From Mobula hypostoma (Eukaryota): DNA of 64,000 bases. The position numbers were made by a program, and so were the translations under genes. The stretch is taken from assembly GCF_963921235.1 (NCBI RefSeq), contig NC_086097.1, positions 163,930,001 to 163,994,000 of the forward strand. Reading direction: 5' to 3'. Below, piece by piece: positions 1-64,000 of the stretch; position 1 is the first letter of the stretch, and every line of letters starts with the position of its first letter. The notes beneath the pieces are model-generated. The model saw nothing but the letters and a program-made list of their open reading frames with translations, was not told the origin of the DNA and did not search any database.

Positions 1-191
1 TCATTACCGGTACGTGGTGGGAGATCAAGAACACGTGGGCGAGGAAGTCTGTCAGGACACTGGGCACTCTTCGCCACAGTACACCCTGCGCGGTCTGTCA
101 CCATACACGAACGTCAGTGTGAAACTGGTCCTGATGAACTCAGAGGGGAGAAAAGAAAGCCAGGAACTTGTGATCCAGACAGATGAAGATG
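1..191 (+). CDS. PTPRM: Internal coding exon (5' end outside the window) of a receptor-type tyrosine phosphatase, R2B family, FN3 domain; best match PTPRM
   Basis: Frame from nt 2 reads [63 protein letters not shown], close to the PTPRM segment [32 protein letters not shown] as recalled. Ends GAT G|GTAAGC, a canonical phase-1 donor at 192. Confidence 0.88.
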
Positions 192-1107
192 GTAAGCAAT
201 GAACGGTTGAAGCTTGAAGCTTAATTGTGATCGATGACAATGTTCAAAGTACCCTGTATATGCAGGATTCAATTTTGACCTTACTTACCCTGTGTGTGTC
301 CTGCCTTGTTTGATATTAGCCTTGCCTCTGGGTAGGTGGCAAAAACAAATGCCTTTAAAACCTTCTCCGAGTATCCAGATCGAACATAGAACACTACAGT
401 AGAGGAAGAGGCCCTTTGGCCCATGGTGTCTTTGCCCAACATGACAACAAATTAAATTAATTCCCTCTTCCTGCACATGATCCATGTCCCTACATTACCT
501 ACATGCTCATGTGTCTCCCTGAAAACCTGTAAGCGTCATGATTGTGCCTCTTTTCTTCACTATTCATGGCAGGTTGCTGCAGGTACCTGCTACTCTGTGT
601 GTGTAAAAAAAATCTTGCTCTGCACATTCCATTTAAACTTTTCCCTTGTAACCTTTAACGCTATAACCTCTAGAAAATGACAGGGAGCGAGATTCTGACT
701 GCACACCTAATAGAGTGAATTGTGAATACTACTGAGGAATATCATTCTACAAATAATTTCATACTACTATGTAAAATACCTGGGGCACCCTAAACACAAT
801 TGTTATTTTAACACTGCCCTCCATGGGGAAGTGACTTTTTCCCAATAGGTGAATTAGAAACAGGCAGGGACATAGGAGATTTGTTTTACTAGCTTTGCTT
901 CGTGTTCCCTGTGGAAGGTAGAAATCTTTTCTGGTCCCGTTACCAGTGTGTGGTTGGAGATCACGAAGATATTAAGATACACAACGAAAGGTGCAGTATC
1001 CTCGGCTCCCTCACTGTCTCCCCTTCTACTAGAAACTCCAGAGCCTCAATGCCATTCGGAGCACGAGTTTGCTAGGTTTGGGATAATTAAATGAAACCAG
1101 TGCAACA

Positions 1108-2980
1108 CCATAAAAGCATAAGATACAGGAGCAGGATTAGGCTATTCAGCGCTTCAGGTCTGCTCCGCTATTTCATCATGGCGATGGATTTTCACTCTCA
1201 GCCCCATTCTCCTGCCCCACCCCTGTAACATTTCACACCCTGACTAATCAACAACTTATCGACATCCATTTTAAATACATTCAGTGACCTGGCCTCTCCA
1301 GCTACCACTGGCAATGAGATCCACAGATTTACTGACATTTGGTTTAAGAAATTCCTCCTCATCTCCATTCTAAATGGACGTCCCTCTATTCTGAGGTTGT
1401 GCTCTCTAGTCCTAGATTCTCCCACTGTAGGAAATATCCTCTCCACATCCACTCTACATCGACTGTATCTAGGCCTTACAACATTCAATAAGTTTCAATG
1501 AGATCCCACCCCCCGCCCCACAACTCTTCTAATCTTTAGCAAGTACAGGCCCAGAGCCATCAAACACTCCTCATATGATAACCATTTCCTGGAATTATTC
1601 TCGTGATCCTCCTCTGAACCATCTCCAATGTCAGCACGTCCTTTCTTAGAAAAGGGGCCCAAAACTGCTCACAATATGCCCAATGAGATCTCATCAGTGC
1701 CTTATTAAACCTGAGCATTACACCCTAGTTTTCACATTCCAGTCCTCTCAAAATAAATGCTAACATTGCATTTGCCTTCCTCATCTCTGACTTAACCTGC
1801 AAATTAACCTTTAGGGAAACCTGCACATGTACCTCGGATCTTTGAATTTTCTGTCTGCTTGGAAAATAGGCTATGCTTTTGATCCTTCTCTTAAAGTGCA
1901 TGACCATACACTTCCCAACTCTCTATTCCATCTGCCACTTCTTTGCCCTTTCTCCTAATCTGTCTAAGTCCTTCTGCAGCCTCCTTGCTCCCTCAACGTT
2001 ACCCGCCCGCACACCTATCTTTGTATTATCCGCAAACTTGGTCACAAAGCATCAGTTCCACTATTGAAATCATTGGCATATAATGTAAAAAGAAGCGGTC
2101 TGAACACCAACCTCTGGGGAGCACCCCAAGTCACCAGCAGCCAATCAGAAAAGGCTCCCTTTATTCCACTCTTTGCCTCCTGCCAATCAGCCAATTTTCT
2201 ATCCATGCTAGCATATTTCCTGTAATACCATGGGCTCTTATCTTGCTAAGCAGCCTCATGTGTGGCACTTTGTCAAACGTCTTCTGAAAATCCAAGTACA
2301 CAGTATCCACTAATTCTCCTTTGTCTATCCTGCTTATTATTTTGTCAAATAATTCCAACAGGGAGTCGATTGTTAAGGATGAGGTCTTAGGGTACTTGGA
2401 GGCACATGATAAAATATGCCATAGTCATCCTTAACAATCAACTCCAACATCTTCCCAACCACTGAGGCTAGGATAACTGGCCTATAATTTCCTTTCTTCT
2501 GTCTCTCTCCCTTCTTGTGACATTTGTCATTTTCCAGTCCTCTGGAACCATGCTAGAATCTAGTGATTCTTGAAAGGTCATTACTAATGCCTACCTTGTT
2601 CAGAACTCTGAGGAGTAGTCAATCTGGTTCAGGTCTAGCTTCAGACCTTTCAGGTTCCCAAGCACATTCTCCCTAGAACTAGTGATTGCACTCACTTCTG
2701 CCCTCTGACACGCTTGAACATCTGGCATACAAATGTGTCTTCCACAGTGAAAACTAACACTAAGTATTTACTTATTTCATCTGTTGTTTCCTCGTCCCTC
2801 ATTGCGACCTCTCCGGCATCATTTTCCAGTGGACTGATGTATACTCTCATCTCTCTTTTACCCTTTGTAGACCTGAAAACACTTTTGGTATCTTCTTTGG
2901 TAGTACTGGCTTGCTTACCTTCATATTTCATCTCTTCCCTCCTTATGCCTTCCCACTAATCTTTGCTCTGTTATATATCC
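1108..2980 (-). mobile_element. Decayed 5'-truncated CR1-type LINE (RT region and 3' end)
   Basis: Minus-strand peptides VYLDFQKTFDKVPHMRLLSKIRAHG, RKANAMLAFILRGLE and MRRNFLNQMSVNLW; 3' tail remnant near 1108-1125. Confidence 0.85.
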
Positions 2981-3319
2981 TCTCTTTTGCTTTTATTTTG
3001 TTCTTATTCCCAAAAAAGACTCAATGACAGTTAAAATCTGTTCTGAGGTTTCAGGTGAAAGAAGCTTGAGCTTAAATGCTATTTTGAACTTTTTAAAAGA
3101 TTTTTGTTGAATATGGACACTGAAACAGACAAGATAATTAGAAGTCTTGATTCAGTGCTTCCCAATGTGTAATTCTGTGCATTGTGTGTCAGATCCAATA
3201 ATTGCTGGACAAAACATGTTTCATTATGGGGAAAAAATGTTCAGTGGTAGAAATGCCTCCACTGCACAGCTCACAGATACTGAAGAGGTGCAAAGAAGTA
3301 TTCGTGAGATGAGAACTAC

Positions 3320-3417
3320 AAATTCTAGATGGAAATGTCAACAAGTTGTTCTGGTCTAGCCATATGAACATCATAGTCAAGAAAGTACACCAGTACCTCT
3401 ACTTCCTCAGAAGGCTG
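3320..3417 (+). mobile_element. Rex1/Babar-type LINE fragment, left half (split by the Gypsy insertion)
   Basis: Reads ...VKKVHQYLYFLRRL and continues after the far LTR at 16583 as LRKFRIFPMTRTNFYGCI. Confidence 0.65.
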
Positions 3418-3640
3418 TGTATTGTGTTGAAACTCCAGAAACTAATCAAAAGAAAAGCCAAGGAGCCGAACCAATACTCTAATTAGTTGTTATTCTTTAG
3501 TGAAACACTCACATATGACATGGTGGCGTAATGACATATGCCACTCATGTATTTATTAATGAATTATGTAAATGACAAAGAATGCTTAATCAAATAATGT
3601 TTACAATATTACTCAAATATTACTGAAATATTAAATTATA
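3418..3640 (-). repeat. 3' LTR of the Gypsy element
   Basis: Similar to 16356-16582, sharing the blocks gaaactaat, ctttagtga, cactcacatatga, aagaatgc and tttacaatattact. Adjacent ctcctcc at 3641 is a polypurine tract on the - strand. Confidence 0.8.
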
Positions 3641-5131
3641 CTCCTCCATGCTTAGCTATAAAATCCAACTCAATATAGAATCAAAGCCTCACTGTTAATT
3701 TGTGTGAAATTTCTCTGCAGCAATAAAGGAACATATATTGGTTGACAGTGACATAAGCTGTGGTGGAGGAGTTTTACAGTGAAAAAGCCACTGCACAGGG
3801 GCAGTTCCACTCTCTTGACCTCAAGAAGCTTGGTGCAATGGTATGAAAAATCATCACGACTGGAGAGTTCCTTGGCTGCAATGGATAGCCATGACACCTT
3901 CTGTGCCTTTCTCATGCCCATCGCTCTCCTTGAAGCATTGCACCACTGTCTTCTTGGCCATTGAATCTTGTAGTTGATCTCATCCGCTCAGTCCGCCAGA
4001 ACTGGCTTCACGTGCTGGGGCAGGCATATTCCTATCCCACCAAGGTTTCCCTCACCTAGATTAGCCTGCCTATCGAGGCAGCGTACTGGGGGGTCGCCAC
4101 TGTCATATGCAAACAGTTATTTGGAGCCACAGGTGAGAGCTGGGTGGCAGGTGGGGTCCAAAGGTGGATGAGCTGCCCCTGGGCAGAGGACGACAAGCCC
4201 ACCACCAGAGGTGCTACCCCTGCCCGGACACCCCTCTCTGCAGCAGTCAGGTAATGTGATGTAAAGGCTATGGAGAGTTCACTTCCGTCATTCATAACAT
4301 GTGACATGAGTGCACCTATACCGTAAGGTGAGGCATCACAGGCAATCTTCACTGGACGATGTGCATTACAACGTATGAGTACAGTATCTGACTTCAACAT
4401 TTCCTTTGCCTTTTGGAAAGCCATCTCACACTGTTTTTTCCATTGCCACATCCTCCCGATCTCTCGTAGTGAGTCCAGGGGTTGGAGCACAAAAGCCAGC
4501 TTTGGCGGGAACCTGTTATAGTAATTGACAAATCTGAAAAGGGACTGTAACTGTGACATGTCTTTAGCCTTGGGGCATCCACCACTGCTTGAATTTTCTC
4601 AGGACACTTGTGTAATCCTTGTGACTACAGGAAGTGAAGCTTGGTTTCAAGAATTCACACTTCTCTTGTGCTCTGAGCCAATAATCTTCCAATCTTTTTT
4701 AACACTCTCTTGAGATTTTGGAGATGTTCCTTGTAATTCTAACTGGTAACACTGAGTACCTGCGCAGCTTTGCAGCACCTACTCCGTATCCTTCCATCAG
4801 AACTGAAGTACAGATGCTACTCCAAAAATAAGCCCGCAATAGTGATAAAGCCCTTTGTAAGTGTGAAGAGTGAGAAACACCTTGAACTCTTCCATCTCCA
4901 TCTGTAGATAGGCCTTGGCTAAGTCCACTTTGCTGAAGTGTTTTCCTCCAGAAAGGTTTGCAAAGGTATTGATCTACTTTCTGTACTGGTTTGATGGTGA
5001 TCTTTAAATGTTGGTTACTAGGAAAACTGGTGTTGCCAATGGGCTCCACTCAACCTTTAAAAGAATTTGTGGAATCTAGCTCACTGACTACTTTATCGCG
5101 GAAGGTAGAAGGAACCAGATGGGCTTTGTAA

Positions 5132-6960
5132 TATGTGAAAAGAAAAAGATTGGTTAAGACAAATGTAGGTCCCTTACAGTCAGAAACAGGTGAATTGATC
5201 ATGGGGAACAAGGACATGGCAGACCAATTGAATAACTACTTTGGTTCTGTCTTCACTAAGGAGGATATAAATAATCTTCCGGAAATAGTAGGGGACCGAG
5301 TGTCTAGTGAGATGGAGGAACTGAGGGAAATACATGTTAGTAGGGAAGTGGTGTTAGGTAAATTGAAGGGATTAAAGGCAGATAAATCCCAGGGCCAGCT
5401 GGTCTGCATCCCAGAGTGCTTAAGGAAGTAGCCCAAGAAATAGTGGATGCATTAGTGATAATTTTTCAAAACTCTTTAGATTCTGGACTAGTTCCTGAGG
5501 ATTGGAGGGTGGCTAATGTAACCCTGCTTTTTAAAAAAGGAGGGAGAGAGAAACCGGGCAGTTATAGACCAGTTAGCCTGACATCGGTGCTGGGGAAAAT
5601 GCTAGTCAGTTATCAAAGATGTGATAACAGCACATTTGGAAAGTGGTGAAATCATCGGACAAAGTCAGCATGGAGTTGTGAAAGGAAAATCATGTCTGAC
5701 GAGTCTCATAGAATTTTTTGAGGATGTAACTAGTAGAGCGGGTAGGGGAGAACCAGTGGATGTGATATATTTGGATTTTCAAAAGGCTTTTGACAAGGTC
5801 CCACACAGGAGATTAGTGTGCAAACTTAAAGCACATGGTATTGGGGGTAAGGTATTGATGTGGATAGAGAATTGATTGGCAGACAGGAAGCAAAGAGTGG
5901 GAATAAACGTGACCTTTTCAGAATGGCAGGCAGTGACTAGTGGGGTACCGCAAGGCTCAGTGCTGGGACCCCAGTTGTTTACAATATATATTAATGACTT
6001 AGACGAGGGAATTAAATGCAGCATCTCCAAGTTTGCGGATGACACGAAGCTGGGCGGCAGTGTTAGCTGTGAGGAGGATGCTAAGAGGATGCAGGGTGAC
6101 TTGGGTAGGTTAGGTGAGTGGACAAATTCATGGCAGATGCAATTTAATGTGAATAAATGTGAGGTTATCCACTTTGGTGGCAAGAATAGGAAAACAGATT
6201 ATTATCTGAACGGTGGCCGATTAGGAAAAGGGGAGGTGCAACGAGACCTGGGTGTCATTGTACACCCGTCATTGAAAGTGGGCATGCAGGTACAGCAGGC
6301 GGTGAAAAAGGCGAATGGTATGCTGGCATTCATAGCAAGAGGATTTGAGTACAGGAGCAAGGAAGTTCTACTGCAGTTGTAGAAGGCCTTGGTGAGACCA
6401 CACCTGGAGTATTGTGCGCAGTTTTGGTCCCCTAATCTGAAGAAAGACATTCTTGCCATAGAGGGAGTACAAAGAAGGTTCACCAAGTTGATTCCTGGGA
6501 TGGCAGGACTTTCATATGATGAAAGACTGGATCGACTAGGCTTATACTTGCTGGAATTTAGAAGATTGAGGGGGCATCTTATTGAAACGTATAAAATTCT
6601 AAAGGGATTGGACAGGCTAGATGCAGGAAGATTGTTCCCGATATTGGAGAAGTCCAGAATGAAGGGTCACAGTTTAAGGATAAAGGGGAAGCCTTTTAGG
6701 ATGGAGATGAGGAAAAACTTCTTCACACAGAGAGTGGTGAATCTGTGGAATTCTCTGCCACAGGAAACAGTTGAGGCCAGTTCATTGGCTATATTTAAGA
6801 GGGAGTTAGATATGGCCCTTGTGGCTAAAGGGATTAGTGGGTATGGAGAGAAGGCAGGTATAGGGTTCTGAGTTGGATGATCAGCCATGATCATACTGAA
6901 TGGTGGTGCAGGCTCGAAGGGCCGAATGGCCTACTCCTGCACCTATTTTCTACATTTCTA
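5132..6960 (+). mobile_element. Relatively young 5'-truncated CR1-type LINE inserted in Gypsy pol
   Basis: RT motifs YRPVSLTSV, YLDFQKAFDKVPH, GVPQGSVLGP, KFADDTKL and VRPHLEYC, with few lesions; TTTCTA-type tail; TGTAA at 5127-5131 and 6961-6965. Gypsy pol reads through when the insert is removed. Confidence 0.93.
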
Positions 6961-8222
6961 TGTAACACTTGGCTGTTACATTTTCATTTACCACTTTCTT
7001 AGCCTTGATTTGTTTGAGTTTTCCAATGCCATTCTTGACCAATGTTGTGACATCATCCAGTACCTTTCTCTAATCCGCATTCAGTTGACTCTGTTGTAGG
7101 GGATGTGGCATTGCCAATGGTGTAGGGATCTCCAATGAAGTTATGTCTGTCTCAACCAATCGCATCCCACAATACAGGCCCTCCCATTCTTAACCACATA
7201 CATGCCTAATGTGGCTTTTTGGTTATTGTATTTCACTGTTATGAATGTCATTCCCACAGGAGTTACCTTTTCACAAGTATAAGTTTCTAGTTGGAAATCT
7301 GCAGGCTTTAGTTCAGTTTCTTTGAAATGCCTTTCAAACTCATTTTGTGGAATGACTGAAACAAGGAAGCCAGTTTTCAATTCAATGTAATTCATTTGCC
7401 ATTCACTTCTGGTGTAAGCCATATTGCTTGTTTCTTGTTAGTTTTCACATTGTAAATCCTAAGGCTACACTGTCCTGTGTTATTCTCATCATTATCAGAT
7501 TTTTTATCAACATCATGCAGATTAGTGCTCTTTTTGAAACTGCAGCCTGACTTCTTAATCTTTTTTCTCTTCCCAGTGCAGTCTATGTATTTTTGTCTGC
7601 CCCACATGTCTTTGTATGTGGCTTACTTTGTTGCATAGTTTGCAAGTTTTGCATTTTAAACCTGCATTGGTCTGGTGTATGTGAGCTCCTGTCATAATAT
7701 TAACACAACTTGTTTGACCAGGCTGGTTTCTGTTTGGATGTTGCAATTTTGTTCATGCTTGCTTACATTCCTAGCTGCAACTCAATTATATCTCTCTCTG
7801 CCGTTTCCATTGATACAACTATTTGAATTGCTCTTTTAAACGTAGCTTGTGCTTCAGTTCGGAGCTGTTTCTGAATGCTTTCTTGTAAGATTTCACAAAC
7901 AAAATCATCTCTCAGTGCACCATTAATGAACTGGAAATTCTCAGACAATCTCGTCAATTCAGCCACATTTGCTAAAATGGACTCCCCTTCCTTTTGAATC
8001 CATTTATGAACCCAAAGCATTCTGCAATGAACAATAGTTTTGGTTGTAAATGTTTCTGCACTACATTCTCGATATCATCAAAGTTCATTTCGGTTGGTTT
8101 AGTTGGAGCAGTTAAACTCCTAAGCAAACTGTATGCTTTTCCAACAACTGCATGCAGGAACACTGGCACTCTCTTTTCATCAGTTATTTCATTTGCATCA
8201 AAATACTGCTCAATTATACATC

Positions 8223-8250
8223 TTTTCTTTTCTTTTTAAATCTTTTTATT
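8223..8250 (-). terminator. L1 polyadenylation signal and short A-rich tail
   Basis: The - strand reads AATAAA (8250-8245), AAGATTT, AAAAAGAAAAGAAAA, then the TSD. Confidence 0.8.
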
Positions 8251-8581
8251 GAGTAAGTATACAAAAAAGGTAAGCCATATAAACATTAATACAATGTTAA
8301 AGTATAATAAAATTCCAAAAGATAACAATACCAAAAAGAAAATACTACAAACAATGTAATTTAAGCATAAGAAACCAAGATAACATAATAGTATACTAGA
8401 TTTTATATATATCAATGGAAAAAAAGAAAAAAAAAACCCCAAAAAAAAACCCACCGTGCAACTAACTAAAAGCAAAGCAAAGCAATGGGCTAACTTGAAA
8501 CCAAACAGAGTTAAACTTAAAATCACGTCCTCAATCCCGACCTCCATTAAAACAGTGAAGAGAAAACAAGAAGGGTAAATA

Positions 8582-11500
8582 TTACATTAAATGAAAATAT
8601 CGAATAAAAGGTCCCCAAATCTGTTCAAATTTAAATGAAGAATCATAAAGGTTACTTCTAATTTTCTCCAGATTCAAACATAAAATCGTCTGAGAAAACC
8701 AAAAAAAGGTAGTTGGAGCATTAAGCTCTTTCCAATGTTGTAAAATACATCTTTTCGCCATTAAAGTAAGAAATGCAATCATTCTACGGGCTGAAGGGGA
8801 AAGATTACTAGAAATTTTAGGTAGTCCAAAGATAGCAGTAATAGGGTGAGGAGAGATATCTATATTTAATACCTTAGAAATAATATTGAAAATATCTCTC
8901 CAAAAAGTTTCCAAAGTAGGGCAAGACCAAAACATATGAGTTAAAGAGGCTATCTGCCCCGAACATCTATCACAGAAAGGATTAATATGCGAGTAAAAAC
9001 GCGCTAACTTATCTTTGGACATATGTGCTCTATGAACCACTTTAAATTGAATTAGGGAATGTTTAGCACAAATAGAGGAAGTATTAACTAATTGTAAAAT
9101 CTGCCCCCAATCATCCACAGAAATGGTAAGCCCCAATTCCTGTTCCCAATCTACCCTAATCTTATCAAATGGAGCTTTCCTAAGTTTCATAATAATATTA
9201 TAAATCATAGCCGATGCACCTTTCTGACATGGATTAAGGTTAATTATCGAATCTAAAATATATATAGGAGGAAGCATTGGAAAGGAAGTAAGTATAGTAC
9301 TTAGGAAATTTCTAACTTGTAAATATCTAAAAAAATGTATTCTTGATAAGTTATATTTGTTAGATAATTGTTCAAAAGACATAAGGGAACCATCTAAAAA
9401 TAAATCCAAAAACCGTAAAATACCCTTAGTCTTCCAAATTTGAAAAGCGCGATCCGTAAAAGAGGGAGGAAAAAATATGTTACCTAAAATAGGAATCGCT
9501 AACCCGAATTGATTAAGATCAAAAAATTTTCTGAATTGAAACCAAATGCGCAAAGCATATTTAACTATCGGGTTAGAGACCTGCTTAAGACGTTTCGAAT
9601 CAAAAGGAAGAGAGGAACCTAAAATAGAACCAAGTGTATAACCCTGAACAGATTGTAATTCCAATGCTACCCATTTAGGAATAAATAGTATGTCCCGATC
9701 AAGTAACCAAAATTTCATATGTCGAATATTAATAGCCCAATAATAAAATCTAAAGTTAGGTAATGCTAAACCTCCATCTCTCTTAGCTTTCTGTAAATGT
9801 ATTTTACCCAGTCTCGGATTCTTGTTCTGCCAAATAAATGAAGAAATTTTAGAGTCAACTTTATCAAAAAAAGATTTAGGAACGAAAATTGGTAATGCCT
9901 GAAACACATATAAAAATTTTGGCAAAAAAAACATCTTAACTGCATTAATACGACCAATCAAAGTTAAATATAAGGGAAACCATTTAGATGAAAGTTGAGT
10001 AATATGGTCTATTAATGGTAAAAAGTTAGTCTTAAATAAATCTTTATGTTTACAAGTAATTTTAATCCCAAGATATGAAAAGTAATTATTAATCAATTTA
10101 AATGGAAATTTATAATATAAGGGAAGATGTTTATTAATCGGAAAAAGTTCACTCTTACTAAGATTTAATTTATAACCTGAGAAAAGACCAAATTGTGCTA
10201 ATAACTCTAAAACAGCAGGAATGGATCTCTCAGGATTAGAAATATATAAAAGTAAATCATCAGCATAGAGTGATAATTTATGGGACTTTAATCCCCGAGT
10301 TATCCCAGTAATATTTAAAGATTCTCGAATAGCAATTGCAAGAGGTTCTAATGCAATATCAAATAATAGGGGACTAAGAGGACAACCTTGTCGAGTACCA
10401 CGAAAGAGAGGAAAAAAAGGTGAGTTTAAGGAGTTAGTACGAACCGAGGCTACAGGGGAGTAATATAACAGTTTAATCCAGGATATAAATTTCAAGCTAA
10501 AATTAAACATTTCAAGCACCTTAAATAAATAAGGCCATTCTACTCTATCAAAAGCTTTCTCGGCATCTAAAGAAATAACACACTCAGGAACATTTTGTGA
10601 GGGAGTATAAACGATATTTAACAATGTACGAATATTATAAAAAGAGTAACGACCTTTAATAAAACCCGTTTGGTCTTCCGAAATAATAGAAGGAAGTACT
10701 TTTTCTAGTCTATTTGCTAATAACTTAGAAAAAACTTTAGAATCAACATTTAATAAAGATATTGGTCTATAAGATGCACATTGAGCAGGGTCTTTATCCT
10801 TCTTTAGTATTAAAGAAATTGATGCTCTATTAAAAGATTCCGGAAGTTTACCAAGTTTCAAAGAAGCCTCAAAAACCTTATAGAGCCAAGGAATCAATAA
10901 AGAAGCAAAACATTTATAAAATTCAACGGTAAACCCATCAGGGCCAGGAGCTTTCCCCAGATTCATAGAAAAAATAACATTCTTAATCTCATCCATTGTA
11001 ATGGAAGTATCTAATAAAGAAGACATATCCTGTGAAATCAGAGGGAAGTCTAACTTATCTAAAAAATCATTCATATATTTAGAATCTCGAGGAGACTCTG
11101 ATTGGTATAAAGAAGAATAAAAATCACAAAAGGTTTGATTAATCCCCACATGATCCAATATCAATCGATCATTTTGGTTATAAATCTGATTGATTTGAGA
11201 TTTAACATAATTAGATTTCAATTGATTAGCCAGCAGCTTGCCAATTTTATCACTGTGAACATAAAAATCACTTCTTGTTTTCTTTAATTGGTTTACAATC
11301 GAGGACGAGAGTAGTAAACTGTGTTCCATTTGAAGTTCAGTTCTTTGTTTGTATAGCTCCTCAGAAGGAGCCATAACATATTTCTTATCAATTTCTTTAA
11401 TCTTGTCCACAATTACCAACTCCTCCTGCTTCTGTTTCTTCCTCAAAGCAACGGAATACGAAATAATCTGACCCCGAATATAGGCTTTAAAAGTGTCCCA

Positions 11501-12358
11501 AAGAGTGTTAACCGAAATATCTTCTGTATGGTTAATTGTAAAAAAAAGCTCAATCTGTTCATTCATAAAATTAACAAAGTCCGAGTCCTGAAGCAACAGC
11601 GAATTAAAACGCCATTGTCTATTGTTTGGTATATTGGCCATAATTTTAATAGAAAGCTTAAGTGGAGCATGATCCGAAATGGTTATAGAATCATAATCAC
11701 ATTTAATCACTGAAGAAATGAGACGAGAATCAATGAAAAAATAATCAATTCTTGAATAGGAATGATGAACATGTGAAAAGAAGGAAAAATCTTTTTCCTG
11801 AGGATGCAGAAAACGCCAAATGTCCGTCGACCCAGAATCAGAAAGGAAAAAATTAATCAAATTTGCAGATTTATTAGGTAAAGTCCGTAAAGGAGCCGAA
11901 CGGTCCAAAGCTGGAGATAAACAGGTATTAAGATCTCCGCCCCAAATCAATGAAAACTCGTTCAAATTCGGAAACTGATCAAACAATGATTTATAAAATT
12001 CCGGACAATCCATATTAGGAGCATAAACATTAACCAAAACTACTTTTTTATTAAATAATAAACCACTAACCAATAAAAATCTACCATTCGGATCAGAGAT
12101 AATATCCTGTTGTATAAAAGTAACTGAGGAGTCTATAAAAATAGAGACGCCTCGAATCTTAGCATTGGAGTTCGAATGAAATTGTTGTCCCTTCCAAAAT
12201 TTGAAAAAACGTAGTCTGTCCCCCCTCCGTACATGGGTCTCTTGTAAAAATAAAATTTGTGCTTTAAGTCTCCGGAACACTTTAAAAACTTTTTTCCTTT
12301 TAATAGGATGATTAAGACCATTAGTATTCCAGGAGACAAAATTAATAATAGACTCCAT
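8582..12358 (-). CDS. L1 ORF2p (1258 aa from the first ATG): APE endonuclease, reverse transcriptase, C-terminal CCHC knuckle; uninterrupted
   Basis: EN motifs SWNTNGLN, LQETH, NVYAPN, GGDLN, SRIDY and SDH. RT motifs KAPGPDGF, YRPISLLN, SLDAEKAFD, GTRQGCPLSPLLF, YADD and YLGI. C-terminal CDRC-x8-H-x4-C. Confidence 0.96.
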   Translation of the reverse strand: MESIINFVSWNTNGLNHPIKRKKVFKVFRRLKAQILFLQETHVRRGDRLRFFKFWKGQQFHSNSNAKIRGVSIFIDSSVTFIQQDIISDPNGRFLLVSGLLFNKKVVLVNVYAPNMDCPEFYKSLFDQFPNLNEFSLIWGGDLNTCLSPALDRSAPLRTLPNKSANLINFFLSDSGSTDIWRFLHPQEKDFSFFSHVHHSYSRIDYFFIDSRLISSVIKCDYDSITISDHAPLKLSIKIMANIPNNRQWRFNSLLLQDSDFVNFMNEQIELFFTINHTEDISVNTLWDTFKAYIRGQIISYSVALRKKQKQEELVIVDKIKEIDKKYVMAPSEELYKQRTELQMEHSLLLSSSIVNQLKKTRSDFYVHSDKIGKLLANQLKSNYVKSQINQIYNQNDRLILDHVGINQTFCDFYSSLYQSESPRDSKYMNDFLDKLDFPLISQDMSSLLDTSITMDEIKNVIFSMNLGKAPGPDGFTVEFYKCFASLLIPWLYKVFEASLKLGKLPESFNRASISLILKKDKDPAQCASYRPISLLNVDSKVFSKLLANRLEKVLPSIISEDQTGFIKGRYSFYNIRTLLNIVYTPSQNVPECVISLDAEKAFDRVEWPYLFKVLEMFNFSLKFISWIKLLYYSPVASVRTNSLNSPFFPLFRGTRQGCPLSPLLFDIALEPLAIAIRESLNITGITRGLKSHKLSLYADDLLLYISNPERSIPAVLELLAQFGLFSGYKLNLSKSELFPINKHLPLYYKFPFKLINNYFSYLGIKITCKHKDLFKTNFLPLIDHITQLSSKWFPLYLTLIGRINAVKMFFLPKFLYVFQALPIFVPKSFFDKVDSKISSFIWQNKNPRLGKIHLQKAKRDGGLALPNFRFYYWAINIRHMKFWLLDRDILFIPKWVALELQSVQGYTLGSILGSSLPFDSKRLKQVSNPIVKYALRIWFQFRKFFDLNQFGLAIPILGNIFFPPSFTDRAFQIWKTKGILRFLDLFLDGSLMSFEQLSNKYNLSRIHFFRYLQVRNFLSTILTSFPMLPPIYILDSIINLNPCQKGASAMIYNIIMKLRKAPFDKIRVDWEQELGLTISVDDWGQILQLVNTSSICAKHSLIQFKVVHRAHMSKDKLARFYSHINPFCDRCSGQIASLTHMFWSCPTLETFWRDIFNIISKVLNIDISPHPITAIFGLPKISSNLSPSARRMIAFLTLMAKRCILQHWKELNAPTTFFWFSQTILCLNLEKIRSNLYDSSFKFEQIWGPFIRYFHLM

Positions 12359-12794
12359 AAATCCTAAAGTCAACCCATAACAAGGAGGATTGACAATAGG
12401 CGCGACCCACAGACCCGGAGAGGAAACAGAACATACAAAAGATACCGGGGAAAAGGACGTAACCAATACTTCAATAATGTATATAGCCCAAAGAGAAACA
12501 AACTAAAACGTGAAGCCCCTCCCACCGCCCCCCACCCCAGGACCCCAAGGCGAAATCTAAAGCAGACCCGCCAGAAAGAAGCAAGCGCTAAAACTACCCC
12601 CATGACTTCCGGTATACGCTCCCTAAAAAAAAGGTATAAATATGAAAAGGATCAGCTAATTGTAAAACAGTAAAAAAAATAAGTAAAAAAAAGTTAGCTC
12701 AATTAAAATACACACAGAACAGAACAAAAGCCGGAAAGTATATATTAAAAAAAACCACAATAAACCTCAAACTCATGAATAGACACAGCAACAA

Positions 12795-12951
12795 GGGAGA
12801 CTTCCGGTAGCGCTCATGGAGTGAAGTCGCGTTCTTGACTCGCTCCATTACCTCTGAGTTTTTTCTCTCTATGGTCAGCTATACTTTAATTAACTATTAA
12901 GGCATCAATTTTTACAATACTTTGAATTAAACTGAATTCTCTGACAATTGG
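12795..12951 (+). promoter_or_regulatory. Probable L1 5' terminus and 5'UTR (internal promoter)
   Basis: Begins GGGAGACTTCCGGTAGCGCTCATGG exactly at the inversion junction; contains an ETS-type motif (ACTTCCGG) and several CpGs; lies directly upstream of ORF1. Confidence 0.65.
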
Positions 12952-13851
12952 ATGATACTGAGATCGGCTATGTCTAAGAACGGGAAAGACGGCAAGGATG
13001 GTAAACCTCCGGTTAAACCGAAAGCTACGGATCTCCCTCCGACTGAATCACCGGTGACTTTGGAAGCTATATCGGAGTTAATTCAGAGGGAAATTTCAAC
13101 CTCTGTTAGGGAGATGATTCGTACAGAAATTATGGGCTTTGTTAAAGACCTGATTCATATGGAAATCTCAACTAAGTTCCAGAAAATTGCCGATTTAATT
13201 GATAAGATGCAAACATGTATTGCGGAACATCAGTCGGCTATATCTGGTCTTCAAAAATCCGCGCAACAAAGTGAGCTTAAGATGGGGAAAGTCGAAGAAA
13301 CAATTAATGTAATGAAGAAGAAACTTGACTTTTTGACTTTTAAAAACTCTGACTTGGAATCTAGAATGCGACGGCAGAATTTACGAATGATTGGCGTCAG
13401 GGAAGCCGTGGAAGCTAACAACCCTATGAAATATTTCTCCCAACTTTTAAAAGATGCATTCCCTACTGTATTTCCTGACCAACCACCGCTACTGGATCGT
13501 GTTCACAGAATCCCATCATACTCGTCTAGGTCAGATAGACCTAGGCATGTTATCTTACGTTTTCATTACTTTCAAGATAAGGAGAGACTGTTTCGATTCG
13601 CTCGATCTAAAGGTTTCATTGATTTTTCGGATCTTAAGTTCCGATTCGTGGAAGATTTCAGTAAACCAATCTGGGACCAACGGGTCCGTTACAGATCCGT
13701 GATGTCGGAATTCTATAAGATGGATTTAAGACCAGCGCTGCTGTACCCTGCACGTCTAAGGATTCGCATGTTAGATGGAGCTCTTCGTTTTTTTGATTCT
13801 CCATCGGATGCCCAGAGTTATCTGGATCAACTTTCATCTTCAACATCTTAA
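12952..13851 (+). CDS. L1 ORF1p (299 aa; alternative start 12970): coiled coil, RRM and CTD; uninterrupted
   Basis: Heptad-rich N-terminal half, then DLESRMRRQNLRMIGVRE, LDRVHR, PRHVILRFHYFQDKE, FVEDFS and LLYPARLRI, the typical vertebrate L1 ORF1 (Transposase_22-like) motifs. Confidence 0.93.
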   Translation: MILRSAMSKNGKDGKDGKPPVKPKATDLPPTESPVTLEAISELIQREISTSVREMIRTEIMGFVKDLIHMEISTKFQKIADLIDKMQTCIAEHQSAISGLQKSAQQSELKMGKVEETINVMKKKLDFLTFKNSDLESRMRRQNLRMIGVREAVEANNPMKYFSQLLKDAFPTVFPDQPPLLDRVHRIPSYSSRSDRPRHVILRFHYFQDKERLFRFARSKGFIDFSDLKFRFVEDFSKPIWDQRVRYRSVMSEFYKMDLRPALLYPARLRIRMLDGALRFFDSPSDAQSYLDQLSSSTS

Positions 13852-14223
13852 TTGCCTTTTTTTAATTTTCTCCGTTGATCGGAGGCTGTGAATTGGTTGG
13901 TTTTAACTTTTCTGTGCCCTATTTGGGCAGAAAAGTTTACTTTCGATTTCTTAATATGGCTGCTAAACTTTCTTTTTAACTGCGTCATTTCTTTCTTTTC
14001 CCAGGGGATTCTGGGTGGTTACTTCCCTTTTGTCATCTTACGTATTTCCTGTGCGGCCTTAAATTTTGTAGTTTTTTTTAAATTTTATTCTGTTTTGCTT
14101 TTTATAATCATTTTATGTTAATAATCCTATTTTTTTTGTTGCTCAATTATACATCATCTAGTTTTCTGTTGCGAAATCAAACGCTTTAGTCTTTCTGATG
14201 TTGCCAGACATTCCTGTTTATTT

Positions 14224-14542
14224 ACTATTATCACCATCACACAGTACTCACTATTATTTGCACCATCACACTGTACTCACTATTATTATCACCACACAGT
14301 ACTCGCTATTATTAGCACCATCACACTGTACTCACTATTATTATCACCACCACACAGTACTCACTATTATTAGCACCATCACACAGTACTCAGTATTATT
14401 ATCACCACCACACAGTACTCACTATTATTAGCACCATCACACAGTACTCAGTATTATTATCACCACCACACAGTCCTCACTATTATTAGCACCATCACAC
14501 TGTACTCACTATTATTATCACCACCACACAGTACTCACTATT
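14224..14542. repeat. Minisatellite, about 11 x 29 bp, with alternating unit variants
   Basis: Units ACTCACTATTATTAGCACCATCACAC(A/T)GT and ACTCA(C/G)TATTATTATCACCACCACACAGT, head to tail with no spacers. Confidence 0.92.
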
Positions 14543-14665
14543 TGTAGACCTCTGGCTGTACTCGCTGCTTGTTAATTTTGTCCATTTCTTGCTTTTTTAA
14601 AAACCTTGAACATCTCTCTCCACTTCTGAAGAAAAATGTGCTTTTTTTAAAAAAAAACTTAAGTA

Positions 14666-16281
14666 CAGGTTTCCCCCACCATCCGAAGGTAGAGCGTTCC
14701 TATGAAACGATTCGTAAGCCAGAATTTCATAAAGCGAAGAAGCAATTACCATTTATTTATATGGGAAAAATTTGTGAGCGTTTGCAGACCCAAAAATAAC
14801 CTACCAAATCATGCCAAATAACACATAAAACCTAAAATAACAGTAACATATAGTAAAAGCAGGAATGATATGATAAATACACAGCCTATATAAAGTAGAA
14901 ATACTTTTCCACGATAATTGCCTGCACTGTTCTCTGTAGCGAAAATCTCACGCAAGTGCTCTCAGCAAAAACATGGCGCAAGCGCTCTCCAGTAGCCTTT
15001 AAGCTATGAGGCTGCCAAATCATACCAAATAACACGTAAAAATACACAGCCTATATAAAGTAGAAATAATGTATGTACAGTGTAGTATCACTTACGGGAA
15101 CTGCGAAAGCACTGAGCACACTGATGATGGTGTGTTAGGCTGAGTCGTCAGAGGTTGGGGTGGTGCAGTGGCCCCCACCCTCTGGACAGCGAACCGATAC
15201 CGATCCGCGAAGCATGCAGCGGTCCTGCGGTGCCCAGGGCGCGCCCAACACATCTTTAAGAAAAAAGCCGAAATAAACAAGCTAATTAATTAGGTGCTGC
15301 CCGGCATGTAAATGTCGGCCCAGATCGGAGGCAACACAATCGGCAATCATCTCTGATCTGGGCCGACATTTACGTGCTGGGCGGCACCTAATTAATTAGC
15401 TTGTTTATTTCTGCTTTTTTTCTTTAAGATGTGCTGAGTGCCTCCCGGCTACCGCTGCATTCTCTGCGGATCTGTATCTGTCCGTGGCCCGGGGTTTGGG
15501 GTGGTGGGACTCTGGGGTGTCATCTCGTCATCTGTTTCCATGAGGGTAGGCAGGTCATCTTCTTCTGTGTCTGGCGGCCTCGATGTCAAAGGTCGAGGTT
15601 GGTCGTCTGCTGTGGCTGATGTGGAAGGTTTGCTTGACTGCTTAGCCTCGCGCATTTTTAGATCATACAGTTCTTTGTAAGCACTCAAACCATCCTGCAA
15701 ATATGCCCTAAACTGACATACTCTTTCAGAATTAAAGTCGTACTTTATTATTGCAGTGATAATCTCGCGTAGTTGCCTCACGTTCAGTTCCTGGACGACT
15801 TCAGTTTCGCTATTGCATTCGGTTTTGATTGTTATCCTTTCCTCTTCCAATTGCATCAGCTCTTCATCTATCAGTTCTTGGTCATGGGATGCAAAACCCT
15901 CTTCAACATCATCTTCATCAACTTCCACAAGCCAAACTCACTTTGTCCTTACTTCATTCACCACAATTGAAATGCTTAATTATGTCTAGTTTTATGCTAA
16001 GTGTAACACCTTACGAGCTCTTTCAGGCTTTTCCAATACCTTAGAACTCATCTTGCAAACAGCTGCTCACAGGCGTGTGTTTAAGCAATGCTGGCAAGAA
16101 TGCCGTTCTGAATCCGGGGGAGAGCGGCTGCTCGGGGCGCGCACTGCCTTTTTTTTCCGCACGCTGCTTTTTTTTCGTAACAGTGAAAACACCTTCTGTT
16201 AGCAAAAACAGGGAACTAATGTAGGTCTTTTGTAACAGTGAGGTTTCATAAAGCGAGCGTTCGAAAAGCGGGGGACTCCTG
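14666..16281 (-). mobile_element. Non-autonomous Tigger/pogo-like DNA transposon
   Basis: TA on both sides (14664-14665, 16282-16283); imperfect TIRs CAGGTTTCCCCCAC / GCGGGGGACTCCTG; internal remnant resembling a Tigger/TIGD1 transposase C-terminus. Confidence 0.8.
15449..15928 (-). pseudogene. C-terminal remnant of a Tigger/TIGD1-like transposase (no DDE core)
   Basis: EVDEDDVEEGFASHDQELIDEELMQLEEER...LSAYKELYDLKMREAKQ resembles the acidic tail of Tigger1-type transposases. Confidence 0.65.
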
Positions 16282-16355
16282 TATCTCTCTCCCCTTCTGA
16301 AGAAAAACAGGTAGGTAGCCATCTCAGGTACATTTTAAAACATCCTCATTGCCAC

Positions 16356-16582
16356 TGTAATCTTTTGTAACTGCTGAAACTAATGGAAAGAAAAACACAG
16401 GAGCTGGGATAATGGCCTACTTAGCTTTTTCTTTAGTGAGGCACTCACATATGATATGGTGGCATAACAACATACGCCATTTACACACTTCTTGAGTATA
16501 ACCCATAATAAATTATATAAACAATAAAGAATGCCTCATCAAACAATATTTACAATATTACTAAAATATTTAATACATTACA
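16356..16582 (-). repeat. 5' LTR of the Gypsy element
   Basis: TGTAA...TTACA termini; PBS-like sequence at 16343-16355; homologous to 3418-3640. Confidence 0.82.
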
Positions 16583-17125
16583 CTAAGGAAATTTAGAATT
16601 TTCCCAATGACTCGGACCAATTTTTACGGATGTATCACAAACCACCCTGCATCACAGCTTGCTCTGCCCAAAAACTTAAGAAACTGCAGGGAGCTGTGCA
16701 TGTATCCACCCCTCTTCTGGCTGTGTTTACCCTTCCCAGTGCCTTTGGAAATCAGGCAACCCCTCCCATCCAGGTTATTCTCTCCTCACCCTTCTTCCAC
16801 TGGCCAGAAGATACCAAAGCTTGTAAGCACATACTGTACTACCAAGCATAAGGTTCTGCTTCTATCCTGCTGTTATGAATAGACCTCTCATACATCAAAT
16901 AAGGATGCAGTTTTGATCCCATATTCTACCTTGTGGTGACCCTTGCATTTTATTTATTTCCCTGCACTTTATTTTCTCTGTAGCTACAACCCAATCTTTG
17001 CTAATTTTGTTTTCTTTTTACTACTTCAGTGTAATTAAGTATGGCATGATCTCTGTCTGGGAGGCACTCAAACTAAAGCTTTCTGCTGTATCTTAGTAAA
17101 TATGACAATAATAAACCAATATTAA
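16583..17125 (+). mobile_element. Rex1/Babar-type LINE fragment, right half with 3' end
   Basis: Continues the reading frame broken at 3417 and ends in gacaataataaaccaat. Confidence 0.6.
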
Positions 17126-18189
17126 TACCTTTAGCTGGTAGACACAGCAGTAATGCTATATGAGTGTTTAAGCTTGTGAATGGACTGTTGATGTAGTGGA
17201 TAACAGGGATGAGTGTTTCTCTTCACTGTCTGGCAGTAATCTGATGGAGGGGATCAGGGCCTGTGTAGAGTGCTAAAGCAGGAATGACTGTAATTGCAGT
17301 ATTATCGACTTTGTGAGATTAGCACTAGGGCAATGAAGATGAAAACCAACCTCATGCTCGAATACCAATTGGATTTGATTCATTCTCCATAAATTAACTC
17401 CTAGGCATGAGATAAGCAACCCAGAACCTCAAATAACTGTCCAGGATTAGAAATGCATCTCTCCATATTTATAGCACACAAATAACTCTGTGTATGTATG
17501 TAAGATGTGTTATATGACTCTCACTGACACTTTTATGAAATGCACAGACATATTCATACATAAATGCATTCAGTATACAGTTGGTTAGTGGTTCATTTAT
17601 CTTGAGAACTTTCTCACAGGAACACAGTAAGCTTCAATACAACAGTCAGACAGAGCAATCAGATCTGACACTTCATCCACCATCATCAGCAATACAAAAT
17701 GACAGACGTTTTAAAAAATGCAGATGCTGGAAATTTGGAATAAAAACTGAAAATGCTGGAAACACTCAAAGTTAGGCAGCATATGAACCAGAACTAGTGT
17801 ATCATGTTGAAAGCCCTTCACTTACTCTGATGATGGGTCCTCAACTTGAAACATTAATAATATTTCTCTTCCCACTGATTCTTCCTGACCTGTTTCCAAT
17901 ATGTTCAGCTTGCATTTACATAGCGTGTTTCACATCATGTGAGCAACACACTAAAAGCTGGAGGAACTCAGAGGGTCAGACACCATCTATGGAGACAAAT
18001 TGACAGTAACATTTCAGCTTGAGATCTTTCATCCGGACTGGCTCTGAGTTTGTCCAGCTTTTTGTGTGTGGTTCCAAGTTCCAGTAAATGCAGTCTCTTG
18101 GGTCTCCTTACAACTTCTGATGCAATGTAGTAAATATGAGTGTGATAATAACGAGATAAACTACTTCAAATTATTGACAGAGGAAAAAG

Positions 18190-18340
18190 TATCAGTTAAA
18201 ATGCTGTAAGTATTCCTTTGCTTTGATATAGTCTCCTGGGATTTCTTTTGAATGCTTATGAGACCAGTTGGGTTCTTGGTTTAACACTGCATTGTAAGAT
18301 GACACTTCTGACAGTGCGGTAAATGCTCCACTCTGATGTT
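18190..18340 (-). mobile_element. Old Deu-domain SINE fragment (SacSINE1/AmnSINE-like)
   Basis: The - strand reads gcactgtcagaagtgtcatcttacaatgcagtgttaaaccaag...aaaagaaatccca, resembling the recalled Deu-SINE core. Confidence 0.5.
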
Positions 18341-19193
18341 TGGAGAAATACAGTACTTGCAATATTCTTACTCTGAGGGCACTGATGGACAGGTCCTCCA
18401 CCACTGGTTCCTCCTTGGGGAGCAACAGGGATTGGTAATCATGAAGCACTTCAAAGGGTGACAGAGGAGGTATGTAGATTGTGGGACATCTTGGCCCAGA
18501 GCAGATACTTCTTCCTGTGGAAAGGTTAGAGACAGTGAAGCATTGCAGAAACTACTGCACCTGCTGATTGCCTCTTTCTGACTATTCATTGGTCTGTGGA
18601 TGATAGCCAGAGGACAAACTCAGTGAATGGTGGAGAACAGAGCAGAAGGCTCTCCAGAAGCGGGAGATGAATTGTGGGCACCTGTCCGACACAATGCCCT
18701 CGAGTATGCTGTGGAGGCGAACTACACGTTGGAGAATCAGGTCTGCCTTCTCGGTGGCTGTTGGAAGCTTGGGGAAAGCAGTAATGTAGGTCAGCTTGGA
18801 GAACCAGTCCACCACACTCTGAATCAGCATGGCCCAATTGGTAGGCAGCAAACCCATGATAAAATCCTTGACCACGTGGGAACACAGGCATCAAGAGACT
18901 GACCAGGGCCACAGGAGGAATTGGAATGAGCACATTCAAGGCAGGCTGTGATGAATTGATGTACATCTGTGATTATAGTAGGTCACCAGAACCAGGGTCA
19001 CAAAAAATCCAGACACCATAGTGCATCTGGATGGCCAGAGTGGGCCCACTCAAGTGCCTCACAGTGCATGGCCACCGGCTCATACCCATGGTTGTCAGGT
19101 GTGTCAGCTGGAGCAGGCTCGTGCTGTAGGACCTGGCAGATCTGGTTCTCGACATCCCAGATGATCAGGGTGAGAATCTAGGAGGATGTAATT

Positions 19194-19462
19194 ATAGAAA
19201 CATAGAAACATAGAAAATAGGTGCAAGAGTAGGCCAATCGGCCCTTCAAGCCTGCACCGCCATTCAGTATGATCATGGCTGATCATCCAACTCGGAACCC
19301 TGTACCAGCCTTCCCTCCAAACCCCCTGATCCCCTTAGCCACAAGGGCCATATCTAACTCCCTCTTAAATATAGCCAATGAACTGGCCTCAACTGTTTCC
19401 TGTGGCAGAGAATTCCACAGATTCACCACTCTCTGTGTGAAGAAGTTTTTCCTAATCTCAGT
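19194..19462 (-). mobile_element. CR1 3'-end fragment, same young family as 5132-6960
   Basis: (CATAGAAA)n tail; near-identical to the reverse complement of 6705-6960. Confidence 0.9.
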
Positions 19463-20034
19463 TGAGGTATAGGCTGAGGGTTGATATCCATTTCAGCTGG
19501 GTCAAACCATTGTGACAGGGCATCTGCCTTGGTGTTCTTGGAGCTGGGGCCTTAGGAGATGGTGAAGTTGAAATGCTTGAAGAAGAGGGCCCAGCCAGCC
19601 TGAGGTGGGTTGACTTGGCAGGTCTGTGTAATGGATGAGAGGTTCTGGTTGTCAGTCCAGATCAGGAAGGGGTCAGTGTTTCACATCAGCCAGTGTCTCC
19701 ATTCCTCCAAGGCTATTGGATGGTGAGTAGCTCCAGGCCCCTACTCCATAATGGAACAGTATAGAATTGAATTTGTACAAGACAGTGGCAGATGGATTTG
19801 TCTTCCCATCTAGTCCTCACTGAGAGAGGATAGCCGCGGCACCCACTTCTGATGTGTCCACCTCAACCACAAAATGTCTGGAGGGGTTCAGATGGCAGAG
19901 AATGGGAGCAGTGGTAAAGTTCCTTTTGAGCTCCACAAAAGAGTGGTACGTGGCTGCAGCCCAGGTTATCCATGAGGTAGGTGACTTGATCAGGGAGGTG
20001 AGAAGAGCAGCAATTTAGCTGTAGTTTCTGATTA

Positions 20035-20280
20035 AGACCATAAGACCATAAGACAAAGGAGCAGAAGTCAGCCACTCGGCCCATCGAGTCTGCTCTGCCA
20101 TTTTATCTTGAGCTGATCCATTCTCCCATTTAGACCCACTCCCCTGCCTTCTCACCATAACCTTTGATGCTCTGGCTACTCAGATACCTATGAATCTCTG
20201 CCTTAAATACACCCAATGACTTGGCCTCCACTGTTGCCCGTGGCAACAAATTCCATAGATTCACCACCCTCTGACTAAAA
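20035..20280 (-). mobile_element. CR1 3'-end fragment of a second family
   Basis: (CCATAAGA)n tail; similar to 35630-35880; interrupts sushi pol. Confidence 0.85.
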
Positions 20281-22431
20281 CAGCAGCAGAAGTTGTAGAA
20301 GCTCAAGAAGTGTTGTAGATGTTTGAGGGATGACAGTCAACAATGCCACGTATGTTCTCTGGGTCCATGGCCATGCCTTGGGGTGAAAGGATGTACCCCA
20401 GGAAGGAAATTACTGAGGTGTGGAACTGACATTTTTCTAACATGCAGTACAATTGGTTTGAGGAGACAGTGAAGGACTGATCGGATGTGACAGATGTGAT
20501 CTTGTGGGTCCTTGGAAAAGATGAGGATGTTGTCGAGGTAGATAAACACATACCTGTGATTAAACCCATTGATGAAGGCTTGAAAATGGCTGGACTGTTG
20601 GAAAGTCCAAAATACATCGCATGTTTTCATAGAGGCCAGTGGGTGTGATGAACACCGTCTTCCACTCATCTCTCTGGCAGATGTGAATCAGGTTCCACAT
20701 GCTCTGTAGATCCACTTTGGTGAATACCTGAGCCTTGCGGAGTGCTTTGAATACACTACCCTCTATCCATCAAGGTCATTTCTTAATCGTGATTTTGTTG
20801 AGTCCACGGTAGTCAATGTAGCGATAAAGACACTCATCTTTCTTCTCGACAAAGGAGAATCCTGCACCGACTGGAGACTGGGATGGTCGAATGAAGCCAT
20901 GCTGTAAGACTTCAGCAATGTAGTTATTCATGGCTTGGGTCTCAAGAGAGGAGAAGGACAACAGCCAACCTCAAGGAGAGGTGATGCCCTGGAGGAGGTT
21001 GATTATGCAGTGGTGTGGTCTGTGAGGCAGCAGAGTGCTAGATTCCCCTTTATGAAGGCAGTGGCTAAGTTGTGGTATTCCAGTAGGAGTTTGGTGAGGT
21101 AGAAAGCTTCCAGTCTCCATAGATTTACAGGAAAGGTCAACTGAGGTGACAGGCAGATGGTCCAGCAGGTGGGTCCTGTACTCAGCAGTGAACTGGACGA
21201 CCAGGTGAAGTGAGGCTCAGGAGTAGAGAGCCAAGATGAGAGAAATGCTGGGTGAGTCGAAGAGGAGGAATTGGGTGGACTCGTGGTGCTTTCTGGTGCT
21301 CGTGTACAGGCCAGGTGCCCACTCTGACCATCCCAGACCCCAAAGGTATCTGTCAGTGGTCATCATGCAAAAGGAGTGAGAGGTAGGCTCGGTGGAGCGT
21401 CCAAGCTGCACACACACACAGAATTCAGTCCAGAAAGTTACCTGCAGTGCCAAAATCCTCCAGAACCTCCTGTTGTGTGTAGGGCTGTCAGGGTGTGGAG
21501 GAGTACAGAGAGGGAGTTCGGCCATGAGGCTGAGAGGCCATGCTGGTAATAGGCCAGCTGCACTCCGCTGTGACGGTCCTGATTCCACGGTGTAATCCAT
21601 CACCGAGCACAATCCTTGATGCAGGCGAAGTATCTGGTCTGATGCCCCCCTCCCACTTCCACTTCAGATGGTCAAAAACCTGGTACATCTCAGTGGGAAA
21701 CGCCTCATATTTATTGCAAATAGTGGCTTCATTGTCCCAGTTCGCAGTGGTCCAGGTCAGAGCTGTCCCTCCTCACCATCAGTCAAGAGAAAGATGTCTA
21801 AGGCAATCTTGGCTCAGTCCATAGAATACAGAGCTGGCTGGAGCTCAAAGTGTAAGACACACTGGGACAGAAAGTTGTAGCACTGGGTTGGGAATCCGTT
21901 GAAGTTTTTGGTTTTCAGAATCAGGAGCTCAAAAGGAGGACTTGGACTGTTGTGGGGTTTCTGTATCGAGACAGAGAGTTGGAAGAGAATGGTGAGCAGA
22001 TGGTCAGTGGTTTCCTGCTGCTTCTGGATCTTGTGGTCATGTCAACGGACAACTTCCTTGAGGTGAGCAAACTCTAATGGGTCAATCAATCACATCCTGT
22101 CAGGAAATATAGAGGAGGCTTGACCCACACACAGAGTAGCAGAGAATATTGAGCAGTGAGCAGTCACTTTAATAATAAGCTGCAAAATAACAAGCCACAA
22201 GGGGCTACAAAACAAGAGAGAACAGATACTGAACATAACAAGGTAACTGAAGGCAAGAGCAACTGGTTGAGGCTGGCTGGTTTGTCTGAGTGAACAAGGA
22301 TTGAGGATGAGAACTGGGGCTGCAGGTGATAAAGTTGGTAATGAGTAGCAGGTGTCTCCTGTTACTAGGAGAAGCCTTCATGTGCAGGCCTGGCAGGTCC
22401 AGATTGTGGGCCTGAGAAAGAGTTGGGCTTA

Positions 22432-23060
22432 CAGACATCCCACCCTGCAAAACCTCATTTCAGGGAGGTAGCACCCCCATCCCCCACAACCCCATACCCC
22501 ATATACCCCCCACCGGTCGACCTCCAAGGGTGTATGTAATACTTTGTTTAGTGATTTTGTCTAATCTGTAAACCAAGTTTGGGTACATGCAGAAAATGTG
22601 ACATTAAAATATGTATATATTATATTATCATGTTTATTCTATTACAACTTTAAGCAATCTACAGGGAGTTTGGCCTCATCATGTAGGACATCAATAGAGT
22701 AGCTCCTTAGCAGCTAGCCAGGTAGTTTAAATAACGTTAGCTATGCAAATGAACGAATGACACCTGTTAAACTCACCTCAACATGTCTTTTACATTTTAA
22801 CCCACCATGGGCAATAGAAAAGTCACTGTTGCAAACAGTGCAGTGAGCAACACTGTCATTATTCTTGAGGTCAACAGTAAAGCCCGCCCACAGAGAAAAC
22901 TGGTAGGTCTACTTAGCACGAAGAGAGACCAATCAGGATGCTCGCTATCTCTCTCAAAAAAAATCGATTTTTGGGATATTGTATATAATTTCCAGGCGTC
23001 AGGGAGCCGCTATCAATATGTGGGAGACTCCTGGAACTTCCGGGAGAGGTGGGATATCTG
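22432..23060. mobile_element. Non-autonomous TIR DNA transposon (hAT-like), 629 bp
   Basis: 13-bp TIRs CAGACATCCCACC / GGTGGGATATCTG (1 mismatch); flanks GGCTTA / GGCTTG. Confidence 0.72.
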
Positions 23061-24277
23061 GGCTTGAGAGTTCCAGAAATCAGGAACATGGTTCAATATA
23101 CAGCTGAACTGGGACCTAGAGTGCTTTTATATTTCCTGCTCCCTTTAAGCTTACCAGATTTATTTGAAAATTTATTACTCAGCTGTGTAACATGCAATGG
23201 AAGAGAAATAAATAATGTTTGAGTAATAATGGAACGACTTCCCACAGTTTAGAAAACCTGCTGGCCCTGTACTAGCAAGGACTCTCGATTATTAGAGTTT
23301 GGCAAATGTAGATAAGGGAAAAGGGTAGGCAATTTATAGAAGGATCAAGCTGAGGTAAGCAGCAGGGAAGCCTATCTCAGTGTGAAGCAGTATCTTTGGG
23401 AATGGAAAAATAAAAGAAAAACAATGAAACTAAATAGCAAGCACAAAGGTCTGTGTGTTTGTGAAGTGCAAATAGGCATTGGCAATGTAAATTATTGTTG
23501 GTTGCCATTGCTAAATAGCTGCAAAACCCTGGGCTGTAGTCACCTCTCATTTTTGGTCTAGCTGATTTCAATGGAGCACGTTAAACAGCATTTATGCTAG
23601 TTTTCATGTCTCATGTATTAGTGATGGTTTGGAAGGTAAACTGAAATGTGATTTTGGAACATGTCCCTTGGCTGATGCATGTTCTCAAAATCTTTTCTTT
23701 AACTTCAATGGAGACTGTTTCCAGCCAGGTTCTCTCAGGCTATGATATTGAAGCACAGACATGTTAGAGCAGCAGTTCACTCCACAAGAGACTGCCTACA
23801 AACCTGTTTCTAATAACCATCTGCTTGTTATTAGCTTCACTGACCGCTGGCAGTGGGGGTTTTCCTGTCTTTGCCAAAGCCACAGGTTCAATTCCACAGC
23901 ACCTGTTCTATTTGTAATTTTTTAATTCCAACAAACATCACTCCTGTAACTTCTAACTAATGATTCCAAATCCCATTCTCATCAGAAGTCTAGGAAAGTG
24001 TTGAGATGTACACTGCAGCTAGAATAACAACATTCAAAAAGGAAATGGATGTATGCTTGGAAAAGCAAACATATTGCAGGGATGTGGGGAAAGAACAGAG
24101 CAGTGGGCTGAATTAAACCATTTTTATTCAGAAACCTAGCGTAAACATGATGGGTTCATGCTCTTATAAAGACAGCTAGTATACATCTGCTTCAAACACA
24201 GGGACTCACCAGAAGGAAGAAAGAGCTAGCAAATTGTGATGTGAAACTTTGGCATGATGATGTCTGGCTCTTTATTA

Positions 24278-24690
24278 GATGTAAGAGATCCCATATTACT
24301 ATTTGGAAGAGAAGAGGAGTTATTCCTGGTGTCCTAGCCAATCATTATCTCCTTATCTGCCAGTGCAAAATGCGATTTTTAAATTATATTTGAGCCATTG
24401 TGGGAGATCATTTTCCAAATTTGCCACTGTTCTTCCTAAACAGCAATCACATTCCTAAAATACTTCACAAACAAGAAAAAATCTGCCGATGCTGCAGATC
24501 CAACACATACAAAATGATGGAGGAACTCAGCAGGCCAGGCAGCAACTATGGAAAAGGCTACAGTCAACATTTTGGGCCAAGACCCTTCAGCAGGAATGGG
24601 ATACTGAAATACTTCATTGGGTGTAAAATGCTTGGGAATATCAGCAAAGGCACATAAAAGTTACTTAGTAAATCCAAGTCCTTCATTTCT
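24278..24690 (+). mobile_element. Deu-domain SINE remnant interrupted by a Penelope-type fragment (24468-24606)
   Basis: gatgtaagagatcccat..ctatttggaagagaagaggagtt..ctggtgtcctagccaat resembles the Deu core. The insert is flanked by AAATACTTCA at 24458-24467 and 24607-24616. Confidence 0.6.
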
Positions 24691-25499
24691 ACTGCCCTGA
24701 TCTCTGATCAGGTTCCAGAAGCAGATCCAAGTAAGATTTGTTGTCTAGAGTCACAAGGTAGAGGAACTTCACAACAGCAGCCTCTTGTAAATGGCAGAAC
24801 ATCCTAAAATAGTTTATCAAGAGGCTTGTAGGAGGTGAAGTGGTGATCAAGTGGCACTTGATAGTTGGTACAGACACAATGGGCCGAAGGGCATGTTTCT
24901 GCACTGTATGACTCTATGGCTCATCTAACAGGGAATGATGAAAATGACCATATTATTCGGAGATCCGTCAACGTATATTTTAAAGTTATTGGTACACTTG
25001 TGCCGAGCTTAGTATGCAAGTTACATTCTCAGGAGCCAAGAAAAAATGGAATCAGCATGAGAAGGCGTCATTACTGTACGACATATTAAAGGATGCTTCA
25101 CTGAAGCTGCTATTGTGCGGATGTTGTTTGTCCGCAGCCAAAGCCCGCAATCAGTGAGTCAGTCAGGCTGAGGCTGTGAGCCCCCTACTGAGACGTGGAG
25201 ATTGCTGCCTGCAGTCTCCACATCCTCAGGAGTCACAGAAAGCCTCTAGAGTGCGTCTAGGTGTAATTCATTGCTGGATCTGTGCTAAATCAATGGCACA
25301 GCCACACTGTCGGTGAAGCATCCCTAGATATGCCATGCTATAATGACCCCTTTTAGTGTCGATCCCATTTTCACTTGGCTCCTGGAAATGGACGTAACTT
25401 GCATACTAAGCAAGGAACAGTGCACCAATGACTTTAATGTATACCCTTTTGTTTTTGACCTCCTGCAAAGGGATACAGGTCCTTGCTAATTACTGTATC

Positions 25500-26500
25500 T
25501 GAGCCCTTCACAGCTTTATAATAAGTCTCTTCTCAGTTCTTTTGTTCAATGAAACAACATGTATTTATCCATTATTTATTCACAGGTACAATTATCCTGT
25601 CCAGTGTGATGACCAGAACTATACACAGCATTTGAACTGTGGATTAATGTTATATTCTGCTGGCACTTACATTCTAGCTGTTGGCTAATAATGGGAAGCA
25701 TTCTAGTTGGCTGTAAGCATTGAGCTGGTCTGCTGCCTTCAAGGACAGAGTCTCATCATCTCTTTATTGACATTATTCAATACCCTCCCATTTATTGTAT
25801 ATGCACTTGCTGTGAGTACTTTCTTATAAGCATTCCCACATATTTCTCTGATTTAAATCCCATTTTACACTTTTCTCCCTATTGACTTTCCAGCACTCTA
25901 CAACTTTCCTCCTCTCTGTCAAACACACAGCCAGTTTTTGCATCATTTGCAATCGTACCTATTGTGGCTACTATATTTAGGTCTAAATTGTTGATATATG
26001 TTATAGAAATAAGAGACCGAGTGCCCAGCCAAGTGGAACTCATTGGTAATAGTCTTCCAGTCAACACAGTACTGTCAAAGATTATTCTTTGTTTCCTGCT
26101 TCCCAGCTAATTTTGGATCCAATTTGCTGCTTTCCTCTGCCAAGAGCTTTACTAACAATCTATTAGATCACATCAGAGATTCTGACCTCATCAACCTCCT
26201 TGCTCCCTTCTCAAAAATTCAGTCAAGTTAGTTAGAGACAATTTGTGCCAACTGTCACGTTTTCCCTTTGAATGAACTCAACTAATTTCCAAAGTTATCA
26301 GCAATTAGTTCATTTATCCCTGCCTCCAATTTTAAACAACAGTATAATGTTAGCAATTCTCCAATCCTCTGGCACCATAGCTACAGTCAGTGAACACTGA
26401 AAAATTATAGTGAGAGAATTTACTATTTCATCCATTGTTTCTTTCAACAACCTGGGATATACTTCATCAGGGTCTGATGATCTATCCATTTTCAAAGATG
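25500..26500 (-). mobile_element. Highly decayed CR1-type LINE
   Basis: Peptides PDEVYPRLLKE..IIFQCSL..VPEDWRIANI and YINNLDLNIVATIGTIANDAK. Confidence 0.65.
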
Positions 26501-27709
26501 TAAAAACCTATAAATACTCTTTTGCAGTGTTTTTTTTGCATCCAATATACTGCAATCATCAGCCTGAACATCAGCATCAATGTACCTCCCTCTTCTGTGA
26601 AGGCAGTTTCAGAATATTCATTAACATTTCCAATCTTTTATCTTTTAGTCCCTTGATCAGCTCTAATTTTTCCATAAGTTATCGATTGCACCTTATATGC
26701 TTACAAAATGTATTTTGATTTTTATTGATTTAATTTGCATTTCCACACTTTCCCAATTTCCCTGTTAACTTCACTTCTATGTATTCCACATGCTCCTGGG
26801 TTCCACATCAAAATACCAGGGGACCCAAATCTGTGCGGATGGGGGAGGATGAGGTGATCGGGGTTCTCTCTGGAGCCCTGGTTAGCTGCACACATTACAG
26901 TGTCTTAACCATCCATAAATTCAGGGTCCAATAGATGTTCGCTGCCAGAAACTTGCTGGCGAGGGCCTGTGTTCATATTGGTTTATTGCCGTATGTACTG
27001 AGATGCCGTGACAAACTTTTGTTTGTGTGCCATCCATGTAGACCATGTCATACATAAGTACATCGAGGTAGAAACAGAATGCAAAATGTACTATTGCAGT
27101 AACAGAGAAAATGTAGCGCAGGTAAATAATGTAAAGTGGCAGGGTCACGACTAGGGAGGTTGGGGGATCAAGAATTTGGCTTTAGAGCTGGTGAGAAGAC
27201 TTTAAACTAGGTTGGCAGAGGAATGGAAACCGGAGTGATGAGGCTGACGATGGCCCGGCTGGTAGAGAAGTTGATGCAGTGTGTATTGAGACTGTGGATG
27301 GATGAGCAGATGACAAGGAGATTTCGAGTCATTGGGATGACGTGAAGTGAACATGGGGCAAAATCGAAAAGGGTGATGAATACTGGACTGAAAGTGTTAT
27401 GTTTGAATGCATGCAGTTTACAAAGTAAGGTAGATAATCTAGTAGTGCAGTTAGAGATTGGTAAGTACAACGTTGTGGGCATCACTGAGATGTGGCTGAA
27501 AGAAGATATATTAGGGAGCTTAACATCTAAGGATACACATTGCATTGAAAGGACAGGCAGGTAGGCAGAGGAGATGTGATGGCTCTGTTGGTAAAAAAAA
27601 ATTAAATCAAATCCTTAGAAAGAGGTAACATAGGATCAGAAGTTGTAGCATCCTTGTGATTAGAATTAAGAAACAAGAAGGGTGAAAAGACCCTGAAGGA
27701 AGTTACATA

Positions 27710-28190
27710 CAGTACTGTGCAAAAGTCTGAGGCACATATATATATAGTGAGGTTGCCTAAGATTTTTGCACAGTACTGCACAATGTGGAGCAGTGAATGA
27801 GTTTGTAAATCTGGCGGGAGCGAAGGATATTGGAAAGGTGAGGGTTGAGTGCCGTAGGAGGGGTGTGGAACAGGTGACAAGGAAGGAATGCCAGAGGTGG
27901 GGGTTGCAAGGGTGCAGTCACACCCAGCCCTGAGGTACCAGACAAAATCATTTGATTCTTGACAATTGCTTTATTGATCATTACATAATGTCTCTCTGGT
28001 ACTTCCTGCTCCCTCCACACTCCCTTCCGCATTTCCCAACCATGTTTCCCCTCCCACTATCTCTTTCCCACTCTCAGTCCACAAAAGAGACTCATATCAG
28101 AATCAGATTTATCATCACTCGCATATGTCATGGTTTGGTTTTTGTTTGTAACAGCAGTAAAGTGCAAAAGTCTTAGGCACCGTAGCTATA
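27710..28190. mobile_element. Tc1/mariner-type non-autonomous element with a hairpin terminus; right end truncated
   Basis: TA|CAGTACTGTGCAAAAGTCTGAGGCA..TGCCTAAGATTTTTGCACAGTACTG forms a hairpin at 27710-27778; a third TIR copy lies at 28155-28180. Confidence 0.65.
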
Positions 28191-28194
28191 TAGA

Positions 28195-29012
28195 TCACAT
28201 CAGAGTGAGGGTAACAAGAGGGCATACAGGAGTGAGATATGCCAACTAGTGGAGTGGTGTCGCAGCAACAACCTGGCACTCAATGTCAGTAAGACGAAAG
28301 AGCTGATTGTGGACTTAAGGAAAGGTAAGATGAAGGAACACATACCAATCCTCATAGACGGATCAGAAGTGGAGAGAGTGAGCAGTTTCAAGTTCCTGGG
28401 TGTCAAGATCTCTGAAGATCTAACCTGGTCCCAACATATTGATTTGGTATGTCAACAAATACACACAAAAACTTCTATAGGTATACCATGGAGAGCATTC
28501 TGACAGGCTGCATCACTGTCTGGTATGGGGGAGTGGTGGGGGTTACTGCACAGGACTGAAAGAAGCTGCAGAGGGTTGTAAATTTGTAAATTTAGTCGGC
28601 TCCATCTTGAGCACTAGCCTACAAAGTACCCAGGACATCTTCAAGGTGCGATGTCTCAGAAAGGCAGCGTCCATTATTAAGTACCTCCACACCCAGGGCA
28701 TGCCCTTTTCTCACTGTTACCATCAAGTGGGAGTACAGAAGCCTGAAGGTACACACTCAGCGATTCAGGAACAGCTTCTTCCCCTCTGCCATCCGATTCC
28801 TAAATAGACATTGAATCGTTGGACACTACCTCACTTCTATATTATTTCTGTTTTTTGTACGATTTTTAATCTATTCAATATGCATATACTATAATTGATT
28901 TACTTATTATTACTATTTTTTTTCTATATTATGTATTGCATTGAACTGCTGCTGCTAAGTTAACAAATTTCACGACTCGCGCTGGTGATAATAAACCTGA
29001 TTCTGATTCTGA
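28195..29012 (+). mobile_element. Rex1/Babar-type LINE, 3' part
   Basis: WCRSNNLALNVSKTKELIVD..VERVSSFKFLGVKISEDLTWSQHI; (ATTCTG)n tail. Confidence 0.88.
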
Positions 29013-32000
29013 TTTATAATATAGCAAAAATTAGTGGGATTTTAGAAGATTGGGAAGCTTTTTAAAATTAACAGAAGGCAACTCAAATACCATAAGGAGA
29101 GAAAACATGAAATATGAAGGTAAGCTAGCCAAAGATATCAAAGAAGATATCAAAATTTTTTCAGATATATAAAAAGTAAACAAGAGGTGAGAATGGATAT
29201 TGGATCACTGGAAAATGACACTGGAGAGGTTGTAATGGGAGAGGAACAAATGGCAGACGAACCTAATAAGTACTTTGCTTCAGTCTTCACTATGGAAGAC
29301 ATCAGCAGTATGCCAGAAATTCTGGAGTGTCAGGGGGCAGAAGTGAGTGTAGTTGCTAATACTAAGGTGAAGGCACTTCCGAGGCTGAAAGTTCTGAAGT
29401 TAGGTAAGTCACCTGGACAAGACAGACTACACCCTAGGGTTCTGAAGGAGGCAGCTGAAGAGATTGTGGAGGCATTATTAATGATTTTTCAAGAATCAAT
29501 AAGTTTTGGCATGGTTCAGGAGAATTGGAAAATTAAAAATGTCACTCCACTCTGAGAAAGAAAGGAGGCAGAAGAAAGGAAATTATACGCCAGTTAGCCT
29601 GGCATCAAGAGTAGGTAAGATGTTGGAATCCGTTATTAAGGATTAAGTTTTGGGGTACTTGATGACACATGATAAAGTAGGCCAAGGTCAGCATGGTTTC
29701 CTGAAGGGGAAATCTTGTGTGACAAATCTGTTGGAATTCATTGACAAAATAACAGGCAGGATAGATAAAGGAGAGTCAAAGGATGTTGTTTGTTTGGATA
29801 TCCAGGAGGCCTGAAGCCACCATGAGGCTGCTTAACAAGAGCCCAAGGTATTACAGGAAAGATATGAGCATGGATAGAAGATTGGCTGATTGGCAGGAGG
29901 CATAATTTCAGAATAAAGCGGTCTATTCTGGTTGGCTGCCAGTGGCTAGTGGTGCTCCACAGGATTGGTATTGGAACTATTTATTTTCACATTATATGTC
30001 AGTGATTTGAATGACGGAATTGATGGATTTGTGACCATGTTTGCAAACGATAAAAATATAGATGGAGCTGAGGAAGCAGGGAGTCTGCAGAAGGACGGAC
30101 AGGTTGGGAGAATGGGCAAAGGTATGGCAGAAGGAATATAGTTTAGGGGAAGTGTGGGATCAAGGACTGTACTAGGGAAGAAGTTAAGGCACAGATACTT
30201 CCTAAATGGGGAGAAGATTCAAAAATCAGAGGTGCAAAAGGACTTAGAAGTCCTTGTACAGGATTCCTTAAATATTAGCTTTCAGGTTGAGTCAGTGGTA
30301 AGAAAGACAAATGTAATGTTAGCATTCATTTTGAGAGGACTAGAATATAAGAGTAAGAATATGATGTTGAGGCTTTATAAGACAGTGGCCAGACCCTGCT
30401 TGGAGTATTGTGAGCAGTTTTGGGCCCGTTATCTAGGAAAAGGTATGCAGACATTGAAGTAGGACTAGAGGAGGTTGACATGATTGATTTTGGGAATTAA
30501 AGGCTTACCATATGAGGAGTGTTTGATGGCCCTAGGCCCTAGTTTAGAAGAATGAGGGGAGATCTCATTGAAACCTATTGAATACTGAAAGACCTAGATA
30601 GAGTGGATGTGAAAAGGATGTTTCATATAGTGGGTGAGTCTAGGATCAGAGGGCACAGCCTCAGAATGGAGGGAACAGAGATGAGGAGGAATTTCTTTAG
30701 CTAGAGAGTTACGAAACTGTGGAATTCTTTGCCACAGTTGGATGTGGAGGCCAAGTCATTAGGTATATTTAAAGTGAAGGTTGATGGATTCTTGGTTAGA
30801 CAGGGCATCGAAGGTTACAAGGAGAGGGCAGGAGAGTGGGCTTGAGAGAGATAATAAATCAGCCATGATGGAATGGTGGAGCAGAATTGATAGACAAAAT
30901 GGCATTATTCTGCTCCTGTCTTATTGTCTTATGGTCTTTAGCACAAAGCTGTACTTGGGACTAGCAGTGCATGTCTTCAAGTTTTTATATCTTCTGCTTG
31001 ATGGAAAAAAGAAGAGAAAGTTCTTCTTTTTCCCATCAAGCAGAAGAAATAGGACAGGGTTGTGTTGGCTGCGTTGCTGAGGCAGTGGGATATGTAGAGA
31101 AAGTCAACTGGATAGAGGCTGGTTTGCATTTTGTCTGGGCTGCGTTTACAACTTTGCACTTTCTTGTGGTCATGGGCAGAACATTTGCCACTCCAAACTG
31201 TGAAACTGTATATCCATATAGGATGCTTTCAATGGTGCACATGTCTGTTGGGTTCATCTTTGCCTAATGGCTGGAAAGTCTGATGGATCTTCATTGCTGG
31301 CTGCATGCAGCAAGTCTCACAGCATTTGCAGAAACAGAGCTAGCTTGTCAAGATGACCGTCTGTTAATAGTCTTTGACTTGAAACAAGAATTCTCTTTCC
31401 CTTTCCACGGATGCTGTCTGGCTGAATGCTACCTGCATTTTCTGTTTTTATATCAAACAACTCCCCCCCCCCCACCCATTAAAACATCTGACTCTGGACC
31501 TCTTCAAAGAAGAATAATCTGAAAATAAACCCTGCCTGATGTTTTCCTGCATGTATGCAAATAGTTATACTTACAAAGTAGAGCATTTCCAGTCTGAAGG
31601 TAAATTTTTGTTGCCTTACTCATTTCCTTAATCCTATGGCACCTTGTTTTGTGCATCACAGCCTCTTTTCCAATAGATTGCCTTAGAATCCCTGACATGT
31701 GGCCTTGAAATGACAATCTGGGTCCCTCTGCTATCCAATTCCTGGTAGGCTATTTACTGGTGCGTGCTGGATACGCCAGAGAATTAATAGCAAATTTATC
31801 CTCTTTAAGGGGCTGACTGAATGCTGAGTATTTCCAGTATTCTCCGTTTTCTTTCAAAGCAGCAAATCATTTTTATGGAAGTCAATTTAGATTAACTTCT
31901 GTCAACAAGCACATTCTGCATCTCACTGAGTCAGCCTTTTCTAGTACTCAGTTAATATTATGCCACTGCTATTAGTAGATGTTTTGACAACTTTGCGTGG

Positions 32001-34365
32001 TGTGAAAGTGATAGATATTAGAGCCATTTTCAATTTTTTCTTGTCATCACTTTTGCCAATATATTTTCCCCTGTGGAATTGCCAGTCTTCTGATAATACA
32101 CTGTACCTTCCATTAAATACTTAAGGAATTTGGTTCACTTTCAAAGATTGCATAAATAAAGGTTTGAGACTCATCCGAACAAAAGCTCTTTACAGTGAAG
32201 TAATCAAAATCAATGTTTTCAGAGATAGAACAACAAGCATGATCATAATAGTGAAGGTTTGTGGGATCAAATTACTCATTTCTATTTCAGTTTCATCTGT
32301 TCTTATGTTGTCTTTGTGCTCTTAGCACATTACTTTTGCCTTGAAGTCACATAAATGACCATCTAATTATGATCACTTGCAGTATTGCCCCTTTCCTGGA
32401 TGCTGTACAACATGTGTAGATTAATAGAGTAATACAGCATCAAAACAGATTCTTTGGCCTAATGTATCCACGTCAACCAAGGTGCTTACCTAAGCTGGGA
32501 ACTTATCCATGTTTGGCCTGTACTCATCTAAACATTTCCAATTCATACACTTATCCATATTAAATGCCGTTATTGTACCTCAACTATTTTCTCTGGGCTT
32601 CCTCCACATGAACTGTCTCCAAATAATCCCACTACTTGCCAGCTGGACAATATACTCTATCTTGTGCATTGAAGACCTCCAAGCAATGATTCCAAGTGAA
32701 AGTCACGTGGGTTACTATTCACCTCCTCTCTTTCCATTACCCATAAGAGTGCTAAAAAAAAGTTTTTTTTTGCTAAGTCCATTATACTTAAGATATTTTC
32801 TACAAACAACATTTGTCTTCTGTTATAAGCTTCTTATGGCAGAGAATAAAGCTGTTCAACCCATTAAACATGGAGAATGTTTCAATATTGTCTGTCCAAT
32901 TACTTATTTACAATTCCCTGTTCTCTTCCATCATAGCCCTGCATTTTTATCGTCAATTCAAGTATCTATCCAATTCCCATTTAAAAGTTGCCGTGAAATT
33001 GATTTATTCAGGCAGGGCATTCCAGTTCACAACAGCTCACGATGTGAAATATATTACCTCTTGTCACCTTAAGCTCTTTTGCCAATCAATTTAAAACAGT
33101 GTCCTCTGACTATTAGCCCTTCCAATGGTGGAATGTGTCTCCTTATTTACTTGTGCTTTGTAATTTTGAGCGTCTGTATCAAAACTACTTTTGTCATCTC
33201 TGTTCCGTGGAAAAAAGCGCTCATCCGCTCTGCATCCGTTATTCATGGTAACATTCTTGTCAAACGCTTTTGCATCCTCCATAAGGCTTGACCCAAATCC
33301 TGAAGTGTGATGCTTAAAATTGTGCACCCTGCTCGGATGTGTTTCATCATAACTTTCTTGCATTTTTAATCCAGTGTCTCCATTAATAAAATTTAGGATG
33401 TTTTATAGAGTTTTACAGCAAAGATAGTGATTTTTTGGATACCTTTGGTTAAATTTACTGGAACACCATAATCTTGCAATTTTGGCCTTCTATCTTCAAA
33501 GATCTGTTACATTCACTACCTAATGTCTCTGTATACATTCCGAACCAAGTCTCCTTCTATGTACTACCAGGTTTCTATGTTCTGGCATCCTTTTTAAGGT
33601 TGCACCATTTAGCTGATATTAATGCCACTCATGCTTCCTATCAATATTAATTACTGCATGCCTGCTCCTTCCTTTCTGAAGTCTATTACCACTCTTACAG
33701 TTATTTATTTCCAAGCTGTGCCTTCTGAAAACTTATGCTCTGAAATATTTTTATCTCCGTTTTGAATATCCTTGCTGCTGTTTCTTCCCAAAACATCTTT
33801 GCATGCATTTTGCAAATGTCCCTCTCATCGGAGGGGCTAATTCTTTGCTACATCTTAAATTGGCATTTAAAAGGCCAATCCACAATAGGGCCATACACAG
33901 CAAAAAGAAGATGCAATGCAAAGATTCGTGTACCTATTTCCTCCAAGTCTGAAAGTAGAAAATACTTTTCATAAAGGAGGTTAATCCTTAAAATTATACT
34001 TATTCTGTTCCCCAAGATTCTAGATATACAACTTCCCTGAAGAAAGCATTAATTTGCCCCACTAATGTAGAACGTGACTGCTGTCTTCATCATTCAGAGT
34101 TATCCAGCAAATGAGCAAGGTTTATGCCCCCTTTTTGTGTCATTTTGCTTCTTGAGTTCCACACCCCTCTCTGCTGCTAAACACCATGTAGATGTTAAGG
34201 TCAAGGAATTCAGCTTTGTAGGTTGAGCTGTCAGTAACAATGAGTGAAGGCTACAAACCATTATCTGCCATCATTAGGGACCTGAAACTGCTATGTTCCT
34301 GTCAAGTAGATAGAGAAAATCTATTATTCTCTCCACTGACGTTTTTTTTTATGTCTGTCTATTAG

Positions 34366-34475
34366 TGCCTGGTGCAATCCCAAAAGTCTCAGTGCAAGGA
34401 AGAACCTTTGAGGAGAAGATATATCTACAATGGAAAGAGCCGATTGAAACATTTGGCATCATCACACTTTATGAG
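34366..34475 (+). CDS. PTPRM: Next coding exon (110 nt) of the same PTPRM-like gene
   Basis: T-rich tract and attag| acceptor. G from the previous exon + TG gives Val, then [36 protein letters not shown] (PTPRM as recalled: [36 protein letters not shown]). Donor GAG|GTAGA, phase 0. Phases are compatible with the upstream exon. Confidence 0.9.
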
Positions 34476-35629
34476 GTAGAACAATATTTGATTTTTTGGT
34501 TGCACAGTTTTGCAGCGTACAATGCTATATCTCACACAAAATGGGGAGGTAGTGGGCTTCAATGGAGTTACAATCAAATGGATACTGATATTAAAGACTT
34601 GAGTTTACTTTCTAACAAGCACTGGGGACAATTTGTCACATGGGACCAAAATTCAACTTAATTTGGTGCCTTCACTGAAAAAGGGTGGAAATTGAAAGGA
34701 TAAATAACTCATCCATAATTATAGTCTGGTATCTTTGTTTGCTCCAGGGACATGATTGTTTAGTAAGATTACTTTTTGCACCGGTCTTCATAATATTGAA
34801 AAATACTTCATCTGTGTGCACTTCCTTCCATTCTCTCTTTACATTTGCAGTGTAAAGTCACCTTGATGAACCGAATGTAGTTGTGCTCAGATCAGCTGTT
34901 AGACACTGCAGTGATGGGAGGCTGGAACTGACACATATCAGAAATATCCATTTGAATTGTACAATTTATATCAGGAACATAAACAAGAAAAGCAGCTTTA
35001 ATTTGAACATGTGGGACTAAATGACACATGAATGTCTTGGAACTGTTATCCTGACCTTTTTACTTTGACTCAACTAAAATCTGCAATTGGTCACAGGGGC
35101 TAAGTATCTGAAGCTCAGTGGATTGGAGGCTATAGTGAACTGGCACCTAAGAGGAGTTCAGCTTGGGGCTACTAGCTATGTTCATATTGAATGGTGAGAC
35201 TGGAATGAGGAAAATTTAACCTACTATTCCTATTTTGTTCTGTTTTTAGGCTCTTAATATTTAATTGTTTTTATATTATTCGTCCATGTAATTCATTCTA
35301 TATAATTCCTAAGAAGGGAGGGAGGCAGAAGATAGGAAATCATAGCCCAGTTAGCCTGACTTCAGTGTTTGGGAAGATGTTGGAGTCTGTTATATGAATG
35401 AGCTTTTGGAGTTCTTGGAAGCACATGATAAAATAGGCCGTAGTCAGCATGGTTTCCTGAAATCTTGCCTGACAAATCTGCTGGAATTCCTCGAGGAAAC
35501 AACAGGCAAGATAGACAAAGAAGAGTCAGTGGGTGTTGTTTACTTGGATTTACAAAGGGCCTTTGTCAAGGTGCCATACATGAGGCTGCTTAACAAGCTA
35601 AGAGCCCATGATATTACAGGAAAGATACT

Positions 35630-37060
35630 ATAAGACCACCATAAGACCAGAAGATATAGGAGCAGAAATAGGCCATTTGGCCCATTGAGTCTGCTCCACC
35701 ATTCATTCATGGGCTGATCCAATTTTTCTAGTCATCTCTATTCCCCAGCTTTCACCCATACCCCTTGATGCCCTGGCTAATCAAGAACCTATCTATCTCT
35801 GCCTTAAATACACACAATGACTTAGCCTCTGCAGTCGCTTGTGGCAACAAATTCCACAGATTTACCACCCTCTCAATAAAGTAATTTCTCCACATCCCAG
35901 TTCTAAATGGACATCCTTCAATCTTGAAGTCATGCCCTCCTGTCCTAGAATCCCCTACCATGGGAAATAACTTTGTCATATCTAATCTGTTCAGGCCTTT
36001 TAACATTCGGAATGTTTCTATGAGATCCCCCCTCATTCTCCTGAACTCCAGGGAACACAGCTCAAGAGCTGCCAGACATTCCTCATACGATAACCCTTTC
36101 ATTCCTGGAATCATTCTCGTGAATCTTCTCTGAACCCTCTCCAATGTCAGTATATCCTTTCTAAAATAAGGAGCCCAAAACTGCACACAATATTCCAAGT
36201 GTGGTCTCACGAGTGCCTTTTAGAGTCTCAACATTACATCCCTGCTCATATATTCTATACCTCTAGAAATGAATGCCAACATTGCATTTGCCTTCTTCAC
36301 AACCGGATCAGCCTGGAGGTTAACCTTTAGGGTATCTTGCACAAGGACTCCCAAGTCCCTTTGCATCTCTGCATTTTGAGTTCACTTCCTATCTAAATAA
36401 TAGTCTGCCCATTTATTTCTTCCACCAAACTGCATGACCATACACTTTCCAACATTGTATTTCATTTGCCACTTCTTTGCCCATTGCCCTAAACTATCTA
36501 AGTCTCTCTGCAGGCTCTCTGTATCCTCAACACTACCTGTTCCTCCACCTATCTCTGTATCTTCGGTAAATTTAGCCACAAATCCATTAATACCGTAGTC
36601 CAAATCATTGACATACATCGTCACCGACTGCTGTGGAACTCCACTGGTAACTGGCAGCCAGCCAGAATAGGATCTCTTTATTCCCGCTCTGTTTTCTACC
36701 AACCAGCCAATGCTCCACTCATGCTAGTAACTTCCCTGTAATTCCATGGGCTCTTATCTTGCTAAGCAGCCTCATGCGTGGCACCTTGTCAAAGGCCTTC
36801 TGAAAATCCAAGTACACCAAGTCTACTGCATCTCCTTTGTCTACCCTGCTTCTAATTTCCTCAAAAAATTGCAGTAGGTTAGTCAGGCAGGATTTTCCTT
36901 TCAGGAAACCATGTTGGCTTTGGCCTATCTTGTCATGTGCCTCCAGGTACTCCATAATCTCATCCCGAACAATCGATTCCAACAACTTCCCAACCGCTGA
37001 TGTCAGGCTAACAGGTCTATAGTTTCCTTTCTGCTGCCTCCCACCCTTCCTAGATAGCGG
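35630..37060 (-). mobile_element. CR1-type LINE inserted antisense into another CR1
   Basis: Minus-strand ORFs QSQHGFLKGKSCLTNLL, YLDFQKAFDKVP and RPHLEYCVQFW; (CCATAAGA)-type tail at the left end. Confidence 0.9.
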
Positions 37061-37291
37061 AGTAAATTGCTAGTAGAATATTGGCTGCCTGATGGAAGGC
37101 AAAGAGTGGGAATAAAGAGAGCCTTTCTGTTTGGCTGCCTGCGACTGGTGGTATTCCACAGGGGTTGGTGGCAGGACCACTTGTTTTCCCGATATATGTC
37201 AATAACTTGAATGATGGAATTGTGGACAAGTTTGCAGACAATGCAATGATAGGTGGAAGGACAAGTAGTATTGAGTCTGCAGAAGGACAGA

Positions 37292-38413
37292 GATTTGAAG
37301 CAAGAAGGCTGCAAGTGGAGCGACTAAGGATTTTCGGAGAGAAGGCATTTTACCACTTGGGGTAAAGAGAGACAAGACTGCGCAGGCGCGTAATATCAGC
37401 CAGTGGAGCGGGAGAAATTTAAAAAGAAGACTGCCATATCCAGCGGGCAGTAGAGTGATAGGGCTTTGGCTCAACGGGCTTAGGTGGTAACGGGACGAGG
37501 CGAGGTAGGTTTACCTGTGTTAATTGTGGAAAGGAAGTATGTGTGTGAGGCCAATGTTCTGTGCTCACTGTCAGATATGGGAAGTCCTGGAGTCTCCCAG
37601 CCTCCCAGACGGCCATATCTGCACCCGATGTGTCGTGCTGCAGCTCCTAAGGGACTGCGTTAGGGAACTGGAGTTGCAGCTCGATGACTTTCGTCTGGTC
37701 AGGGAGAGCGAGGAGGTGATAGAAGGAGTTATAGGCAGGTGGTCATACCAAGGTCACGGGAGACAGACAAGTAGGTAACAGTCAGGAGAGGGAAGGGGAA
37801 GAGTCAGGTACTAGAGAGTACCTCTGTGGCTGTCCCCCTGAACAAAAAGTACTCCTGTTTGAGTACTGTTGGACAGGACAGCCTACCTGGGGAAAGCAAC
37901 AGTGGCCGTGCCTCTGGCACAGAGTCCGGCCCTGTGGCTCAGAAGGGTAGGGAAAGGAAGAGAAAGGCAGTAGTGATAGGGGTCTCTAAAGTTAGGGGGT
38001 CAGACAGGCGATTCTGTGGACGCAGGAAAGAAACTCGGATGGTAGTTTGCCTCCCAGGTGCTAGGGTCTGGGATGTTTCTGATCGCGTCCACGATATCCT
38101 GCAGTGGCTTTTTCCCAGGGCTAAAATGGCTGCCACAAGAGGGCACAGGTTTAATGTGCTGGGGAGTAGGTACAGAGGAGATGTCAGGGTAAGTTTTTTA
38201 ATGCAGAGAGTGGTGAGTGCGTGGAATGTGCTGCCAGCAACGACAGTGGAGGCGGATTCGATAGGGTCTTTTAAGAGACTTTTGGGTAGGTACATGGAGC
38301 TTAGAAAAATAGAGGGCTATAGGTAAGCCTAGCAATTTCTAAGGTAGGGACATGTTCGGCACAACTTTGTGGGCTGAAGGGCCTGTATTGTGCTGTAGGT
38401 TTTCTGTGTTTCT
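37292..38413 (+). mobile_element. Internally deleted CR1 (5'UTR and partial ORF1 joined directly to the 3' end)
   Basis: 9-bp TSD AAGGACAGA at 37283-37291 and 38414-38422. ORF1 Cys motifs CAHC/CTRC, a coiled coil and an esterase start (AVVIGVSKVRG). Junction at 38107/38108 to the ORF2 C-terminus, 3'UTR and TTTCT(A/G)TG-type tail. Confidence 0.85.
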
Positions 38414-40949
38414 AAGGACAGATTGGGAGAATGGGCAAAGAAGTGTTAGATGGAATATAATATAAGGAAGTATATGATCTTGCAACATGGTAGAAGGAAT
38501 AAAAGTGTAGACTATTTTCTAAATGGGGGAAAATTCAAAAATCAGAGGTTCAAAGGGACTTGGGAGTCCTTGTACAGGATTCCCTAAAGGTTGTCTTGCA
38601 GGTTGAGTTTGTGGTAAGGAACATAAATGTAATGCTAACATACATTTCAATAGAAGAGAATATAAGAGCAAAGATGTAGTGCTGAGTCTTTATAAGGCAT
38701 TTGTCAGACTGCACTTGGAGTATTGTGAGCAGTTTTGGGCCCCTTATCTAAGAAAAGATGTGCTGACTTTGGAGAAGGTCTAGAGGAGGTTCACAAAAAT
38801 TATTCCAGGAATGAAAGGGTTAAAATATGTGGAGCGTTTGATGGCTCTAGGCCTGAACTTGCTGGAGTTTAGTAAAATGAGGAGGTCATCTCATTGAAAC
38901 CAGTTGAAAATGGAAAGGTGTGGACAGCGTGGATATTGGGAGGATGATTCCTGTGGTGGGTGAGTCCAGGATTAAGGGCCACAGACTCAGACTGGAGGGA
39001 TATCCACTTGGAAAAAAGATGAGGAGTAATCTCTTGAGCCAGAGGATAGTAAATCTGTGGAATTAATTGCCACAGTTGTCCATGGGCCAAGTCATTGAGT
39101 ATACTTAAAGTGGAGGTTGATATTTTCTTGATTAGTCAAGGTGTCAAAGGTTATGGGGAGAAAGCAGACAAATGGGGTTGAGACGACATAATAAGTCAGC
39201 TACGTGTAGCCTAATTCTGATGCAATGTCTTATGGTTTAATATTGGTCCCGCTATTATCTTACTCAGTTGTTATTTAAAGACAATCTATTGTACATTTAG
39301 CATAACTGCAGTAGTACTATTACTACAATAAAGGACATAGAATTTGACACAAACTCTTGTAGGTCTGCAGAATATGATTCGGAATCTGAAGAGGTCATCT
39401 GAACAGGAAGAGTTAGTTTCAGGAAAAAAATTCAGCAAATAAAGTAAAACAGATTGGTTTAATTGTCACATCTCTGCTGACCCTGCTGACAATTATTCAG
39501 CTTCCTTGTTCTGGCACACTAAGCAACCCTTTGATACCTTTTGCTTTGATGTTAATGATATGTGTAAAACAATTCAACAACCGTAAAGTCACAGTGGCTG
39601 TTAAAGTTAGTGCTAATTTATGTCACTGCTGGTGAACCAAAGATATTTTATATTACTTTTTAAAAAATCCTGGACAGGGTTTATGTAACAAGAGCCAACA
39701 TTTAGTTTAATGATGGATTTAAAAATTCTAGCTACACAGTAATAAATGTGTCAATTCACCCACCCCTCATGTGATACAACAAAAATGCATTTTTTGCCAG
39801 ATGACATGGCAAGAGCCCTGAAGACTAGACAGGCCATAGAATGCAATGAATATTAGCTCAAGTAACAAACCATTCATTGGTGGAATTCAGCAGGTCAAGT
39901 AATGTCTATGGGGTGAAAAGGAATTTTAGATGTTTCAAGTCAATTCACTGCATTAGTCCTGACGTAGAGTCTCTACCCAAAATGTCAATGTTCTTTCCTC
40001 CCGCAAACGCTGAGTTCCTCCAGCAGATGGTTTATTGCTCCAGATTTTAGAATTTGCAGTCTCTTGTGTCTCCAAGGAAGAGTTTAAGTTTGCATTATTT
40101 CCTATTGCCTTGAAAAGGCTCTGCAGTCAAAAGCATGCTTCCTGTGGACCTCAGCTGCAGTACAAAGCCACCTTAGAACTAGCACTTGCTCTCAATTGGT
40201 CTAGATTGACTTGATTTAAATACCTTACATTGGCAATTTTAGTTGGGATGAGGTGGCATCTTTTCTAACTTGGTCAAGGAAAATACACACAAGATCCCCA
40301 GTTATGAGTCCTCTATGGAGTTGAGTCATTCCTTCAAGAAATGCCAGTCTGGCTGTCAGTGCTTCCTGAGAGCTTCCTCCTGCTTCCTCATGGCTGGAGA
40401 TTGGTAGCATTTGCAGGGATGCAGCATGAAGCCATTGATGTCTGGTTCCTCAGTCAGGAGTTCAGTCTTAATATGTCATGAAAACAAGTCCTTTGATCCA
40501 CCAAATCCATGCTGACCAATAGCCATCCATTCATATTAACCCAGATTATATTCCTTTGTCTATAGCCCTCTATGTCTTCATGATTCAAATGCTCATCTAG
40601 GCACCATTTAAATACCATAAGCAGTTCAGCATCCATACCTTCCTTAGGCTGTGTATTCCAGATACACACCACTCTCAGGATGAAAAAGGTCCTCCTCTTA
40701 AATTTCTATCTCCCTTACTCTAAATCTACACTCTCTGGCTTTATCCATCTCTTACATGTGGGATATTGTCTTGCGATCTACTCTGCATCCTCTTAAACTC
40801 CTCCCTTCTAGGGAAAACGGGTCCAGCCTCTCCTGATAATTGAACTCTTTGCGTAAAAATTTGTCCTCTCATTTCCTTTGAAATTACCCCCTCTCACCTT
40901 AAATGCATGCCCTCTGGTATTAGCCATTATTAGTCATTCCAGGCTTACC

Positions 40950-41585
40950 CATGCTTGCCTTTTTATTAGTTAAGGTGTTGAGTTCAAAAGTCAGGAAGTT
41001 GTGTGCAGCCTTATAAAATTCTAGTTAGACTGCATTTGGAGTCATGCATATAGTTCTGGTTTTCCATCGTTAGAAGGATGTCGAGTTTCTGGAAAGGATG
41101 CAGAAGAGGTTTACCAGAATGCTGCCTGGATTAGAAGGTATGTGCTATAACAAGAGGTTGGATAAACTTGGGTTGTTTTCTCTGTAGCAGCAGAGGCTGA
41201 GGAGGTTAATAGAGGTTTATAAGATTGAGAGGCATGGATAAAGTAGTCAGACAGTATCTTTTTCCCCAGGGTTAAAATGGCTAATACCAGAGGGCATGCA
41301 TTTAAGGTGAGAGGGGGTAATTTCAAAGGAAATGAGAGGGACAAATTTTTACGCAAAGAGTACTTGGAATGCACTACCTGGGGTGATGGTAGAGACAGAA
41401 ACATTAAAGACTTTTAAGAGACATTTAGATAGCACATAAAATGAAGGAAAAGGAAAGATATGGACATTGTGTAGGCAGAAGGGATTAGTATAGTTGGCGA
41501 TTTGATCTACTGATTTGATTGGTTCAGCACGACACTGTGCACGAAAGGGTCTGTTCCCGTGTGGTACTGTGTTATGTTCTCCATT
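40950..41585 (+). mobile_element. Decayed CR1 3' portion
   Basis: gttagactgcatttggagt..cagaagaggtttaccagaatgctgcctgga..3'UTR gggtctgttcccgtgtggtactgt. Confidence 0.75.
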
Positions 41586-42024
41586 CAAGGATCTTGTACA
41601 GTAAAGTCTGTCTATTCCTCAGTACTCATGGTGTATGTTCTAGATTTGTTAGTACTCCCACCTAACATTTAGAAGGGTTAAATGCCATTTCTCAGTCTAT
41701 TTCGCCAGCACATCAACTTCATCCTCTAGCCTAAGTCTATCATTTACAGTATCTACTTCACCAATCTTCACATGATCTGTATACTTACTGAACACGCCCT
41801 TCTGTCCACATCCAAATCATCCATGCAAGTTCATGCTGTGAGAAACTCATGGCCAATAAGATCTTTATAAATCATACCCTGACTCCGTTCTCAGCAGTCC
41901 CATGGATGTTTGACAGCGTGTATGTTCATAAATGCTGACTGACTCTTTAACACCTCTGTATCCCAGCATAACCTTGTGTTCTTCATAGCATTGGTCAGTC
42001 CCATCTTGGTTAACAATATCAGCC

Positions 42025-42870
42025 ATCCATTCAAAATTGTTTAATGTCATTTCCAGCACACAGCTTACATACGTAGATTAATAAAGTGACGCTAGGTACT
42101 GGAGTGTCTGTACGTAAGTTGACTCTGGCAGGAAATAATGAATTATCAGTGATGGTGGGGTGGGTTAGTGCATGGAGGTGTTGATCAGCCTTGCTGTTTG
42201 GGGAAAGTAATTTCTTTTGAGTCTGGTGATCTTGGCATAGATGCTACATAGACTCTTCCCTGATGGGAGTGGGACAAACAATCTATGAGCAGGGTGGGTG
42301 GGAACCTTCATGATATTGCTGGTTTTATCCAGTGCATTAATGTGTATACATATCCTTGATGGTGTGTATACTGGTGCCGGTGATGTATTGCGCAGTTTTG
42401 TAGAGCCTTCCTGTCTGCCACAGAGCATGTTCCTTACCATACAGTGATGCAGCTTGTTAGGATGCTCTCTACTGCACATCTGCAGAAAATCATCAGTATA
42501 GATGTGCATAGTCCAGCCCTCTTCAACTTCTTCAGAAAGCAGAGGCATTACAGGATATGTTCTGGGACCGTAAGAGGTTGTGCAAGATGCGCACCCCCAC
42601 GAGTTTAAAACTGCGCACAGTTTCCACTGCTGTGCTGCCGATATTAGGAGGAGAGTGAGAGGTGCAAATTCTTTTTCTTGTTTTTTGTCCAAGGGCAAGT
42701 TATTTGCCTGGCATCAGACCTCGATCTCTTCCTCCTCCTGCCTGTAGGCTGTCTCATTGTCGTGGTGTTGAGCCCCACCACTGCTGTGTCATCAGCAAAC
42801 TTGACAATTTGATTACTCCGGTGTTTGGTCGTGTGTGAGCAGAGTGTACAGCCTAGGGTGCACCCATGTT
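42025..42870 (-). mobile_element. Decayed Rex1/Babar-type LINE
   Basis: Minus strand NIMKVPTHPAHRLFVPLPSG..ITRLKRNYFPQTARLIN; YADD-like coding (aagtttgctgatgacacagc) near 42790. Confidence 0.75.
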
Positions 42871-44734
42871 GAGGAAGATGGGGAGGGAGCAGCAGTCGTG
42901 CATCCTGACTATCTGACTATCCAACTCAGATATCACTTGGAGGTACAGCTCACCATGATGCAGGACCCGAAGGCACCACGGATACATAGTGACCAAACTC
43001 AGACATCATTTTCAACGAATAATGATCACATCAAGACCAGTAGACTGTTTACTCCAGAGACTTCTCTGATGCCAGTGTAAAACATAGAAAATCATTTGAA
43101 ATACATGACATAACATAGATTGGCATAGACCTTCTGCTCATTACATCTTTATGAGATTACAGGATTAGTGCGTTCAGAGAGACAACTGCTGCTTTATTCA
43201 GCATTTTATCTTTATTTTCAATTGTATCTCTTCCAATTATAAGTTTTGGTCTGCTTCTCTTTCAAGACTAATGTGTAAAAAAATGTGGAAAGAATTCGTA
43301 CTAAAATCTATTCTTTGTATTGATTTTTGTATAGATCTTATAAAATGTTGAGTGGAGGTAGAGACTGAGATGGATGATTAAGACATTCAAAATCTTTAAA
43401 GATGTTCAAATTGAAAACCTTGGAAACCACAGTCAGACAGCATGGAAGAAGTAATTTTACTCTTTCCATACTCACATCACCGTCCTGCAGACTCTACAAG
43501 TCACATGCACAACAAAGACAATTTACAGTGGCCAATAAGCCAATCGGTGCACAGATCTTTAGAATGTGGAAACTGGAGCTGCAGGAGGAAGCCTATGCAG
43601 TCACAGTGGGGAGGGGATGCAAAAGAGGTTCACCAGGATGGTTTGTGGAGTCGATAGTATTATCTAACAGGAACGAGTTAATTAGCCTACTTAAATTAGT
43701 GTGGGAACTTAGATGCTTTGATATTGACATTCCAGGGTCGAAATAACACAAGAGGACATGCTTCTCAGGTGAGGGGGATAAGTTCAAAGGAGATTTGCAG
43801 GGCAAGTTATTTTTTTACATGAAGTAATGAGTAACTGGAACGTGCTGTCAGGGTTGGTAAAGGACGCACATGTGATAGAGGCACTTATTAAGAGGCTCTT
43901 AGGTAACCACATGAATATGTGGAGACTGGAAGAAAGTGGGTAATGTGTAGGCATAAGGGATTAGTTTACTTGGGCATTTAATTACTAGTTTAATTATTTT
44001 GGCACAACATTGAAGGCCAAAGGGCTTGTTGCTTGTTCTGTACTATTCTATGTTCCATGACATTGCCATGTGAATGAGAGATGATGGGAAGAAAGCAACA
44101 ATCTTAAAGTACAAGAAGGAAGTTGGATAGGGGCAGTTTTTTCATCATTCGCTGAGAAGAATGGTCTGGTGCCTTAGCAAACTTCTCTGTGAGCATCTCG
44201 TGTCCCTTGTCCAACACCTAACCATCAGTGCATATGCCCCAATATGGAAGTTATGCATGGGACCAAGAAAACTTCTATAGGACCATAAGTCATAGGAGCA
44301 GAATTAGGCAGTTTGTCCTGTCGAGACTACGATAACTCAGCCATTCGATCGTGGCTGATTTATTATCCCACACATCCCATTCTTCTGCTTTGATGTCGTC
44401 AATTTGAGTTTATCATTATGTGCGCAAGTGTGGTGAGGTACAGCAGCATCACAGGCACACAGGTACAGAGAACACACAGAATATACATAAATTATACAAG
44501 ACAGTGATGAAGAAGAGAAAAAAAATGACTGTGCAGAAATAAGTCATTAGTGCACAAAAAAGGTGCAATCAGAAACAAGTCCGTGATAGTGCAGGAGGTG
44601 GTTCACAATGCCCCATTGCTGAGGTCAGATAAGGCTGTGTAGCTCGGTTCAAGAATCTGGTGGGTGTAGGATAGTAGCTGTTCCTTGACCTGGTAACGTG
44701 AGACTGCATGTTTCTACATTTCCTTCATAAATCA

Positions 44735-45330
44735 TTGTATAGAGTACAGAAGATTGGATGTTATGTTGAAGTTGTATAAGACGTTGATGAGGCCTAATTT
44801 GGAGTATTGTGTGCAGTTTTGATCAACTACTTACAGGAAAGATGTAAACAAGTTTGAAAGAGTACTGAGAACATTTACAAGGATGTTGGCGGGTCTGGAG
44901 CACCTGAGTTATAAGGAAAGATTGAATCGATTAGGACTTTATTCCCTAGAACGTAAAAGGTTGAGAGGAGATTTGATAGAGGTATGCAAAATTATGAGGG
45001 GTATAGATAGGGTAAATGCAAGCAGGCTTTTTCCACTGAGTTTGGGTGGAAATCAGAGATCATGAGTTAAGGGTGAAAGGTGAAAAGTTTAAGGGGAACA
45101 TGAGGGGAAATATCTTTACTGAGAGGATTGTGAGAATGTGCCAGCACAAGTGGTCCATGCGAGCTCGATTTCAACATATTTAAGAGAAGTTTGGACAGGT
45201 ATGTGGATAGTAGGGAATGGAGGGCTATCGTCGATGTACAGATCATTGGGAGTACACTTTAAATTGTTTCAGCATAGGCTGGATGGGCCAAAGAGCCTGT
45301 TTCAGTGCTGTACTTCTCTATTACTCTATG
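44735..45330 (+). mobile_element. CR1 3' fragment
   Basis: LSYKERLNRLGLYSLERKRLRGDLIEVCKIMRGIDRV and a CR1 3'UTR. Confidence 0.85.
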
Positions 45331-46670
45331 TACTTTCTGCCACCAGTAAGAGGAGGTTAGGATCCGTTTGGTGGTGATGTCTGATGATAAATGCAGCCTT
45401 CTTGAGGCAGCACCTTTTGTAGATGATATCTAACTACCTACTCTTGATACTCAGCTTGCTGACAAATGCATTTCACAGGTGCATTAACAAGCTTTCGTCA
45501 CCATTCAATGAAGCTTTACAGACTTCCCTTATTTTGTTTGGAATTTTGGCATGAATGGAAGAGACCCAATCCAAGAAAATAAAAAGATAATCTTTGCATT
45601 TATATTGCTCTTCTTATAAACTGTCCTAAGCTGCCTTCTAGCCAGTGGAATTCTCTTTTAATTATTATTGTGATGTAGAAAATCCAGTCAATTTCTCTGA
45701 GCAAGCTGCCACAAGTCACAAGATTCTAATTATCGAATATCTAGTCAGTGATGTTGATAGATAGATATTGGCTAGAACAAAGGTGTTAGCTCATCTGCCT
45801 TTCTTTAGGAAAGACACTTAAAGACATCGAAATAAAGGAACATCTGACAGTTCAACCATCATGGAGCATCAGCTCAGGTGTTGATGTTGTTTTTCTGGGT
45901 GGGACGTGAACTTCCACTCAGCTGAGATAAAGGTGGTGCGGTATTCCCTGAGCTGTGGCAGATACGGGTTCTCAGCTTGTTTATTGTATATTAATGGTGG
46001 TTGATGAGAATGTTGGTCTGCACGTTGAAGTGATATTAGGTCATTTCTTGTTATTTGTCCAGATGAAGATTAGATAGCTCTTATCGACTGCCAAGACAAG
46101 CCTTGTTGGATGCTTGTTGTTGGTCATGCTTACAGCTCTTGCTGGTCTGAAGTAGTTCCTTTGACTGGCTGGGCTGGCCATATTAACCACTCACTACCAC
46201 ATATGGGATACATTTAATTGTTACACCATGTATCCAACCATGCCAGCCTCCAGGGTTTAGATGCTCTAACTCTCCTGTGTAGCTCCTTTAAAGATTCAGG
46301 CTAGCTCTGCTAATTGGCACCAGGATTTTAATATTTTAAAAGCACCTACAGTGAGGTTTAGTGCTCAGTTGTCAGCTCACCTTTAGATTTTTGTCTAACG
46401 TCTAGCTTAGAACCCTGTCTTCATTTCCATCTCATATCGTGTCTTGATTCTAATCTCGGATACTCCAGCACTTGGGTCCTAACTATTCTCACCTAGGTCT
46501 CCAATCACAATAATGTTTCCAAGTTATTTTGGAATCATTTTGACCAAGTTACCATCACTGCTGCCTCCAACTCAGAAGATGTTGGGTTTCAGTTCCAATC
46601 TCACTCCAAGGATGTGTGCATGTAGGCCAATAAACAGCAGTCAAAAAGCAAGTAACAATCAGTGTTCTAT

Positions 46671-46804
46671 CACAAACCTGAGAAAATCTGCAGATGCTGG
46701 AAATTCAAGCAACACACACAAAATGCTGGTGGAATGCAGCAGGCCAGGCAGCATCTATAGGAAGAAGTACAGTCCATGCTTCGGGCTGAGACCCTTCGTC
46801 AGGG
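46671..46804 (-). mobile_element. Penelope-type terminal-repeat fragment with a decayed hammerhead motif
   Basis: Dispersed family gaaaatctgcagatgctgga..aaatgctgg.ggaa..cagcaggccaggcagcatctat, also near 17715-18105, 24468-24606, 39865-40070, 48370-48770 and 52083-52197. The - strand reads CTGACGAAGGGTCTCAGCCCGAAG. Confidence 0.6.
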
Positions 46805-49188
46805 CTCGGTCTATCTAAAGGTCTTTGACTTGAAACATTATCTGTTCATCTCTCCACAGATTTTGCCTGTCCTGCTGAGTATTTTCAGAATTTTCTGCTT
46901 TTGTTTCAAATCCAGAAGTTTCTTTTGTTATTTAAAAGTGATTTGCACACTCTGCCTTTCACCTCACAAAAAAACAAAGAGATTGATGAATAAATGGATA
47001 CAGCTTTGAACTGGAGGGTAAAATTACATCCCTACAGCTATTGCTCATCTTTAACCTTACTCAATATTTCAAAATAGACACGTATCTGAATTCCTAGTCA
47101 GCTACATATGGGAAGTGAGTAACTCATTACTTTTTATTATTGCTACTGAGTGCTGTTGTCAGCTATGACTAAGTTGCTATCACTGCTGCCTCCAACTCCG
47201 AAGGTGCTGGGTTTCAGTTCCAATCCCACTCCAAGGATGTGTGCATGAAAACCTAATCTGACCCTGCTGGTGGAGCATTGCTTGCTTACAAATCTTCCTT
47301 TAAAATGCTTTGCGATGTTATGAAAGATAGTAGATAAATGCAAGTCTGTAGCAACGTTACTCTTTGTGTTAGGAAGGGGTCTATTTAGACTATTAGAAAC
47401 AAAACTCAAAAGCTGTTGGCATTATCAGTTAGGCTGGTCAGGAATGGTTCAGTCACTGACCTTCTCCCACAGGCACACGTGTTTTCACTACGTGTCGTCC
47501 TTTTCCTGAGTTGCTACTGCAATATGAATGAGAAAATTTGCTAAAATTGGATTACATTGACAGACAAATTCATCACAAAGCAGTCAGAAAAAATGAAGTC
47601 ACTTTGGATGTCCTCTCTTCCAGCTGATCAGTGAAAGTAGACAACAGATGTAACTACCTGTTCAGCTCTGTAACTTCTCCAGACCAATCATGTCAGCAGT
47701 CTACTGTCGAAACACATTATCTTCCAAAGGATTAATAAAACTAGGAGAGGAAGTGCTGAGAAATAATGGAACAGAACCGTTGTTTTGATTGCCCAAGTTC
47801 ATGCAGCTCTTACTCAGCTGCCCCAACACACACACACAAGTTCAACAGAGTTTAGTTAGAACTACAAATGTAAATCTATACATTTATTTATACAGTGTAA
47901 GCAGAATATTTCCCTTCCATTTGTCAACATATATATTGTATTTGTCCTCTAGATTTATGTAAACTCAATATTGGCTAACTGTATTTATGTGGATAAATTC
48001 AATATTTTATATTTATTGTTACCTGCCTTTAGTTGCCTGGTAGCATAATGGTTAAATTATTGGATTAGTATTCCAAGGCTTGGGTTACTGATAAGTTTGA
48101 TATCCTACCAAAGCAGCTGAGAATTTAAATTCAAGTAATTAAGTAAAGTTGGAATGTAAAGAAGTCTAGCATCAGTAAAAGTGACCTTGTAACCATCAGA
48201 TCATCATAAAAATTGTATTCTTCAGGGAAGCAAACCTGTCCAGCCTACACGTATCTCCAGATTCAGTTGTGTGCTTGATCCTTAACAGACCTGTAGAATG
48301 ACCCAGGAGGCAATTGGGAATGGACAATAAACACCAGCCTTATTGGCAATGTTTGTCGACAAACAAGAGACAGCAGATACTGGAGCCTGGACCAAACTGA
48401 AGGTCCTAATGCTGGCCTAGCTCCAAAATATTGACTACCCCTTAGCCTCCACAAATGCAGCCTGACTCACTGAGTTCCTCCAACAGTTTATTTTGTGCAA
48501 ATAAATGGTTCCCCCTTTTTTATCTGAATATTTTCTCTTAAATTTACTAATATGCATGATAATAATGTATATTTAATTCTCTAATTCTATTCAATTTGAA
48601 AAAAATATTTCTTTTATGTAGGGAATGCTGCTTGTGGCTTTGGTTTGGGAAATGGTTTTAAGTTAAACAGTGTAGAGGAATGTCCTGCTGAATGGTCTCT
48701 GCATGAAACGTCATCTGTACTCTATTCCATAGATGTTGCCTGTCCTGCTGAGTTCCTCCAGCATTTTCTGACGGTTGTTTATGACAGAGATATCCAAGTC
48801 AGTTTTAAGAGCATCTTGTTAATGGATCTTTCCAAGCCTTCAATGAACTAGTAGCATTGTTTCAGATAGCTGTTTAAAAGATTTATAGATGGGTATTAAA
48901 TGCTGGCCATGACAGTGACACCGACACCCTATAAAGTGTATCTAAAAAGGTGATCTGCTTAAGTATCTTTTAGATTCAACAGGAAAAACTAACTTTATCT
49001 CCATCATGTCATGGATTTGATTCAGGAAGTCCCCTGTGTCTCAGTGGCCTCTGAAACTTGAGAAAATTGATGCCAGAAATCTGAAATGAAACCTGAGATG
49101 ATCAGAAGAGGTGAAAGCAGCAGCAGGCCATTTGGCCCCTCAATCCTGCTCCATCATTCAATCGGTCCTAGCTGATCCTGCTCCCCTC

Positions 49189-50300
49189 AGAATCAGAATC
49201 AGAATCAGGTTTACTATGTTGTGAAAATTGTTAGCTTAGCAGCAACAGTACAATGCAATACATGATAATATAAAAAAAGATCAATGACAGTAAATGTATA
49301 TGCATATTAAATAGTTAGATTAAAAATAGTGCAAAACAGAAATAATATACATTAAAACATGAGGTAGTGTTCATGGGGCCAATGTCCATTTAGGAATCGT
49401 ACAGCAGAGGGGAAGAAGCTGTTCCTGTATCGCTGAGTGTGTGTGTCTTCAGGCCTCTGTACCTCATTCCCAATGGTAACAAGGAAAAGAGGGCATGTCC
49501 TGGGTGATTGGGGTCTTTAATAATGGGCGCTGCCCTTCTGAGGCTCCGCTCCTTGAAGATGTCTTGGATACTATAGAGGCTAGTACCCATGATGGAGCCA
49601 ACTAATTTTACAGCTTTCTGTAGCTTCTTTCAGTCCTTTGCAGAAGCCCTCTGATACCAGACAGTGATGCAGCCTGTCAGAATTCTCTCCATAGTACATC
49701 TATAGAAGTTTTTGAGTGTTTTGTTGATAATCCAAATCTCTTCCAACTCCTAATAAAATATAACCACTGTCTTGTCATCTTTATAGCTATATCAATATGT
49801 TGGGACAAGGTTAGAGCCTTAGAGATCTTGACAGTTAGAAACTTGAAATTGCTCTCTCTCTCCACTTCTGATCCCTCTATGAGAAATGGTTTATGCTCCT
49901 CCGTCTTACCTTTCCTGAAGTCCACAATCAGCTCTTTCATCTTACTAGCATTTAGTGCAAGGTTGTTGCTGTGACACCACTCAACTAGCTGGTATATCTC
50001 AACCAGTACACCCTCTCATCTCCATCTGAGATTTTACCAACAATGGTTGTATCATCAGCAAATTTATAGATGGCATTTGAGCTATGCCTAACCACACAGT
50101 CACGTGTATAGAGAGAGTAGAGCAGTGGGCTAAGCACACACCCCGAGGTGCACCAGAATTGATCATCAGTAAAGAGGAGATATTATCACCAATCCACAAT
50201 ATTGTGGTCTTCTGGTTAGGAAGTTGAGGATCCAATTGTAGAGGGAGGTACAGCAGCCCAGGTTCTGTAGCTTCTCAATCAGGACTGTGGGAATGATGGT
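49189..50300 (-). mobile_element. Rex1/Babar-type LINE, RT and 3' end
   Basis: KELIVDFRKGK..VERESNFKFL; INSGAPRG; (TCAGAA)n tail on the + strand. Confidence 0.88.
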
Positions 50301-51634
50301 GACGCTGAAGATCACATTCACACCCAATCCTCATAACCCTTGAGTCACATTATGATTGAGGAAACATCTATCTCAAGTTTGAATATATTTTAGTATTAAG
50401 CCACTGCACTTTCAGAAACAAGCAATTGCAAAGAACTGCAGCACTTTGAGAAGAGAAATTCTTCTTCATTTCAGTTGTAAATCAACACGCCTTATTCTAG
50501 TAGAAAGTGCGGATAAACAATAAATTGCAAGATTATAATGAAGTAGGTTGTGAGGTCATGAATCCTTTTTACCATTCAAGAGTGTTATAACAGCAGTATA
50601 GAAGCTGTGCCTGAGCCTGGTGGTACTTGTTTTCAGGCTTTTTTTTTTTATCATTTGCTCGATGGGAGAGGGAAGAAGTCAGAATGTCTGGGGTGCATGG
50701 TCTCTTTGATTATGTTGGCTGCTTTACTGAAGTGGAAGAAATCCATAGAGAAATGTTATGGTATTCCCTGTCTGCAAAGCTCTAAACTCAAAAGAAGACT
50801 TTATATCGATATGGATATTTACAGATACACTCAGGTTACCCGTAGTACAGTATCCACCTAGTCTTAAAAACTAAATTACTTCCTGTCTATCATCCATAGC
50901 AAGGTTTAGCTGCCAACACCCATTGCTTGAGTGGTGGGTCCACCCTCCCTACTAAAGAAGAGTTACTTCCATCAACAAAGTAGATTAAACTGAGTTTATT
51001 TTACTTTTAATGATAACACTTTTAAATTCAGACAAATAATTCTTAACACATATTTAACATTCACAGCGGATTTCTAATTTACAAAAGATTTCTGAACTTG
51101 AAAAATTTTAAAAACTACAGAAGACTTCCAAACACAGGTACAACTCTTACAAACTAGAAGAACACATGGACTACTTGTAGACAAATGATTCATACATTGC
51201 AGAAACCGAAGGTTGGGGAATAAACTCCAGCTCTTTTTTCTTTCATTGTCCTGTCATTTCTAATAATCCTGCCCACCCCCAGTCCTTCCAATATTTCTAC
51301 TATTTTCTACCAAATGACATCATCTGCATGTGATATTTTCCAGATACCTTTGCTGGGACAAAAAAACTCACACAAATAGTCTTAAAAGCTTCTGGCACTA
51401 GAGATCCCCAACATCCACAATTAATGATGTGAGGGCTGACCACCCTCCCCCCAAAGTACACAAACATCCCAACTTGTAACCGTGTTTGATGTGCTAGGTG
51501 ACATAACCTGGCCACTTTTCTTTGCGAAGCTGTGACTTTAGTGACAAACTGGTTCCTCCTTGCAATTTCCATTAAGAAATGGGGACTGGTTCTTAAAACA
51601 AAAAGCTCAGAAAAGGATATTTGTTAAAGTTTAA

Positions 51635-51912
51635 CTTTATATCTTTTATTGAGATACAGCACAGAGTAATCCTTTCTGGCTCTTCGAACCACGCTGCCCA
51701 ATTTAATCCTAGCCTAATCATGAGGCACTTTACAATGACCAATTAACCTACCAACCAATACATTTTTGGACTGGGGAGGAAACCAGAGAACCCTGAGGAA
51801 ACCCACACATCACAGGAAGAACGTACAAATTCCTTACAGGCAGCGGCAGGAATTGAATTCACACCATCTGTACTGTAAAGCTTTGTGCTAACTATTATGC
51901 TACCATGCTGTC
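51635..51912 (-). mobile_element. tRNA-derived V-SINE-like element
   Basis: The - strand has A/B-box-like head elements, then gaatttgtacgttcttcctgtgatgtgtgggtttcctc..ggtttcctcccc..ggtaggttaattggtcattgtaaa (V-domain-like). Confidence 0.65.
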
Positions 51913-53179
51913 CCAAAATAAATTTAACAACAACTGATGCTTTGGAAAGTTCATATAACTACGCTAGAAAGTTGAATGTAGCAATAAGCCTCTTAAGCCC
52001 TGGAAAGTGAATATCCATCACAGGAGAGTTTGGTTTCCATGATGTACAGAGGGTTATTCCCTGGCCGAGTTCTCTGGTCCTATCACAAACGAGAAAATCT
52101 GCAGATGCTGGAAATCCAAGCACCGAAAAGTCGACTGTACTCTTTTCCATAGATGCTGCCTGGCTTGCTGAGTTCCTCCAGCATTTTGTGTGTGTTCCTC
52201 TCATCCTACGTTTGTTCAGGAGTACTCTGAGCATTTATTCTGTCAAGCTTCCAAAGCAACTCATCATCTTCAAGATTCATCTAAACTGTACTGAATGGAA
52301 GCCCAACCTGTTCAATTTTACCTTATAAGAATATCCCTCCCTTCTTGGAATCTTTCCAGTGAGCCTTCTCCGAACTGTCTCCAATGATAATCTGTTTTTT
52401 CCAAAGGGATTAAACTAGACTTCACTCATGCCTATACAATTGTAGTAAGAATTCCCTTCCTCTATGCTACAATATCTTGAAGTAAAGGCCAGGGGGTCCA
52501 TTAGCCTGCTGCATGGTATTCTAGTTTTATGTGTATTATGTACAAGGCTCAAAATAAAACCTTTGTGTTGCAGCTTTCAGATATATTATCACTGACATGC
52601 ATTGTGAAATTTGTTTTTTTGGCGGCTGTAGTGCATTTTCTTCCATTTACCAACCTTTCATCCAACCTTGCTTGTGTGTGTCATTCTCACAGCTTGCCTT
52701 TCCCTTACCTTTGTATCAGCTATAAATTTGGGAGCAGTTCATTTAGTTCCTTCCTCTAAATTACTCAACAGTGTATATTCCAGCCAGAGCCACTGTTGCA
52801 CATTGTCATCCTCAAAGCAGTCTCCTCATCCCTACTCTTTGGTCCCTGTCTTTTTCCCATTACCATGAGCTCTCATCTTGCAAAGTGACCTTTTGTGTAG
52901 CCTTTTAAAAACTTTTGAAAATCCAAATGTAATTATATTTTCCGCTTTCTCGCTATCAACTTCCCCTCTGTCTACTCTGGGTGATACTTCCTAATATATT
53001 TGATCTAAGTTTCTCTTTCAGGAAGGAATGCTTTGGCTTTCTAAAGGTTCTGCTATTGCATCCTTAATAAATTATTCTAAATCTTCTCCAATAATACGAA
53101 TTGCTTCCTGCCATTTTTGAATCAAGGTATGGCATTGCTGGTTTTCCAGTAACCAGAAACGGCCATTGCCTTGCACTAC

Positions 53180-53490
53180 ACATGTAGTGCAAGGAATCCT
53201 ACAGCTCCACAGACCTGGGGTTGATCCTGATATCAGGCGCTGTCTGGGTGGAGTTTGTATGTTCTGTTATTGACTGCAGAGTGTGCGTTTTGGATGTTCT
53301 GATCTCCTCACACATCCCGAGAAGTGTCAGTAAATAGGTTAATTGGCTCATGTAAATTCCCCCTGGTGTAGGTGAATGTCAGGAGAGTCAGGGGAGAGTT
53401 AATGGGGCAGACAGATATGGGAGAATTGGGTTAATAGGATGAAACTGAGACCCAGCAAGGTCTCAGTTGGTTGAATAGTCTCCATATAAG
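53180..53490 (+). mobile_element. Decayed V-SINE-like element
   Basis: gacctggggttgatcctga..tgtctgggtggagtttgtatgttct..aggttaattggc. Confidence 0.55.
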
Positions 53491-56400
53491 ATATGTTGTA
53501 AGCAAATAAACAAAATGAAGATGGAATTGTATACTAAAGTTATCAAAGGGAGTCTCCCTATTTAACCTAATGATGGAGGAGTTCATTGATAAAAACAACT
53601 GAAAGTAGTTGGGTCCAGACTTCCAGGGCCTGGGAGGATTGGTCTCTAGCAGCCACAGGTATGTTTCCAGCCAATGAGATATCTCATTTGACTCTAAGGA
53701 CAGGTTAACAGTGGCTTCTTGATGCTAGAGACAGAAAGACAGAGAGTCAGAGAGCAAAACAGTATGGAAACAGGTCCTTCAGCCCAAATCATCCGTGCTG
53801 ACAATGGTGCTCGTCCCAAGCTAGTTCCATCGGTTCGTATTTGACCCACATCCCTGTATACACCCCCCCTCCGCCCCCGCACACATGCACGCACGCACAC
53901 ACAATTCATGAACTAGCATAAGTGTCTTTTAGAGTCATAGAGCGATACAGGTCTTCAACCCACTGAGTCCATGCTGATCACAGTGCCCATCTGGTGGTCT
54001 CAACTTTCTGCATTTGGCCCATATCCCTCATAGTCTTGCCCCTCCATTTAGTTATCTAAGTGCTTCTTAAGTGATTTTATTGTACCTACCTCAATCACTT
54101 CCTTTGACAGCTCATTCCATGTACTCACCACTCTCTGCATGAAAAGTTTCAAAGTTCAAAGTAAATTTTATTATCAAATTACATATATGTCACCATATAC
54201 AATGCTGCCTGAGATTGGTTTTCCTGTGGGCATACTCAGCAAATCTATAGAATAGTAAATAGAACAGGATCAAAGAAAGATCAACCAGAGTGCAGAAGGC
54301 AACAAACTATGCAAATGCAGGTATAAATAAATAGCAAATATTAGCAAGAACATGCGATAATGAGATAAAGAGTCCTTAAAAGTGAGACCATTGGTTGTGG
54401 GAACATTTCAATGATGGGGCGAGTGAGTGTATTCAAGGTCCTGATGATTGAGGGGTAGTTACTGTTGTTGAACCTGGTGGTGCAAGTCCTGAGGCTGCCA
54501 CTCAGGTCCTTTTTAAATCTTACCTCTCTCACCCTAAACCTATGCCCCCTAGTTATGGACTCCCCTGCCCTGGTGAAAAGACTGTTACCATCCACCTTAT
54601 CTTATGTTGGTTTGATTTTCCAAAGTGCAACATCTCACATTATCTATATTGAAATCCATTTAACACACCTCAGTTCAATTCCCTAACTGATCAAATCACC
54701 TGTAACCTATGATAACCTTCTTCACTATCCCTAACATGAAGTTCATTTCGTCTCCAAACTTACTGATCAAGCTTTGTACATTTGCATCCAGTTTATTCCT
54801 AGAAATAATGAATAACAAGGGTCTCAGCAGCAAACCCTATGGGGGTAATCACACCACTAGTCAAATATTGTTATTGTTACTACACTCAATCACTACCCTG
54901 ATGCTTATACTAAGGCTTTAATGAGATCAGGAGCCAAATGATCCAAGTATAGCACAATTTGAGATCGCAAATAAGTACCTAAGGACAGGCGGAAGGAATG
55001 ATAATTGGTTAGATTAGATTTGTCTTTCTTTGTCAAAGGAGCGACCGGGGAAATTTCCCATATTGTCGAATAGATGCCATTGTTGCACGGGAACGATTCC
55101 CTTGTTTATCTATAAAATTGAACTCACTCTTCTGGAGAACAATTGATTCAGTGTCAGGCGATTTGAGTCTTTCTGAGCATTTTGAATTGTGAGATAAAGA
55201 GATGCTATTTTGTCAATGAAGTCCTCACTCTAAACTGGCAGTGAGAATTTCAGGGGTTATGTCAGGAAGCACTTCTTTGTACAAAAGGCATTGGGGATAT
55301 GGAACTCTGTGTCCTGACAGTCTATGCATTCTTAGTCAATTAAACATTTCAAAGTAGAGATTGACAGATTTATTTTGAACAAAGAAGAGTACAGGACAAT
55401 GTATGTCTGTGCAATCGTGAGGTCAAATTAAACTAATCCCATCTGCCTGTACATGATTCCAATTCCTCCTTTCCTTCGTCTTTGTGTGTCTGTGTGAATG
55501 CCTTTTAAACGTAGGTTAAGGCATTATGTGAAGTGAAATCAAATTAGATAAATAGAGTTAAGATTCTGATCATTAATGATCTAATGAAGTAGCAGAAGCC
55601 ACTTGACGACATGAATCTTACAATGTTCCACTTAATGTAAATTAAGTGGAGACAAATTATAAACTTGTATGGTATATGTTGGTCTTACAGAGACAGCACC
55701 ATTAAATAAACCATTGAATCCGGAAAGCACTGTAACATAAAAGTGGTATGTGAAGCCCTGTTAAGACCTTGCCAGAATTACTAATTCCAACTATTTCGTA
55801 GATTTAATCTGTTTGACAGCAAATTCTGACCAAATTTCCTTGTAGAGATCTTAACAGTCAGTAAAATTACAAAGACATGAACATGCCAACAGGTAGTAGG
55901 AGCAGAGGACTTTTCCCCTCACACTTGCTCTATCCAGTAAAGCTCTGGGATTCTCTTATCAGACCATTTGGAAATCCCATTAGTTTGGCGTCTGGCTCAT
56001 CAGGTGATGGTTTGCAGTTCCCATTCACCTACACTCCAGTTCTCACAGTCCCCCGTCCACTCACTGGGGCCTCGATTTACACAGTTCCCTTTCAGCTCAC
56101 CTGATTCCGTTGCGTGCTTTCTCGAAACATATCAGCTTCACCAAAATTTTAATGTGTAATGTTGCTTCAAAGAAGAGAATAGTCCAACACCAGCAAATTC
56201 TGATTATGCCTGATTAGGAGTCTTACAGCATGGAAGTCGGCCCTCTGGCCCAACTGATTAATGCTGACAAAGATTACCATATAAGCTAGTCTAATTTACC
56301 CACATTTGGCCTATATCCCTCCAATTCCTGTCCAAGTATCTTTTGAATGCTGTTAAATGTACCTGCTTCAACCACCTCCTCTGACAATTTATTGCATATG

Positions 56401-57318
56401 CTGACCACTTGGTAACCTTAACAGAGTTTTACTGTAGTAAGATCGTTGTTGATCTGGTTGTAACTTCAGCTCTGCATTCTACTACATCTGGTGACTTTAC
56501 AAATCCCTGCTTAATTGCAAATTTAAATGCACCAGTCTTAAAAATATTCAAAGACTACTTCCACCACTCTTCGTGGGAGAAATTTCCAAACTCTCACAAT
56601 CCTCTGAAACTTGTTATAAAAGCTAGAATTTTTACATTTCAATATAGGCACCATTTTAGTAAGGAAATCCATTATCCTTCAACGTAAACTAATTTCTCTG
56701 AATCAGAAGAGCAACAATGAAAACCATGAAGTCTCACTAACTTGGAAGTTCACGATCTCAGAGATATCCTTTTCTCATGATTCCCTGTAGCGCTTTTAAC
56801 TCTTTTCTTCTACAGCTTTTCTTTGCTTGGTTTATTTCTCTTGCTCCATCTGATTGTATGCTAATTCACTCTATTTCAGAAATTTGGAAACTGCCTGGAA
56901 TTCAGGGAACAATTCTTTTTCTCCCACTGATGCTGCTCGACCCACTGGGTTTCTCCAGCAGATTTTTTGTTGCTCCAGATTCCAGCTGTCTTTTGTCTTT
57001 ATTCTGCTTCATTCTCTGTTGCCCTTCGCTTATTTTCTAATGGCCTGATCAGAATCAGAATCAGGTTTAATATCACAGGCATATGTTGTGAAATTTGTTG
57101 TTAAGTGGCAGCAGAGTGATGTAATACGTAATATTAAAGACTGTGAATTACAGTAAGTATGTACATACATGAATGGGTATATATTTTTTCTTACGCCTGA
57201 CGGGTGGTATGTATTTGTATTTTTCCATCAATGTCGGATCCTCTACCAACGGTCTCGGAGCTTGAAGGTTTCAGCGCAGTATCCTTGTTGTTCCTGGCAG
57301 TGTGCTCTTCTGGACCGA

Positions 57319-58228
57319 GATCAGAATCAGAATCAGGTTTATTATCACTGGCACGTGTCGTGAAATTTGTTAACTTAGCAGCAGCAGCAGTTCAATACAG
57401 TACATGGTAATATAGAAAGAGAAAAAAACATAAATAAATCAATTACTGTAAGTATATATCTATATGTATATTGAATAGATTAAAAATAATGCAAATACAA
57501 AAATAATACATTACAAAAAGTGAGATAGTGTTCATGGGTTCAATGTCCATTTAGAATCATATGACAGAGGAGAAGAAGCTGTTCCTGATTCAGTAAGTGT
57601 GTACCTTCAGGCGTTGTTACCTCCTCCCTGACAGTAACAATGAGAAGAGGGCATATCCTGGGTGATGGTAGTCCTTAATAATACATGTTGTCTTTCTGAA
57701 CCACCACTCCTTGAAGATGTCTTGGGTACTATGGAGACTGTACCCAAGATGGAACTGGCTAATTTTACAACTTTCTGTAGCTTCTTTCAGTCCTGTGCAG
57801 TAGGCCCCCCCTTCACCCTGCCCCCATTCCAGACAGTGATGCAGCCTGTCAGAATGCTGTCTATAGAAGTTCTTGAGTGTTTTAGTTGACAAACCGAATC
57901 TCTTCAAATTCCTAATGAAATATAGCTGCTGTCTTGCCTTCTCTATAGTTGCATTGGTATTTGGAACCAGGTTAGATCCTCAGAGATCTTGAACTTGAAG
58001 CTGCTCACTCTCTCCATTTCTGATTCCTCTGTGAATATTGGGTTGTATTCCCTGTCCTACCCTTCATGAAGTCCACAATCAGCTCTTTCATCTTACTGAC
58101 ATTGAGTGCAAGGCTGCTGCAGTGACACCAATCAACTAGCTAGTATATCTCGCTCCTGTATGCCTTCTCATCTTGATCTGAGTTTCTACCAGCAACAGTT
58201 GTATCATCAGTAAATTTCTTGATGGTCT
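57319..58228 (-). mobile_element. Rex1/Babar-type LINE, 3' part
   Basis: (TCAGAA)n tail; KRFGLSTKTLKNFYR; closely similar to 49189-50070. Confidence 0.85.
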
Positions 58229-58229
58229 T

Positions 58230-59495
58230 TGAGCTGGATTTGTTGGAGCCACTCTCCCAGTCCACATGTCACAGCTCCAAGTGCTCCTATCACCACCAGG
58301 ATTACTCTGGCTTTAACCTTCCACATCTTTTCCAATCTGCTCTTTCAAGCTCTGATATTTCTCCAGCTTCTCGTTTTCTTTCTTCCTGATGTTCCTGTCA
58401 TTGAGGATTGCCACTTCAATTACTATTGCTTTCTTCTGTTCCTTGTCCAATATTTCAATGTCCGGTTTATTGGTCAATCCCTGCTTATCAGTCTATATTT
58501 GAAAGTCCCACATGATATTAGCTCTGTCATTCTCCACTACCTTCTCTGGTATTTTTACTACCTCCATGTATTGTTAGTAGTTTCCGGGTCTTGATGTCAG
58601 TGGCCTCCAGTTCATTCCTTGGCTAGCACACTATTATGACTGGATATCTGATGACTGATAGGATGAATATGTTGATGGCTCTGATCTTGTTTTTTCCATT
58701 CAGCTGTCTTTTTAGGACCTGCCTCACTCTTTGGAGGTACTTGGATGTAGCAGCATTCATTGTGCCTTCATGGCTCATACAGCTTGATGTCATCCATTGT
58801 ACAAACGTACATAAGGTGGCTGATGGCCACTCAACTCTTGAACCTGTACCCATATCCACTCCTAGAGATAATTTTACTGAGGATGTTCAAGCCTATGCAG
58901 AACAGCAGTGGGGATAGTGCATTACCTTGGTATATTCCGCATCTGATGGTCAATTGTGCTACTGGCTTTGAGTGAACTTCTAACATTGTTCTCCAACAGC
59001 CCTTGATGAAGATTCTTAGTGTCTTGTTGACATTGTAGAAGGACAGGCATTCCAGGTAGTCATTGAGTCAAATGCTTTCTGGTATTTAATCAGGCTGTGC
59101 TTAGGTTGGTGTGCCTGGTATTTCTGTTTTGCATGTCTGCTTTATCTACCAGTAGTTGGTGCTTGGAGCAATTATGAATCCTCCTCTGAGCAGGGCTCAG
59201 GAATTTACACACATGTTCCTTCAGCCTGGTGGCTATGATGCCTGATAGGAGCTTCCATGTTGTTGATAGGCAGGCTACAGACCAGTAGTTTATAGTGTTG
59301 ATCCTTTATGAGGATTCTTCATCATGAATACTGTCCTTCCTTGAGTTAGTCAATCAGGATGGGAGCTGCAGGCAGCAGGTTCATTTGAGCTGCAAGCCAT
59401 GTATGTAATGCTGTTAGTTTCTTCAGCCAACAGGTATGGAGTATGTCAGGCCCTGGTGATGTACAGTTCTTCATACTTGCTTCCCGTTGTTGGGC
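58230..59495 (-). mobile_element. Internally deleted R4/Dong/Rex6-clade LINE (RT plus restriction-like endonuclease)
   Basis: GIYQGNALSPLLFCIGLN; YLQRVRQVLKRQLNGKNKIRAIN; RLE-like region VVENDRANIMWDFQI*TDKQGLTNKPDIEILDKEQKKAIVIEVA. Confidence 0.78.
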
Positions 59496-59559
59496 ATCTA
59501 CTGCTCTATATACTGTGTATGTGTAAATGTATATGTGGGTATGGATATGTACTGTATAT

Positions 59560-59576
59560 GTATGTACGTTTATGTA

Positions 59577-59614
<38 letters not shown>
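59560..59614. repeat. Compound (TG)n(TA)n microsatellite
   Basis: tatgtgtgtgtgtgtgtgtatatatatatatatatatat seen directly. Confidence 0.9.
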
Positions 59615-59615
<1 letters not shown>

Positions 59616-62445
59616 TTAAATTAAATAAGTAGTTTAAAAAAAGTCGAGGTAGTTTTCATGGATTCAATGTGCAATTCAGAAATATGCTGGCAGAGGGGAA
59701 GAGATTTCATTGGTTAGGTAAATTGATGGTCCCATCAATCATTGTGCCACAGGATGCCCCATTGCCCTTTCCATGCCACTTCCAACTTGCGCTCTCAAAA
59801 ACTTACAGGACAAAATATTTCACAGCTGATGGGTGACAGGTCAAATCTAACTAATAGGCATTATTGCAGGATGGCCAGCTCCATTATCTGATGGGCCTAT
59901 ATTTCTGAAGTGTAAAGCTACAGTCTTATCCTTAAAATAAGATGTAAATACTTTAAATAGGGGCAATACATGCCAATTATACTTAAATCCACAGGTGACA
60001 TTCAGCATCCGCTGGCCTGGGGTCATTTGTAGAAAGGAGTAAGAATTAGAAATAGAATCAGAAGAGGGTTATTTTTCCTGACAGATATCACGAAATTTGT
60101 TGTTTTGTGGCAGCAGTACAGTTCAAGAAATTAAAATTGCTACATGTTAGAATAATAAATAAATATGGCAAAAGAGATATAGGCAGGTGGAGTTTATGGG
60201 TTCTTAGACTGTTCAGAAATCTGATGGTAGAGGGGAAGAATACAGAGGAACCCTGCTTTCAGAATCTATAAATCTACCATGTGGAGAGAACTAACAATGA
60301 AGTATGACTAACACTATGCTACCATTGCAAGGTAGAATTCAAGACAGTAATCGTCAAGCCCACAATGATATTTCATCAGACAGAAGATATAGCCTGCACC
60401 ACTTTCAAAGCATCTCTCCCCGTGCAGTGTTAACCCTTGCAGGCCTCATGGACTCTCTGAATCAGAATCTCCACCCAGGAACTTGAAGCTCTGAATGGAA
60501 TGGGCAGCTTTACTGTAAATTATGGCATCATGCCATAGACATGCACACATCAGAGTGTACTCAAGCTATTCACATTTTTTACATGCAGTGTCCTTAGAGC
60601 TGAGAATGGCACATAAAATGTTACATCCCACAATTCTGACACTGATTGACTCCAGATTCCAGGAGTGAAGGACACAGTAACAAACCATTGTGTTGGGGCT
60701 AGTTTTGTATTTGTTATAAAGTGAGGACACATTTTATCTCTCTTTGGAATCTTCCACAGTTTTACAGCAGGCAGACAGGCTGATTGGTTCAAACTCTAGT
60801 GGGATTATAGTGTACGTTGGTAGATTTGAATTGCATTTGACGTGTGTTGATAATGAGTCTTGCAAATGACAATGCATTGACTGTAGGCTCAACTCATCTC
60901 TCTAGGCTCTTTCTTGGACCTTTTTGCACAAGGAGAAACCTTGCCTTACAACACTTACAGATCCCAAAGGAAATAATTGGAACCTTGGAGCTAGTGTGGA
61001 AAAGGTCACAAGTCAAATCTATGGATGGGGGTCAGAGAAGGACAGGACTGATTACTCTTTCAACCCGAAAGACTAACAGAGGATCTTGTTGGAGTGTGTA
61101 TAGAACTGACTGAAATTAAAATTGTATGTCTTGGGTATTACTTTGGGCTGGGGGTGGGGGAGGCTCTGTAGATATATACACAAGTCCAGGACTGTTAGCA
61201 GGAAGCAACTCCCCAGAGTGCCAATTCTCCTCTGCCCCTGAAAACTTATGATCTTACAGATTCATATATAAAAGTAAGAACTTTGGTCCGTTGAGAAAGC
61301 TTTTTATGGAAGTTTGCTTTTGTTGTCTGTGGTTGTGAAACTCAATTGTACTGTTGGAATGCTCTCACTGAAATATTGAGCATAAAATGCTGAAGGAGAG
61401 TGTGGAGAGGAGGTAGGGCAATGGGTCTGAAGTGGGAGATTTCTACTTACATTTATACCCACAAATAATTTATTTCTTTATCCATACTGAAGTGGAAATG
61501 CTTAAATGGAACTGATAATTGATCTCTAACCCAGCCTACATGTACCTAGGTTCAAATTACAGTTTATAAGTTATAATCTTTTTAATCTATAGACCTTTGC
61601 ACAAGTTGTGGTGTAAAGTTAGTTCATCATCCATGACGATGAGCACCGTTTTGAAGTACTGGATGAGATTCTGTCATATCAAATTCCTTCCTTTACTCCC
61701 ATCCTCCCCTCCTCCCCACCCCACCCCTTGCAATACACCCAGTTATTGCTTATTAAATTTTGCAGAATAGACAGTCATCTCCAATGAATGCAAAAATGGG
61801 ACATAACATCAGCAGCATTGCATCTGCTCCATGTTTCCCCTCTCATACTATATGTGTAAGGAAGCGGAGCATTTCTTCACACCATTGCTCCATCTCTTCC
61901 TCGTCCCTAAGCAAATCCGCTGATATTAGAACTATAGCAAATTGTAAGTACATTTAGGGTCCACCATCCAGGAAGACAGGTGCTTCAACACTTGTGCAAC
62001 ATATGACTTTGTCCAAATTACTTCCATGGGCAGCCAATAAAAAAATTACTGACTGGATCTACTCCGCTGCGTTTCTGTGGCTGGCAAGTTATCAGGTGGT
62101 CACCTGCTTGTTTAGTTACTGTACATCTGAGCACATTGGTGTCGTAAGTGTTGTAACACTCCATGGTGCTACACACTAAAGCCCGAATTCACCAGTTATT
62201 TACTCAGAGCATCCAATCTAATTTTAATTTGTTGTGTTTCTGCAGGAATGCCTTTCAGGTATTTTGGATGTGTGAGTTATTGGTCCTCTCTGTTTGTCTT
62301 TTGCTTGTGGGCTGGATTTTAACCAGGAGGCAAGTTCTCTGTGTGAGGGTGCTGCTGATTTTCTTCTGCAGTGAGGATGTGAATCTGGAAAAGCAGGCTC
62401 AACAAATAGCCTTCCAAATTTTATCTGTAAGGTATTCCCTCATAA

Positions 62446-62905
62446 TTGATTCCTGGGATGGCAGGACTTTCATATGATGAAAGACTGGATCAACTAGGCT
62501 TATACTTGTTGGAATTTAGAAGATTGAGGGAGGATCTTATTGAAATGTATAAAATCCTAAAGGGATTGGACAGGCTAGATGCAGGAAGATTGTTCCCGAT
62601 GTTGGGGAAGTCCAGAACGAGGGGTCACAGTTTGAGGATAAAGGGGAAGCCTTTTAGGACCGAGATTAGGAAAAACTTCTTCACACAGAGAGTGGTGAAT
62701 CTGTGGAATTCTCTGCCACAGGAAACAGTTGAGGCCAGTTCATTGGCTATACTTAAGAAGGAATTAGATATGGCCCTTGTGGCTAAAGGGATCAGCAGGT
62801 ATGGAGGGTATCCAGGGTTCTGAGTTGGATGATCAGCCATGATCATTCTGAATGGCGGTGCAGGCTCGAAGGGCCGAATAGCCTACTCCTGCACCTATTT
62901 TCTAT
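62446..62905 (+). mobile_element. CR1 3'-end fragment, same young family as 5132-6960
   Basis: Near-identical to 6488-6952 (IPGMAGLSYDERLD..VVNLWNSLPQETVEASSLAI). Confidence 0.92.
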
Positions 62906-64000
62906 AAGCAGGCTGGAAAACTTCCAGGCTTCACAATCAGAGTGTTAAAGAGCTGTTAAAAGTGTTAAGAGAATGCAAATAATCATGTGACGATGTGGGG
63001 TGTTGGTATTTATTATTGTCACATTGAGAGTTTTGTTTTGCAGACATGCAGACAGGTCATGCCATACATAAGTACATTGAGGTAGTAAAAAGGAAAGAGA
63101 ATGGAGAATATACTACAGCAGTTACAGCGAAAGTACGGTGCCGGTAGACAAATGAAGTGCAAGAGGCATGACGAGATTGATTAGGAGATCAACAATTCAC
63201 CATTTAGCATATGAGGGTCTGGTAATAGTAGGATAGAAGCTCTCCATGAGTTTGGTGGTACATGCTCTCAAACTTTTATATCTTCTGCCCAGTGGGGGAG
63301 GGGAGAGGAGGGACTAAGTGGGTGAGTGGGACCTTTGAGTTAACTGCTTTTCCGAGTCAGCAGGGAGTGTCGATGGAGTCAAAGTATATAAGGCTGCTTT
63401 GTGTGATGGACTGGACTGCATTCTCAACTCTCAGTAATTTCTTACAGTTTTGAGAAGAGTAGTTGTCATACCAAGTCGAGATACATTCGGATAGGATGCT
63501 TTCTATGGTGCATCTTTAAAAATTGGTAAGAGTCATCAGAAACATGCTAAGTTTCCTTAATCTTCTGAGGAAGAGTGGTATTCATCTTCCTTGGATATAG
63601 TGTGCATATAAGGATCAGGGATGGACAGAGGTGTGAATCTAGATTGGGTGGGAGAGCGGCAAAGAATACTCAGATCATGATCTGGTAACAAATAGGCTAG
63701 GAACAAATGATAAAATGGAGAGAGTTGACAAATGTTAGAGGTGGTGATAGACTTTACGGATGGTGTGTTGGATCTGAATGTCTTCCTGCTCTTCCCACCC
63801 CACAGGCCATTCTGCAAAACCACATTCCTCAAGGTGTTACCTTCAGTTGCATGGTTTCCCAAGGCCTGGAAAGCTTGGTTAAATGAAGGGGAACAACTAT
63901 ATTTGATTATTTAAAGACTTGCCTGCGCGGCCCCTGCCCCTCATCCACTTTCATTGAAAGTGACAATGGATAGAATAAGAACTGCTCAGATTCTCTAGTT

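What the first reader, a model, noticed from the sequence alone, without database searches (positions are those of the whole stretch)
8207..14155. Complete L1 with both ORFs intact but divergent: loss-free full-length 5' inversion (twin priming) in a probable cartilaginous fish
Seen: one 16-bp TSD encloses tail-3'UTR-ORF2 on the - strand and 5'UTR-ORF1 on the + strand. The inverted arm ends ...CCTATTTTTTTTGTTGCT (TTGTTGCT at 14136-14143). The non-inverted arm starts with the same TTGTTGCT (reverse complement of 12787-12794). The two arms therefore rejoin with an 8-nt overlap and no apparent deletion. The last 4 nt of the overlap (TGCT) are the first 4 nt of the TSD. Established: this is the signature of twin priming, where the second target-strand end anneals inside the L1 RNA; it is best characterised in mammalian L1, where inverted copies are mostly 5'-truncated and defective. 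Inference: the internal primer here copied through to the 5' end, and the break fell between the ORFs, so neither was damaged. I do not know whether such events are reported for chondrichthyan L1.
Basis: partly seen in the sequence, partly recalled or inferred. Interest (0 to 1): 0.88.

Follow-up and report, generated by a model that had tools for sequence, protein, structure and literature searches.

The report
Front-flipped full-length fish L1 insertion
A very young L1 jumping gene was inserted with its front quarter turned backwards but with both genes unbroken, and such flips, known mainly from mammals, turn out to be common in this L1 family of a probable cartilaginous fish.

Summary
One 16-nt TSD encloses ORF2 and tail (- strand) and 5'UTR-ORF1 (+ strand). 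The arms overlap by 8 nt, nothing is lost, and both ORFs are open. The family is tandem (39 of 39 other scored copies), the junction occurs once in 3.48 Gb, and a public DNA run holds the empty site. So this is a one-off 5' inversion with the anatomy of twin priming, not a propagating divergent-ORF element. It is not a rarity: at least 9 of 100 sampled copies are inverted. Three more full-length inversions break in the spacer, each with its own TSD, and two of them share one junction at an 11-nt inverted repeat. ORF sparing follows from geometry: a 720-nt spacer lies about 1.1-1.8 kb from the 5' end, and inverted arms are about 1.4 kb long. The copy is probably dead in cis. The mechanism is known from mammals; ten searches found no report for fish L1. 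The scan noted a similar rate for an RTE LINE in this genome (e1-7812926, unchecked). No read evidence for the filled allele was seen.

The parts
8207..8222 (.). Target-site duplication, copy next to the tail (16 nt)
   Evidence: single copy in the empty allele
8223..8237 (-). Short (AAAAG)n-type tail; AATAAA signal at 8250-8245
   Evidence: sequence; same tail type in other copies
8238..8581 (-). 3' UTR, T-rich in sense
8582..12358 (-). ORF2, 1258 aa, open: APE endonuclease, reverse transcriptase (YADD), CCHC knuckle
   Evidence: named relatives are teleost L1 RTs at 45-47% identity
12359..12794 (-). 3' part of the inter-ORF spacer (family positions 1342-1777); 5' end of the non-inverted arm at 12794
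12604..12614 (-). 11-nt spacer motif that is the perfect reverse complement of the element's 5' terminal motif; junction homology in two other inversions
12794..12795 (.). Inversion junction (non-inverted arm to the element's 5' end), no microhomology; unique in the genome
   Evidence: 1 match at up to 2 mismatches
12795..12969 (+). Complete 5' UTR (175 nt), starting GGGAGACTTCCGG
12970..13851 (+). ORF1, 293 aa, open (L1 RBD-like domain)
13852..14143 (+). 5' part of the inter-ORF spacer (family positions 1058-1349); 14140-14143 (TGCT) is the microhomology shared with the TSD, the inferred internal priming site
14140..14155 (.). Target-site duplication, copy next to the inverted arm (16 nt)

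Best explanation
A single, very recent insertion of a tandem-ORF L1 made by twin priming. Shown: the layout, the TSD, the empty site, the tandem order of the family and the uniqueness of the junction. Inferred: the endonuclease nicked the target, and reverse transcription from the tail copied the RNA back to family position 1342. The second target end (…AGCA-3') paired with UGCU in the spacer and primed a second cDNA that ran 1345 nt to the very 5' end of the RNA. That cDNA then joined the 3' end of the first one without homology, as full-length 5' ends normally do. Both ORFs survive because the break fell in the 720-nt spacer; this family has a short 5'UTR+ORF1 (1057 nt) and inverted arms of about 1.4 kb, so an inversion that reaches the 5' end tends to break there. 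The result is most likely dead in cis: the 5' promoter now reads ORF1 and then flank, away from ORF2 and the tail (inference).
For: Family tandem in 39 of 39 other scored copies (40 of 2120 candidates scored). Junction single-copy. Empty allele with one copy of the 16-mer. 9 of the first 100 exact 3'-end hits on contig C1 are inverted (95% CI 4-16%; lower bound), all 9 seen in sequence. Of 13 inverted copies read, 11 have one clear TSD around both arms, with the inverted arm directly against it; one TSD is blurred (L057) and one was not fetched (L052). Microhomology at the TSD/inverted-arm joint sums to 15 nt in 8 copies against 2.7 expected, and to 11 against 2.3 without this locus (p 0.00075). 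TSDs in those 8 are 14-16 nt, the length PMC4245944 ties to inversions. Short overlaps of the two cDNAs are common in human germline inversions (42%, median 12 nt; PMC12016303 section 8). Complete inverted arms measure 730-2256 nt, median 1441 (8 arms).
Against: No contig or read for the filled allele or the inversion junction appears in the tables shown (41,159 pieces not shown); in run X1 the empty-site contig has the same depth (15.2) as the flanks (13.6-16.5), so that individual seems to lack the insertion, and run X2 of the same sample does not list the joint. 2 of the 8 copies have no exact microhomology. Sequence alone cannot tell priming on RNA from priming on a sense DNA strand. Promoter direction was not tested. 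The spacer preference rests on 2 of 3 unbiasedly found near-full-length inversions; the third (L047) breaks in ORF2.
Confidence: 0.86

Rival explanations
1. A normal full-length L1 inserted first and its front part was flipped later by repair through the 4-nt inverted microhomology (AGCA at the TSD end, TGCT in the spacer).
For: The AGCA/TGCT pair is an inverted repeat that bounds the flipped part exactly.
Against: It leaves the extra TTGT at the junction unexplained. In 11 of 13 inverted copies one break lies exactly at the TSD edge, most are also 5'-truncated, and many have overlaps of 16-119 nt, which a clean flip does not make. The copy differs from another young copy by one substitution and one tail indel over the 4571-nt arm, leaving little time for a second event.
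Confidence: 0.05
2. Assembly or read artefact: the front of a tandem copy was written backwards, or the insertion is not in the animal.
For: No independent read support for the junction; a DNA run shows only the empty site. Hundreds of near-identical copies make misassembly thinkable.
Against: An artefact would not create a TSD that matches a real empty site, nor an excess of target microhomology, nor the same anatomy at a dozen loci with different breakpoints, including older 95-98% copies.
Confidence: 0.03
3. Two insertions at one site: a 5'-truncated copy, then a 5' fragment of a second copy in the opposite orientation.
For: Same-family nested insertions occur on C1 (marker lists).
Against: The arms meet within 8 nt in family coordinates, there is one TSD and one tail, and the 5' arm has no tail or TSD of its own.
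Confidence: 0.02
4. A propagating or functional divergent-ORF L1: a bidirectional promoter at the junction expresses both proteins.
For: Both ORFs are open here and in L042; four loci have the layout; the junction region holds two ETS-like ACTTCCGG motifs (motif name recalled).
Against: This junction and that of L042 are single-copy. The one shared junction (L049, L055) has different TSDs, flanks, priming sites and subfamily age, so it recurred and did not spread. No RNA could carry both ORFs and the tail in sense.
Confidence: 0.04

Closest known systems
5'-inverted (twin-primed) human L1 insertions (model of Ostertag and Kazazian 2001, not held, known here from PMC2912911, PMC12016303, PMC4245944)
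   Same: One TSD of about 15 nt around an inverted and a non-inverted arm, tail on the non-inverted arm, 2-5 nt microhomology at the TSD/inverted joint, short overlap or gap between the arms.
   Different: Non-mammalian host; rate at least 9% here against 18-31% in humans; human breakpoints cluster towards the 3' end with a median inverted arm of 751 nt (germline), here arms are about 1.4 kb and often reach the 5' end; human L1 has a spacer of about 40 nt, so a break that spares both ORFs has almost no target, here it has 720 nt; tail is short (AAAG)n and TSDs mostly begin with G, not the TTTT/AA site.
Mouse L1Md copies with an inverted 5'UTR (PMC6454616, one passage, data not shown there)
   Same: Inversion that reaches the promoter at the 5' end.
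   Different: No statement on intact ORFs; mouse ORFs overlap, so a break between them is not possible.
Fish and frog L1 families with short 5'UTR and long T-rich spacer (PMC5381506)
   Same: 175-nt 5'UTR, 720-nt T-rich spacer (published range 257-1032 nt), ORF1 RBD domain, EN-RT-CCHC ORF2.
   Different: That survey does not mention inversions or sharks (0 occurrences of either word).
Zebrafish LINEs ZfL2-1 and Nimb-2_DR in cultured cells (PMC4245944)
   Same: Fish LINEs scored for 5' inversion.
   Different: They gave no inversions except one Nimb-2_DR insert in chicken cells; human L1 gave none in chicken cells; here a fish L1 inverts often in its own germ line.

Membership tests
L1 clade non-LTR retrotransposon | ORF1 with L1-type RNA-binding domain | tested here: met
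   PF02994, E 8.4e-10
L1 clade non-LTR retrotransposon | ORF2 with APE endonuclease, RT and C-terminal CCHC | tested here: met
   PF03372, PF00078; PF13966 at 26 bits, just under its cut-off of 27.5; named relatives include a teleost 'LINE-1 reverse transcriptase-like protein' at 47%
L1 clade non-LTR retrotransposon | Tandem 5'UTR-ORF1-spacer-ORF2-3'UTR-tail with TSD | tested here: met
   for the family: 39 of 39 other scored copies tandem across the spacer; this copy is rearranged
L1 clade non-LTR retrotransposon | Placement in the L1 clade by an RT tree | not tested
   no tree was built; assignment rests on domains and best hits
Twin-primed 5'-inverted insertion | One TSD encloses inverted 5' arm and non-inverted tailed 3' arm | tested here: met
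Twin-primed 5'-inverted insertion | Arms adjacent in element coordinates, small overlap or gap | tested here: met
   1-1349 and 1342-5912, 8-nt overlap
Twin-primed 5'-inverted insertion | Microhomology between target end and RNA at the internal priming site | tested here: met
   4 nt here; family excess 15 vs 2.7 nt
Twin-primed 5'-inverted insertion | Microhomology at the inversion junction | tested here: inconclusive
   none at this locus or needed for full-length 5' ends (PMC2912911); present in L044 (5 nt), L049 and L055 (11 nt)
Twin-primed 5'-inverted insertion | Two priming events on one RNA molecule | not testable with these tools
   inferred from the product only
Propagating divergent-ORF LINE family | Same junction at several loci with different TSDs, copied from one source | tested here: not met
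   junction single-copy; L049/L055 share a junction but differ in priming site and subfamily

The most novel reading that the evidence does not exclude
The short 5' promoter of this L1 is bidirectional, so the recurrent spacer-break inversions (perhaps tens per genome) form a working class of split L1 loci: ORF1 is read rightwards and an ORF2-plus-tail RNA leftwards from the junction, supplying both proteins and seeding 5'-truncated-looking daughters; the conserved inverted repeat between 5' end and spacer promotes their formation.
Probability: 0.06. Interest if true: 0.75.

Novelty: new variant of a known kind. Interest (0 to 1): 0.45.

Why it matters
The mechanism is known, but the literature I could see ties frequent 5' inversion to human L1 in human cells (PMC4245944), and I recall (not held) a claim that it became common only late in mammalian evolution. 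A rate of at least 9% in a probable cartilaginous fish argues that twin priming is an old or host-general property of L1 with long TSDs. The family is very young, has about 3,100 3' ends and hundreds of near-identical full-length copies, and is polymorphic, so breakpoints can be mapped to the base: a natural test set for the model. The long spacer also yields a product that human L1 can hardly make, full-length copies with both ORFs open but divergent, which ORF-based counts of 'intact L1' would misclassify.

Tried and rejected
1. Daughter test by a seemingly private base at 11419 (absent from all 29 other loci): 423 copies carry it, so the test is void. 2. Expression: no listed holder is on record as RNA; runs X6 and X8 are only guessed to be RNA and hold family contigs, with the tandem spacer join; nothing can be said on expression of this locus. 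3. Read support for the inversion junction: none visible, tables cut; absence not shown. 4. A full census of 100 copies by sequence was not possible; marker orientation was used instead, which misses inverted arms that hold no exact marker (20 of 100 copies had no second marker; the marker at family position 5429 reaches only to 103 Mb). One marker hit (47750040) was dropped as a nested host copy 6.3 kb away. Marker lists show exact matches only, while genome counts allow 1 mismatch. 5. An early reading of L046 as a 316-nt deletion was wrong; the arm was cut by the fetch and in fact overlaps. 6. Long-range RNA pairing of 5' end and spacer was not folded. 7. A broad search for 5' ends followed by a T run gave no further interpretable inversion. 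8. Three key papers are not held. 9. Post-insertion flip, double insertion, artefact and propagating family were weighed and rank low (see rivals).

Full report
Observation. The 16-mer TGCTCAATTATACATC stands at 8207-8222 and 14140-14155 and nowhere else in the window. Between the copies lie, on the - strand, a 15-nt (AAAAG)n-type tail, a 3'UTR, an open ORF2 of 1258 aa with endonuclease, RT and zinc-knuckle matches, and 436 nt of spacer; then, on the + strand, a 175-nt 5'UTR, an open ORF1 of 293 aa and 292 nt of spacer. Below, family position 1 is window 12795; ORF1 is 176-1057, the spacer 1058-1777, ORF2 1778-5554, the end about 5912.

The family is tandem and this junction is unique. A search of the 3.48-Gb assembly with 12300-14200 scored 40 of 2120 candidates; the 39 other places all carry the two parts in tandem order, overlapping at the one TTGTTGCT. 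In the 29 of them that were fetched, the 5' arm is 99.7-100% identical to the window's, in three of them 100% over 1349 nt; 27 of 27 that held the exact key read through a single TTGTTGCT. The inverted arm begins with GGG before AGACTTCC, where other copies have 0-7 G, so the 5' end is complete. The 24-nt junction has one match in the genome at up to 2 mismatches. Net change against a tandem copy: 4 nt duplicated, 4 nt shared with the TSD, nothing lost.

The TSD is a true one. In public DNA run X1 a contig joins 8206 to 14140 with 16 letters fitting both sides: the empty site. Its depth (15.2) equals that of the flanks (13.6-16.5), so that individual seems to lack the insertion; run X2 of the same sample does not list the joint. 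Nine of nine paralogues of the old repeat that hosts the L1 read on across the site. Against my reading, no piece showing the filled allele or the inversion junction is listed (41,159 pieces not shown), so the inverted structure rests on the assembly alone.

The family. Marker counts at up to 1 mismatch: 3097 near the 3' end, 1266 in the spacer, 319 for this ORF1 variant, 1148 for the 5' terminus, which older subfamilies share. I took the first 100 exact 3'-end hits of contig C1 (0.55-123.9 Mb) and compared the orientation of nine other markers. Seven copies were inverted with the first six markers and two more with three added markers; a tenth hit was dropped as a nested neighbour. That gives 9 of 100 (95% CI 4-16%), a lower bound. 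All nine were read, as were two copies further along C1 (L052, L053), one on C64 (L055) and the window's own: 13 in all. Eleven have one clear TSD around both arms with the inverted arm directly against it; L057's is blurred and L052's was not fetched. In the 8 copies scored by script, TSDs are 14-16 nt, 7 begin with G, and exact microhomology between TSD end and L1 sums to 15 nt against 2.7 for random L1 positions; without the window's copy 11 against 2.3 (p 0.00075); two of the 8 have none.

ORF-sparing inversions recur. L042 (inverted 4-1088, non-inverted from 1062) has both ORFs open and differs from the window's copy by one substitution and one tail indel over the 3' arm; its junction is single-copy. 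L049 (5-1538, from 1522) has ORF1 open; most of its ORF2 was not fetched. Its arms join through an 11-nt perfect inverted repeat between the 5' terminus and the spacer, which 28 of 29 tandem copies keep and 21 of 3000 shuffles produce. That junction occurs at one more place: L055, an older copy (95-96%) with another TSD, other flanks, another priming site and a broken ORF1. So the junction recurred, it did not spread. L047 reaches position 38 but breaks in ORF2. Among inversions found without bias, 2 of 3 that reach the 5' end break in the spacer. Geometry is enough to explain this: complete inverted arms measure 730-2256 nt, median 1441 (8 arms), and the spacer covers 1058-1777. Two of 17 full-length copies in the sample are of this kind (CI 1.5-36%); 2 of 100 scaled to 3097 suggests some tens in the genome (range about 8-220; extrapolation from one contig).

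Mechanism. Shown: the product. Inferred: first nick and tail priming; first cDNA to position 1342; the other target end pairs with UGCU at 1346-1349 and primes a second cDNA that reaches the cap; that cDNA continues on the 3' end of the first, with no homology, as at ordinary full-length 5' ends. This is twin priming as described in PMC2912911 (passages: 30.9% of 2068 human- and chimpanzee-specific L1 inverted, 4.6% of these without microhomology) and PMC12016303 (passages and section 8: 18.4% of germline L1; overlaps in 42%, median 12 nt; breakpoints towards the 3' end). That both L049 and L055 were primed within about 16 nt of the inverted repeat hints at an RNA stem that stalls the first cDNA, but two cases and no folding test make this only a lead. 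The copy should be dead in cis: its promoter faces away from ORF2 and the tail, and the first AATAAA on the + strand beyond ORF1 lies in the flank at 15272. An ORF1-only RNA is plausible; nothing here shows expression.

Host. A CR1-type RT fragment at 5876-6379 has its best named vertebrate matches in Callorhinchus milii (60-70%) ahead of birds and turtles (43-54%); one better match is labelled as a bacterial protein, probably a contaminant (inference). ORF2's named matches are teleost at 45-47%. This fits a cartilaginous fish without proving it.

What is known. PMC4245944 (passages) found 5' inversions only with human L1 in human cells, bar one zebrafish Nimb-2_DR insert, and tied them to TSDs of 10-20 nt and to the host. 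PMC6454616 (passages) mentions inverted 5'UTRs in mouse L1. PMC5381506 (passages) gives long spacers and short 5'UTRs as normal for fish and frog L1. PMC12350158 (passages) counts 1,047 human 5' inversions and calls inverted copies dead on arrival. Passages of PMC5389967, PMC6007223, PMC13174262 and bioRxiv 2024.12.14.628481 add no non-mammalian case. Ten searches (listings only, except the papers named) found no report of twin priming in a fish L1. Ostertag and Kazazian 2001, Kojima and Okada 2009 and Ichiyanagi et al. 2007 are not held; what I say of them is recalled or second-hand, and they, Repbase entries or supplements I did not open may hold non-mammalian cases.

Verdict. A real, clean example of a known mechanism, one of several of its kind in this genome. 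Its worth lies in what it led to: frequent twin priming in a non-mammalian L1, a recurrent class of full-length copies with divergent ORFs, and a possible junction hot spot. New variant of a known kind; interest 0.45.

Noticed in passing
window 12799-12809 and 12604-12614: The L1 5' terminal motif has a perfect 11-nt reverse complement in the spacer (about 17 nt with one indel), kept in 28 of 29 tandem copies; possible relic of an old inversion, antisense promoter element or RNA stem.
   Followed up: partly
L049:1751-1761 and L055:1963-1973 (as oriented): Two independent full-length inversions of different age share the same junction through that inverted repeat.
   Followed up: yes
TSDs of window, L042-L047, L049, L053: 7 of 8 TSDs begin with G right after a short (AAAG)n tail, suggesting tail-target pairing and a cut site unlike mammalian TTTT/AA.
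   Followed up: partly
G000 whole genome: Very young and abundant L1 family: about 3,100 3' ends, 319 copies of this ORF1 variant, many at 99.7-100% identity; 15 of 100 sampled copies are collinear and full-length; at least this site is polymorphic.
   Followed up: partly
G000:C1 29.40-29.42 Mb, 47.74-47.75 Mb, 168.77-168.79 Mb: Marker spacing indicates copies of this family nested inside other copies of the same family.
   Followed up: no
G000:C1 near 39.05, 113.40, 140.64, 175.62 Mb: Marker spacing indicates internal deletions of about 0.35-1.6 kb in single copies.
   Followed up: no
listing: A sister subfamily starts GGGGACTTCCGG instead of GGGAGACTTCCGG.
   Followed up: no
window 4056-4598 (-) and 7600-8206 / 14156-14250: Decayed RT/RNase H fragment (PF17919); the L1 sits inside an old, high-copy repeat (about 80% identity between copies) that continues on both sides.
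   Followed up: partly
window 14223-14566: Tandem array with a 29-nt unit just right of the TSD.
   Followed up: no
window 15172-15501: Large imperfect palindrome (70-nt arms at 93%, outer arms 74-78%), MITE-like.
   Followed up: no
window 40844-40928 and 41276-41361: 86-nt inverted repeats at 99% identity about 350 nt apart, possibly the ends of a young non-autonomous DNA transposon.
   Followed up: no
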